Source of the DNA: Eledone cirrhosa | Taxonomy: Eukaryota | Assembly (NCBI GenBank): GCA_964016885.1 | Contig: OZ024743.1 | Coordinates: forward strand, 162,936,001-163,000,000 | Length of the DNA: 64,000 bases | Reading direction: 5' to 3' | Shown: piece by piece, positions 1-64,000 of the stretch | Layout of the letters: the number at the start of each line of letters is the position of its first letter | How positions within the stretch are numbered: the stretch's first letter is position 1 | Translations under genes and position numbers: made by a program | The notes under the pieces: model-generated | What the model was told of the DNA's origin: nothing | Database searches by the model: none | Seen by the model: the letters and a program-made list of their open reading frames with translations, nothing else

Positions 1-221
1 GTTTGTCAATAAAACATGTATGTTCGTCCTTCATTTTATTTCTCTGATTTTGAAAAGTTACTTTAATGTTATGGTCTAGAAGAAAACCATTTGAAAGAAA
101 AACGAGTTGAATTGAGAATTATAGAAAAAAAGAATTTGTTTTGATAATCTTTTAAAATATGTTAATCTCAGACAGAAAAACAATGCTGAACGTGGCAGGG
201 TTTATATTAAATTTAAATGTG

Positions 222-1598
222 TACTCCTAGGTCTCGAATAATGTCCCCCCTCCGTCCCTCTCTCGGCACACGCTTATTAAATTTTGCTAATCTATCACCA
301 GTGAGATTCTATTTTAAGTGGTAGCATTCCTGATAGTATTGCCAAAAAGTATATTCATGTTTTGTCGACCTTTAGAAGGCATATGACCGCGTTCCTCGGG
401 ACCTGTTGTGGAAGGCTGTGCAGGAGTATGGGATTGATGGTCAACTTCTTGCTGCTCTGGTGTCTTTATACGAATGCCTGAGTATTTGTGTTCAGATAAA
501 TGGTGCTAAATTAAAACCATTCAATGTGGGAGTCGGACTCCACTAAGGGTGCATACTGTCACCTCTTCTGTTCATTATTTACATGAACAAGATTGACATG
601 CACATCCGGGTTGGATGTAGTATCATGACTGGCGGGTGTAAAATCAGTCGAATAATTAACTTAACAGAAGATGATCTCCAATTTGCACTTGAAAGGTTTG
701 AGGCTGGGTGCTGCATGGCTGGAATGAAAATCAGTGCTGCGAAAACAGACACTTGTCCTCACAAGGAAGCCTGCGCATTGCACTCTACATTGAATGGAGT
801 TCCACTGAAGCAGGTAGAGAAGCTCAAGTATCTCAAGGCAGTGTTCGCAAGTGATGGCAGACAGGAGGCTGAATTAAGTGCAAGAATTGCAAAAGCTGGT
901 GCAGTAATGCGCCAGCTACAGTATTCAGTAATCAGAAGAAGGGAGGTAAGCGTAAAAGCCAAACTCGCTAACTTCAATTCGGTTTTCATGCCAACTCTTA
1001 CCTATCGTCATGAATCTTGGGTAATGACCGAAAGAATTCAATCACGAAAACAAGTAGCCAAAACGAGGTTCCTTGAAAGGGTCTTTGGAGTAACGTTACT
1101 TGATAGAGTGTGTAACTTGGAGATCATAGTCACTCCAGGCAGAGCCGCTACTTTTCCAAATTGAGAGATCACAGTTCCGATACTATGGGCGTGTGGTTAG
1201 AATGTCTCAGGAAGGAATTGTTGGACAGATTTTACAGGCAAAACCAACTGGCAAGAGACCCAAGGGTAGACCCTGAGCAAGATGGTTGGATAATATCCAT
1301 GAGCTTGGCTGGTCATGCTTGGGGATCCAGCCAGATCCAACTGCATCCAGTTGGAGATGGTTGCTTCTGACAGGACCCACTAGAAGGAGTGTTTGAGGAC
1401 TCTGCCCCCATGACCCTCTCAGGCATAAGTGGGCAAAGAAAAAGAAGCAATCCTGCAACAATTAGTTTTCTTTAGACAAAAACGTTATAAATGACAAGAA
1501 ATCTCATATGTTATAAAATAAATGGATTTTAAATTGAGACAACCTAGAAAAGTTGTAAGTTTTCCACCCCCACCCCTATTATTTGGGACTTGAGAGTA
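222..1598. mobile_element. Tc1/mariner-type MITE (TA-flanked, ~20-bp TIR), interrupted by an RTE LINE
   Basis: Ends TACTCCTAGGTCTCGAATAA / TTATTTGGGACTTGAGAGTA; body matches the copies at 4036-5295 and 22792-23114. Confidence 0.75.
333..1445 (+). mobile_element. 5'-truncated RTE-clade LINE (degenerate reverse transcriptase)
   Basis: RT-like translation (GVGLH*GCILSPLLFIIYMNKID; VEKLKYL; ORF 583-1164), AAG-rich tail, near-TSD AGCATTCCTG 323-332 / AGCAATCCTG 1446-1455. Confidence 0.85.
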
Positions 1599-2452
1599 GG
1601 TTCAATTTTGCCAGAAAAACATAGGCAGGGAAGGATTTCTAAGGGTTGCAATTCTGAGGAGAAATGATTATGTTTAGTGTAGGATCTGGAGTTGAGACGA
1701 GACAGTAACTAGAGTAGATGTGGAAAGTGTATCAAGTGTGCTTCTAAGTGAACAACTATGGCATACATAAGATAAAATATGTTTGCTATTGAAAATGTCC
1801 AATCTGGAGTGGTGCTGATAGTTTTAACAAAAAGGCTCTGTTTTCATCTAATGTAGTATGCTCCAATGATAAACATGCAATATGGCTGAGTGCATAAGGT
1901 ATTGAACTACTTGCTGATAGGCCAAAGTTCAAGTCTGTTGCAAATGTTTTGTTTTTCTGGATGGAACATTTTATTATACATTTTTTCATTTCATCTAGCT
2001 TATGAAAATAGGTTTCTAATCATCAACATAATGTCTTCTTTTTTTTTTATTGATGTGTCATAGGAGGATGCAGTGCTCATATTTGTAGGTCTTCCCACAA
2101 TAGGTTGATAGCTGTAGGAAATGTGGGTGTGGATGAAACTCAAAAGGGTTGCAGTTCTTGGGCGAGAGTATATTACTGTTATCGATCCAAAACATTACTA
2201 GTTCTTATTTGATTGACCTTGGCATCATGTTAATAGTTATCCATTTAAAAATAAAGGTATCTAGATTAAATCCAGCCTGGGATGATGATGACCGTGCTTG
2301 TTGTCATGATACCTAAACAACCACTTTACAGTGTGGGCTGGGTGCTTTTGTCCATGATACCAACATGACCATACTTTTTGTAGTAATACCAACGCTCATT
2401 GAATGTGGGTGTATATATTCTATATCAAGACACTTGATCGGACTAACTGAAA

Positions 2453-3110
2453 TCTATATATAATATAAATGAGAGATGTTTATTGATTGGTTGAATCACA
2501 CGAAAACTACACACACGCACACACACACCTAAACAGAGGGAGAAGCCGTTATACAGAGAGAGATACAATTAAAATGTTAGATATTCAGAGGGAGAGAGTA
2601 ATGTCCCATGAAAGTCTAGAAACAGCTTAAACTATAGATCCTTTGATCTATAGGAAGGTTTAACAATATTGCGTCAGCGTTTATAAAGTCGTTTTAGTTT
2701 TTGATTTTACAGAACAAAGAAAAATTGATATTATTTGAAATTAATCTACCCTCCAGCTTTTATCCATATACTACTTACGGTCCATACTAACGAAGCTAAA
2801 CACTTCAGAAGCAATGTTATGCGGTATATTGCTGCGTTTCAGATGATGTCCTTTGAAGCTGAAAAAGATCATACTGACTATGGTTATTTCACATTTAAAA
2901 TCCAAGGCCAATGCTACAATTTAATAGGCAGTTTACTCCCCCAGCCTAATAAGGAAGTTTTATGATTCTTTTTTTTATGTCTCTCTCTCACACACACATT
3001 TCAGTCTCACCTCATACTGTAAACCAGACAACACATCCAATACAGTCGTTTTCTCTTTTATCCGTCTCCTCTTAACTATTCTCCCGGGTGAAGCCGAGTA
3101 CCTCAGCTAA
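2453..3110 (+). mobile_element. Non-autonomous Helitron retaining a Rep/helicase N-terminal fragment
   Basis: 5' TC after A; 3' GC hairpin CCCGGGTGAAGCCGAG then CTAA followed by T; ORF 2735-2965 (KHFRSNVMRYIAAFQMMSF...TFKIQGQCYNLIGSLLP) resembles Helitron RepHel. Confidence 0.75.
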
Positions 3111-3443
3111 TGTATAAAATATATGAGTGAAGGACTAGCAACTTCTTCCCATAGAAAACTGATATGCTACTAAAAATGTCCATGGATGATTTGAATTGCA
3201 GTACTGCATTAAACAGTAAAAATAATTGGGGGGGGGGGGGGGAATGTAAATATACACTCTAAAGATGAAGTTAATAGTCCAGAAAATGGTCTATTTAAAT
3301 CTAGTGCAGTGAAAAAATTTCTCTAAAATGTGACAGCAGCTTGAGAAGATTTTTTCCTTAGACTTCTATTGTAAATCATGTTTTTTTATATGCATTTTTA
3401 GAGAATTTAATCAATGTTGATACTATTGCTTTTTACATTTTAG

Positions 3444-3537
3444 ATATTAGATTCAATAACACATGAGATCCTTAATGAAGAAGAAACGTTTAAAACATTG
3501 TTGGACCAGTGTGAATTTATAAAAAAGTCTCTGGAAG
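3444..3537 (+). CDS. ORC2: Origin recognition complex subunit 2, internal coding exon (ILDSITHEILNEEETFKTLLDQCEFIKKSLE)
   Basis: AG/GT bounded, 94 nt, phase-compatible with the next exon; resembles the ORC2 segment LNSITEEVL..TFRSILDQ as recalled. Confidence 0.85.
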
Positions 3538-3549
3538 GTCAGTATTTCT

Positions 3550-3920
3550 GGCCCTTTTTTTGTCAGAGAAATAAAGCAACAATGCATCGTTGGATGTGCA
3601 ATGTAAATGTGTGAGAAAAGCAGAGTTTGGATGAACTGAGGGATAAGTTAGGTTTAAGAGGAATCCGAGATGGTGTGTAGGAGAGAAGATTGCGTTGGTA
3701 CGGACATGTAATGTGCATGGACAATGATCGTTAGGTGAAGAAGTGCCAGTGGAAGGAAGACACAGTAGAGATAGACAGAGAAAGACATAGGCAGAGGTTG
3801 TGAGAGCTGACATCAAATCACTGAGACTCAAAGAGGTGATGACAAAGAAACGCGGCGAGTGGATGCCGTGTTGAGAAGGACACAAACGTGGAAAAATGGA
3901 CAAAAACGATGATGATGATG
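3550..3920 (+). mobile_element. RTE-type LINE 3' fragment
   Basis: Degenerate LRWYGHVM-like coding sequence and (GAT)n tail; similar fragment near 8495-8800. Confidence 0.55.
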
Positions 3921-4199
3921 AAGTTAGTAAGAAAAGTGAGACAATACCTATAATCTTTGCCGACTGGTGAGATTAGTTTGTTTAGTTTAAACATCTTAAG
4001 GCTGATGTCTACAAAAAAAAAGAAGAAAAAAAACATTCTCTCAGGTCTCGAATAACCCCCACTCCCACTCCTTATTAAATTTTGCTAATTTATTTACACC
4101 AAAATTTTATTTTAAGTGGTAGCATTCCTGCGACAATTGATTTTCTTTAGACATTAAAAAACATACATGACAAAAAAAAGAACATTACTAGAAATGTCA

Positions 4200-5139
4200 T
4201 CTATATATATATAAAACTGTGGTTGTCTGTCTGTCTATCGATTTTTGGCACACATCTCCTCTTAGAATCTCTCACGGAATTGCACCGAAATTGCTATACT
4301 TGTACATTGAGCCCTAGCGAAGACATCGGAAAAAAAAATATTTCAAATTGACCCACCCTATATGACGAAATCGAATATAATGTATCGATTTTTGAGCGTA
4401 AGTTATCAGTTATTTCCCTTTGTTCTTGTTTACATTGAGCGTCTTACGTAAAAAAATTACGCTGACTTTAACAGTTGTCGAGCCAGCAAAATATTGACCT
4501 GCAAAATTCATCAGTTCGAACACTAAACTTCCGTTTTGCTTCATTTCCATTTAAAAGCATTTTAAAACAATATTTTTACTTGAAAACAAGCCTATTTAAA
4601 GATTACGTAAAACAAGCAAATATTTCGTCGTTAGGCGTGCAGACAGACAGTCGTGCAGAGAGGTGATATACGCGTGCAGACAGACAGTCGTGCAGAGAGG
4701 TGATATAGGCGTGCAGACAGACAGTCGTGCAGAGAGGTGATATAGGCGTGCAGACAGACAGTCGTGCAGAGAGGTGATATAGGCGTGCAGACAGACAGTC
4801 GTGCAGAGAGGTGATATAGGCGTGCAGACAGACATAACTGATAATTTGGTTACGCTAATGTTTTTCTCTGCGTTGCAGTGTTTACATTTTCGATCTTTGT
4901 TAATAAATAACCAGTGCAGTTTCTATCCCCAGCATCCTCTTTTGTTATAACATTCGGGTTATCGTTATGTTTTCTTAACTTCATAAGGCATATTGTTGGT
5001 TGAGGGAATATTAATCAAAAACACCACATGCAAGTCTGCACAGTAGACACTACAGTTTTTAAGCCAAGAAAGAAACTTAACATTGTAACTTTAACACAGC
5101 TACTGAGCGACCCCGAGCAACGCCGGGCTTTACTGCTAG
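4200..5139 (+). mobile_element. Non-autonomous Helitron with internal 37-bp tandem array
   Basis: 5' TC, 3' hairpin CCCGAGCAACGCCGGG plus CTAG, inserted between A and T with no TSD. Confidence 0.85.
4632..4833. repeat. 37-bp minisatellite, ~5.5 copies (TAGGCGTGCAGACAGACAGTCGTGCAGAGAGGTGATA)
   Basis: Directly visible near-identical head-to-tail units. Confidence 0.95.
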
Positions 5140-5552
5140 TACATTATAAAATAAATAGGATGGGTTGGGGTTTCAATATGTAAACTAAAAGACTAATTCT
5201 GTTTTTTAAAAGAACAAGGGAGACAACCTAGAAAAATTACCGATCCCAACCCTGCTTATTCCACCCCACCCCTTATTATTTAGAACCTGAGAGTAAACAG
5301 GAAAGGGGTTAATGTTCTGGGAATGAAACATTGGTTTAGTAGTTTGAGTAAGAGTGATGTGGTGACCAGAGAAGAGTCTGTTGCCTGAAAGATATTAAAG
5401 CTACAATAGTGTGTTTTTACAACCAGAAATTCTCCATAATTGCCATCCCGTTAGCTGGTGGAAATTATGTAGAGTTCTGGCTATAAAAGTGCCTGGACAT
5501 ACTAATTATGAAAGCCAGTTTTCATGTTTTTTTTTTTTTTTGTTTATTACAG

Positions 5553-5699
5553 ATGATGATAGAGATTTCTTCTTGTTAATCCACAGTATTGATGGCATCA
5601 TGTTACGCTCAGCTAAAGTCCAGAATATATTTAATTTCTTGTGTAAAATCAAGCGTTTCCATATTGTTGCTTCTGTTGATCACATTAACGCACCTCTGA
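5553..5699 (+). CDS. ORC2: ORC2 coding exon (DDRDFFLLIHSIDGIMLRSAKVQ...IVASVDHINAPL)
   Basis: Polypyrimidine tract plus AG, GT donor; ORC2 motifs LLIHxIDGxMLR and ASxDHxNAPL. Confidence 0.95.
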
Positions 5700-5958
5700 G
5701 TATGATTTTTAACTTTTCCATCATTATTGTTTTACTTCCATTTTTTACTGTTTGTGTTCATGGAAAGGTTTTTATGCTACAGTTATTGTTTTTACAGCTG
5801 AATGGTGTCCCTTGCTACTACTAACCACAAAAATGTTCCCCATTTACTAATATTTTTGGCATCATAGTTTTGTAATAGTGAATCATCAAGACTTTAAGAT
5901 TTTATATTCTAAACTGAGTGATGAAAGATTTTAGCCGCATCAATATAATGTTATAGAC

Positions 5959-6076
5959 CAGAAATGGGCAACTTTTTCTAGCAGATATATGGCCACACTA
6001 CTAAAAAAATTCAAGGTAATCTTTTGTCAGGCATGCCTTTCAGAAAGCCAAATGAGCTGCAGTTTGCCCATGACTG
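5959..6076. mobile_element. hAT (Charlie-like) MITE
   Basis: TIR CAGAAATGGGCAA / TTGCCCATGACTG with perfect 8-bp TSD TTATAGAC (5951-5958, 6077-6084). Confidence 0.85.
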
Positions 6077-7486
6077 TTATAGACACTTAACTTGAGCTGT
6101 AAATAAAGACCATGTAGAGATACAGTTTACAAATGTTTTGTTAGAATGCTGTGATGAGTTCAAATTCCACTATGGACTGTGAAATGACAACAGAAAATAA
6201 ATTCAATGTTATGTCCTTGATGTAAAGTTTTCAGTAATCCTTTAACAACCCAATGTGACATTTTTTCACTGAAAGACCTGCATTTCTATATTTGTAAAAC
6301 TATGGCTGATACTTCACAGCAAATTAAAGAAAATAATACATGAAAATATAATCAGTTTTGCTATATAGGAATGTTGGCTTGAACCCAAGTGAAATCATAA
6401 TTATTCAGTTGTAAATCACAGGTTCCTAAATAGGGTTTAAGCCCCAAATTCCTAAATATATTTCCATATATAAAATGGTTTGTTATGTACATTTTCAGCT
6501 TGCAACAATTGGGAGAGAGGAGATAGTATTGCTTGGTCTGTTGAATAGAGCTAATAAAGTTTCCTCAACAAATTCTGTACAGTCTTTAGAATAGAGCCAA
6601 CAGTAGTCAGCAGAAAGGCTGTTATGTAGTTTCTCGGTTTACAATCATAGAAGCCAAATCTTCCTCAACAACACAATACTGTATCATGTTTCAGGCCCTA
6701 AACATTATAACACTTCCATAGAAACAGTAATCAAATGCTTTATTCTATTAGGACTGATAGTCAGGTCACTTTTAAGTGTTATTGGTAACATGTAACCCAG
6801 TACAACCTGTCACATGGTCGGGTTGTCAGCAACTAAATCGGCAATTCCACTAAGTCTGCTTGGTGAGAAGGGTGATTTTGGATACCCTGCAGGATGAAAA
6901 ACAAAACCCGATAAAGGGGGGAGCAACTCATGAGTTAACAGCCATCCAATAGCTTCTCTCAGTTCAAAGACTGACCTGTGTAGTGAAAAGCCACATCAAA
7001 CATGAGGTACCTCTGATGTAGCTATCATAGGATAGTCTATCAGAACAGGTCAGATGCAGTGGAGTAATTCTCAATAAAATCCTGCTTGTCTCATTGTAAG
7101 CAGTAGCATATACAACAATCATCAGTTTAATTAGATGACCTTGGCGTTGTGAACACGAATGGCTTCGCAGATAATTGACTATTAATTCGACAATGGGTTT
7201 GCATAAATGCTCAGAGGTGTGGCGAACCGCATATATTCTAACCATTAGAAAAAGCTAAATGAATGTTTCACCTTTGATGGAGGGATGACTCAAGAAGAGA
7301 AGAGAGAGGGTCTACTCTATAACAAATACTTTATTTTATTAGGGCTAATTGGGGATCTACTCTTCAACAAATGCTTTATCCTATTAGAGATGATAATGGG
7401 GCTTCTCAATAACAAAATCCTTACCTTATTTTGGTGTGGATCATATAGTTCTTTTCTATTGATTTTGTTGTATTCTGATGTTTTAG

Positions 7487-7723
7487 TCTGGGACCATATG
7501 CACTACATGAAATACAACTGGTTGTGGTGTGATGTAACTACTTATCTGCCATACATGGAGGAAACAGCTTATGAAAATTCCTTAATGGTGCAACAAACTG
7601 GACGTTTGGAACTCAGTTCTTTGTTACATGTCATGCGTAGCTTAACATCAAATGCTAAAGGAATATTCATGCTTCTTGCTCGCTATCAGATGGAAAATCA
7701 AGCCAATGTTCAGAATTATCAAG
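7487..7723 (+). CDS. ORC2: ORC2 coding exon (WDHMHYMKYNWLW...YMEETAYENSL...SLTSNAKGIF...NYQ)
   Basis: AG/GT bounded, 237 nt; ORC2 motifs WD, NWLW, EETxYENSL, LSSLxHVxRSLTxNA. Confidence 0.96.
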
Positions 7724-8197
7724 GTAACTACATGCAACTATGTTATATGAATGTTATATTATCAGACAATTCAGCATTACTAAATATTTATTCCTGTCTT
7801 AGGCAAATGAAATATAGAAAAGATTAAGAGGGGAGGAGGACATCTACCTGTTGCCCACCTCGTGGATTGTCTCTCTGGCCGCTGGTCTCTGTCCTCTGAG
7901 GCATTTTTTCCCATTGCTAACATCAACAGTATTTGACTGTTTTAACAGCTGTTCTAGTGATGAGTTTTCTCATTTTTCTATAAATTCTGGTTTGTATGTT
8001 TTATATTGAAAATGTGATAACAGAGTTCAAATTTCATCAGAGTTAGTTGTTTAATGTAAATTGCTCTTAGATACTAAGAGCTTTTAAGAGGTTAATAATC
8101 TGAAAAATTATATTCTTAATAAGAACTCATCTCAAATATTTAAACATTTAATGTAATTTCAAGTGGGCTTTTTTACCATTTCTTTTCTAACATTCAG

Positions 8198-8316
8198 GAA
8201 TGCCCTTCCATGATCTCTATCAGCGCTGCCGAGAATCCTTTTTGGTAAACAATGATATTGCTTTACGATCTCAGCTAACAGAGTTCAGAGACCATAAGTT
8301 GATTAAGTCTAAAAAG
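8198..8316 (+). CDS. ORC2: ORC2 coding exon ([40 protein letters not shown])
   Basis: AG/GTAAG bounded; ORC2 winged-helix motif [26 protein letters not shown]. Confidence 0.96.
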
Positions 8317-9950
8317 GTAAGATTTCTTTCTGTTGATTTTATATTTGGGAATTGGCCATGCTCAGTATACAAAAAGTGGGATCCCAGGCAGGTTAATAGA
8401 GAAGAATTTCATATGTAATACATACACTTTTGATGAGTTGTAGTGCACCTGAACACTACACAATATTTTCATTATCATTATTATTATAAATAGAGCAAAT
8501 ATGCTCTGCTGGATGTGTAATGTTGACGTGCATAAAAGACAGAGCACAAGAAACTGGTTATCAGAGTTAGTTGTTGTAGTGCACAAAAGAAAACTGCAAG
8601 ATATGTGATGCATGTGAAAAATGCTAGTTGGGTGGAAAAGTGCTAAACAATGCAGGTAAAAAGAACCTGTAGAAAACAAAAATATACCTAGGCAGAAATG
8701 GTGAGGGATGATCTCAAGTGACTCAGCTTCACAAAGGAGATGACAACGAATTGCAACAAATGGAGTGACAACGTGTTAAAAATCACCCATCCTACCCATG
8801 TCAGAATTCTAGCTGTGACCATCTTTAGTATATCAGAAACTACATTGTCCAGTGTGTCCTTCTTTTCTTTAAGTGTTATTCGAGGAAGAATTGGCTGCTG
8901 TTTCTAACAAGTAGAATGGCCAAGTAGAGATACAAGTTCTCATTGGCTCTGCTTTCACTTTACAGCTCCACGGTACACCAACAAAAGAGCTTTTATATGA
9001 CCTGCTCAAAATAACAGCCAAATTCCCTTCCAACTACTGTCTTCGAAAGAACTCAATATAGTATAGTCAGTGCAGACTATAGGTATACTATGGGGTAAAT
9101 AGTAATGTGAGAAACCAGTCTTTTGTTGGTGATATCTTATGCAACCTACATGACATAGTGATGATGGCTCAGTGATGGCAACAAAATGTTCTTTCTTAAA
9201 AAGTTTATGATGTTTGACTGAGGATCTACAGAGGATCTACAATGATTAATCTATGGAAAGGCTGTTCATCCATGTTTTGTTGTTCTCACACAATAACATT
9301 ACATATCCATCGAAGTATGTTGCTTCATTTTTCTCCAGCTTTGACATGTTCTATGTGTTCACTGCCCATGTCTTGTTACCATGCAGCATCACACTTCGCA
9401 CACAGGCGTCATACAACCGAGCTTTCGTAGTCAACAGAAGTAGCAGTTCCCTAAACTTCTTCCATCCTGTCCTCATTCTTGCTACAATGCTCTTGGAGAA
9501 CCCTCATCCTCTGCTAATAATATCACCTAGGTAGTAGAAGCTATCAACCACTTCCATGGATTAGAAAAGATTTATATTATTTATTTTATTATTGTTGGCA
9601 TTCTTACTCTCAATTAACCCTGATGCACTCCTACCTGTACCTTGAATTCCTCACTTTACTTACAGCTCATCTGTACATGGCTTGCACTGTTCTTAGAAGC
9701 CACTCTTCTATACCTAGTTTCCTTAAGGACCACCAGGTGACAGATTGGGGTACTCTATCAGAGGCTTTCTTAGGTCGACAAAAGCTAGATATAGAGGCTT
9801 ATTTTTAGCTAAGAACCTCTTAAGAGTATGCCTCTATTATTCAAATTAATATTAAATTTGAATTGTAGAAAAGGAATAAATCATAGATCTACATTCAAAT
9901 GAAATATTCAGCTAATTAAATGCAACTAGTTAAATTTCTGTTTGTTTCAG

Positions 9951-10040
9951 GCTGTAGATGGTACCGAACATCTCATCATCCAACTTGATACAATCACGTT
10001 GAAAGATTACTTTGAGACAGAAAAGGCATCTTTAAACTGA
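9951..10040 (+). CDS. ORC2: ORC2 terminal coding exon (AVDGTEHLIIQLDTITLKDYFETEKASLN*)
   Basis: TTTCAG acceptor, phase 0, TGA at 10038-10040; resembles the ORC2 C-terminus (DGxExLxI); AATAAA near 10089 and 10168. Confidence 0.92.
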   Translation, partial: AVDGTEHLIIQLDTITLKDYFETEKASLN

Positions 10041-10496
10041 ACAGAGCCATCAAGTGGTTACCTTCAACTGAATATTTTAATCATTTAAAATAAAGTACCA
10101 GTAATGCACTGGGTAATTGCTGGCCTTGTGCCAAAAGAAGAAACAATTATATTTATTTATTTTGGAAGAATAAAGTATATTTTAAAATTTAAATATTTGT
10201 AAAATTAAAATATTTGTTAATTATGTAAAATCTTTAACTGACAAGCTTTTACAATTTGTCTATACTTGTATGGGTTAACTGATTAAAAAAAATACTTTTG
10301 TACAATAACTTAGCAAGTGTTTTTTACTACCAGTGTCATCTTCAAAGTTGTTTCCACCTTAGTAGATAAGTAGAGAAACTTATAAAAGAATATTAATTGA
10401 AGTTGTTATTTATTTTAAAATTACCTTGTTAGTATTTCTCGTCTCTTTTCAGTTATTAAAACAAACACTTTTTATTGGCTCTATTTCTATGTAAAT

Positions 10497-10765
10497 ATCA
10501 TCATCATCATCGTTTAACGTCTATCTTCTACGTTAGCATGGGTTAGACGGGAATTGTCCCATTTGAGGTAAGATTGGTCGAGTGACCGTGTCTCGCTCGT
10601 ATATCTGGCAGGTTTTCTACGGCTGGATGCCCTTCCTAACACCAACCACATTTACAGTGTGGACTGGGAGCTTTTTACCGTGTTACCTACACGACCACAT
10701 TACAGCGTGGACTGTTTTTTTTTTTTGTCGTGATACCTACACAACCTCATTAGTTTGGACTGGAT
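10497..10765 (-). mobile_element. SINE-like repeat with (GAT)n tail
   Basis: Reverse complement of 14130-14355 (AGGAAGGGCATCCAGCC...CCCATGCTAGC...GACGTTAAACGATGATG). Confidence 0.7.
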
Positions 10766-11669
10766 GTTGTGGTACCAACATAACTTTATAGAGAAAGGTT
10801 GGTGTTGGCGGGAGTGGAAGGATGGAGTAGGGTTAGTGGGTTGGTGTGTGTTTGGTTTGGTGGGGGGGGGGGGGGGGGGGGGCTACTGACTGTAGGTTAA
10901 CTTTGCACATTGGGAAGGCGGGTCTTCTGTATTACTGCGTGGCGCCAAAGATCTCGATCCAGTTACATTGTCTTAGAGAGGTGCAAGGTCGGAATTTATC
11001 ATGTCGTCCCAGGTTTTTCTTGGTCTACCTACTCCGTAACTTCCATCAATTTTGATCGCCCTGCAATTTTTTATACAGCTGTCGTCTTTCATAAATATAT
11101 TAAATTAATATTTCTGGTGATGGAACAGCAGAATGACTGACAATGAGATGTATCATTTAGTTATATTCCTTCAAATTCTGAGTTTAAAACCTACTGAAGT
11201 TAACTTTGCTTTTCTTCATGTAGGGTTAATAAAATAAACTACCATGATTTTACTATATCCCATACACCCAATACTTCTAGCCTAATTATAATTAGTGTTA
11301 TTACATCACAAGACTCAGTCTTGTGCTACATTCCTGCCAATATAAACTTAGTTAATTCTCCACTAGACCTTTCCTAATTGCAGTTGGTGGAGTAGGGAAC
11401 TTGAGTAAAACCAGAATTTCCTTTCCACAAGAATGTTTATATATTTTAAATTAGATAAGTTCCAATATTTCCTTTTACCATGCAGATATGTAACTAAATG
11501 TCTCCTCTTGTATTCACTACCTTTATAGTAAAGAGTCACAATATACTGAAGCTTATCCTTTTGTTTAGTCCCAGGTGAACTCTGACTGAGCAAACCTATG
11601 ATCAAAGCCACAAGCATTTCATCATTTATTCAATGTGGTTTGGAGAATGTTTGGTTACTATTTCACATA

Positions 11670-12150
11670 GGCCTGAATGCCAGTCACTTCGCACGTCACA
11701 CAGAGCTAAACCTCATTCTCAAGAGAGCTTTGGCCCAGGCAAACATCCCCTGTCTTGGAACCATCTGGGTTGTCCAGAAGTGACAGCAAAAGACCTGACA
11801 GCCTTACCCTGTGCCCCTGGTCTTACCTTGTGTGGGACGTCACGTTAGTGACTCTTTTGCTCTCTCCCACATCCTGGATGCTGCGGTTAGGATGAGAGCC
11901 ACAGCTGCCGCAACTGAGCGTAATAAGACCCTCAAATACTCTGATCTGTCAGCCAGCTACCTTTTTCAGCCTGTGGCTTTCGAGAAGTTTTGAGGAGTCA
12001 GGCCACTGACTGCGAGGTTCCTCTCTTCAGTGTCGGCTCGCCTAATAGAGGTAACTGGCGAATCAGGCGAGAGCACTTGGCTGTTCCAGCGCATCAGCCT
12101 CGCCATCACCCAAGGCAACGCTGCGAGTGTGCTGGCTTGCCTCAAAAGTC
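11670..12150 (+). mobile_element. Degenerate CRE-like non-LTR retrotransposon fragment (restriction-like endonuclease)
   Basis: RHTELN..LKRAL, KRPD, WDVT, KTLKYSDL..YLFQPVAFE, WLFQRISLAI across frames; paralogous to 31830-32822. Confidence 0.7.
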
Positions 12151-12399
12151 ATTAGAGAGGTCGCCCAGTACCCCTTGTTGCTGTCTTTTGCTTTAGTTAG
12201 CATGTTCCAATAACTTAGAGCAGTCTCTATAAACAGTTATATGAAATGAGACAGCAAAAGTATTAATGTTGATGACATGATAAAATGCACCCTGTATAAA
12301 GAAAAGCATTTAGCTGTAGAAACCAAGCCAAAATATGGAACATGAGCAAAATGTGGTTATTTAATCATATTGACCTCCCTACTAAAGTCTATGCTAAGT

Positions 12400-13985
12400 T
12401 CTGGCAGGGAGATTGTCGAGTCCAAACTAGCTGATGAAGGATGTGGTTTTCGCCCCAGATGCAGCACAGCTGACCAAATATTCACAGTGACAGGCTTTTG
12501 AGATATTGTGGGAGTACTGCCAAGAGGTGTATTCTTACTTTGTAGACCTCAGAAAAGCATAAGACAGGACCTGCTGTGGAAGGTTCTGCAGGAGTATGGG
12601 ATCAATGGTCATCTTGTTGCCCTGATGTATTTGTGAACAGATAAATGGTGCTAAATCGAAACCATTCAATGTAGGAGTTGGACTCTGCCATGGGTGTGTA
12701 CTGTCACCTCTCCTGTTGGTTATTTTCATGAACAGGATTGACATGTGCAGCTGGGCTGGAAGTGGTATCACAACTGGCAGGTGTAGAATCAGTTGGCTGG
12801 AATTTGCAGATGACATGGTGTTACTTAACTCAACAGAAGGTGATCTCCGACTTGCACTTGATAGGTTTGATGCTGAGTGCTTGGTTGAAAGGAAAATCAG
12901 TGCTGCGAAAAATGAAACACTCATCCTCTCAAGGAAGCCTACGGAGTGCACTCTACATGTAAATGGTGTTCTACTTAAGCAAGTAGAGAAGTTCAAGTAT
13001 CTCGGGGGATGTGATTACAAATGATGGAAGACAGGAGACTGAATTAAATGCAAGAATTACAGGAGCTGGTTCAGTACTATGTCAGCTTTAGCAGTCGTCT
13101 ACTGAAGACACTTGTTTGGTCAATGCTTCTTTACGGCTGCAAATTGTGGACTTTCACGAATCAGACATGGAGATACCTCTATTCTACCAAGATGCATTTT
13201 TATCGCAAATACTCAGGATCTCGTACGTCGACTGAATAAATAATGAATAGGTTTTGAAGAGAGTGCAGATGGGACACGAGATATTGCTCACTATTAAAAA
13301 GAGACAACTAATGTTCCTAGGACATGCCATTAGGATAGGCATGCAGAAAAATTCCTGGGAAGCATGCCAGAGGTCGTCAAAAGAGGTCCTTTTTTTGACA
13401 ATTTCAGCATCAAAGATGCAGAAGTATGGGATCTTGCTCGAGATCGAACAGAGTGGAACGTCATGGTTCGTCAAGCACTGATGGCACAAAAAAAATCAGA
13501 AGAAAGGCAGTAGGTCTAAAAGCCAAACTCGCTATCTTCAATTCAGTATTTGTGCCAACTCTTGCCTAAGGTCATGAATCTAATGTAAACAATATGATCA
13601 CAAATAGAAGCAGCCAAAATGGGGGTCCTCCAAAGGGTCTTTAGAGTAATGTTAGTCATTAGAGTGTGTAGCTCAGATTATCAGATAGTTGCTCCAGGTA
13701 GAGCCACTACTTCTCCGAATTGAGAGATCACTGCTCTGGTACTATGGGCATGTGGTTAGAATGTCACAGGAAAGAATTGCTGGACAGATTTTACAAGCAA
13801 ACCCAACTGGCAGGAGACCCAGGACTAGACCCCAAGCTAGATGGTTGGATAACATCCTTGAGCTCGCCTGGTCTCGCTTGGGGATCCAGAGGGGTCAGTT
13901 GGAAATGGTTGCTTCTGACAAGACCCACTAGAAGGAGTGTTTGAGGACTCTGCCCATGACCCTCTCATGAATAAGTGGACAAAGA
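12400..13985 (+). mobile_element. RTE-clade LINE fragment (same family as 333-1445), with an unrelated LINE piece at ~13095-13490
   Basis: CGFRP, FVDLRKA, LEFADD, VEKFKYLG motifs; 3' end closely matches 1130-1440. Confidence 0.85.
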
Positions 13986-14129
13986 CTCATACAACCCACA
14001 CCATCATGGAAAATATATGTGTGGTTGACAACAACACTGCCAGTTAAAAAAACAGTGCTGTATCAAAAAAGGTAAACTTAGCCACTGGGGCCAATATGAT
14101 CAACTAAAAAAAAAAAAAAAAAAAAAAAC

Positions 14130-14355
14130 TACTCACAGTCCACGCTGTAATGTGGCCGTGTAGGTAACACAGTAAACAGTTCCCAGTTCCACACTGTAAA
14201 TGTAGTTGGTGTTAGGAAGGGCATCCAGCCGCAGAAAGCCTGCCAGATAGTCCTATACGAGCGAGACACGGTCACCCGACCAACCTTGCCTCAAGTGGCA
14301 CAACTCCCGTCTAACCCATGCTAGCGTGGAAGATGGACGTTAAACAATGATGATG
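14130..14355 (+). mobile_element. SINE-like repeat with (GAT)n tail
   Basis: Same family as 10497-10765, opposite orientation. Confidence 0.7.
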
Positions 14356-14796
14356 AAAACACCTTGAACCGGCATAGCTGCAGTTCAATGACTGAAACCA
14401 ATAATGGAATTGAGTAAATATTGCACCAGAAGTAGTTTAGTGTGTTCAGTACAACAATATTGTTTAAACAGAAAAATGTTTAATTTATAACTTAAAAAGT
14501 AATCATCATTTAGATAGTTTTAAAACTTAATAGTGTCATCAATACACACAAATGTTAAGTTTTAAATGCTATGAAAAATATATAATTACAATAACACGTA
14601 TTTATTTTACAATCATTAGCATTTATTAAACTTGAATGCTGTGATTTTTCAATACTTTTATATTCCAAATAAACTGTTAAAGCCTGTATGACAACATGAA
14701 AATGTTTTGTCTAAATCATGGTAGTTAGGTCCTTGAGCTGTTGCAATAAATAAACACCACTAGAGTCTCTGCTGTAACATTCTGAAGATAAATCCT

Positions 14797-14814
14797 TTAG
14801 GCTGGGCCTCCTCT
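14797..14814 (-). CDS. MRPS36: MRPS36/KGD4 terminal coding exon (RGGPA*)
   Basis: TTTTTCAG acceptor then AGA GGA GGC CCA GCC TAA; the family ends in RGGP. Confidence 0.85.
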   Translation of the reverse strand, partial: RGGPA

Positions 14815-15374
14815 CTGAAAAACAGGAAGTATGAATTAAGACTTCAATTATGTATTTCAGTTGTAATGCACCCTTAAACTCTCTTTCCTTATTGTGGTGA
14901 GGATGATCTCAAAGTGTTTTGAAATTAGAGTAAATATTATTAAAATCCACTGTGCTAATGGGATAAGTAATATTTAATTTAGTAATAGTAAGACATCTGG
15001 TAAATTTTTAGTTGTATGTTATTGATGAAAATTTGCTTATTTTAAGATCTATGTTATGAACAAAAATCATTATCACTCAACACATATAGGGTGAGATTAG
15101 TTGATGAAATAATATGAAAACCAGGTGAGGCTCAGTGTCTTGTGGTTGGTACTAATGTTATACTTTGGAACTGAAGTGTATTACTTGCTTCAGGAAAAGC
15201 CAAATGTAAAAAAATATCATAAAGAGAGTTAAATTTTCAGAACTAACCCATGGCAAAAGATACACAAGAGATTTTAAAAAGTCATATTCAAAAGCCATCA
15301 GACACTTGACATAACAATCAACGTAAAATTTCTCGTCAATAAGAGAGAATAAAAGATGATTAAAAGATACTTAC

Positions 15375-15535
15375 CTCAATAAATTCTATTTCCTCAAGAG
15401 TAAGAAACTTTCTGTGGTACTTTGCTGGTAGATCTTCCCAATCTATACTGCAAGCTAAAGTTGTGTTTCTAGATTTCAAAAGATTAGCTGACGGTGATGG
15501 TGTCATATTTTGTAAAGAAGTAGCTTTTACTGCCT
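15375..15535 (-). CDS. MRPS36: MRPS36/KGD4 (alpha-ketoglutarate dehydrogenase component 4) coding exon (...DLPAKYHRKFLTLEEIEFIE)
   Basis: TTCAG / GTAAGT bounded, 161 nt; family motif LPxKYxRKxxxxEExEFI. Confidence 0.9.
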
Positions 15536-17383
15536 CTGAAACATATCAATATATATTGAATTAAGTTTGGCATAAACTATATTTTCCGATCAGTAATTTG
15601 TGAACTCATCATGATCATAGGAAATATAATTGCTGGAGTTTTTAATTTCAGATCAACACCACATTAGGCTACACAGTAGAGAGAATTCAAGATTAAATTC
15701 TTTTGGATGGATGCTGTATTATACATGTATGTAGCCTTTAATGAGAGGGAAAGATAGACTTTAAAACAATGATGTTAATACTCGTCCTCAAACTAATTAT
15801 ATTATAAGGCACTCTCAAAATATTCTGCAATATTCAAAGGAAACCTAAAGAAAAACATCACTCCATCAATTAGGAACACATGCAATAAACTATTAGATGT
15901 CTTTCTCCAATGTGAAATAATGTTGGTCCCTTAACAGTTTCTAAGTTCTTACATTTGTAGAACAAGACACTGTTAGGCAAATAGTCTGGGACAAGCCAAG
16001 GTAAAGTCTTGGCTGAAACGTCAAAACAATACAGTAGTAAAATTTGAATTTGTGACTCATGTTGCACTTTTTATGGGGAAAAAAATTCATCTGCATGGTT
16101 TACATATTTTCTCAAAAGTTGCATATGGTCAATTAAGCCAAAATTACAGTTACTACAGTGAAAATATATATATGTTGAAACCAATACCAAGCATTACTTA
16201 TGAAGGATTTTAATATAATGTACTTCAATAAATTTATTAACATGCTCTTTGGGTGTCAGTTTTATTTCATCTATTTAAAAGATGACAAGAGACATTGATT
16301 TATTCACATTAAATGTTTTGATAGGTGAAATCTCCAATGAACAAGCCTCTTCCTGGATATGTTCATACTGGACTACTCTTAGTTTAATTCAAATCCAATC
16401 TGGTACAATATATATACATTCAGGAATAAGACACTTAATGGCAATCTGCAATCAAATTGATTGAAGCCTAATGTTTAATATTTAAGTAGTTTTTCATCTT
16501 TAAGGTTAATAGTTAAAAAAATATTACTCATATTAACAATAACCCATCTTAGACATTTAGTAAATAGTAATGTTCTTGTACAAGGTGGCAAGTTAAGAGC
16601 GGTCATTAGAATGCCAGATATTTATGACATTGATATTTATTCTGGCTCTCTACAATTCTGAATTCAAATGCCACTGTGATCAACTTTGCGGGACAATTAA
16701 GTAAAGTACAATCCATGAACGCCTTGTAGTATCTGTACCAGCATTTTGCGTTCTGAGTTCAAATTTCACTGATGGTCAGAAGAAATCACCTGACCATGGG
16801 ACCACAACTGATAATGAAATCTGCAATGGGTAGAGGAGGATTGTGGCCAACTGCTATTGCAGTCAAACAATAATGATGATGAGTGTTCTTGTAATAGTCA
16901 TTCCGTTGTTTTTAAAATGTTAGAACAAAATGATATTTATGATACTATCATCATCACCATTGTTTAAAGTCTTTGAGGCAAATCAGGTCAAATGACCATG
17001 TCTTGTTCATACAGAACTGATTTGGGCTTGGTTTCTACAGCTGGATGCCCTTCCTAATATCAATCACATTTACAGTGTGGGCTGTACATTGGGGCAGGGG
17101 GGGGGGGTGTAAAGGCGTGGGAGAAGGTGGAGTGATTGGGATGTGGGTAGAGTGTTAGGGTGTGCGAGGTGTATGGAAAGGGGAATGAGGACAGGGGTTA
17201 AGTGGTCCATACTAGATGTATCTCATAATAAATTTCTGCACTAATTTAACTCTTCTCAGCTTCAAAACTTGTTGCTTGCTGTGCTGAAGTAGTGAAAAAT
17301 TATTTTTTCGTACATATGATTATGGTCAGTCCCATAACTTATCTTTATCAAGTGATGTCTATTATAGTGTGTTTAGGACACAT

Positions 17384-18070
17384 TACAAGAGTGGGCTGAA
17401 AATTTCATAGGCTGACTATGAAGGAGTGATGCTAGAGTCATGAAATCTTGCATGCATTAATTACAACTCTTCTTATTAATAACTGCATTGTTTCTTTCCA
17501 GGTAAACTGACATCTGACTGTTTAAAGAAGACTTCAAAAGTAATTAGTAACAACGTTTTTTGAAAATAGACAAAATTTGGCATCATGGTAGGGTTTAGCA
17601 CCCAAGGATATTCATGCTGACATGGTTGCTACATTAGGGGATGGTGCTCCAGCTTTATCAACAGTGCAAAAGTGGGCACCTGAATTTAAGAGGGGAAGGG
17701 AGAATCTTGAAAATCACCCAAGGTCTGGATGTCCTACAACTGCCACCACCAAGGAAAACATTGATCGTGTTATCGTGTTCACCACATGGTGATGAATGAC
17801 AGGCAATTGACTATAACTCAAATAGCCAATGCTATTAGCATATCCCATTGACACCTTGTCAAAAGTGCACCAGGCTGATCACACCATGAAAAATCTGATA
17901 TTGTTTGAGGCAGATCCAGCTGGTTTCCTTGAACGTTTCCTAAACCAGGGTGGGTGTTGGGTTTATCACTTTGAGCCCCCAAAGAAAGCCAAGGTCGTTT
18001 CATCTGCAGGGAAGGCAATGACCTCATTTTTGGGGGATGCAAAAGGCATTGTGTTTATTGACTATCTACC
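17384..18070 (+). mobile_element. Degenerate mariner transposon fragment
   Basis: TA plus TIR-like start; PKDIHADMVATLGDGAPALSTVQKW..EFKRGR..RSG.P HTH region; WVYHFEP, SAGKAM..F.DAKGIVFIDYL. Confidence 0.85.
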
Positions 18071-18599
18071 ATAGTATACCTAGACTAACAGCATCTACCA
18101 TAGTATTCTTTGTATTTTTAGTACTAGTATTTGTGGACTATCATCTACTATAGTGGTAGACCCCCTTCAGTCATGAAGTTTTGCACCTGGAAAGTTCCCC
18201 TTTGAAGCACAAGCCTTAGCAAGGAGCGTTTGTGGAAGACCTGCAGTCGCCCTTGCATGTCAGTCTCCCCTCTCCCTGCCACCGATGTTGTCCAAGGGAA
18301 AAGCAATGCCAATACAGCTTGGCACCCATGACATTGCAACTCATTTCTACAGATGAGTGAACTGGTGCAATGTGAAATTAAGTGTTTTGCTCAAGAATGT
18401 AAAGCACAGCCCTGTCCGGGATAAAATTCACAACCTTACGATTGTGAGCCCAACAGTTTAACCATTAAGCCACACGCCTTCATTATCTACCATAGTACAT
18501 CTGGATTAACAGCACCTAAACTCCTGGCCACACTCATAAATCAGTAACAAAATGCTCAATTTTAATATCTCACATAACATTTACATTATTCTATATATA

Positions 18600-21520
18600 A
18601 TAATAATATAATAATGAAAATATTGTGTACAGTGCTCAGGTGCACTACAACTCATCAAAAGTGTATGTATAGTACATAGGGTAATGTACAAACGTCAGGA
18701 AAATGAACAGTGCAAGAGTCATGATATACACATGTGTGTATGTGTATGGAAGGTGTAGTTTTGGCGAATTTCGGGAAGCATGAGGGTTTTAAAGGATGCA
18801 GTGTCTCGGCAGTTAACAACTGACGCAGGCAGTTTGTTCCATGCTTCAGCAACTTTGAGCGTGAAAAAATGTTTCCGAAAGTCATGGGAGCTGTGCTGTT
18901 TTCTGACTTTGTAGGCATGTCCATGTGTGTTAGACACATGGAGATCAAAAAGGTCCTCAGGGTTGTTGTTGGCGAGATGGTTAATAACTTTGTGGGTGTT
19001 TATCAAGTCCATTGCCAGACGTCGGAGCTTCAATGAATCCATGCCCAGGGAAGCAAGGTGTTCAAAGTATGGTAGGTGTCTGGAGGGTATGCGCTTGGTT
19101 GCATGTCTCTGAACAGTTTCCAGGAGGTCAATGTTCTGAGCACGATAGGGGTTCCAGACTGATGATGCAAATTCCAAGTGTCGTCGTACCATAGCTGTAT
19201 ACAGCTTTAAATAGATGGCTGGAGACCGGTTAACAAAGGTCTTGCTGAGTGATGCCAAGACACCCTCGGCCTTCTTGACAATTTTAGAGATGTGCTTTGT
19301 CCAATGCAAATCGCTGCTGACCGTAATGCCCAGGTCACGTTCACAAGAGGACTTCTTGATATCAGTGTTGTGGAGGTAGTATGTGGATGCTGGATTTTTC
19401 CTCCCAAAATGCATGGTGGTACACTTGTCCACAGCCAGCTTCAGTTGCCAGTCTGTGATCCATTGCTGCATTGTGTCAAGGTCTGATTGTAGGAAAGAGT
19501 TATAGATTTCAGGATCTGTCCTTTTGATTTCAAGGTACAGCTTGATGTCATCTGCATATTTCAGTACTGTGGCATTCTTCAAGTTGGCATCTATGCCATT
19601 AATGTATGCAACAAACAAAAGGGGACCAAGAACAGATCCTTGTGGTACACCAGATGACATCTCATATGGTGAAGAATGCTGTCCTAGAACCGTGACTACC
19701 TCTTTTCGGCTGAGAATGAAGGATTTCAACCAGTTAAAAAGATCATCCTTCACACCCATTGCAGAGAGTTTCGCCATAAGTCTTTTGTGTGGCACAGAAT
19801 TAAAAGCCTTAGCGAAGTCAAGGTAAACAACATCCACCCATGAGCTGTCAGTGATCCGGGTAATGTCTTCAAGGAACTCGATAAGCTGATCACAGCAGCT
19901 GGAGTTAAGGATAAATCCAAATTGCGAGGGCCGGATGAGGCTGTGAGAGCTCCAGAAGTTCCAAAGTGTTTCTCTGACACAGGATTCCATCAGTTTGGCA
20001 ATGCAGTTAGTAAGACTGACTGGACCATAGTTGACAGGTGATGTGCGGTCACCCTTTTTGAACAGGGGAATGACACTGGCAGTTTTCCACTGCTCCGGAG
20101 TAGCACCATTGTTGAGACAGTATTGAAAGAAGAAAGAAAGCTGGTGCAAAAGGAAGTACCCGCCATGTTTGAGAAGCAGCTATGTAACACCATCAAGACC
20201 AGGGGAGGCATAGTTGCGCTTATTCTGAAGGTGACATCGCAGCATTGCAGTGATCTGGGTTGTGTGGCGATTGCGAAGAGGACCAACTGGAGAGTGAGGT
20301 CTCTGCTTTGAATGTAAATATTTCCAGAACACCTTACTGTCAGGATTGGTTGCTATGCACTGTTCAAATTCAAGCATTGCCTTTTTTGTCACTTGCTTGA
20401 GATGGTTGGAAGATTTATTCTGTTGGCATCTGATTTATGCAGTTTATATTCTCGTTCAGCATTCCGACGTTCTTTCCTGGCAAGTCGGACCGCTGAAGTT
20501 TCCCAAATTGCACTTTTGGGGTGGGTTTTTTTCCGCTTATGTGGCACTGATGCTGCACACGCTATCCATATTGAGTCCAGGATGCTCTGGAGTATAGTGT
20601 TCACATCTCCAGAGTTATAGAACTTATGCCAGTTTGGGCGCTGTAGTTCAGTGCAGTACAAGTTCCAATCTGCTTTATTCCAATCAAAGCAAGCAGATTG
20701 GAGATGGTTCTGGTTTTTGTTGCTGCCCACAAGAGCCAGATTGGCAATGATCATAGCATGATCAGAGTCGCCTAGAGGTTCCTCAGTAGTACAACTGGTA
20801 ACCACTTCAGGAGTAGTGGTGAAGAGCAGGTCCAAAGTGTTGGAGAGGTGACTACTTGTGACCAATTTGAGTCCAGCACTAGCTCAAGGAAATCATTTGC
20901 ACTTTGTGGCCAACGAAAGGTTTCCCAATCGATCTCAGGATGATTGAAGTCACCTGCAATAAACACATAAGTGGCTGTTTTCCTGGCAGCAGCTGAGGAT
21001 ATCGCAAAGCTGTGTGTCCTGATGGTAGTTTGGGGGGAGGGGGGGGGGGGGGGGGGGCGATAAACAACACCAAGCAGAAGTGTTGACATGGTCATACGTA
21101 TGTCACAGAAAAAAACTTCTTCTTGTGATTCGTTCAAATCAACGCAAGGAATTACCGAAAAATTTGAACGAGCGTAGACCATCACACCAACACGGTGATT
21201 AATGCGGTCCTTGCGGAACAGGTTGTACCCAGTAATGCTGAAAACCCCATCACAGAGTAAGGAATGTGCCCATGTTTCCGTGACTGTGATGAAGTCAGGG
21301 TCGATGCTTCTGACGTAGGAGTTAAACAGATGTATCTTGTTGCATAAACTGTGAGCATTTAAGGACAACAATTTGTACCCTGCTTGCAGTTTATGATGGT
21401 GTGTAGAGGATGGCAGGTTGTTCTGGTTTAGTTTCCCAGAGTTGTTTAAATTGCTGCTGCCAACAGTAGTAAACAGTACCTTCTTGAGGCACTTAAAACT
21501 AGGTGGACTGAGTATTGAGA
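18600..21520 (-). mobile_element. CR1-clade LINE (APE endonuclease + RT), frameshifted, in an MRPS36 intron
   Basis: TETW, GDFNHP, SDH, YLDFAKAFNSVPH, GVPQGSVLGP, YADD, ERDLGI motifs; (ATT)n-type tail. Confidence 0.93.
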
Positions 21521-21826
21521 TGATTATACAAACATTCACCTCAATACCTTAATATTCAGTACTAAATTAATGTAGTTGTCTGCAGATTCAAAAGCATTGC
21601 TATCAATTTAAATCTAACAGTATAACTTTGTATTTTTAGTACCAGTAATTAGTGCTATATATATCTAGACATTATCAACCATTCCTATATATCCAGACAA
21701 CACAAAGCAGTGCTATATATCCAGACAATAGTAATCAGTGCTATGTATCCAAATATCACTGATAATGTAGTTTTTGTGCAATTATAACAATTATCAAAAA
21801 ACATAAGAATTTTCGTAAGATAATAC

Positions 21827-21878
21827 CTTTTGATCTTCGGTCAGGAAATTTAATTAAAGGCACATGAGGCTTTATGGC
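21827..21878 (-). CDS. MRPS36: MRPS36/KGD4 coding exon (AIKPHVPLIKFPDRRSK)
   Basis: TTGCAG / GTATTA bounded, 52 nt; family motif KPHxPLIxFPDRR; phase joins the 15535 exon. Confidence 0.92.
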
Positions 21879-22791
21879 CTGCAAGAGAAGACAATATTTA
21901 ATATTATTTCAGGAGAGATTTGGCTCCTTATACTAAAGATGATAATTTATCCATAAAATTGATATAGAGTAGGCGCCATTTGTTTTGTAAGGTAACAGCT
22001 CCAATGTCAAATAAATAAATCCACTCACCCTGTGATAAGACCCTAGCTGAACAAAACATGCAGAACAGCAAGTGATAAGCTTGTTTTTATTATAGTGTGA
22101 CTCCAGGTCAGCCCTCATTGAGATGATCAATCTACAGTACATAGATACTCAGTTGAATGACTAGGTATGATCCATAAAGTCATTGTTCTTGATATATAAT
22201 GTATTAACCACCTTGCATTCCTTCCTTCCTACCTTGTAGAGCACTATATTGCACATTTAAATGTACAATAGCTATCATATAAGGTGCATTGTAGCCACCC
22301 AAGCATGTTACATATTCACTGCCTACCCTGTTTCTGTATGCCAGTAGGTTCTAGTGATGTCCATAGTTGAGACAAGCAAAGTAGACTCAGACAAAGTATC
22401 CTGTTTGTTAATCCTCTACTCATATTGGTGATGTACATCCCAGCAGTCGATTTGGCAGAGTCGTTAGAGTGTTTAATATTTGTTCTACTTCGCTGCTGAG
22501 TTCAAACCCCACCAAGGTCCACTTTGCCATTTCATCCTTTGGGGCTCAATAAAGAAATACCAGCCTAGTGTTGATGCAGCCTTCACTCCTTTGATATTTC
22601 ACTGGATCAAGGGAGGGAGGAAGGGTCAAAAGGGTACCTGTGTCAGCTTGCAACTGCATGGTCACTTAAAGTCTATAGCTGAAGCATGATAGATAGTGCC
22701 AACTCATACTCAATTGCAAGTAATGTCTGTTGTCTTACATCTCAGCACTAATGAGGCTTTTGCTGCTGCTATATTTATGTGTATTATTGTG

Positions 22792-23114
22792 TACTCTTAG
22801 GTCTGGAATAATTGCCACTACCACCACCCCCTGCCATCCAAAAACAATTTTCATAATTATCTCCAGCAAAATTTTATTTTAAGTGGTAGCATTCCGGCAA
22901 CAATTGTCTTTAGGCATTAAAAAACATTATACATGACAAAAAACATTACAAGAAATCTCATACAGTATAAAATAAATAAGATGGGTTGGAGTCTCAATAA
23001 GTAAACTAAACAACTAATTCTGGTTTTAAAAAGAAATCAAGGCAGACAACCTAGAAAAAATTCCCCCCCACCTCTGCTTATTCTAACCCCCCTATTATTT
23101 GGGACCCTATAGTA
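22792..23114. mobile_element. Uninterrupted copy of the TA-flanked MITE
   Basis: TACTCTTAGGTCTGGAATAA ... TTATTTGGGACCCTATAGTA; serves as empty-site reference for the two interrupted copies. Confidence 0.75.
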
Positions 23115-25015
23115 TGTGTTTTTTTATTGTTATTGTCTGGACTGAATTAAAGAGTCAATGTTTTTAGGGTGAGCTATAGACATATCTGAACTGAGTGAAA
23201 GCAAGTGTGCTTGAGAAGTGTGTTATAGAAGTATTTTGGAGATTGTGTAGATGTGTCTGGCTGTTTGTCTGAAGTGAGTGGAAGAGGGATAGTACCTTTA
23301 TGATGGAGGTGTCTGTATTTCTGAGAAGAATTATTGCAATGACAACCTACATTTTTTAGATTATCAATCACATATTTTGTTTATTTATCTGTTATAACTT
23401 CCAATCATCAAGTGCCCTACATTTTTATATGCACATGTACCTAAACTGGGCTTGAAATTAGAATTTTTATTTCTGCTCACTATCCAGAGGACAATCCTGA
23501 AAATTAGAAATAAAGGTTCTAAGATTACACCCGTAAGTGTATATGTAAATATAGGGCACCTGAACATGATTATTGTGAAACGGATAAATAAATATACAAA
23601 AAATGGTGTCAATAATCTGAAAATATATATTGCCAGGCAAATTAGAAATGCTGTTTTGTAGAACCCAGGTCACATTGAAAACATTGATGTTAATGATCAT
23701 TTAATGATGATGATGATTTCAAGAAAAGTATAGTTATTTATTAGGCGGCAAATTGTCAGAGTTGTTAGAACATCAGATAGAATGCTTTGCAGTTTTTGTT
23801 CCGACTCACTGTTCTCTGAGTTCAAATCCCGTCAAAGCCAACTTTGCCTTTCATCCATTTAAGTTCAATAAAAAATCACCAGTCTAGTACTGGGGTCGAT
23901 TCTTCCGTTATACTTCTCTCACTTTCTAACCTTTTCTGAAAGAAATCTGCTGTATTCAGACCTGGAGAGATGGACTCTGCCAGGTTTAAAAAATGCAAGA
24001 AACGCCATGTCAATATGACATCCCCACGACTCCCTCAGAAGTCTCGGGTAAATACATACCATGAATAGTTATTTATTATTAGCAAAAATCATAATTGAGA
24101 TTAAGAGGAACCATTAAACACTAACTATGATATTTAGGTATTCAATGGGAAGAACAGTGAATTATGGTTATCAGTGATAAAGACATGTCATTCCAGCTGT
24201 ATTGGTTTAGTAATACTAAAGGTATTTGATGACATCTAACAAATATAATGCTTTTGTTTTTTTCTCATATAAACACACTGCTTCAAATTTATAGATGAGA
24301 GCAGTCTTATGATTTCATTGTAAATGAAATAAAATAATTCTAATTGAGAACTGAAGATGGGTTGTGAGCTCTAACCACCAGAAACTTAAGTGTTTTATTT
24401 TTTCCAACCGTTTCTATGTCTCTTTTCGAGATCTCCAAGATTGTTGCAGGAGGGAAGGAATTATACTCAAAGAGGACAGGACACCTTACCAAATGCTTGC
24501 AAAGTACTAGGTAATGATGTTAAACAGGGTGACAAAAATAAATCTACCATCCAAGAAAATGGAATATGCTGACAGCATCTAGGTTTCCCAAGCACCTAAG
24601 CACTAACTAGACTCTACATAAGGGACTGGATGAGAACAAATATTTTTAACATGATAAACCTTAAACAGGATGATTATGTACACACAAGCCTTCATTACAT
24701 CTATTCAAGCAGTTATCATATTTAAAAAAAGTTGTTGTTAATCTTTAATATCAATATGGTACAATAATTTGTGATTTCATTAAGATGATAGCTTCTGATG
24801 AGTTTAATGTGCATGGCAGTGTAAGTGAAGCAGTTATCTGCACTAAACACAAAGTTCTGGAGTCAAAAGCACTGTAACACTTGGACAAATACCTTCTGAC
24901 ATACCCTTAGATTGACACAAATTTTAATTATCGAAATTAAAGACGGAAACTATGTGGAAGCCGATCGAATAGACTGTACCTCTATTGTTATCATACAGAA
25001 TATTCAACCACTTAC

Positions 25016-25036
25016 CCTATCATTAGGTAATCTCAT
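25016..25036 (-). CDS. Candidate first coding exon of MRPS36/KGD4 (MRLPNDR)
   Basis: ATG, 7 codons, then GTAAGT in the required phase 0; no homology support, and an alternative (MITIE|GTACAG near 24970-24984) exists. Confidence 0.25.
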
Positions 25037-25631
25037 TGATCAAACAATGAAAAATGAAAACACTCATTGGCCAAAATGCAACTGTACATCTGAATATTGT
25101 CACATTAACTTACGTATTCACACACACACATATGAATAAACATTGATGTGTCTTGTCGAGATGAGGCGAGAGTATATAGGAATACATAGAAAAATGAGAA
25201 AACTCAATATTAGAACAGCTGTTAAAACAGCCAAATGCTGTCAAAGACAGTGATAGTAAAAAAATGCCTCAGGACAGAGAACTGTGGCCAGTGGTCATTA
25301 GAGAATCAATCCACAAGGTGGGTGACAGGTAGATGAAACATGGAAAAGATTGAGAGAGGAGCAAAGAAAAGTGCATAGGCGCATAGAAGTGACTGGAAGA
25401 AGGAAATAAAGAAACGCGATGTACAAGACAAGTTCACGCACATTTTTTCATCTTCATCAGCTCTCAGACCAGCAAAATCGTTTCGTACGATTTAACTGAG
25501 TGTACTATTTAAAAAATATACTGGATCGTACAACAGAAAAAAAAATTTTCTGCTAGTATGATATGTATGTTATAAAACAGAGCAGATCAGAGAGCGAAGC
25601 AAAAATCGACACCTTTTTTCTTTTTTTTTTT

Positions 25632-25926
25632 GCGGGCATCATTTGATAAATCGGTATGGCGAGCCACCAACAATGAGACAAGAACTCAATTCTCAGTAAC
25701 CCCCCCCCCCCACCCCAGCAAACGTTTCAAACACCACATGTTGAAAAAAAATAGTTTGCCGACATCGATAATTCCTTATATTTTAGAATTTGATTCCGTT
25801 CAGTAAACTATTTTCCAGCATGTGGTGTTCGACATGCTTGGAGAAGCTGGGTCGCTGACAATGAAGTTCTAGTCATCGTTGACGGTTCGCCTTACAGAGG
25901 TATCAGGTGATGACCGCGAAGGTTAA
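25632..25926. mobile_element. Fold-back (palindromic) MITE, possibly piggyBac-like
   Basis: ~140-bp imperfect arms (GCGGGCATCATTTGATA / TATCAGGTGATGACCGC; AACACCACATG / CATGTGGTGTT); right end GGTTAA. Confidence 0.6.
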
Positions 25927-26089
25927 ATAAAGAGGATAGAGATATGACAGGAAAGAAAAATGTCCAATATAGTCTCTTCAGTTCAGTAGAGCATAGTTTC
26001 AGGTCGAAAATACACCGAGTCAGTTTAATAAACCAATACACCCTTAAAATATATAAACTCGCTCCAAAATAAAATAAATCAAAATGTAA

Positions 26090-26447
26090 TAACTGTTTTT
26101 ACTTTTGGCACAAGGCCAGCAATTACCCAGTACATTACTGGTACTTTATTTTATCGACCCCGTAAGGATGAAAGGCAAAGTTAAGCTCGGCGGGATTTGA
26201 ACTCAGATCGTAAAGGGACGTAACTACGCTGGAAAGCATGTCCGACCTTTCTACCACTACTGCCAATAACTGTTTCTACTTTTGACACAAGGCCAGCAAT
26301 TACCCAGTGTATTACTGGTACTTTATTTTATCGACTCCGTAAGGATGAAAGGAAAAGTTAACCTCGGCGGGATTTGAACTCAGAATGGCAAGGGCCGTAA
26401 CTCTATGCATCAAAGCATGGCGTCCGACCCTCTACCGATACTGCCAT
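26090..26447 (-). mobile_element. Tandem pair of tRNA-derived SINEs
   Basis: B-box GAGTTCAAATCCC and core CCTTTCATCCTTACGGGGTCGATAAAATAAAGTACCAG on the minus strand; many copies across the window. Confidence 0.85.
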
Positions 26448-26634
26448 TCCACAACGACAGTTCATAAGAACTGATTCGATATTTTAAGGTCAAATGCACT
26501 TGGAAAAAAGCCGACCTTTAAAACAAATCTGGCATCGATAAATTAAGATTCAGTAATATATTTCAGATCGATTGTATCTTCAGAAACAATTATACACGTG
26601 TGTGTGTGTGTGTGTACAAATGAACGAAAAAATT

Positions 26635-26735
26635 TTGTCAGCGGATAGTTGGTAACTAAAGCTACCCATCTAGTCACTAATTGTCTACTCCATCAAACAC
26701 AACTACAAATACATATAATTATATGTGCGTGCGCG

Positions 26736-26768
<33 letters not shown>

Positions 26769-26844
26769 TAATATTATTTAACACAACTACCTATACATTT
26801 AGTGATTAAATTGGTAGCTTTAGTTACCAACTATCCGCCGACAA
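26635..26844. mobile_element. MITE with ~46-bp TIRs
   Basis: TTGTCAGCGGATAGTTGGTAACTAAAGCTACC / GGTAGCTTTAGTTACCAACTATCCGCCGACAA. Confidence 0.75.
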
Positions 26845-27605
26845 CAAATCAACTCTACAAAATGTCTTACATAAAATGTATAGGTATATACCTATACATT
26901 TAATATAATAAAGGAAGCAATGTTCTAATGACTATAAACTTGTTCCAGGTAGAATACTGACTATGTGCCTTTGGACAATGACATGTCGTTTTGGTAAATA
27001 GGTAAACGGGACAACATGAAACGAATGTTATCAGCTGAAACGAATTGGAAGCAAAACAGAGGTTGTTGTTGTTTACCATTCCTGCCGTGACCATGCCACC
27101 TTTTTTATGAGCGGGAATCTAGGACCACAGTATCCAATGTGTCATTTAAAAATAGCAGCTATTTCTAGTAAGTTGAGCGACAATATAGATGCTTCTTTTT
27201 TTCGCTCATATGACAGAGGTCAAATATATGGGCAAATCAGAAAATGAGCCTATCTTAAATTGTGATTTATAAGAAAATATACCATTATATAGTTGTATAG
27301 AGAAAGAATAAACATAAAAAATAAAGTACAACACTTTAGCCGATATTGTTAATTATGTAATCACTTACTCTTATCGTTCGGACACCAACTGCTGCCATAT
27401 TGAGTCAACCTTCTTTACACTACAACAGTTACTTCCCTTGTTACTAGATTAGTAGTTTTTCCAGAATTAATGTTATAGGAAGTTTAATCAAGTATATGTG
27501 AACTTTGAAATATCACACACACACATGCTCTCCAGAGATTGATCATTAAGAAATTAAATGACATGGCTAGTTTAAATCTTTTGGAGTCACTTAAATGTGG
27601 CATAT

Positions 27606-28634
27606 ATTTTGTTTGTGGCATATATTAATGACATAGATGCCAACTTAAAGAATGCCACAGTACTGAAGTATGCAGATGACATCAAGCTGTACCTTGAGAT
27701 AAAAAGGACAGATCCTGAACACTATAGATCTTGCTTGCAATCTGACCTGGACACAATGCAACAATGGATCTCAGACTGGCAACTCAAGCTAGCTGTGGAC
27801 AAGTGCACCACCATGCATTTTGGGAGTAAAAACCCAGCGTCCACATACTCCCTCCACATCACTAGTATCAAAAAGTCTTCTCGTGAACGTGACCTGGGCA
27901 TTACTGTCAACAGCGATTTGCGTTGGGCGAAGCACGTCTCTAAAATTGTCAAGAGGGCTGAGGGTGTCTTAGCATCACTCAGCAAGACCTTTGTCAGCCG
28001 CTCTCCAGCTATCTATTTAAAGCTGTACATGGCTATGGTGCGGCCACACTTAGAATTTGCATCACCAGTCTGGAACCCCTATCTTGCTCAGAACTTTGAC
28101 CGCCTGGAAACTGTTCAGAGATGTGCAACCAAGCGAATACCCTCCATCAGGCATCTACCATACTCTGAATGCCTTGCTTCCCTGGGCATGGATACATTGA
28201 AACTCCGACGCCTGGCAACTGACTTGGTAAACACTCACAAAATTATTAACCATCTCGCCAACAACAACCCTGAGCACCTTTTTGATCTCCATGTGTCTAA
28301 CATACGTGGACATGCCTACAAAGTCAGAAAACAGCACAGCTCCCATGACTTTTGGAAACATTTTTCACGCTCAGAGTTGCTGAAGCATGAAACAAACTAC
28401 CTGCATCAGTTGTTAGCTGTCGAGACACTGCATCCTTTAAAACCTCCATGCTTCCCGAGATTCGCCAACACTACACCTAATGTTCCCCTTCCATACACAT
28501 ACACACACGTATATCATGACTCATACACTATTCACTTCCCTGACATTTGTATATTATTCTATGTACTATACATGCACCTTTGACGAGTTGTAGTGCACCT
28601 GAGCACTTTACACAATAATTTCATTATTATTATT
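27606..28634 (+). mobile_element. 5'-truncated CR1 LINE
   Basis: ORF 27597-28583 with YADD, ERDLGI, VRPHLEF; same family and tail as 18600-21520. Confidence 0.92.
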
Positions 28635-28725
28635 AAATGCTTTAAACCTTTTGTTTCTTCAAAAGTGAAGGTGACATTTAATCATGAGGGAAGAGTCCTC
28701 AAAGACTCCTTCCAGCGGGTCCTAA

Positions 28726-30580
28726 TAATAATATTATAATGAAAATGATTGTGTACAGTGCTCAATTCATCAAAGGTTCATGTTTGTACATAGAATAACG
28801 TACAAATGTCAGGAACGTAAACAATGTATGAGTCATGATATACATAGATACATGTGTGCGGGTGTATAGAGGGGGAATATTAGGTGTAGTGTTGGTGAAT
28901 TTCAGGAAGCATGGAAGTTTTGAAGGATACAGTGTCCTGACAGTTAACAACCGATGCAGGTAGTTTGTTACATGCTCTGAGCTTGAAAAATTGTTTCCGA
29001 AAATCATGGGAGCTGTGCTGTTTTCTGACTTTGTAGGCATACCCACAGGTGTTAAACACATGGAATTCAAAAAGGTGCTCAGGGTTGTTGTTGGCAAGAT
29101 GGTTAATAATTTTGTCGGTGTTTACAAAGTCAGTTGCCAGATGTCAGCTTTAATATATCCATGCCCAGGGAAGCAAGGAGTTCAGAGTATGGTAGATGCC
29201 TTATGAAGGGAATTTGCTTGGTTGCACACCTCTGAACAGCTTCCAGGTGAATATTCTGAGCAAGAAAGGGGGTCCAGACTGGTGACGCAAATTCTAAGTG
29301 TGGCCGCACCATAGCTATATACAACTACAAATAGATAGCTGGAGAGCAGCCGACAAAGGTCTTACTGAGTGATGCTAAGACACTCTCAGCCTGCTTGACA
29401 ATTTTAGAGATGCACTTTGTCAAACACATATTGCTGCTGACAGTAATACCTAGATTACATTCAGAAGACTTCCTGAGATTAGTGTTGGGAGGGGATATGT
29501 GAACGTTGGATTTTTCCTCCCAAAATGCATGGTGTTACACTTGTCCACAGCCAGCTTGAATTGCCAGTCTGTAATCCATTGCTGCATTGCTGCATGGAAA
29601 GATTTATTGTGTTTAAGATCTGTCCTTTTTATTTCAAAGTACAGCTCATGGCATTCTTTAAGTTGGCAACTATGTCATTAATATATGCAACAAACAAAAA
29701 GAGACCAAGAACAGATCCCTGTGGTACACCAGATGACATTTCATAGAGTAAAGAATGCTGTCCTAGAACCGTGACTACCTCTTTTCGACTAAGAATGAAG
29801 GACTTCAACCAGTTATAAAGATCATCTCTCCTACCATTGCAGAGAGTTTTGCCATAAGTCTTTTGTGTGGCACAGAATTAAAAGCTTTAGCAAAGTCAAG
29901 ATAAATAACATCCACCCATGAGCCGCCATCAGTGATCCGGGTGATGTCTTCAAGAAACTTGATAAGTTGATCACAGCAGCTGGAGTTAGGGATAAATCCA
30001 AATTGTGAGGGTTGGATAAGGTTGTAAGAATTCCAGAAGTTCCAGAGTGTTTCTTTGACACAGGATTCCATTAGTTTCACAATGCAGCTAGTAAGACTGA
30101 CTGGACGATAGTTGACAGGTGATGTGTGGTCACCCTTTTTGAACAGAGGAATGACACTGGCAGTTTTCCACTGCTCTGGAGTAACACTGATGTTAAGACA
30201 GATTTGAAAGAAGAGTGAAAGCTGGTGCAGAAGAAAGTACCCACCATGTTTGAGAAGCAGGTACATAACACCATCAAGACCAGGAGAGGTATAGTTGCAC
30301 TTATTCTTAAGGTGGTATCGCAGCATTGCAGGTGTAAATTCCAGAGTTGTTATAGAATTTTATGTCAGAGTTGGTGGAGATGGTACATTTTAGTTTTCAA
30401 CAGTAAAAAAAGCCTGCATAGCATTCAGCAATGAGTTCTGTTTCTTTGGGATCGACAGTAATCTGGTTTGTGTGGGGATTGCGAAGAGGACCAACTAGAG
30501 AGCGAGGTCCCTGCTTTGAATGTACTTATTTCCAGAACACATTGTTGTCAGGGTTAGTTGCTATACGCTGTTCAAATTCA
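28726..30580 (-). mobile_element. Degenerate CR1 LINE, inverted relative to the 27606 copy
   Basis: SPGLDG, NYRPVSLTS, YLDFAKAFNSVPH; same tail. Confidence 0.9.
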
Positions 30581-30790
30581 CCTGCTTGGTCAGAAGCAAC
30601 TGTTTCCAATTGATCTGGCTGGATCCCCAAGTGAAGGTGGCTGAGCTCATGGATGTTATCCAATCATCTTGTTCAAGGTCTACGTCTGGGTCTCCTGCCG
30701 GCTGGTTTTGCCCGTAAAATCTGTCCAGCGATTCCTTCCTGAGACATTCTAACCACATGCCCGGAGCTGTGATTTCTCAATTCAGAGAAG
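30581..30790 (-). mobile_element. RTE LINE 3' fragment (family of 333-1445)
   Basis: Reverse complement of the 1150-1375 region. Confidence 0.75.
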
Positions 30791-31557
30791 ATATATTTTT
30801 CATATTATGTACATTTAAAAAAATATATATAGCATTTTTATTATGTACATAATATGAAATATATATCTGAGGCTATCTTTCCTGATTTTCTACATCTCTA
30901 TATGGTTAAACACTGTATTGGGTGCAAGAATTATGGGCAGCTACCAAACATTTGATTGGTAATCTTTGTGTCATGTCTTTCATTCCCGACGATGAGTCTT
31001 CCGGTTGTTTAAACAATGGAACAGTGTACGCATGAAATTAATATACAAGGGGTTGAACATTCCATAGACACATGTGTCCATAATGTATTCTCATGAAGAT
31101 TCAGCATACATAGTATGTGACAAGGCTGGCCCTTTGAAATACAGGTACAACTCATTTTTGACAGCTGACTAGAATGGAGCAACATGAAATAGGAATTGAA
31201 TGCTCGACCTTATGATCATCCTAATAATTAAACCAGGCGTCTTCAGATCAAGTATATTTGATCAAGATAATACAATTCACTAAGGATAGTACATGTCCTA
31301 AGAAAGTTTTTACATCACATTTAATTCTCCAAAAGATGTGATCTAATTCTAATAACAACATACATTGTTTCTTCAGTAGTTATATTTTATTGTGAAACAT
31401 TGTACATAATTGACTTGGTGTCTGAAAATCTACTTCACTGTATTTCAGATAGAATGTCAGCAAATATACAATTGAAGACTGATGTATACAGAAAGACTGG
31501 GAAAGCAAACAAGAGATATATTCTAAATATCTTCATATATTGTTTAGTGAGAGGAAA

Positions 31558-31712
31558 TAATTGTTTCTACTTTTGGCACAAGGCCAGCAATTATCCCAGT
31601 GTATTACTGGTACTTTATTTTATCGACCCCGTAAGGATGAAAGGCAAACTTAACCTCAGCGGAATTTGAACTCAGACCATAAAGGGCTGTAACTCTTTGC
31701 TGCACAGCACGG
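31558..31712 (-). mobile_element. tRNA-derived SINE
   Basis: Same core as 26090-26447. Confidence 0.8.
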
Positions 31713-31829
31713 CAATTCACTTCCTGATCTTCTGATAATAGCAATTGTCTTCATTGAGCAAAAAGGTGGAGAAAAAACTAGCTGTAATAAGGTTGGACTT
31801 TATGACCACATAGGTAATGGTGCTTTGGC

Positions 31830-32822
31830 CTCCGGTCCCTGATCTCACTAGCTTTTCTGGCGTATCTTTTGTAACCTCATGCCGCGTCCTCGTCAGCAGG
31901 GTTCTTCAAAACACAAAAGAACCCTCTGTGTTCAAAGAACGTGAGGCCGCCTGTGAGACGTGGGACTGGCTGGGACTTAGCCTAGTAGACGTCTCTCCTC
32001 TTTCTCCCCCTATTGACGTGAAGTTCCCCCCAACGCACTTGGGATGCCATCCAGTGCAGCCTGGCCGCAGACAAGCTCACGTGCCAGCTCGACCAGCACC
32101 TCCTTGCTTGTTATTGTGCGGCCTTCAAACCCCACAGTGGTGCCTGGCTCCATGCTCTGCCCTCCTTCTCCACTGGCATGCGGCTAGACAACTATAGCCT
32201 GCACATCAGCGTTTCCACGAGGCTCAGCCTCCGGATCTGCCAGCCACACCAATGTCACTGTGGTTCCACCGTGGACTCTTTCGGCCTCCACCCGCTTTCC
32301 TGTCACCACAGTGCCGGCCGCATTCCACGCCATGCTGCCCTCAACGAGGTCATTAAGCATGGCTTGGACGCTGCAGGTTTCCCTTCCCAGTTCGAGTCGG
32401 TGGGGCTGGATCAAGGGGACGGCAAAAGGCCAGATAGCATGACCATCTTCCCGTTTCGTGGTGGCAAACCCCTCGTCTGGGATGCCACTTGCACTGACAC
32501 TTTCTGTAGCCGCAACCTGATGCAGTCTGCGACTGACCCAGATTCTGCTGCACGTCGGGCTGAGGGGGCCAAACTCCTCAAATACTGGTCGCTCTCCGAC
32601 ATGTTTGTGGTCGTACCCCTGGCAGTGGAGACTTCTAGTGTCCTCGGTCCCAGGGCTACCTCCTTACTCACCACCATAGGCGCTGAACTGGCCAGCCGCA
32701 GGTGTGAGCCCCACGAGTTGGAGTGGCTTTTCCAGCGCGTCTCCCTTGCCGTCCTCCGGGGAAACGCCTTCTCCATTCTGTCCGCCGGGGCTGTGGGTGG
32801 GCCCCATCACGTACCGTTGTAG
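31830..32822 (+). mobile_element. CRE-like non-LTR retrotransposon 3' part (Zn-knuckle + restriction-like endonuclease)
   Basis: ORF 32178-32822: CHCG...HPLSC...RHAALN...KRPD...WDATCTDT...KY...PLAVETS...LFQRVSLAVLRGNA. Confidence 0.8.
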
Positions 32823-34624
32823 TTGTTGTCGAAGAAACAGGAAGACAACAACTGGAAAGTTTGATTTTCTACTTTTGCACGGAATTATATATACTTTGTC
32901 ATAAAAACGTTCTTGAAACAGTCAGAGTGGTGTTTCGGCTGCGTCCCCCCGAACAATGGCCAGCGACACCTGCTGCAACAGCCACCCCGCCTCGTTGGGC
33001 TCCTTTCTCAGACATGCTGCTGTCATTCCAATTTTACGGAGGAGGCCAGCAGTACAGATATTTATTCCCCAACATACAATGACTACCAATGTGATATATC
33101 CTGGTTTCTGCTCCTTTAAACAGATTTAATCCATCCAACTTCTCTCATTACATTATTCTGACTGTCACCATTTCCCCAAAATGTTTACCTTTTCAACACT
33201 CTGTAACTTCCGTTCTCTCCATGTTCCAACAAGCTTTGATGAAAATTTCAGTCAAGATTCATTTGATTGGTAACCTTTAATAAAAGGAAAGGCATATTGG
33301 ATAATGTAATTACAGATAAACTGCATGGATATAAGATAAGATGGTCGCAGTTGAAGCATCTTTGATCATAGGTCTGTTAGGCCAGGGCTGGCTTTGGTCC
33401 AAACAACAACAGCAACTACACTACCTTGTCACTTAACCTGTTTCAAATAGCATCCAAAGTCTTCTTCAGATCCCATCTTTATAAAGGAATGACATTGAAT
33501 AATGTAATTCTAGATACACGATGCTTGAAAATAAGACGGGATGGGCATGGCTAGAATGTACTTGATCATGTTAGCTCTGGAATTATTCAACGAGAGTGGG
33601 GCTGTATATGATGACTCGCCCTATTAGAAATAGCAGCTTAATCTCTATCAAATCACACCCAACTGTAAAAAACACACACACAGAATATTGTACTCCCATA
33701 TCTGCTTGAAAGCTAAAAACAACAACCATCACAATAGCAGCAACAAAAGATTTACTACGACAGTGTTGTACACAGAACGCATGAGTTACTTCGAGACATC
33801 ACTTTCGTAGATGGTAGTAATATTGATGATGATAGCAACGGCAATGATGTGGTGAGCATGATGAGGAAGGAAGAGAGAAAATGATGACGTGACTGTTGTA
33901 ATTAAAGTATCGTATATGCCTTCACATGCCTCTATTAATGAGTAGTTCTCCTTCACACCCCCTATTTTGTTATATATACACACACACTCATATATACACG
34001 TGTGTTATAATCGAATGAGACAGAACTATTCACCAAGTCATAACATTACAAGTAATATTATAGACACAAGACCAATTTCGTTTATTGTTCTTTTCTTTGT
34101 AAGTTCATCAGGTACACTACATTTATATGTGTGTATATATATATAGTACAAACAAGGGCCTTGTTTCAGGGGGGTGCCAAGGGACAGCCCCCCCCCCGGA
34201 CTTTCAGGAGCGGGGAACAAACCATCTCCCCCTCCCTACTTTTTCCCAATTAAAAAACAAAGAAAATCCCACTAACAAGTCATACATATGTATAATACAT
34301 ATTTTTACATGTTTTTTTATGTGCATATATTTATATCAATATATATAGACCCTAAGTTGCAATCACTATTGAATTTTGTTCATTCGATATTTACATCCAT
34401 TTGCTAAAAATTAAAAAAGATCAACTCATCAATAATTTGAATGAGAATTGTATAACATTTTTATATGTATTTGTCTCACTAAGTGAATATAGATAAATAA
34501 ACAATACATTGTTTATCAAAATAATTTCATTTTCTACTCTTGAATTTCAGCTGCTTCCGTTTTTTTGTAGTACAGGGTGGTCCGAAAGTCTTGTCACCCC
34601 CTACATATTGTTTTAACTTTCATT

Positions 34625-35017
34625 TGGCAGTATCGGTAGAGGGTCGGACGCCGTGCTTTGGCGCATAGAGTTACGGCTCTTGCCATTCTGAGTTCAAATC
34701 CCGCCGAGGTTAACTTTGCCTTTCTTCCTTACGGGGTCGATAAAATAAAGTACCAGTAATGTACTGGTTGATTGCTGGCCTTGTGCCAAAAGTAGAAACA
34801 ATTATTTTTTGTTTTAATAATATAATATATAATATCATTAATTGGCAGTATCAGTAGAGGGTCGGACGCCATGCTTTCCAGCATAGTTACGTCCCTTTAC
34901 CATCTGAGTTCAAATCCCGCCGAGGTTGACTTTGCCTTTCATCCTTACGGGGTCGATAAAATAAAGTACCAGTAATGCACTGGGTAATTACTGGCTTTGT
35001 GCCTAAAGTAGAAACAA
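34625..35017 (+). mobile_element. Two tRNA-derived SINE copies
   Basis: GGCAGTATC(G/A)GTAGAGGGTCGGACGCC start, B-box and conserved core, twice. Confidence 0.85.
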
Positions 35018-35207
35018 TTAATTATAATATATAATAATTTTAATCGTTTAAGCCAACATTCGTCAACGAACTAAGCGATAACGACATGGATAAAAGACGT
35101 GATATACAAGACTTTCGTATATAATATCCTCAACTGTTAACGTCTCAGACATTTTCATTGATCCCGGCACATCACCATTTTCAAGTGAGCTTTTTCTGCA
35201 CACACAC

Positions 35208-35322
<115 letters not shown>

Positions 35323-35354
35323 TAAGATCAAAAGATGGTTAAATGAGTTCCATG

Positions 35355-35425
35355 TATTTTATTATGCGCATTTCAAAAACAAATATCATCATGCAATAAC
35401 ATTTGTGTTTTCATCAGATAAAATA
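35355..35425 (-). ncRNA. Type-I minimal hammerhead ribozyme (family B)
   Basis: Minus strand: TATTTTAT-CTGATGA-stem II-GAAA-TGCGCA-TA-ATAAAATA; perfect 8-bp stem I, palindromic stem III. Confidence 0.85.
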
Positions 35426-35787
35426 TGAGGACATGATATGAAGGTTAAAAACACTTGTGGATAGTGCAGTTTTAAATTAACATATGAAAAGTAGTTTTAG
35501 ATTGATGTGTGAAACTGGGGAAAAAATTTTTTTTGAAGGGGGGGGGGATGAAAAGGATGAAAAAGAGGAGGAGATGAGAGTAAAAAGTGGAGGGGGGGGA
35601 GTATAATGAGGAAGGATGAGATAGGAGGAGAGATGGATGATAGAGAGAGAGAGATAGCTTTTATAACTGAGAAAAATATATTGTTTTACATAGAGAGGTT
35701 GAAAAACCGTTGGAAGATAATGTATAAATTAAAAGAATTTGAAAATTAACGAAGAGAAAAATAATGTAAAGTTAAGGTTTGTATATT

Positions 35788-35950
35788 GAAGGGTTTAATA
35801 ATATGTGCGATGAAAAGAAATTGTTAATATGTATTAAGAATAATATTTAAGGGTTTAATAATATGTGCGATGGAAAGAAAATGTTAATATGTATTAAGAA
35901 TAATTTTAAGGGTTTAATAATATGTGCGATGGAAAGAAAATGTTGATATG
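35788..35950. repeat. ~59-60-bp tandem repeat, ~2.7 copies
   Basis: AAGGGTTTAATAATATGTGCGATG(G/A)AAAGAAA unit seen three times. Confidence 0.85.
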
Positions 35951-37699
35951 TATTATTAAAAAAACACAGAAGTAATGTAAGTAAGGATATATTGTGAGAT
36001 GTGCATGAATAAGTTAGATGAAAGTGAGAAAAAAATAATGAATAGAGGATGAATAATCTAACGTCAAAAAAATGTTTATGTTTACGAAGGATTTTTTCAA
36101 GGTGATATAAAGTAAGAATATAGTGTATGTGTAATAATTGATTCTATGTTAGGCGCAGTGAGTAAAGGTACAGATTAGGGGTTAGAAATTAAAAGAAAAA
36201 GCAAAAGAAAAGAAAAAAAAAGAAAAGGAAGAAAGAGAAGTGATGAATAGGAATGATATAGAATATGATAAATAACTTTGAAATAAGGTAGAAAGATGGG
36301 TATATTTTTAAAGAAGTATATATATATATATGTGCCTTTGAGAAAAGGATTCTGAATTGATAAAGTTTAGGATATTAGCTGTATACTTTATGGAAAGTTC
36401 TGTGGAATTTATGTAAGCAGATAGAAAACAAGTCAGTGCGTCTATTTATTATAGAATCTAAATTAGATATAATGGTAAATTTTTCATTCAGACATTCATA
36501 TCTTATTACTTCTTCTTGGGATTAATTTACATTTAGGACTTTTTAAGAATTAATATAATTTTATTTTCATAATATAAAACAAACATCGCAATTTTAGATA
36601 TTTGTTGTAGAGTTAAATCTTAATAAATATTCTCTTTTTGAGAAAGTGTGTTTTCGAAGATAGTTAAATCGGCAAGAGTCCATTTGCAAACAGACATACA
36701 CACTAATATATATATATATATATAATTTATACGTAGGATAAATTTCTATACTAAATATATAAAACATATTATTTTAACTTAAGATACTCTATAGTGTTTT
36801 AAAGATATTTAATGCTTTGATATTTCTAGATTTCTTTTGTCTATACTGATATAGCTGCATTTCCAGAATATACTCCTTTGGTATTTTAAATTTATTTTGT
36901 TATGGTTATGTTTACAAGTTATAATCCTTTAGTAAAATATTGATATTTGATTATCTCTATGCAAATGCATATGTGTATATTAACATGCATAAAAAGTGTT
37001 ATAGATTTTTTTGTGTCTATATATGTCTGTATATATACATGAGTGATGCGTGACGACGCACGCAAATATTTATTTATACATATGTATGTGTATATATGTA
37101 TGTGTATATATCTATGTGGTTGGGAGGTATGTTGCAGATATGCATAATATTAAACACATGAATGGTAATCGTATATATGAGGACATGAATGTTAATCGTA
37201 TATATTTGTATATATATATACTGTGAAATTTTTATAACACAAAGAATGTATAGCAGTGATTAAGAGAAATCATTTACGTTTTGTATGGCTATATTGTTGG
37301 CTTGAGTAAACATAATTTCTATTTTCAGGACGTGCGTATCTATATGTATATATATATACATATATATTTGTATGTCTTTGCATAAAATACTGATCTCTAT
37401 AGCAAGGGTACATTTTGAACTCAGATTTTGATATATTGATCTCAAGTTTCTAAACTAAACATATAGTCATTATTGAACAATGTTTAATTTCTCATATTAT
37501 ATATCTATGTCCCATTCATGAATATTGATACTTATATTTTTATTATTCATTTCCTATAAATTGTTAACTCAACTTAATATGACATGACGTAAAGTTTTCA
37601 TTGTCCCCCCTCTCTCTATATAGTATTTCTCTCTCTTGAGTTTCTCTCTCTGTTGCTTTCCTTTGATTTTATTATTTCTTCCTTTTCTTTTTTTTCTTT

Positions 37700-37885
37700 T
37701 TTCTTTTTTAATTTTTATTTATTTTTTATTTTTTATTTTTTATTTTTTATTTTTTATTTATTTTTTATTTTTTATTTTTTATTTTTTATTTATTTTTTAT
37801 TTTTATTTTTTATTTTTTATTTTTTATTTTTTATTTTTTATTTTTTATTTTTTATTTTTTATTTTTTATTTTTTATTTTTTATTT

Positions 37886-37922
<37 letters not shown>

Positions 37923-38193
37923 ATTTTTTATTTTTTATTTTTTATTTTTTATTTTTTATTTTTTATTTTTTATTTTTTATTTTTTATTTTTTATTTTTTA
38001 TAATTTATTTTTTATTTTTTTATTTTTTATTTTTTATTTTTTATTTTTTATTTTTTATTTTTTATTTTTTATTTTTTATTTTTTATTTTTTATTTTTTAT
38101 TTTTTATTTTTTATTTTTTATTTTTTATTTTTTATTTTTTATTTTTTATTTTTTATTTTTTATTTTTTATTTTTTATTTTTTATTTTTTATTT

Positions 38194-38230
<37 letters not shown>

Positions 38231-38326
38231 ATTTTTTATTTTTTATTTTTTATTTTTTATTTTTTATTTTTTATAATTTATTTTTTATTTTTTTATTTTT
38301 TATTTTTTATTTTTTATTTTTTATTT

Positions 38327-38363
<37 letters not shown>

Positions 38364-38409
38364 ATTTTTTATTTTTTATTTTTTATTTTTTATTTTTTAT
38401 TTTTTATTT

Positions 38410-38446
<37 letters not shown>

Positions 38447-38532
38447 ATTTTTTATTTTTTATTTTTTATTTTTTATTTTTTATTTTTTATTTTTTATAAT
38501 TTATTTTTTTATTTTTTATTTATTTTTTATTT

Positions 38533-38569
<37 letters not shown>

Positions 38570-38733
38570 ATTTTTTATTTTTTATTTTTTATTTTTTATT
38601 TTTTATTTTTTATTTTTTATTTTTTATTTTTTATTTTTTATTTTTTATTTTTTATTTTTTTATTTATTTATTTATTTTTTATTTATTTTTTTTTAATATT
38701 TATTTTTTATTTTTTATTTTTTATTTTTTTTAT
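37700..38733. repeat. ~1-kb (TTTTTTA)n heptamer satellite
   Basis: Directly visible; recurring TATAATTTA interruptions near 38000, 38273 and 38496. Confidence 0.97.
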
Positions 38734-39005
38734 TTCCTCCTATCTTTATTTATCTCTTTCTTTTCTCCATACATGTCTCTCTCCGATATTTCTCCAGGTT
38801 TTCTTTCTTTCTCTCTCTCCGTCTTTGTTCTTTTCTCTCTCTCCGTCTTTTTTCTTTTTCTTTATCTCCGTCTTTTTCTAATTGTGCTTAACACTATGAC
38901 TTATTAAAAACAATATAAACAATTCACTATCTAGACAGCCTCCAAAAGTAATGGTTGTATTTTAAAAGGGTACGTCAAAGCAATTTGTAAAACTGTTATA
39001 TATAG

Positions 39006-39070
39006 TATTTTGTCTGATGAAGGCATACCATAATTTAATATGGTATCCCTGAAATATGTATAATGAAATA
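39006..39070 (+). ncRNA. Type-I minimal hammerhead ribozyme (family A)
   Basis: TATTTTGT-CTGATGA-AGGCATACCATA..TATGGTATCCCT-GAAA-TATGTA-TA-ATGAAATA; stem I 8 bp including 2 G·U. Confidence 0.82.
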
Positions 39071-39109
39071 AATATGGTTTTATAAATATAGTTTCCATTT
39101 ATTAATATC

Positions 39110-39169
<60 letters not shown>

Positions 39170-39189
39170 AATATATATTATATATATAA

Positions 39190-39759
39190 CTAGCTGAATG
39201 GCCCGACGTTGCTCGGGATTTGCTCTAGGGTTCTTATTATATTTGATATATATTTATCCTTATCGAGCCTCGTGAAATAAATACGTTTGTTTATATTTTG
39301 TTATTGTATATGCAAAAATATCTGTACACGAATATATATATTAAAATAACAGATTAAAGTTTAAGCAAAGAATCGCTGCTTTCACCCTTAACGGCATCTT
39401 CTGAAACTAAAAAAATCAATTTGTGAACGCAGAGATAAATATTTCGAAAAACGTTACACACTATATATATACATATATACACACACACAGCGTCATAATG
39501 TCGTAATGCAGACATACAGACATATATTATAAGGGCGCAATGTTATATCTATGTATCTATCTAAAAAGAAAGACTAAGAATTATAGAGAGAGATCGCTAA
39601 ATCGCCTAATGCGGTCACTAGGGCACTGAAAATTTGAAATAGTTTTTGCTCAAAACACTCACAGGACCATAAGTATTACATGTGTAAAGTTTAAAAACAA
39701 TCGGTTGGGTGGTTCTCGAGTTTTAGGGAGTCAAACATTCTCTGTTTTAGATATATAGA
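39190..39759 (-). mobile_element. Non-autonomous Helitron
   Basis: On minus: A|TC start; CCCGAGCAACGTCGGG hairpin then CTAG|T end. Confidence 0.8.
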
Positions 39760-40004
39760 TAAGTTGACGGAACTCGCATTTCATCCTTACAGGGTCGATA
39801 AAATAAAGTACCAGTAATGCACTGAGTAATTGCTGGCCTTGTGCCAAAAGTAGAAACAATTATATATATGAGATGGCTGCCCCCTCGTTATCGAGTATGG
39901 CCATTGCACGAAAAAAACATAATAATAATAACGACAATAATAATAATAATAAAATTATACATATATACACACACATACATACACACACATATACATATCT
40001 ATAT

Positions 40005-40045
<41 letters not shown>

Positions 40046-40129
40046 AACAATTAATGGTGCTGTGATCGAATGTGGATTTTTAGGCCAGCCAATGATCTAA
40101 AATATCTTGGACAGAGTCGGCAACCAAAA

Positions 40130-43100
40130 CATTCACTGGCAGTAGCTGACTGTGGTTGGAGTTCATGTACTTTTGCATGTCGTTTGAGCCCTCCTGCTGA
40201 TCTACACTCTCTTAAACATGCTTGGCAGGCATGATGAGAGCATCTCCAACAGTAGCCTGGTAGTCAACCATTGGTCTCACTTTATGACTGTGAAGATGAC
40301 TTTCGAGTCCAGATTTGCTGAGGTAGTCTCGCACAGACACTGCATGTCAGCACCATAGGAATGCCCTTCCTCACATCCCTTTTTACTTTCTCGTATGCGT
40401 TTTGAGATGCCTCAAAGGCGACTTTCCCATCATGTACAGTCTTTCTCCATTTATTATGATCAGCAGCTACGTTTTCCCATGTATCAGCAGAGATGTTAGC
40501 TTCTTTCAAAGAGGCTTTCAACGAATCTTTATACCTCTTTTTTTGGTTTATGTAGAGGTCGTTTTCCTTTAACTAACTCTCCATAAAAGAGTTGTTTTGG
40601 TATTCTAGAATCCTTCATCCTGGCAAGGTGACCACTCCATCAGACTCTTTGCTTAAGCACAAGAGCTTCTATACTGGCACACAGAGAGCTTTCCAAAATC
40701 TTAACATCACTGATGTGGTCCTTCCAGTGAACGCCATGGATCCGTCAGAGACACATCTGATGGAAATGCTCCAATTGTTTAAGGTGGTGTTGATATGTGA
40801 CCCAGGTTTCGCAGGCATAAAGAAGAGAAGAGAGCACACATGCCTTGTCTTCTTGCATATGTCTCGCCGAATCCAGAGGCGCCTTTCTAGCTTTCCGAAA
40901 GCATCACTTACTTTTCTAATCCTGAGTGGAATTTCATTATCAAGGTTGCTGTATCGATTGACAGTGCTTCCAAGGTAGACAAACTGATCAATCACTCCAA
41001 GTCGTTTACCATACACATAGATATTTGGTTCACTGTACTGCCTACCAGGGGCAGGTTGGTACATGACAACGGTTTTCTTGAGACTGACAGTCAATCCTAG
41101 GGCAGTGCAAGAAAATGCATTCAAAATGTGCTGCATATCACTCTCTGTGTGCGCTACAAGATCGCAATCATCTGCATACAAAAGGTCTCTTATGATTGAT
41201 GTAAATACTTTTGTTTTTGCAGCAAAGAGCCTGATTTTAAATATGCTGCCAGAGGTTCGATATTGGATGTAAACACCATGCTCGCAATTCCTGAATGCAA
41301 TATAGAAAACCACTGCAAAGTGTATCACAAACAGGGTTAGTGCTGGAATATCCCATTCTTTCACTCTATTTTTTACTGAGATAGGCTCCAACATGTTACC
41401 TCTGACATTAACCCAAGCTTTCATGTCGTCATAGAAAGAGCTAACCAAAGCAAGGAACTTACCAGGGCAACCAAGTTTCTGGAGAACCTTCCACAATGCA
41501 GTATTGAAAGCTTTTGTCAGATCAACAAAAACCTGATACAGATCCAAACCTTGTTCCATGCACTTCTCCTGTTGCTGTCTAGCTGAGAAGGTCATATCAG
41601 TAGTGCCGCATCCAGCACGAAAACCAGATTGATTTTCAGGAAGAATACAATCTGCAATGTGTATCAGCAGACGCTCCAGAAGCACCCTACATGAAATTTT
41701 TTCTACGACAGAAAGCAATGATATACCTCTATAGTTTCCACAATCATTCTTGTTACCCTTTCCCTTGTACAATACTACCATTACTGCATCTCTCCAGTCC
41801 TCAGGTACGGATTCATTAGCCCATATCCTGCCAAACAAAGAGTGAAGATGTTGCAGGAGTCTCTCACCACCATATTGTAGGAGCTCAGCATGTATGCCAT
41901 CCATACCTGGAGATCTTCCACTGTTCAGCTTCGAAATAGCCACTGCAACCTCCACAAGCGTCGGAGGTTCTGCGAGAGCTACTTTCACAGGACTTTCTGG
42001 AACGAGATTGAGGAAATCTTCACTGACGACAGATGGCTGATTCAAAAGATCATCAAAGTGCTCTCGCCACCTTCGTAGAATTCCTTGTGAGTCACGAAGA
42101 AGTTCTTTGCCATCCTTGCTGCGAAGCGGTGTCACCAGAGAAGAAGACGATCCATAAACTTCACGCAAGAGACTGTACAACAACTTTGTGTTATTGGAAT
42201 CTGATGTAGCTTGTATCTCATCAGCCTTCTCACTCCACCACCTATCCTTCATCTGAGAAAGCCTCTGCCCCACACGTGATTTTACATCCTTGAGTTCCTT
42301 ATGCAACATATTCTTCTCCTGTGGTTTTGCTGCCAAGTAGTGTGACAGAGCACGCCTCTTATCAGCCAACAATTCATCTATATATTTATCAATTTCATTA
42401 AACCAGTCTTGATGTTTTCTCTGCACCAATCCCAGAACACGCCTGCCTACATCATAAACTGATTACATTCATAAACTGATTACATCATAAACTGATTACA
42501 TTCATAAACTGATTACATCATAAACTGATTACATTCATAAACTGATTACATCATAAACTGATTACATTCATAAACTGATTACATCATAAACTGATTACAT
42601 CATAAACTGATTACATTCATAAACTCATTACATTCATAAACTCATTACATTCATAAACTGATTACATCATAAACTGATTACATTCATAAACTCATTACAT
42701 TCATAAACTGATTACATTCATAAACTGATTACATCATAAATTGATTACATTCATAAACTGATTACATTCATAAACTGATTACATCATAAACTGATTACAT
42801 TATAAACTGATTACATCATAAACTGATAACATCATAAACTGATTACATTCATAAACTGATTACATTCATAAACTGATTACATTCCGATTATATTCCATGT
42901 GTTAAAATCCCTACCCACATTTAAGTCACCAAGCACAATGACCTTGTCTGCCTAAGAGATATTTCTTAAAACACCTTTCAAGGCATGGTAGAATTCATAG
43001 TTGGAGCATACACACTCACCAAGGTCGCATATCTTCCTTTGTCCAGCGGAATTCTCATGGACATAAGATGCTCACTAATCCTACTGGGAATTCTTCTAAT

Positions 43101-43360
43101 TTATCCACAACAGCAGTCTTAACAGCAAATGCTACCCCAGCCTCTCTTCTGGTTCCTTCATCTCTTCCTTTCCAGAAGAATGTATATTCTTCACAAAATT
43201 CTGTAAGATGACCATCTCCAGCTAACCTCGTCTCAGATAAAGCCACGATGTCAAGATCGTAATGACGAAGCTCCTTTCCAACAAGAGCGGTCCTTCGTTC
43301 AGGACGTTCGGAGGAATCCCTGTCAAGCAGCATCCGTACGTTCCAGCAGCCAATATTAAA
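40130..43360 (-). mobile_element. RTE/BovB-like LINE (endonuclease + RT) with an internal deletion replaced by a minisatellite
   Basis: PERRTALV..EL..Y.LDIVALSETR, RKHQDWF, NYRGISLL, FVDLTKAF, LLYADD, FVYLGS. Confidence 0.93.
42449..42884. repeat. 16/17-bp minisatellite (ACAT[T]CATAAACTGATT), initially alternating as a 33-bp higher-order unit
   Basis: Directly visible, roughly 26 units. Confidence 0.95.
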
Positions 43361-43539
43361 TGCCTTGTTTAGCTCTATTACAGTGGCACGATGACGAGCG
43401 GGCCCAGGCTCTGATACCCGGGGGCCCCTGCCCTTATTGCCAAATATCTCTTTTGTTCCAGAGCCCTTATTGCCAATTATCTCTTTTATATTGTTTTAGA
43501 ACATCATTGAATTGGAAAAAAAAAGTAATAGTAACAACA

Positions 43540-46500
43540 ACAATAATAATAATAATACTTTCTTTATTAACCACAAGGGTTGACACAAAGTATAACATTG
43601 AGGACAACACAGGACGGTACAAATGGGCATTTTTGCATGTAAAAAACAAAAACAGAGGATGTAACAAAAAAAGAAAACAATGAAAAATTCCCCAATAGGG
43701 GGGAGACTTCCGAGGGTCGCTCGTGAAAAAAGCCTACAAAAAAGCCACGGTTACCCTGACCGCTAGGGCAAGTGCCCTCTTACAGTTTTCCTCCTACGAT
43801 GCTACACGCACATGCTCAGGGCAGGCCCATTCACACAGGCCATTCTTGCCTCTCTCACCCACCTTTCAACAAACTGGCTGGAAGGCAGCACTTCCCTCTC
43901 CACCCTGATTTTCCTTTTCAGGTGAAACCTGAAAAAGTTAATGAGGGCGTCACCGAAGAGGAAAGTACCCGTCTTCAACTCTTTCAGACGTATCCACCAT
44001 ACGATCTATTTTACCATGGTCACCAGGCAGATAAAAACTGCCTGCCCAGCTAAAGGAGGGCGGCAGAGCAATCCTCATGATGGACTCAACTGATAGCCGG
44101 ATCCGTCCTACACGCGACAGCAGATGTTCGACATAAAGCCACAAGTCAGCAATGCTCGGACACTGGACGAGTGCGTGCAGGGTGGTTTCGTCGCCCTGCG
44201 CGCACCGCAGACAGGCCCGGCTGCCGGCACTTCCATGCCTGTAGAGTTTATTCCAAACTGGCAAGGCTCCTCCGGTAGCACTGCCAGGCCAGGGATTTCT
44301 GGAAGTTGTCCATGGGCCCCGGCCCGAAAGTTCTCCCAAAGAGATTGGCTAGTTGATTTTCGTCAACGCCCAGGGTCTCCCCAAGGACATCGTCGCTCTT
44401 TCCCTCCACTAACCCTCTATAGAACGCCAAGGTGGAGTTTCCACCGATCACATTGCCCGACTGGTCGAGGGCTGTAAGCGCCTGAAGACATTCCAGTCTC
44501 CAAGCACTCCCTCTCGGTCTTCGCTTGACCCAGGACTGCAGCTCCGTCAAGGAGACGAGCTGGGGAAAGACGCGTCTAGCAAAGGGCGACAACATCTGAT
44601 CACCGTCGAAGAAGAGGTGGAGATGCCGTAGCCTGAGCGCGTGTCTGCACATCATCAGCCACGGCATGCCCAGCACTCCGCGTAGAGGGTGTTGATAGCA
44701 GATGGACCGCCTGACCATCAGAGGACGTCCCTTCCACAAAAAGCGAAAAAGCAAATGCTCCAGTGCAGTCAGGCGAGGCTTAGGACAAGGCACGATGGTC
44801 AGGCGGTAGTAGATGACGTATGCGATGTACGCATTCGCCACTTCCGCTCGACCTTTCAGGGATAGCTTCCTCTCGGCCCCTTTTCTGGGTGAGAGAGGCC
44901 AACCTGCTCGTCACATCATCCCAGTTTTTGTCCGTCTGGAGGTCCAGACCGAACCAGGCCCCTAGCAATTTAACTGGTCTGTCCGTCCAGCGACATGGAC
45001 CTGCCTCTCCAGGTGCCGAGTTGCAGGACCACCGACTTTTCCTGGTTGATCATTGCTCCTGTCCCCGCCTCGTATTCTCTTAGTGTGGTGCCGATCGCCT
45101 CGATGTGTTTGGCATTCGACACCACTACGGTGACATCGTCCGCATAAGCTGACACGGTTCTTCCGCATCCCAGTTCGCGCGGGACTCCGCTCAACATCTC
45201 CAGTTTGTGCAGTAATGGCTCGAGAGTCAATACATACAACAGGGACGAGAGAGGACATCCTTAGCAGACCGGGCGCATGATGTTGAACGGTCTTGAAAGG
45301 TGACCGTTCACTCTCACCACAGAGCAGATGTCGCTGTGCATGGCAGCGATCCAGCCTCTGAAGACGTGCCCAAAGTCAGCCGCCCTCGGGACTGCCGCTA
45401 GGTAACGATGGTCGACCCTATCGAAAGCTTTCGACTGATGTAAATTGATAAAAGACCCACCCGTGCCAGGTTCCCTAGCTACCCTCTCTACAATGTATCG
45501 CATGATGTGGAGGTTGTCGTGGATGGATCTGTCTGGAATGGCGCCTCTCCCACCAGGCCACCGACGACAAGCGCCAACTTCTTTGGTAGCACCTTAGCCA
45601 AAATCTTGAACAAGTCTGGCATATGTACGTAAAGTTCGTAGGGCAGACCATCCAAACCAGGCGATTTACCCATTGTGCAGCCAGTCATTGCCTCCCGTAC
45701 TTCAGCAGCTGTTATCGGCTTTTCGCAACACTCCGCCTCAGTGGCTGAGAGCCGCAGCAGTCCATTGAGGTAGACGCTGAAGTGCATCCCGCGATCCAGC
45801 CCGCCACTGCTCCCGAACAGCTGAGCAAAGTGCTGCTGAAAAACCGCACACATCTGCCCGGGATCGAGTAGCATGCACCCATCGTGGTCCGTCAAAGACC
45901 AGATCGTGGCTTTGTTGGCATGCCGCGCCTCTGCCACCCGGGCCTATCGAACAGCTTTCGTCCCCTCATGTCTGAGAGCACGCGCCCTAGCTCTGACAAC
46001 GCAGCCTTTGTGCTTTGTGTTGAAAAATTGGTCGAGAGCCAATTTCGCCGCAAGTACGTCGGTGGCGATGCCCTTGCTAAGCGCTTCGTCTAATTTTCTA
46101 ACTAGTTCTCCCTCTGCTCTATTTTTCTCTATCACTAACGCCTTACTACACCTAATGGACTCTATTCTAATCGCTCTTTTCAGGGCAAACCACCATTTGT
46201 TGTTGACGATGGCCCCCGTCAATGCCTGCTTAACTAATTCGCTAATCCGGTCTCTGTAAGCTTTGCGTGCTGTTAACAACGCATTTAGCTTCCAGTAGCC
46301 GGGTCCTTGTCTATGAAGCTTATATAAGTCAACCTCACAGATCATGAATTTGTGGTCCGTGTAGTCAACTATCTTGAATTGTGGACAGCCTATGCTAGAC
46401 CTATCTATTTCCCTACAAAATACCCTATCTTGATATGATCTGGATGACCCGATACGATTTGTCCAAGTCCACATTGGCACATTCGGTAAATCCAACCAGT

Positions 46501-48810
46501 ATCTGTCAGATAGTTGAAAAATTCTGAGCGGGTTTGTGAGGCTTTTACACCCTCCTCCCCTATCTGCTAATCCCACACTGTCCCAGCGTGCATCTAAGAT
46601 CCCGTTCCAGTCGCCTACTAACACTAAAGAGCGGGACGTTCCAAAAAAGGTCACCAGACACCGGAAGAAGTCAGGCCGTCCTGCTCCTGTTGGGGCATAG
46701 ACGGTCACTAGCCTGAAAGCTTGCCCGTCTCCGGTGGTCACGTCCATCGCCACCAATTTACCTTCTGGGTCCAACACAGTCTTCGGAACAACACAGTCAC
46801 CCCCCCCCTTTCTTCCCGACCCGGGACGGCTTGGAAATGTGTACACCACGTAGCCGCCGAAAATGGGTGCGAATGTCCATGCCTCGGAGATTCTGGTCTC
46901 GCTGATGGCCACCACATCTATGTTTAGCGACCTGAGATCATTGAGCAGGTGGCTCTGCTTCCAAGACAATCCCAGGCCACGTGCATTTATGCTACCTATC
47001 CTGAGAGAAACCATGTTGGCTAGGATAGGAGAAAACAAGTGAGAGGGGAAAAGTAAAAAATTTACCTGTGTCTCTTTTTTAAGAAGGAGGTGGGTGATAC
47101 ATCCCTCCAACCAGTGGTGGATTTCTCTATGAGAATGCCTGTGAATATTCTTTTAGTGATGTTCATTCGGTAGTCTCCAGTTGATGTAGGGAACATTTTT
47201 TTTAATGTCATGTAATTTTTGGCGGTGATTTCTATTATTTTTATGTGTGTGTGAGAGGGGGGGGGGCAATTTTTGTGGTCTGTACGTAGTTTGTTTCTGT
47301 GATGTTGGTGTGCTGTTGTATGCAATTTAAAAGCTTTGTGTTGTCTGTCTATAGCTGTGTATTGTGTCTGCTGTTGGGGTGTTGCTGCTTTCTGTGTTTG
47401 CTGTGGTGTTGTTGGAGGTGTAGATGCTAATGGTGGCAGTGGTGGTGGTGTAGGTGGTTGTTGATGGTGGTGGAGGAGGTGGGGGTCGTTTTCATATTCT
47501 TTTTTTAGTTTCTTTCTTCCTCTTTTTTTTTTTGGAGGGCAAAGGTAGGGAGTTCTTCCTTTCTTTGCTGGGATGGTTTTCCATCCTTCGACCTCATCGC
47601 ACTCCTTGTCCAATTTAGCAATATCAGGAAGGGGCATGCTCTCCATTGGTTCTGTTGGTGGCGGCGGAGATGGTGCTTTTGTTGTTGGGGATAGTGATTT
47701 TTCTTCTGCCACTGTGTTCTTGGTTGGTTTGTCTACTCCAGTCGCGGGGCACGGCGTAGGGAGGAGTGAGCGCGTGTCCGTTTTGGTGAGTTTGGGGCAG
47801 AAGCCCTTAAGGTGTGTCTTGTCACCGCATCCTTGACACCTTGGGCACCTACCTTCGACAGTCACGGGTAGATGGCTGCCGTCATCCAGGTCTATTACAT
47901 CGGGGATGACCTCGATGCTCTCATGGTTTGCTTGGATGATTAACTCCATCCCCGACCCTGTCAAATTCTCCTGCCTTATTTGCATGACGTCGAGGATAGT
48001 TGTTGAATCCTCGACGTCAGCGAGGACGGCCGACATCAGCCACGTGATCTCCACTGAGGGCGGAACCTGGGTTACTCGAACCCTCACCACCCTCTGGCAA
48101 CAGTATGTGGGCATCATTATTATTTAGTCACTGTGGAGTGGCGCAATGGAGTGTGCTCTGGCTTCTTCCGGTGTAGCGAAGGGTACATCCACAATGCCAT
48201 ACCTCGATCCTGAGGCTATGTTTGTTTTCTGTGCCCAGACAGCACCCATAGCCCTTTGGACCTGTGACTCCATTACCCGTTCGACTTGGCGCGATTTTAT
48301 TCCGATTGTGCGATAACTGACCGCACACAAAAGCTTGTTTTTCATTATATTTGCTTGGCGGGTGAGACTTACCCTGTGTCCGGTCTTTTTAACCAAGATC
48401 TTGGCTTGCTTTATCCCAGCGTTGGTGATGTGTACCCATTCAACATTTTTTGCAGCTTTAGCAAATGATGTGGTTGTGGTCAGCTGTGCTGACTCATCGC
48501 TAGTCTTGCTTTTGTTGTTATTGGTAGTGTTCTTGTTGGTTTCTTTTTCTTCTGTGTTGCTGCTGTTACAGTTGTTGCTCCTTGGGTTCTTTATGGTTGT
48601 TGCTGCTGTTATTGTTGTTATTGTGGTGGCGGTGGTGTCTGATCCTTCTAATGATGGAAAATTTTCATCGTAGTTGCCACTGTTGCTGCTGCTGTTGTCA
48701 CTGCCACTGCCACTGTGGCTGCTGCTGTTTCTGTTGTTCTTGCCTTTGCTTTAATAATATTCAACTGACTTACTCCGTTGTAGTTACAGCTGTCTCGAGA
48801 AATTCAGCAC
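43540..48810 (-). mobile_element. Near full-length, degenerate Tx1/L1-clade LINE (ORF1 with CCHC knuckle; ORF2 APE-RT-Zn finger)
   Basis: ORF1 CQGCGDKTHLKGFC; ORF2 from ATG 47014: SINARGL, SETR, GDWN, TDH, YWKLN, KSPGLDGLP, KAFDRVDH, YADD, CLRC...ETTLHALVQC; AATAAA and (TTA)n tail. Confidence 0.92.
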
Positions 48811-48858
<48 letters not shown>

Positions 48859-49159
48859 GAGGGCGTATTTTTATAAGTTTGTGTTTGCACGATTATAGTT
48901 ATATACTCATAATAGTTATATACTCATACATATAGATGTATGTATGTGCACACTCATACGCGTCAGCATGTAGAAAATCATAATCTCTCTATCTCTCTCA
49001 TCACACACTCTCTATTTCTATATATATGCTAGTTGAAGTGGTGGTGGTGGCGACGATATACCGGAAGTGCAACTTTGAAAAGAAGTCAATTTTAAATTAT
49101 TTATTTTTACGAAATTATTTGTTTATGAAATTTAGTATATAAATTATGTAATATTCATT

Positions 49160-49775
49160 CCAGTATCAGTAGAGGGTCGGACGCCATGCTTTCCAGCATA
49201 GTTACGTCCCTTTACGATCTGAGTTCAAATCCCGCCGAGGTTGACTTTGCCTTTCATCCTTACGGGGTCGATAAAATAAAGTACCAGTAATGCACTGGGT
49301 AATTGCTGGCCTTGTGCCTAAAGTAGAAACAATTATTTATTCAAAGTAATCCAACTTATTTTACTAACTGGATTAAAAGAAATAAACCGTACGAAGTCCC
49401 GCAGACCTTCCTTTATTATAGTTTAGACAAGATGTGTCAACTGTTGACTTTCAAAAAAGTTCGTACAATTGAAGCTGTTCGTGTGTTAATTTCAAATCCC
49501 GCTGAGGTTAACTTTGCCTTTCATCCTTATGGGGTCGATGAAATAAAGTACCAGTAACTCACTGGGGGTCGATTTAATTGACTTGCCCTCCCCCCAAATT
49601 GCTGGCCTTGTGCCTAAATCAGAAACCATTATTATAGTTGCTTTACAGCATAGAGTTATGACCCTATACGTTCCGAGTTCAAATCATGCCTTTCATCCCC
49701 ACGAGGTCGATAAAACAAAGCACCAGTAATACACTGGAATATTTGCTGGCCTTGTGCCAAAAGTAGAAACAATTA
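49160..49775 (+). mobile_element. Cluster of three tRNA-derived SINE copies
   Basis: Repeated conserved core and GCTGGCCTTGTGCC(T/A)AAA 3' part. Confidence 0.8.
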
Positions 49776-49870
49776 TTATAGTTGTTGTTATCTTAAGGCC
49801 CAATCGTTGACCGAGTGGTGATGGTGGTGGCAGTTGATGTTGTTGTTGTTTTCCTTTATATATATATATA

Positions 49871-52008
49871 CAATAGTGAATTTAGTGCAGAATATTAATA
49901 GAATTAATAATATAAACTTAAAACCTAACCAGAATACCATTAATACCCCTAGCAATATCCAATATAATAGTACGGCTCCTAGTAACTTAAATTTAGATAA
50001 ATGTAACTGTAGAAATAAATCTAACTGTCCTCTAAATAATAACTGTTTAGTTAAAAACATAGTATACAATTGTAATGTAAACTCTTTTAATTATGTAGGC
50101 TCTACCTCCACAGATTTTAAGTCCCGTTTTAATAACCACAAATGCTCTTTTACGAATATTAGTAAAAAATCTTCAACTTCTCTATCTAATTTACTATGGG
50201 ACCTAAAATCTTCAACTTCTCTATCTAATTTACTATAGGACCTAAAATCAAAGAACATTAACTATTCTTTACTTTGGAATATTATCTCCAAAGCTTCTTC
50301 ATACAATACTTTATCCGAAAATTATGCTCTTTGTATAGAAGAAATATTCTTTATATTAAAAAGTAAGGATTCTGTTAATTTAAGGAATAATTTATTCAGT
50401 TCTTGCAAACTTTTAAATATATATATAAAATGTAATGTATAACTTATCTCTTTTACATAATGTCCTCTATAACTTATTTTCCATTAACTCTACTTCACAT
50501 ATATTATTATTACACCTATCGATAAATCATTAAATTCCTTTATATAACTGCTTGGAACTCCTTTAAATAAACATTTTTCTTGATAACATTTTTTCTTGAT
50601 AAATTTACTGAAGGGTTTAAGAAAATTTTTTGAAAATTCCTTTGAAGGGTATAGAAAAATTATATTTTATATTTTATATTTTTATATTTTTATATTCTTA
50701 TGTTTTTCAAAGGTTTAATATAAAATATATATGTATTCAAATGTTTAAAATATATATATATCCAAATGTTTATGCGATAAACATAATGTTTTTTTTATGT
50801 ATGTGTGGTATAACCTAGAATTTATGATAGAAAATGTAACTTTTTAACTTCTTAACCTTATAGCATTTAATCCTTCTTAGATTCATCAGAGTTATTAATA
50901 AATCACTAATAACTTCCTTTACGCTTTACTGCTATTATAATACAAATAAGGGGTTATTCTTCTGTAAACTCTCGGAATTTCCATAAATTTAGAATTATTT
51001 GGATATTTTAAATTTTTAACTTAAAATTTTTATAATATATATATTTTATAATAAATTTTTAAAGAATTAATAATATATATATTTTATAATAAATTTTTAA
51101 AGAATTAATAATATATATATTTTATAATAATTTTTTAATAATTAATAATATATATATTTTATAATAATATGTATATTTTTAATATATTTTTTTTAATAAT
51201 ATATAATAGTTTTTAATATTTTTAAATTTTTAATTTTTTAATTTTTTAATTTTTTAATTTTTTAATTTTTTAATAATCTAACATTTAAACTAATTATTAA
51301 ATTATTAAATTATTAATTAAACATTGAATCAAATTTATTAATTAAACCTTTAAATAAATTTTTTCAACCTATCGTTATAAATAGTGTAGTCAAAACATAA
51401 TGAATCCTGCTGTATTATTCATCCACGCTATATTCGTTTCTTCGCTTCTTCTTTCCTCTCACGTAAACACACTTACGCTATATTTGTCCTTATAACTAAT
51501 ATTTTCTCTCACTTAAATATAATCACGCTATACTCTTTCCACTGGCAAAAAATATATATAAACAGTTCTTCTTTTTCTCTTTCTTTTTTTTCTCTCTCCA
51601 TCACAATATCACTCTCTTCCAACGGTTTAATTTAAATATACCGTTATTTAAACCTTTCGGACACTCATTTGCATACTCAATCATAACCTTATATCACCCT
51701 CAATAAATCTAATATCTCCACTATCCAGGAAGCTCCAACCGTTAAGGTTGTCTTTTTTTTTTTCAGGGTATGTCAATATTTATTTATAAAACTAATCTGT
51801 ATTGTATTTTATCTGATGAAAGCGCACCATAATTTGCCTTGGTGGCCCTTGAAATATGTATAATAAAATAAATATAGTTTTATAAATATAGTTTCCATTT
51901 GTTAATATATTGTATATTTACTCCAATAATTTGTTGAGTGCTTTATATCAGTTATAAAAATATTTTTAAGCTTGTTGTATCCCAACAAATTAAATATAAC
52001 CTTTGCAT
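49871..52008 (+). mobile_element. 5'-truncated Naiad-type Penelope-like element (GIY-YIG remnant ~49950-50442, long AT-rich 3' region, terminal hammerhead)
   Basis: CNCRNKSNCPLNNNC (CxCx5Cx5C), NIVY..YVGST..FKSRFNNH; 39-bp duplication introduces TAG; bounded by (TA)n on both sides. Confidence 0.75.
51805..51870 (+). ncRNA. Type-I minimal hammerhead ribozyme (family A)
   Basis: TATTTTAT-CTGATGA-stem II-GAAA-TATGTA-TA-ATAAAATA; downstream ~35 nt nearly identical to those after 39070. Confidence 0.85.
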
Positions 52009-52143
52009 ATATATATATATATAGGGGGTGAGTTTTATTGTAGTACAATAAACAATGCAGATATCGGATAAGTAGCACTCTACAGTTTGTAGGACTGGAT
52101 TATAAATAATATAAGATCAAAAGATGGTTAAAAGAATTCCATG

Positions 52144-52214
52144 TATTTTATTATGCGCATTTCAAAAACAAATATCATCATGCGATGACATTTGCGTTTT
52201 CATCAGATAAAATA
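52144..52214 (-). ncRNA. Hammerhead ribozyme (family B)
   Basis: CTGATGA...GAAA-TGCGCA-TA with perfect 8-bp stem I on minus. Confidence 0.85.
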
Positions 52215-52334
52215 GGTAGACATGATATGAAGGTTAAAAAACACTTGTGAATAGTGCAGTTTTAAATCAACATATATGTTGATTTAAAACTGCACTATTC
52301 ACAAGTGTTTTTTAACCTTCATATCATGTCTACC

Positions 52335-52405
52335 TATTTTATCTGATGAAAACGCAAATGTCATCGCATGATGATATTTGTTTTTGAAATGCGCATAATA
52401 AAATT
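52335..52405 (+). ncRNA. Hammerhead ribozyme (family B), mirror copy
   Basis: TATTTTAT-CTGATGA-AAACGCAAATGTCATC...GATATTTGTTTTT-GAAA-TGCGCA-TA-ATAAAATT. Confidence 0.85.
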
Positions 52406-52479
52406 CATGGAACTCTTTTAACCATCTTTTGATCTTATATTATATATATATATATACACACACACAGGCCCACAGCAGG

Positions 52480-53451
52480 GAAATTTAAGCATGCGTTTTT
52501 ATCACATGATGAAGAAAATGAAGTATCGTCACCACGCTCCTTAACACCTGTGTGCCCTACTCGATGGCTAACACGACTTTCTGCAGAAGCCCTTCTTGAA
52601 AATTATTCAGATGTCCTCATTTCTTTACAAGAGGCAACAAATGAGGTTGGCATCAACATTGCATCCAGAGCTAATGGTATTCTTACGTGTCCCTCTACAG
52701 ACCAATGTGTTATTGTATTGCATGTTGCAGTTCCGTTACTTCAACTCCTCGAATGATTGAACAAATCTTTTCAAAGTACTACCATCAATCTATGTGGCAT
52801 ATTGCATACTGTCAAATTGGTGCAGGAGGAGCTAAAAAATCTACGCAGTGAAGAAAAATTTCAGGAGCTGTTCAATTCAGCAGAAAAAATTATTTATCAA
52901 CTCGATATTTTTTCCTTTGGAGCTACCCAGGCAACGAAAAGTTCCTAAAAGATACCAGGAAGTAAATGCGTTAAAATATCAGCACTGTTTTGAATCATTA
53001 CAGAGTGCAGCATTTGCAGCTAGTGGATACTGCAATAGCAAATTTGAAAGATTTATTTTCTTTCGCAGGATTTAGCAGATTATGAAAAACTTAGCAATAT
53101 ATTATTCAATGGAAATTTTTGTGCTGAAGTAATCATGCAGTATCCAGAGCCTGATAAATTTTCTTTAAGGAACGAAATACTTTTTTTATAGAAATGCAAC
53201 AGAAGTCCGTCGCATGTTTCCAAATATTGAGCTCAGGCTACTTTTAGTGTTTCCAACCAGTTCTTGTGAAGCTGAAAGATCTTTTAGCGCTCTGCGGAGA
53301 CTCAAACTTGGCTGCGATTGACCACGACTCAGCAAAAGTTCTAATATGCCACGTTCATAGAGATGTTTTGAAAAAGATGAATTGTGAAGAAGCTGCTAAA
53401 TTATTTATTGACAGCAATGATGCGATATATAATACATTTGGAAAGTTCTAA
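52480..53451 (+). pseudogene. hAT transposase C-terminal remnant (frameshifted)
   Basis: CPTRWLTR; LPRQRKVPKRY; LLLVFPTSSCEAERSFSALRRLK (hAT dimerisation motif). Confidence 0.88.
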
Positions 53452-54604
53452 AAGACAAAAAATTTACTTTATATTTTTTTTTATTCAAATGTCTATGTTT
53501 TTGCTTATTTGATATCAGTTCTTTTTAAGCTTACTTTTTTAAAATCTGAACTTCATTTGAATATATAAAATTTAATTACCTTAAAATGTTACTTATGTGA
53601 TAGGGTCCGGGAAAGGCACCATAAGCAAGACTAACATGCTCCTTTAAGAATCAACAAATGTTGGTTTGTCCCCCTCACATTTTAAAGGCAAACGAGACCC
53701 CTGAGTACAAGCCTTCCAGCACTAAAAGGCTTTTGGAGCTTAAACGGAAACTTGGGTTTTACTAAACTGATTTTCTATTGACTCTAAATATGTTAATATG
53801 ATCATGTTTTAAATTTCTTGTATTGGTGATAAACAAGCGTGAGCTAATAATAGTACACATGTACAGTATATAAATTCCCCTATCCCAAAACTTTAACAGA
53901 AACTCGAGAGTAAAGCGTTATTTTATCTTCTATATTTGCACATTTTTAGAAACTTCAATGTGAAACCTCTGGTGCTTTGGGGTTAACATCCTTGGTTAAA
54001 TCAACACTGCTGGATGAACTGGATCCTGTCAACGTCTTTTTTAAAGCAATTTATCCAAAATATAGGGAAGTCATGTGATTATATTCATTTTAGATTTTAA
54101 TAAACATGAGCAAGGCCGAGTACGGCTGCGAGTGTATGTGTGCATATGCATTATTGGCCATTTGTATATATGGTGAGACAATGTAGTTGTGCATCACTGG
54201 TCTGTCATGGAAGTGATTTCTCCACTGCCTAAGCTTGAACTGGGACATCCTGAATATCCTTGACGGTAAAATCCCACTACCACCTAAGGAGTACAGAGAA
54301 GTATGTTTGGTATCAGTTTAGCTGCAGAATTTGCCAGAATACTCTTGAGTTGAATACCAGACTACTTTGGGGGCTATGAATTTATTATAGGGTTCACTAC
54401 CTAGACTTTGTCTCTCAAAATGGCGATTCATAATTCTAGGCAGGGACCCATACCAGGTACTTTCAGCTGAATCCGGGATTCTTTCAAACCGGCAATTCAA
54501 GTATACTTACCCACATATTTTTTTTAAAATGAAATACTTGTTGAAGACAGTTTATTTATGATAAAAACTGTATAAACATGATATTATTTACAGTAAAAAT
54601 AATA

Positions 54605-54895
54605 ATTGTTTCTACTTTTGGCACAAGACCAGCAATTACCCAGAACATTACTGGTACTTTATTTTATCGACCCTGTAAGGATGAAAGGCAAAGTTAACCT
54701 TGGAAAATAATAATGGTTTCTTATATAGGCACAAGGCCGGCAATTTTGGGGGAGGGGAAAGTCGATTAAATCGACCCCAGTGCGTGACTAGTACTTTAAA
54801 TAATCGACCCCGTAAGGATGAAAGGAAAAGCTAATCTTGGCGGGATTTGAACTCTATGCTGCAAAGCAAGGTGTCTGACGTTCTACCGATACTGC
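54605..54895 (-). mobile_element. Two tRNA-derived SINE copies
   Basis: Reverse complement of the conserved core. Confidence 0.75.
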
Positions 54896-55222
54896 TAGTA
54901 CACCAAAAAAGAATAGGGAAATATAGAGAGAAAAGAGAGAAAGAAAGAAGAAAAAGAACGGGAAGGGGACGGACCAGAAAACCTATACTTGTTTGCGGAG
55001 TACTTTTACTAAATATAAGATTCTGAGCTGAGATGAAACATCCTTGTCTGTAACTAATTGTGCACATTTCCAGTGTTTTCTCTTCTTTCTGGCAGTTTTA
55101 TTTATTCCCTTTGTGAATCATGAGCATTAACTATTTTAATTGGAATACAATTTATGCTACAACTCTAAAAAACAAAATACAAAGTCTACATATGTATTGA
55201 GTTCTTATTAAGGTAGCTGTCA

Positions 55223-55282
<60 letters not shown>

Positions 55283-55469
55283 GATAAATCTACCAAAAGT
55301 TTACGGTAGTGTCCAATCCGTATGAAGAACTCAATGTAATCCGGATATCATGAAAAGAGAAGATGCATTCAAAAACTACTTTCGGTGAAAAATAAACGGA
55401 AAACAGAGTCAAGATAAATTAATAAAATAATGAATAAACTAAGAAACAGTTCCTTATATTAAAAAAAAT

Positions 55470-55611
55470 TCATCATTTTACGATCGTTTCTAGGATATAT
55501 ATGTGTTAGAGTTGGTATGCATATTCTATAGATCTATGTACAATATTTATACAAACTATCAGAGGGAATATACATACCTACACATATATATGCTGTCTTC
55601 AGAAATAATGA
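55470..55611 (-). ncRNA. Hammerhead ribozyme with extended stem II (family C)
   Basis: Minus: TCATTATTT-CTGAAGA-~105-nt hairpin-GAAA-CGATCG-TA-AAATGATGA; 9-bp stem I, palindromic stem III, GUA site. Confidence 0.82.
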
Positions 55612-56273
55612 TATTTGTTTATTGAAAAAAACAAAGATTCAATACAATAGGTCTGTTTGGGAACAGGTTTTGAATTGACCAATCAGGAGATAGTGAGGGT
55701 CAAGATAGTAATATAGTAATAGAAGAACCTTAAATTATGGGTAGAGGAAGGTAGATTTCAGTTTGGGATGGAAAAGAATATTATGAATGAAGGATTATTT
55801 TGCTGACCTCAGAAATAATTTTATTTGTTCATTGAATAAAACCAACGAAGATCTAATATATTCTATCTGTTTGGTAAGAGGTTTAGAGTTAACCAATAGA
55901 AAGTTAATAATTGGCCAAATGGTAAAATAGTAGTAATTGAAGCTTATTTTAGGGGTGAAAATAGGTCAGGTGGTCAGTGAAAGGTATACAAGCAGTTGCT
56001 GTTATAAAATAGTAATGCCAATACAAATATCTAAGGTGACCAAAGTTTTAAGATAAGAATGTTAGTGAAAAAAATACATCTATGAAAAGAATATAAAATT
56101 AATTTAATTGATGGGTATATTTATATTGATAAAATTATACTAATACATATAGATATGATAAATAAGAGTTAGATGCAGTTGAAAAGTGCTGTTAAAGATG
56201 AGGGGAAATTAAAAGAATATAAAAATAATATATATATATATATACTTATACACATATATATATATACATATAT

Positions 56274-56363
<90 letters not shown>

Positions 56364-56414
56364 TTATATATATATATATACATATATATACACATACACA
56401 CACACACATACACA

Positions 56415-56498
<84 letters not shown>

Positions 56499-56910
56499 TG
56501 CATATATACATACATACACATATATATACACATACATACACACTTATATATACATATAATTATGGGTGGGGGGGGATTACATTTATTAGTGAGAAATAGT
56601 AAATATATATAGTTTTCAAGGAACATAGAGTCATAACCTGAAGTTAAAGCATTATATATGTTTACTTAATGGTATCAGTTTTAGGAAATGATATTTGTAA
56701 GAAGGAAAGCAAAATTATGTAGTTCATCAGTAGTAGAATATTAATTATAGGTTAACTAAATTAAAAATAGTTTATATATTAATTTCTAAAGTGTATATTA
56801 ATTAGGTTTATAATATTTAAAGCAGAATTATGTAGTTCATCAGTAGTAGAATATTAATTATAGGTTAACTAAATTAAAAATAATTTATATATTAATTTCT
56901 AAAGTGTATA

Positions 56911-57574
56911 TTAATTAGGTTTATAATATTTAAAGGTTTTTCTCAGTTTATGATTACACGATATTATTAATTCCTGTCGCTTATTTAATAGGATATCCTT
57001 AGATTTCATTATTTCGAAAAGTTCTTGGGAACATAATCTACATTCATTTCTACTATTTTGATAAGGGGTGGCCCTTTTGAGCACACTCCAGGTCAGGTCA
57101 TATTCTATATTCCTCTTTCTATAACTATTAATTATTTCAGCTAGAGATGTTGTATTAGCTAGTGCGGCATTTTTAAAACTATGTTTGTGGGTATTAAATC
57201 TTACCTTAAAATTGTTAGAGGTAGCTCCTATATATGAATAAATTGAGTCCTTAGTGTTAACTTTACATTTATATACTATGTTATTAACAAGGCAATTTCC
57301 TTTTAATGGACAGTTTGCCTTTTTTCTACAGTTACAACTTTTCGTGAATCCTGTATCTGAGGAGATATTATGGTTAGTTTGATGTACTGGTGGTATACTC
57401 ATTGTTTTTTTACATGTATATGCATTATAGGCACTTATATTTTGTTTTATGTTTTTGGTTGTTGAGTAGGAGAATTTAACCGTTGATCTATTTAAGATTT
57501 GATGGTATTTGTGGTTTGGCGGGAAGTTTTTCTCTAGGATATTAAAGAATTTTTTAGGTATATTATCCTTTTTT
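56911..57574 (-). CDS. PLE RT C-terminus, CxCx5Cx5C linker and GIY-YIG endonuclease (5'-truncated, open)
   Basis: FPPNHKYHQILNRSTVKFSYS...CNCRKKANCPLKGNC..NIVY...YIGAT..FKVRFNTH...CRLCSQE...LNKRQE..SCNH. Confidence 0.88.
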
Positions 57575-58717
57575 AGGTTATGACTCTATGTTCCTTGAAA
57601 ACTATATATATTTACTATTTCTCACTAATAAATTTAATGCCCCCCCCCCCCAATAATTATATGTATATATAAGTGTGTATGTATGTGTACATATATGTGT
57701 ATGTATGTATATATGCATGTATGTATATATATATATAAACTCTAAGCTATTTATCACTGCTCCCCAAGGTGAGCTGAATTTTGTAATCCCATACAAACGG
57801 CTGTTATTTCTAGCACTATGTGTGGGACGTTAGAGGACTGGAATAAGCCGTGTGCAAAACCTCGTGTATTTTCGCTACGCTAACCAGACCTTAGATATTT
57901 TTCTAAGGTTGAGTTATTTTATTTTTATCTGGGTGCCTATTGATAAACACAGAAAAAGTTGATTAACTCACTGCTAATTAGTTAATTATTTTACTATTAT
58001 ACCATCCTTTGTGAAACATGTTTGATATATATATATGTGTGTGTATGTGTATATATATGTATATATATATATGTGTATAAGTATATATATATATATATAT
58101 ATATATTATTTTTATATTCTTTTAATTTCCCCTCATCTTTAACAGCACTTTTCAACTGCATCTAACTCTTATTTATCATATCTATATTAGTATAATTTTA
58201 TCAATATAAATATACCCATCAATTAAATTAATTTTATATTCTTTTCATAGATGTATTTTTTCACTAACATTCTTATCTTAAAACTTTGGTCACCTTAGAT
58301 ATTTGTATTGGCATTACTATTTTATAACAGCAACTGCTTATATACCTTTCACTGACCACCTGACCTATTTTCACCCCTAAAATAAGCTCCAATTACTACT
58401 ATTTTACCATTTGGCCAATTATTAACTTGCTATTGGTTAACTCTAAACCTCTTACCAAACAGACAGAATATATTAGATCTTTGTTGGTTTTATTCAATGA
58501 ACAAATAAAATTATTTCTGAGGTCAGCAAAATAATCCTTCATTCATAATATTCTTTTCCATCCCAAACTGAAATCTACCTTCCTCTACCCATAATTTAAG
58601 GTTCTTCTACTACTATATTACTATCTTGACCCTCACTATCTCCTGATTGGTCAATTCAAAACCTGTTCCCAAACAGACCTATTGTATTGAATCTTTGTTT
58701 TTTTCAATAAACAAATA

Positions 58718-58859
58718 TCATTATTTCTGAAGACAGCATATATATGTGTAGGTATGTATATTCCCTCTGATAGTTTGTATAAATATTGTACATAGATCTA
58801 TAGAATATGCATACCAACTCTAACACATATATATCCTAGAAAAGATCGTAAAATGATGA
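58718..58859 (+). ncRNA. Hammerhead (family C) inverted copy with stem III mutated (AGATCG)
   Basis: Mirror of 55470-55611 with one C>A change that breaks the palindrome. Confidence 0.6.
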
Positions 58860-58958
58860 ATTTTTTTTAATATAAGGAACTGTTTCTTAGTTTATTCATT
58901 ATTTTATTAATTTATATATATATATATATATAGTTATGTAATAAACAACATAAGATAA

Positions 58959-59026
58959 TTATTTCATTTACCAGTGGTTTCTTGAAGACTGATATTTATG
59001 CCTGTCTTCATTCATCAGAAAAATAA
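58959..59026 (-). ncRNA. Hammerhead ribozyme (family D)
   Basis: Minus: TTATTTTT-CTGATGA-A-TGAAGAC..GTCTTCA-A-GAAA-CCACTGG-TA-AATGAAATAA. Confidence 0.7.
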
Positions 59027-59698
59027 TATGAAATATTTATTTAATATGGATTTGAAAACAGAGTTTAGGATAAATGAAAGTGAGGCTGAAATAAAATAAC
59101 AGGCAAAAAATTGAGGGGAAAAAATATATAAATAAATATCCAAAACAAACATACACATACTCAAACTCACGCATATACGTAATAGAACGTAAACGTATAC
59201 ACATAAGTATATGTGCGTCTACATGGAAATACAAATACACACATATAAACGTGTAATCTTAAATGCGCACACACAGGCGGACATACACACAGGTACTCAG
59301 AAATAACGTATAAATATATATATACACATGCACATCTCTCCATACATATATATATAAGGCATACGTCAAGACGGGCGGTCTCAAAAGTGAAACTAATTTT
59401 TGACAATTACGATTGTGAATTTGTTTGTTTTTTTAAAACAGGTCTCAATAGTGAAAGTATAATGCAGACACACGCAATTGTATGGATTTCTTAATATATA
59501 TATGTGTGTGGGTGTGTATATGTGTGTATATATATGTGTGTGTGTATGTATATATATATGTGTGTTTGTATATATATATGTGTTTGTGTCATCATCATCG
59601 TTTAACGTCTATCTTCCACGCAAGCATGGGTTTAGACGTATATATATGTTTGTGTGTATATATGTGTTTGTGTGTATATATATGTGTGTTTGTGTGTA

Positions 59699-60381
59699 TA
59701 CTAAAATTTCACTCCAACTAATTAGTTTCTGAAAGGGAATAAACATAAACTAATTAGTTGGAGTGAAATTTTAGTAAGAAAGTTAATTTTTATAATTTTC
59801 TTATTTTACGTCTTTCATATTATTGTTCTGCATCCCCGTGCATTGAACCACAAAGTTACTAAGACAAAACCTATATATTTGCTGGCATAGGTATGCATCT
59901 ATATATATATGTTAGTAGATATACTAATTCTTTATAATTACCTCCAAATTATTTTGTTGAGCCAAAATTGACCAAAACTGCTACTATAGTTCATAGTAAT
60001 GGTTCGGCTGCTGTCTTCTTAACAAACCACTCCTCACTGATTAACCTCGATGTCACGTGATTGATTCTTTTGAATTTGCCACCGACGTAGTAGGCAGTGA
60101 TTTTTTCAATGTCTTGGAACTTAGTCCACGCTTTGCTTTTTTCCATCCACTGAATTATTTTTGTATAAGTTCCCTGTGTCCACGCATTGCCTGGAAACTT
60201 AGCTGAGAATAGACTTCCCTGATGACGAAAGGCTTCTCCGTACGTTTCTTCGGAAACTATGTTTATTCCCTTTCAGAAACTAATTAGTTGGAGTGAAATT
60301 TTAGTAAGTAAGTTAATTTTTATAATTTTCTTATTTTACGTCTTTCATATTATTGTTCTGCATCCCCATGCATTGAACCAC
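59699..60381 (+). mobile_element. Non-coding PLE-like or retrozyme-like mini-element (inverted stub, direct repeats, hammerhead)
   Basis: 59699-59747 is the reverse complement of 60258-60306; 59747-59851 repeats directly at 60277-60381. Confidence 0.7.
60215..60293 (+). ncRNA. Hammerhead ribozyme (family E)
   Basis: TTCC-CTGATGA-C-GAAAGG...CCTTTC-A-GAAA-CTAATTAG-TT-GGAG; palindromic stem III, short stem I. Confidence 0.68.
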
Positions 60382-60451
60382 TCTACTACCTCAAGTATTG
60401 AGTACTTTGGTGCGTTATGGTCCACCTGGTTCCTTACCACATTTCCTTCGT

Positions 60452-60482
<31 letters not shown>

Positions 60483-60909
60483 TGCCCCCTCGTTATCGTG
60501 TATGGCCATTGCACGATATACCATTATTAATAATTATTAATTCATTCTATCGTGCAATGCCTGTTCGTGAACATATTTTTTAAAGTGAGTAAAGACTGTG
60601 CACTGAGCCAATCCCACTCTCTGAGCAACAGTAGCTATAACAAGAATAGAAGAAAAGATCAACATCATCGGTAATTACTGAGCCGCAGGTTTTATATTGG
60701 AGTTATCCCAGTTTCCTGAGTTGCCTTCTCCTAGAAGAATGCCCTGACAAAGGCTAGGGGTCCTTCACTCCCAGTGGTTTAACTGCGTGACTAGGTGTCC
60801 AGCCCGACTATTTCTATGTCCTCCGCGCATATACATACATATGCACCCATGTATATACACATATACATATACATACATATGTACATGTGTATATACATAT
60901 TTACACACT

Positions 60910-61100
60910 TTTGGATGGCCGTTGACTCTTATGGGTTCTTCCGCCCTTTGTCAGGTTTTGCTTTTTGTCCTGCAGGGTGTCCAAAATCACCCTCCTCACC
61001 AAGTAAACTTAGTGGGGTTGCCGGTTTAGTCGCCGACGACCCAACCATGCGACAGGTTGTACTGGGTTACATGTTACCAGTAGCACTGAAGAGTGACCCG
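60910..61100. repeat. Dispersed repeat (also at ~61595-61770 and inverted at ~6785-6950)
   Basis: Shared TTTGTCCTGCAGG.TGTCCAAA.TCACCCTCCTCACCAAG...GTACTGGG.TACATGTTAC. Confidence 0.75.
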
Positions 61101-61810
61101 ACATAAATATATATACATACATACATATATATATACATACATACATATATATATACATACATACATATATACATACATACATATATACATACATACATAT
61201 ATACATGGTGGCTGCCAACTCGTTTTCGAGTACGGCCACTACTTTATATCCATGTAGGAGAACCCCTACCGATGCGCTGAACAAGTGTGACTTTTTAATC
61301 CAGCCAGCGACTTGAACACTCTAGTACAAACACTACACTTGTGACAATTATTGACACATAGTGCTGGGCCCATGGTACCATGTGATGACAAGTGCAGAGA
61401 GATCTCCAGATATAAAGCAATGCCTGTGCCATGAAGCTTTTATAGTGAGTAAAGGTACTGCATAAAGCCAGTCCCACTCTCTTAACCAAGATGATATTTA
61501 CCAAAAAGAAGAACAAGTCAACATCATTGGATACCATCAGGGTTGCAGGTGTTATATCAGAGTTTTCCTTCTCCTAGAATTCTGCCTTGCTTTTGGATGG
61601 CCATTGACTCTTAAGAGCTCCTTTGCCCTTTGACAGATTTTGTTTTTAGTCCTGCAGGATGTCCAAAGTCACCCTCCTCACCAAGAAACCTTGGTGGGGT
61701 TGCCAGTTTAGTCGCCAACAACCCGACCATGGGACAGTTTGTACTGGGATACATGTTACTGGTGACCTGACATACATACATACTTACATACATACATATA
61801 TATATACATG

Positions 61811-62760
61811 ATGGCTGCAAACTCTTGCAATCGCTTGTCAGATTCAGATGTGGGATGCTTGGATATGGCTTTTCAAACCTGCTAGAGACTTGCACTCTTT
61901 CACACACTGACGACAACTATGGATCTCTCTGGCTTGAGGTCATGCATCAGGTTGCCCGTGAACCCTCACAACATCGTGGAGATCATAGTTCACTGGTTCT
62001 CTTTGAACATGGCTGCGACTGTGGCTCCTGAGACCAGATTTGCTCAAGCAAATTTTTCCACACTCAGGGCACTTCAATTCAATGGAGACACCGATCGTTT
62101 CGAGAGATACACCAGGGCATTGCTTACGCACATCCCATTTGATCTTCTCGTGCTCTATGCGTCTGTCCTCAAAATTATGGACCCCATCATTCACCATTCC
62201 ACGCCAAGTTTCTCTTTCAAGAGCTTCTATCTCCCAGTCAGCCATCATCAAACCAGTTTTTTTCAATGTGTCCTTTACGCAATCCTTGAATCGGAGCTTT
62301 GGTTTGTGAGGTGGTCTCTTACCCCCACAAAGCTCGCCATACAAGAGTTGTTTTGGGATTCGATCATCCTCCATTCTTCCGAGGTGTCTGGTCCATCGCA
62401 AACGCCGTTGATGGATGATACTCTCAATGCTCCGACACTCACTTCTCTCAAGGACCTCAAAATCACTCACATGCATCTGCCACTTGATTCCGAGCATCTT
62501 TCTGAGACACTGCTGGTGAAACCGTTCCAGTCTGTGGATATGCTGTTTGTAGGCAACCCATGTCTCACATGCATACAACAAAGCTGACAGTACACATGCA
62601 GCATACACTCTCACCTTGGTCCTCATTGTGATTCCTCGCCTGCACCAAAGACGGTTGTTGAGCCTTCCAAATGACTCACTTCCCCTACTAACACATAGAC
62701 CAACATCTGCATCCAGAGAGCAGGTCACACTCAGAATACTCCCCAAATTATCAATTGAGA
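61811..62760 (-). mobile_element. 5'-truncated RTE LINE
   Basis: ORF 61940-62893: LGS, LLYACETW, LERFHQQCLR, RLRW..H..RM...RIPKQLLYGEL, C-terminal C2H2 finger. Confidence 0.9.
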
Positions 62761-62795
62761 TTGGGAGACGGTAGAAGGATAATAAAGAGAATGAG

Positions 62796-63636
62796 AGAGG
62801 GATGTGTAGAAGTATGAAGTTGGAGGGTGAGATGTGATAGGGATCAGGAGCTGTAAGGTCTGAAACAGCTGCTGTATTTGGTTGGTGTTGCATTTTCGGC
62901 CAATGCTGTGGAATGAGTGGAAGATACTAAGTAGGAATTGTTGAAATTGTGGAGTTGGGTAGTAAAAGGTAGTACAGCTGCTGTGATTGGTTAGTATAGC
63001 ATGGTCGGCTAATGCTATCTTTAAGTTGGTGGGGTGGGGGTGCTGAGGCTGCAGAGGGCCGATGGGCTGCCTCGGGGTGGGCGATGGGGGAAGGGAAAAA
63101 CGAGCGAGGAGGGGGATCGATGGTGGAAGGAAGTGATGGGAGGGGACGGGAGGAAGAGGAAAGCATGGGGGGGGGGGGGGGGGCAGGTACATCTGCCTAT
63201 GTAAGCTGAGGTTTCCCCTATCTTGTTCGGCAAGTGGGGTTTTTCAGCCCTTGTTTTCTTCTTCCCCCTGTCTCCTCCTTTCACTTCCTTCCACCGTCGA
63301 TCTTCTTCCTCGTTCGTTTTTTTTCCCCTTTCGCCTACCCCGAGGCGGCCCATCGGGCCTCTGTATCCTCGGTACCCCCACCCCAGTAGCTTGAAGATGG
63401 CATTGGCCGATTGCGCTAACTAATCATAGCAGCTGTGTTGGACCCCAGAGATTTTGTATTGCTTTTTGCTGCCCAATTCTACAATTTCAATAATTCTTGT
63501 TTGGTGTCTTCTATTCTCAACTCATTCTACAGGATTGGCCGAAGGAGCAGCACCGACTAGATGTAGCGGGTATTTTGGACTTTGTAGTTTTTGTTTTTTG
63601 TCACATCTCACTTTCCATGTTTTTGTGTATCTTTCT
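62796..63636 (+). ncRNA. Candidate long G·U-rich hairpin RNA (arms ~62796-63170 and ~63247-63636)
   Basis: Arms pair almost continuously only if G·U is allowed on the + strand; hand alignment gives roughly 70 G·U versus about 3 A·C positions. Confidence 0.7.
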
Positions 63637-63669
63637 GTATGTACATAAATCTGTATACATACCCGCACA

Positions 63670-63789
<120 letters not shown>

Positions 63790-64000
63790 AGAAAGTAAGT
63801 CCATATAATCATTTGATAAAATATATACAGTATTTCTCCTCCCAATCAGCATAATCAACTACATAAAAAATCAATTAAACGGGGCTATAAGTTTAAAATG
63901 TACCTATGAAGAAATAATAGATAAATAAATGATAGCTATTTATCCACGATCAACAGCCACAGAAGATTTACCTAGTATTTCTAATAGCCCGTAGAAACTG

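Follow-up and report, generated by a model that had tools for sequence, protein, structure and literature searches.

A fold-back in the genome of Eledone cirrhosa that is very probably a heritable copy of an ADAR-edited Penelope-like hairpin RNA

ADAR hyper-editing has been described as fixed in avian retroviral DNA, namely in the U3 region of a Rous-associated virus (Felder 1994), and an inverted repeat of avian leukosis virus was likewise hyper-edited (Hajjar and Linial 1995), both as cited in the excerpts of PMC12925331 and PMC8586724 consulted here. APOBEC leaves comparable 'DNA editing' footprints in LTR retrotransposons which, according to the excerpted text of Knisbacher and Levanon (PMC4866542), are absent from 19 invertebrate genomes. 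The neighbour preference of ADAR appears in the available parts of PMC8586724, PMC4365171 and PMC5625713 as a depletion of G on the 5' side of the edited adenosine, and the last of these sources reports for invertebrates an enrichment of A downstream of the edited site. Among retroelements, Penelope-like elements of the Hydra clade are characterized in the consulted portion of PMC8557442 by RWK, DKT and CxCX5C motifs, (TA)n targets and an inverted duplicate of their 3' part, and an antisense template has been proposed for Penelope elements in the excerpt on Adineta Penelope (PMC3846280).

Here we describe a fold-back from Eledone cirrhosa which combines features of these systems. It lies in a stretch of 64,000 nucleotides (the window; positions 162,936,001 to 163,000,000 of contig OZ024743.1) on a chromosome-scale contig of 379 Mb in the 3.0-Gb assembly GCA_964016885.1. 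We propose that it very probably arose from a hyper-edited double-stranded RNA that was reverse-transcribed and integrated in the germ line, and that it is thus a heritable copy of an ADAR-edited Penelope-like hairpin RNA. In the partly accessible literature searched, which leaves most subscription journals outside, we met no published case of a retrotransposon copy that ADAR had hyper-edited and that then became fixed in a germ-line genome.

Structure and source of the fold-back

The hairpin reads antisense from 62750 to 63254, and then sense from 63252 to 63636, through the 3'-untranslated end of a dispersed repeat family (Table 1). A preliminary description made from the letters alone had given two arms of about 380 nt, which we recovered, around a loop of about 75 nt, which measured about 85 nt; the left start that it placed at 62796 had to be moved, since homology of the left arm to the family begins 46 nt further out, at 62750. 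Its statement that no credible ORF is present held, the ORFs across the hairpin being low-complexity artefacts. Relative to the family, the left arm carries one 21-nt and one 7-nt deletion, and the right arm is without about 420 nt of the usual 3' end. In the loop, a run of 17 G (63167-63183) stands where the family has a G/A-rich run, probably as a result of editing plus slippage.

Table 1. Parts of the hairpin locus and its flanks in window coordinates, with ancestral A now read as G on the + strand
Feature	Position	Strand	Description	A-to-G changes
5'-truncated LINE 3' end	61810..62748	-	presumably RTE-like	
Outer extension of left arm	62750..62795	+	antisense retroelement 3'-UTR, no pairing partner in the locus today	8/24 (A-rich, poorly aligned)
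Left arm	62796..63166	+	antisense copy of Penelope-like 3'-UTR	50/134
Loop	63167..63251	+	antisense piece continues to just beyond the ORF's stop codon	G17 run; two further sites, 63195 and 63225
Inversion junction	63252..63254		3-nt microhomology, just past the family ORF's stop codon	
Right arm	63252..63636	+	sense copy of the same Penelope-like 3'-UTR	27/86
Right-arm bulge	63437..63457	+	21 nt, deleted from left arm	one site, 63440
TA/TACA microsatellite flank	63637..63790		right of hairpin	

The preliminary description recognised no family. As judged from homology, the hairpin is a head-to-head duplicated piece of the 3'-untranslated end of a Penelope-like retroelement. A first look gave 1935 and 1774 candidates for the two arms, and among the best 40 scored per arm identity to other copies reached 87% for the right arm and 76% for the left. 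Most matching copies hold the segment once. Two longer members (L062 and L063) contain broken ORF pieces encoding a reverse transcriptase with RT motifs followed by a GIY-YIG endonuclease; the Pfam match to GIY-YIG in the family protein (E 0.012) is below curated cut-off strength, and Atlas protein neighbours of the family carry GIY-YIG, HTH_animal and RVT_1. RWR, DKT and CxCX5C motifs were read in the ORF pieces of L062. Family members end in (TA)n and frequently carry an inverted duplicate of the 3' end; an inverted 5'-truncated copy beside the body, together with a bias for insertion into (TA)n, was seen in L011, L027, L008, L003, L019, L062 and others. By these motifs, the family would have the features of Hydra-type Penelope-like elements.

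The full-length member L062 (2024-6502, on contig C28) has inverted arms of about 1.3 kb which cover the region of the hairpin, and L009/L012 are likewise full-length with arms of about 1.3 kb; as ADAR substrates of the present day they are the best candidates. Contig C28 carries several near-identical elements, which suggests segmental duplication. No Rfam hammerhead match was obtained in 8 loci, and no hammerhead core in the window fragment. Among 11 loci scanned, a hammerhead-core-like motif was present in the family 3' region of one, L008, antisense to the ORF (region 1500-1530, reported at 1771 on the + strand of that locus); other copies differ at two core positions, and we consider the motif a relic or a chance occurrence.

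Further pieces of such elements were observed around the hairpin. Another Penelope-like copy (window 55414-58915) has 660-nt inverted arms, 99% complementary, surrounding a C-terminal GIY-YIG ORF piece (56914-57585, - strand) with 42% identity to the protein of the hairpin's family; its arms differ by 1 G·T and 4 A·C and are thus unedited. A Penelope-like endonuclease fragment with 35% identity to the same protein lies on the + strand at 49999-50409. The 3'-terminal tail common to the hairpin's family, with the motif that also accompanies L011 and L013, was located at 60350-60460. It ends in (TA)n and is an insertion of its own, within a cluster where retroelement ends pile up on microsatellites. 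In L061 (2585-2780), immediately to the right of the window, a miniature fold-back between TA runs is built only of the 3'-terminal ~55 nt of the family, in both orientations, plus the tail.

Strand asymmetry and direction of the changes

Aligned with each other as strand-neutral DNA under match/mismatch scoring only, the arms gave 380 columns, consisting of 284 Watson-Crick pairs, 69 G·T, 3 A·C and 24 others. The preponderance of G·T over A·C (binomial p 2.6e-17) agrees with the first count of about 70 against about 3, from which the arm differences had been described as nearly all G·U, and the 29-mer pair quoted as an example is indeed paired at 29/29 positions, 7 of them G·U. A check on base composition that had been put forward against the asymmetry left it standing: columns drawn from the composition of each arm yielded a mean of 49.6 and a maximum of 65 G·T of 72, and none of 20000 draws reached 69. 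When both strands of 62796-63636 were folded as RNA, the + strand was far more stable (-592.6 kcal/mol, z -40.9) than the - strand (-382 kcal/mol, z -24.9), the z scores being taken from 20 shuffles per strand.

Inverted repeats that decay neutrally had been expected near parity, and this was the case both in the control fold-back at 25632-25926 (G·T 7, A·C 11) and in 53 other inverted repeats of at least 80 columns from the window and the fetched loci, which summed to 338 G·T and 383 A·C (printed sums of 414 and 385, reduced by 76 and 2 for two rows that duplicate the target locus). We also noted a LINE RT fragment folded back on itself (27600-30360 and 18590-20250; about 950 columns, G·T 39, A·C 64). 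Its asymmetry (p 0.018, uncorrected) resolved in a three-way comparison into an excess of G>A (29) and T>C (14) in one arm, not of A>G, and looks like ordinary decay. The window also contains a perfect 174-bp palindrome without spacer, 98% complementary, at 52101-52448.

Each difference was oriented with 40 family copies as outgroup, among which at least two elements are represented by both of their arms. On the + strand, 70 A>G and 0 T>C were counted for left arm plus loop, and 27 A>G and 3 T>C for the right arm, compared with 0-15 A>G and 0-5 T>C in the 40 copies themselves. Before exclusions, 97 of 266 A/G sites had changed from A to G. In the strict count, from which the G17 run and the A-rich end with its poor alignment were dropped, 75/230 A>G stood against 3/245 T>C (Fisher p 2.8e-23), with C-to-T at 3/156, and the A>G rate across the family copies had a mean of 1.8% and a maximum of 7.0%. 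The A-to-G load of the hairpin was thus 33%, versus roughly 2% for other changes. Measured against the single closest real copy (L018), the two arms had 63 and 22 A>G, and 2 and 6 T>C. Unbroken runs of 13 and 12 A>G were found, the longest same-type transition run in the 40 copies being 4. Traced through the family alignment, 74 G·T columns derived from A>G in the left arm (45), A>G in the right arm (26) and C>T (1), with 2 unresolved.

Folding the hairpin with the changes undone gave -603.1 for the + strand and -592.8 for the - strand, compared with -595.2 for the edited + form. Since reverting A>G removes the strand asymmetry, the G·U pairs are A-U pairs whose A has changed, and since the reverted fold is no weaker than the edited one, the wobbles were not selected for pairing. 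The asymmetry arose on one nucleic-acid strand, which was almost certainly RNA, folded or paired. The part of the preliminary description that saw the sequence as shaped in single-stranded form is therefore retained, and its candidates, namely a precursor of hairpin RNA or endo-siRNA, a rod-like mobile RNA and an unclassified element, are not supported as sequences maintained by selection on G·U pairs.

ADAR signature, proposed origin and rival explanations

The changed adenosines are not distributed evenly among 5' neighbours: A>G affected 39/76 sites after T, 27/69 after A, 6/37 after C and 3/44 after G (chi-square p 8.6e-7, strict set), and the background A>G of the family shows no 5'-G deficit. 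On the 3' side the dependence did not reach significance (p 0.065), with G (24/57) and C (14/33) highest and A (16/72) lowest, which differs from the A enrichment of invertebrate editing in the excerpt of PMC5625713. Strand, spectrum and neighbour preference together point to ADAR as the enzyme, and predicted adenosine-deaminase domains (PF02137) matched at four places in the genome. In the reverted fold, 67/198 paired and 8/28 unpaired adenosines were edited, so that edits were hardly enriched in pairs. Edits were also present in the parts that now are without partner (62750-62795, the loop and the 21-nt bulge), at 23/59 adenosines, 10 of them in the unreliable G run. Because edits extend into these parts, the original duplex was presumably longer than today's hairpin and was trimmed during or after copying; such a lost duplex is an extra assumption that the ADAR reading needs.

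The events may be reconstructed as follows. A copy of the Penelope-like element with an inverted duplicate of its 3' end, of the kind found in many family members, would have been transcribed into an RNA corresponding to the + strand of the window and holding both orientations, so that a long hairpin or sense-antisense duplex could form. ADAR would then have edited both sides of this duplex, deaminating roughly one adenosine in three and converting A-U pairs to I-U. Reverse transcription of the edited RNA would have copied inosine as G, and the product would have entered a TA microsatellite in the germ line, where it may have been joined to the truncated 5' end of the LINE. Both orientations must already have been present in the RNA, because the arms carry different edits, and snap-back of a cDNA would mirror them.

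Three enzymatic routes can be considered for the copying, roughly graded. The element's own reverse transcriptase has an even chance: its TA target fits, yet its own priming should keep the 3' end, of which about 420 nt are missing. An RTE enzyme is a tentative candidate, and would have required a 5' inversion of the twin-priming type, the LINE sense strand being opposite to the edited strand. In-place RNA-templated repair seems unlikely, although it would explain the missing parent. As a test of twin priming, we looked for RTE copies carrying a TA run at the junction site, using a pattern that by design does not match the window itself; none was found.

Both the parent and further edited copies were searched for in the assembly. 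A 23-nt junction motif, with one mismatch allowed, occurred a single time, and no unedited parent with the same junction was found. Four motifs, each needing two edited sites, were each present only at the hairpin locus; such motifs catch only the minority of edited copies in which both sites are edited and the rest is unchanged. An edit-tolerant 35-nt pattern gave 35 matches; the corresponding loci, four of which had one or two suggestive changes, showed no hyper-editing. One candidate with 9 A>G in a short part (L128) was rejected by eye as a microsatellite alignment. Altogether, hyper-editing was absent from the 70 other family loci inspected (the 40 of the alignment and 30 more, all distinct), the window locus being 1/71. 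The sample is small, since the first 40 had been chosen from 1774-1935 candidates for their similarity to the window's arms. The missing parent, the lost 3' end of the right arm, the lack of a significant 3' neighbour bias, the weak enrichment of edits in pairs and the single locus are among the points against the origin that we prefer.

Through one extra base (62749), the hairpin is joined to the LINE, whose clade we take to be RTE-like from the look of its protein. The LINE has 25 changes in 945 nt from its family majority, 1 of them A-to-G, similar to its 24 relatives, and the A-to-G changes end sharply at the junction. Its left flank (about 61770-61810) is the same kind of TA/TACA tract as the right flank of the hairpin; no target-site duplication was made out at the locus, and microsatellite flanks would hide one. 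Private changes other than A>G numbered 13/704 in the arms versus 24/945 in the LINE (p 0.40), so that both are of similar age. Elsewhere in the window (43950-48750, - strand) lies a degraded, possibly near full-length LINE with ORF1-like, endonuclease and RT pieces, presumably L1/Tx1-like from the look of its proteins.

This junction bears on the first rival, hypermutation by a reverse transcriptase which, running on from RTE RNA into a - strand hairpin RNA, put dG opposite U under a skewed nucleotide pool. The polarity of the LINE, sense on the - strand, would suit such a run-on, as would the similar ages of the two parts. The LINE part, made by the same enzyme, has only 1 A>G in 945 nt, however, and slippage-assisted misincorporation, expected at A next to G from retroviral G-to-A hypermutation, should favour the very 5'-G sites that changed least (3/44). 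We regard this explanation as very unlikely.

Deamination of adenosine on DNA, with ADAR or another deaminase attacking either single-stranded cDNA or the DNA half of an RNA:DNA hybrid, would also leave A-to-G on one strand, in unpaired parts as well, and with ADAR-like neighbours if ADAR was responsible; ADAR is active on RNA:DNA hybrids. The changes nevertheless occur only within the self-complementary segment and do not go on into the LINE, an edge that deamination on DNA would not be expected to respect, and C-to-T, the usual damage of single-stranded DNA, is found at 3/156 sites only, which makes this route highly improbable.

A functional hairpin-RNA or structured-RNA gene whose G·U pairs were kept by selection would account for a + strand that pairs over nearly its whole length and makes a much more stable fold than the - strand. 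Under such selection C-to-T would preserve pairing too, yet it gave 1/74 G·T pairs, though it is commoner in the family (4.4%) than A-to-G (2.2%); the A-to-G load is far above that of other changes, and the fold gains no stability from the changes. The locus occurs in a single copy, and in Rfam nothing reached the gathering score; 97 matches below it were mostly microRNA-precursor models on hairpins or microsatellites, and no ribozyme was among them. With a very small remaining probability, this reading is largely refuted, and the locus most likely has no present function.

Regarding the reality of the locus, the edited left arm is present, with 0-1 letters different, in contigs from three public runs, of which two continue through the LINE junction. 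Depth is 2-7 there, while repeats reach depths near 10,000 as in a genomic library; the long contig pieces listed cover only left arm and loop. A RAD-seq run yielded only paralogues among the matches listed. The three contig sets come from one sample of unrecorded type, possibly the assembly's own source, so that they argue against a consensus error and are not an independent confirmation. An assembly or sequencing artefact, for instance a cDNA read built into the contig, would fit a unique locus and supporting runs that may share the assembly's sample, but against these contigs, this depth and the ordinary private substitutions and deletions of the arms, which imply time spent in the genome, it can practically be dismissed.

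Implications and comparison with known systems

RNA editing is normally not inherited, and the copy described here shows a route by which a burst of A-to-I changes may become fixed DNA. Because it lies in a chromosome-scale contig and has aged like the neighbouring repeats, the event would have taken place in the germ line. About 75-97 directed changes in one event correspond to many times the element's age in ordinary mutation. Hyper-edited copies of this kind would make repeats look older than they are and could be mistaken for G·U-rich hairpin genes under selection. Penelope-like RNA with inverted repeats could evidently outlast hyper-editing and remain a template for reverse transcription. 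The locus itself is probably inert, and rare. Whether animal genomes hold a little-noticed class of RNA-editing fossils, in which ADAR hyper-edited repeat RNAs were rewritten into the germ line, appears to us evenly balanced. If they do, ADAR acts on retroelement RNA in germ cells, its past site preferences are readable from DNA, and the fossils mark the RNA-template strand of Penelope-like inverted repeats. On this last point, the loop of the present locus is antisense on its edited strand. This is compatible with the antisense template proposed in the excerpt of PMC3846280 and is no proof of it, since an element with a long 5' inverted arm, transcribed in sense and later deleted for part of its loop, would read alike.

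Within the parts of PMC8557442 and PMC3846280 consulted, the family resembles Hydra-clade Penelope-like elements in having a reverse transcriptase followed by a C-terminal GIY-YIG, (TA)n targets and an inverted 3' duplicate. DKT and CxCX5C are common to both, and RWR here in place of RWK there (PMC8557442, same excerpt) is one conservative change. Unlike those elements, the copy in the window is a non-coding remnant that has lost both of its outer ends.

With APOBEC footprints, as far as the excerpt of PMC4866542 goes, the locus has in common strand-biased clusters of one substitution type relative to the subfamily, fixed through retrotransposition. Those footprints are G-to-A and stem from cytidine deamination of cDNA, whereas here the change is A-to-G, affects both arms of a duplex and follows the neighbour rule of ADAR. 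The locus would hence be an ADAR counterpart of the APOBEC footprints in vertebrate retroelements, with a simple signature for screening. The dense A-to-G changes, the long duplexes and the 5'-G depletion are likewise those of the hyper-edited repeat RNAs of metazoan transcriptomes in the available text of Porath et al. (PMC4365171, PMC5625713); those are differences between RNA and DNA, whereas the edited state here is DNA. Closest are the avian retroviruses, in which, according to the excerpts cited at the outset, clustered A-to-G changes in an inverted repeat were also captured by reverse transcription, at nearly 50% of A compared with about 33% here, while the carrier in E. cirrhosa is a fragment of a non-viral retroelement in a chromosome-scale contig of an animal genome.

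Follow-up and report, generated by a model that had tools for sequence, protein, structure and literature searches.

How the genome of Eledone cirrhosa came to hold a long hairpin that is studded with G·U wobbles on one strand is the question raised by this locus. The window, a stretch of 64,000 nucleotides (assembly GCA_964016885.1, contig OZ024743.1), is predicted to fold on its + strand from 62760 to 63700 into a single long stem (-607 kcal/mol, z -59), whereas the opposite (-) strand of the hairpin region gives a much weaker fold (-405 kcal/mol). When the arms were aligned with each other (62797-63169 and 63252-63636), the stem, about 370 bp long, contained 266 Watson-Crick columns, 76 G·T columns, 4 A·C columns and 9 others, and an independent pairwise alignment gave 74 G·T versus 3 A·C. 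The 76 wobble Gs are found on both sides, 49 in the left arm and 27 in the right. We propose that a Penelope-like element in head-to-head arrangement gave rise to a double-stranded transcript, that ADAR hyper-edited this RNA, and that reverse transcription carried it into germline DNA, and we put the probability of this reading at roughly 85%.

The wobble skew sets the hairpin apart. The control set was 139 inverted-repeat matches in 0.74 Mb of masked sequence (the window plus other loci, partly overlapping). There, the ratio of G·T to A·C was 71:5 for the hairpin (p 5e-16), the runner-up reached p 0.01, and the median fraction was 0.5. Within that 0.74 Mb, a search for other G·U-skewed inverted repeats, which the earlier note had proposed, returned the hairpin alone as strongly skewed. 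Apparent skew in L055, L141, L142 and the microsatellite part of L140 was a TG/CA microsatellite artefact, so these tracts were masked and the control was rerun, and seven small hairpins with mild skew were ordinary when inspected. We note that a long inverted repeat in the window (27607-29699) overlaps a LINE-type ORF and has a nonsignificant G·T skew (36:56). We also note a near-perfect inverted repeat of about 750 bp located 16 to 18 kb right of the window (L140:6950-7685 and about 8495-9250), which is purine-rich on one strand, has arms about 800 bp apart and showed no substitutions between them; it is a young, potential ADAR substrate.

Layout and parent family of the hairpin

The features of the locus, in window coordinates, are as follows.

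61770..61809, no strand: the LINE's 3'-terminal microsatellite, (ACAT)n/(AT)n
61810..62748, - strand: 5'-truncated, unedited LINE fragment, from alignment to 19 paralogues
62745..62751, no strand: LINE/Penelope junction, with AAAT in both parents at the break and 1-3 extra bases
62750..63254, - strand: left arm, covering family positions 1163 to 641 of a Penelope-like 3' UTR in antisense orientation, from paralogue alignment
62750..62796, + strand: outer segment of the left arm, 9/28 As changed, pairing partner now absent
62797..63169, + strand: paired portion of the left arm, 52/136 As changed within 62797-63166
63167..63183, + strand: run of 17 Gs in place of an A-rich purine tract, from paralogue alignment
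63170..63251, + strand: loop, the unpaired end of the left arm, from folding and paralogue alignment
63252..63254, + strand: apex junction of the antisense and sense arms, with 3-nt microhomology TGT
63252..63636, + strand: right arm, covering family positions 727 to 1119 of that 3' UTR in sense orientation, from paralogue alignment
63637..63789, no strand: mixed microsatellite and then (TA)n, the usual target type for the Penelope-like family

The changed element occupies 62750-63636 in full and starts 5' of 62796, where the earlier note had begun it. That note had also placed the end of the hairpin near a (TA)n tract, and indeed, a mixed microsatellite begins at 63637 and gives way to pure (TA)n at 63671. 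As an exact pattern, the apex junction occurs once in the genome.

Both arms match one dispersed repeat, which in longer copies is the 3' UTR downstream of an ORF whose motifs are of the reverse-transcriptase and GIY-YIG types. In four loci (L063, L064, L066 and L067), pieces of this ORF that lie upstream of the arms read FD..., RDDGL and VIY...YIG by eye, and the Penelope ORF proteins fell into Atlas clusters with RVT_1/HTH_animal at 0.95-0.99. Judged by ORF pieces and sequence motifs, the family has a single ORF in which the reverse transcriptase is followed by a C-terminal GIY-YIG endonuclease. The Hydra clade of Craig et al. (PMC8557442) is described, in the portion of that paper available, by DKT, CxCX5C, CxxC/CxH and RWK motifs, a C-terminal GIY-YIG, (TA)n targets and the lack of CCHH. 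The family reads HSDKT (DKT), CNCPDRSTC (the CxCX5C linker), CNLC (CxxC) and CKH (CxH), has no CCHH, and has both (TA)n targets and inverted/tandem structure; L066 reads RWR in place of RWK. Simple motif scans found no canonical hammerhead ribozyme in the family majority, a Pfam search with three Penelope ORFs and the LINE ORF returned 0 families, and a PDB search with the Penelope ORFs gave no match. The arm sequences fit a 3' UTR from a Penelope-like retroelement of the Hydra clade.

Head-to-head arrangement was seen in 17 of 42 family loci picked from the search matches. Because such insertion is ordinary in the parent family, the hairpin itself needs no special cause. Moreover, eight derived (non-majority) bases are common to both arms, and we conclude that both arms came from one parent copy. 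At least one arm reaches the element's 3' end in all 25 of 25 hand-picked two-orientation loci, and neither arm does so in the hairpin. A family of about 3,000 copies (2724 first-look candidates) was considered, but exact patterns gave just 27 and 15 matches; thus, it is tens of copies, and not thousands, that were screened for further editing.

Other repeats lie nearby or within family loci. In L064 and L065, two or three different Penelope families are nested inside 10 kb, and L064 has a hammerhead-like core after (TA)n at one end. The window contains part of another Hydra-type Penelope family, a C-terminal fragment (56911-57585, - strand) with a CNCRKKANC linker and VY...YIG, near a 113-bp tandem duplication (56706-56935), and about 155 copies of TTTTATT at 37662-38729. 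Finally, Rep/helicase ORF pieces, which we take to be Helitron-like, adjoin a Penelope-like family copy at L061:4666-7882 (- strand).

Direction and context of the changes

How the wobbles arose can be read from the paralogues. When the majority of 29 paralogues served as the reference and both arms were scored on the + strand, 100 of 272 As (about 37%) had become G, 73/186 in the left arm and 27/86 in the right, whereas C>T changes on the same strand numbered 1 and 2. The paralogues had 0 to 6 changes of either kind each (pooled, 83/5526 and 51/3422, about 1.5%), and binomial p values for the left and right arms were 1e-81 and 3e-28. An ancestral A underlies 48/49 of the wobbles in the left arm and 26/27 in the right, and the earlier contention that they did not come from C>T holds in both arms. 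Four A>G changes are common to both arms. The 17-G run, where 10/10 As are now G, has one more G in the contigs of runs X1 and X2, and its A>G count is probably inflated by slippage; without this run and the outer segment, the paired zone still has the 52 changed As listed above.

Among the family copies examined, one-way change of this kind stood out only in the window. Across 121 family segments, it exceeded 10% only in the two window arms (36% and 31%), and the next value was 9.5%. Genome-wide patterns with R at every A gave two sets of other matches, 26 that lacked G at all 234 positions and 14 that had a single G across 126, and the window, included by construction, had 3/9 G in each. Pattern searches with forced edits returned the window alone or one older, unedited copy (L076) and, within tens of copies, no second hyper-edited family copy. 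Raised T>C in L035, L073, L074, L122, L133 and L137 was traced to shared subfamily ancestry and not to private editing. We note that this diverged subfamily has 16 T>C (sense) versus 3 A>G among 51 diagnostic differences, with many transversions, and that its antisense strand has only a weakly ADAR-like 5' context (A7 T6 G2 C1); the T>C changes could be plain lineage divergence or the mark of an edited founder. The earlier note had added that editing and write-back possibly occurred repeatedly. We reject repeated rounds because our searches, which covered tens of copies, found no intermediate ones, and 37% fits a single pass.

The bases that precede the changed As carry a second signal. With unchanged As as the control, the share of changed As varied with the preceding (5') base (T, 43/83; A, 44/99; C, 7/38; G, 6/52; chi2 p 1.2e-6), the order was identical in each arm separately, and depletion of 5' G was pronounced (Fisher p 1e-5). 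Of the As followed by a 3' G, 30/68 had changed (p 0.15), and the 3' base effect was nonsignificant. The present-day 5' neighbors of the 76 wobble Gs are T at 36, A at 22, G at 12 and C at 6. An ancestral G precedes the wobble G in 3/76 cases, versus 36/140 for ancestral Gs, which agrees with the earlier tally of 2 in about 40. Pooled paralogue changes on the A-rich strand had no 5'-G avoidance (27/1277 after G versus 18/2451 after A). Hyper-editing motifs are reported to be depleted of 5' G (PMC4365171), in all groups according to the available text of PMC5625713, which also gives a weak 3'-G preference for invertebrates, including octopus. The hairpin, with its 5' G depleted and its 3' G not significantly enriched, matches that pattern. 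Thus, the neighbor test against the ADAR motif departs from background in the expected direction on the 5' side, and the 3' side falls short of significance. We infer ADAR as the enzyme from this dependence, which reads as its signature in the sequence.

Selection over time for a functional, G·U-rich hairpin RNA, or ordinary mutation by CpG decay, would be another way to fill a stem with wobbles, and the exceptional stability of the stem on one strand only is what such selection might produce. Wobbles, however, could be made by A>G or C>T, and 74 of 76 were made by A>G. Moreover, 9/28 As changed where the pairing partner is absent, indels and other substitutions were free to accumulate in both arms, and an Rfam search of the hairpin gave miRNA-like matches below threshold and no family reaching it. 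CpG decay would have left C in front of the wobble Gs, as the earlier note argued, and C is instead their rarest 5' neighbor. We regard both as barely credible, and selection for wobble stacking, which that note had kept as an alternative, is opposed by the polarity, the changes without a partner and the free indels. The proposal at the core of that note, that an edited hairpin RNA was written back to DNA, draws support from the A>G polarity, the ADAR-direction neighbors and the unchanged LINE next door. The perfect-looking G·U stem is then a by-product of I·U pairs read as G·U, and the copy is probably functionally inert.

Entry into the chromosome

Short-read contigs bear on whether the Gs stand in DNA. 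Runs X1 to X3 come from one sample, perhaps the assembly's own, and their 1.4 Gb of contigs point to whole-genome DNA. Their short-read contigs matched the window with 0 other letters over 62706-63234, 1 over 62706-63238 and 0 over 62893-63166, and the contigs of X1 and X2 span the LINE junction; RAD runs X4 to X6 had no locus-specific coverage. The check on DNA reads that had been suggested earlier therefore bears out the left arm and the LINE junction, and the right arm and apex stand in the assembly, not spanned by independent contigs. One X2 contig continues for 69 letters past 63238 that fail to align on the window, possibly a chimeric path through the repeat. An assembly or sequencing artefact, whether a fold-back chimera or a strand-specific error, might draw on that missing span and on the possible identity of the samples, but the contigs reproduce the left arm almost letter for letter. 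Moreover, the right arm holds 21- and 7-nt segments absent from the left arm, together with private substitutions, which a fold-back read cannot make. We conclude that the right arm is not a fold-back artefact, and the chance of any such error is very small.

The adjoining LINE fragment, which we take to be RTE-like, has an ORF in LINE-type C-terminal clusters (RVT_1 23%, zf-C2H2), and compared with 19 paralogues it had A>G at 1/219 and T>C at 2/255 among 25 substitutions in total (2.7% divergence). The A>G changes stop at the LINE boundary. The hairpin adjoins the LINE as had been noted, with the junction at 62748/62750 and not at 62760. The implied RTE role was not supported, as the LINE is unedited and lies on the strand opposite to the edited RNA. 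A chimera made by simple RTE template switching was likewise rejected: captured RNA should share the strand of the LINE RNA, and a switch from that RNA would leave T>C on the + strand as the trace of editing, whereas the hairpin has the opposite. The AAAT at the break fits either loss of the outer left arm in a microhomology join or two cDNAs inserted jointly. Private changes amount to about 2% in the arms, and neither this value nor the LINE divergence gives the order of events. We note that three related 3' ends starting (A)TG(A/G)TGGCTGC lie in the same orientation within microsatellite tails at 60452-61852, where a repeat of 170 bp also occurs twice, at 60908 and 61590; this cluster suggests a serial insertion of elements into each other's tails.

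We propose the following route. A head-to-head insertion with both arms from one parent copy, the part that the alignments display, would have been transcribed through both arms on the + strand, and the transcript would have folded back. ADAR, if it is the enzyme, would have deaminated about 37% of the As in one pass, and a reverse transcriptase, probably the element's own, may have begun at the sense arm and read each I as G. The cDNA would then have been inserted at a (TA)n site, and both outer ends would have been lost afterwards, the left one probably through the RTE insertion. In a variant of the same scheme, sense and antisense transcripts of one locus would pair and the enzyme would jump between them to give the same product. 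The 9/28 changes in 62750-62796, where a partner is lacking, indicate that the right arm was longer, or a separate sense strand was present, at the time of editing.

Which enzyme wrote the copy is a separate matter. Because the sense arm ends toward (TA)n, the Penelope enzyme seems the likelier writer, and a LINE enzyme acting in trans is a doubtful one. Both outer ends of the hairpin are absent and its flanks are microsatellites, leaving no readable target-site duplication or priming end. Moreover, no unedited donor was found by exact patterns of the apex junction or of the shared derived bases, which would miss diverged copies, nor among the best 40 candidates per search.

Insertion of a cDNA at a new site may not have been required. 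The transcript of a resident hairpin could have been edited and its cDNA could have replaced the locus by gene conversion (retroprocessing), and the derivation of both arms from one copy, the want of a donor by exact patterns and the unreadable target-site duplication are all compatible with write-back in place. The conversion tract, however, would have to cover both arms and end exactly at the LINE junction, and the donor searches, being exact-match, are weak. To our knowledge, animals rarely show conversion of a hairpin locus by cDNA, and we consider in-place replacement improbable.

Alternatively, everything might have happened in one step, with ADAR deaminating the RNA half and the DNA half of a self-primed, RNA:DNA fold-back insertion intermediate before integration. 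Self-priming on an antisense template has been proposed for head-to-head repeats (PMC3846280, in its available text), no donor would be required, and the four A>G changes common to both arms would be accommodated. The would-be DNA arm, however, shows roughly the change rate of the RNA arm, with 27 changes seen in the right arm and 32 expected after adjustment for context. Such similar rates suggest that both arms were RNA and argue against a hybrid intermediate. Wild-type ADAR, as described in the portion of PMC12925331 available, edits the DNA of hybrids at the dA·C mismatches of model substrates, and right-arm changes of that type were found at 5/148 sites, near background. One-step editing is likewise improbable, and we retain an RNA hairpin, edited and then reverse-transcribed, as the source of the locus.

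Consequences and known systems

Edits from A to I normally vanish with the RNA. Here, about 100 edits, probably from one molecule, have been fixed in a chromosome. As they now stand in the chromosome, the editing happened in cells contributing to the germline, and a heavily edited RNA was still fit for reverse transcription and integration. The edits also show that both arms were on one strand before integration, which bears on how the head-to-head repeats of Penelope elements form (PMC3846280, as far as its available text goes). Moreover, such copies distort repeat ages and may mask true editing sites.

Whether this was a single accident is a further question. For one copy of one family the pattern is in hand, and we lean slightly toward the view that ADAR recurrently hypermutates Penelope-like elements in the germline of E. 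cirrhosa, an invertebrate counterpart of APOBEC editing. Inverted insertions would recurrently yield double-stranded RNA, ADAR would rewrite it, and the elements' reverse transcriptase would fix the edits in DNA. If so, edited copies would allow past ADAR activity in the germline to be dated, and they would mark the strand in studies of how Penelope elements insert. A published deaminase screen sought APOBEC G>A in LTR elements and, going by its available text, did not target A>G Penelope hairpins (PMC4866542). We found no report of endogenous ADAR-hyperedited retrotransposon copies in the literature outside subscription journals.

Several known systems resemble the hairpin in part. Hyper-editing of repeats at the RNA level includes Penelope in lizard, and octopus shows very high levels of it (Porath et al., PMC5625713 and PMC4365171, in the sections available), and the substrate class and neighbor preference are the same; unlike those RNA-DNA differences, the Gs of the hairpin stand in DNA. 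The window copy resembles Hydra-clade elements (PMC8557442, available part) in its family's C-terminal GIY-YIG-type domain, DKT, CxCX5C and CxxC/CxH motifs, (TA)n targets and adjacent inverted, 5'-truncated copies. It differs in the RWR for RWK, in the lack of a canonical hammerhead by simple motif scan, in being hypermutated and in missing both outer ends.

APOBEC "DNA-edited" LTR retrotransposons (Knisbacher and Levanon, PMC4866542; Zaranek et al., PMC2873906) are likewise marked by a host deaminase, by clustered, one-way, context-dependent changes polarised against the family majority, and by later integration; the available text of PMC4866542 reports none in 19 invertebrate genomes. APOBEC, however, converts C to U on the cDNA, gives G>A on the sense strand and needs no hairpin, whereas here A>G runs on one molecular strand through both the sense and the antisense arm. 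Accordingly, an APOBEC-edited retroelement was discounted, as G>A was found at just 1/42 on the sense arm.

A further likeness is to avian retroviruses, in which A-to-G hypermutation has been described in an inverted repeat of avian leukosis virus (Hajjar and Linial 1995) and in RAV-1 U3 (Felder 1994), both as related in the available text of PMC12925331. There too, an ADAR-type A>G change struck an inverted repeat of a reverse-transcribing element, at nearly 50% of As compared with 37% in the hairpin. Unlike those exogenous viruses, the hairpin is an endogenous, nonviral, Penelope-like element that resides in a chromosome and has since gained about 2% further substitutions per arm.
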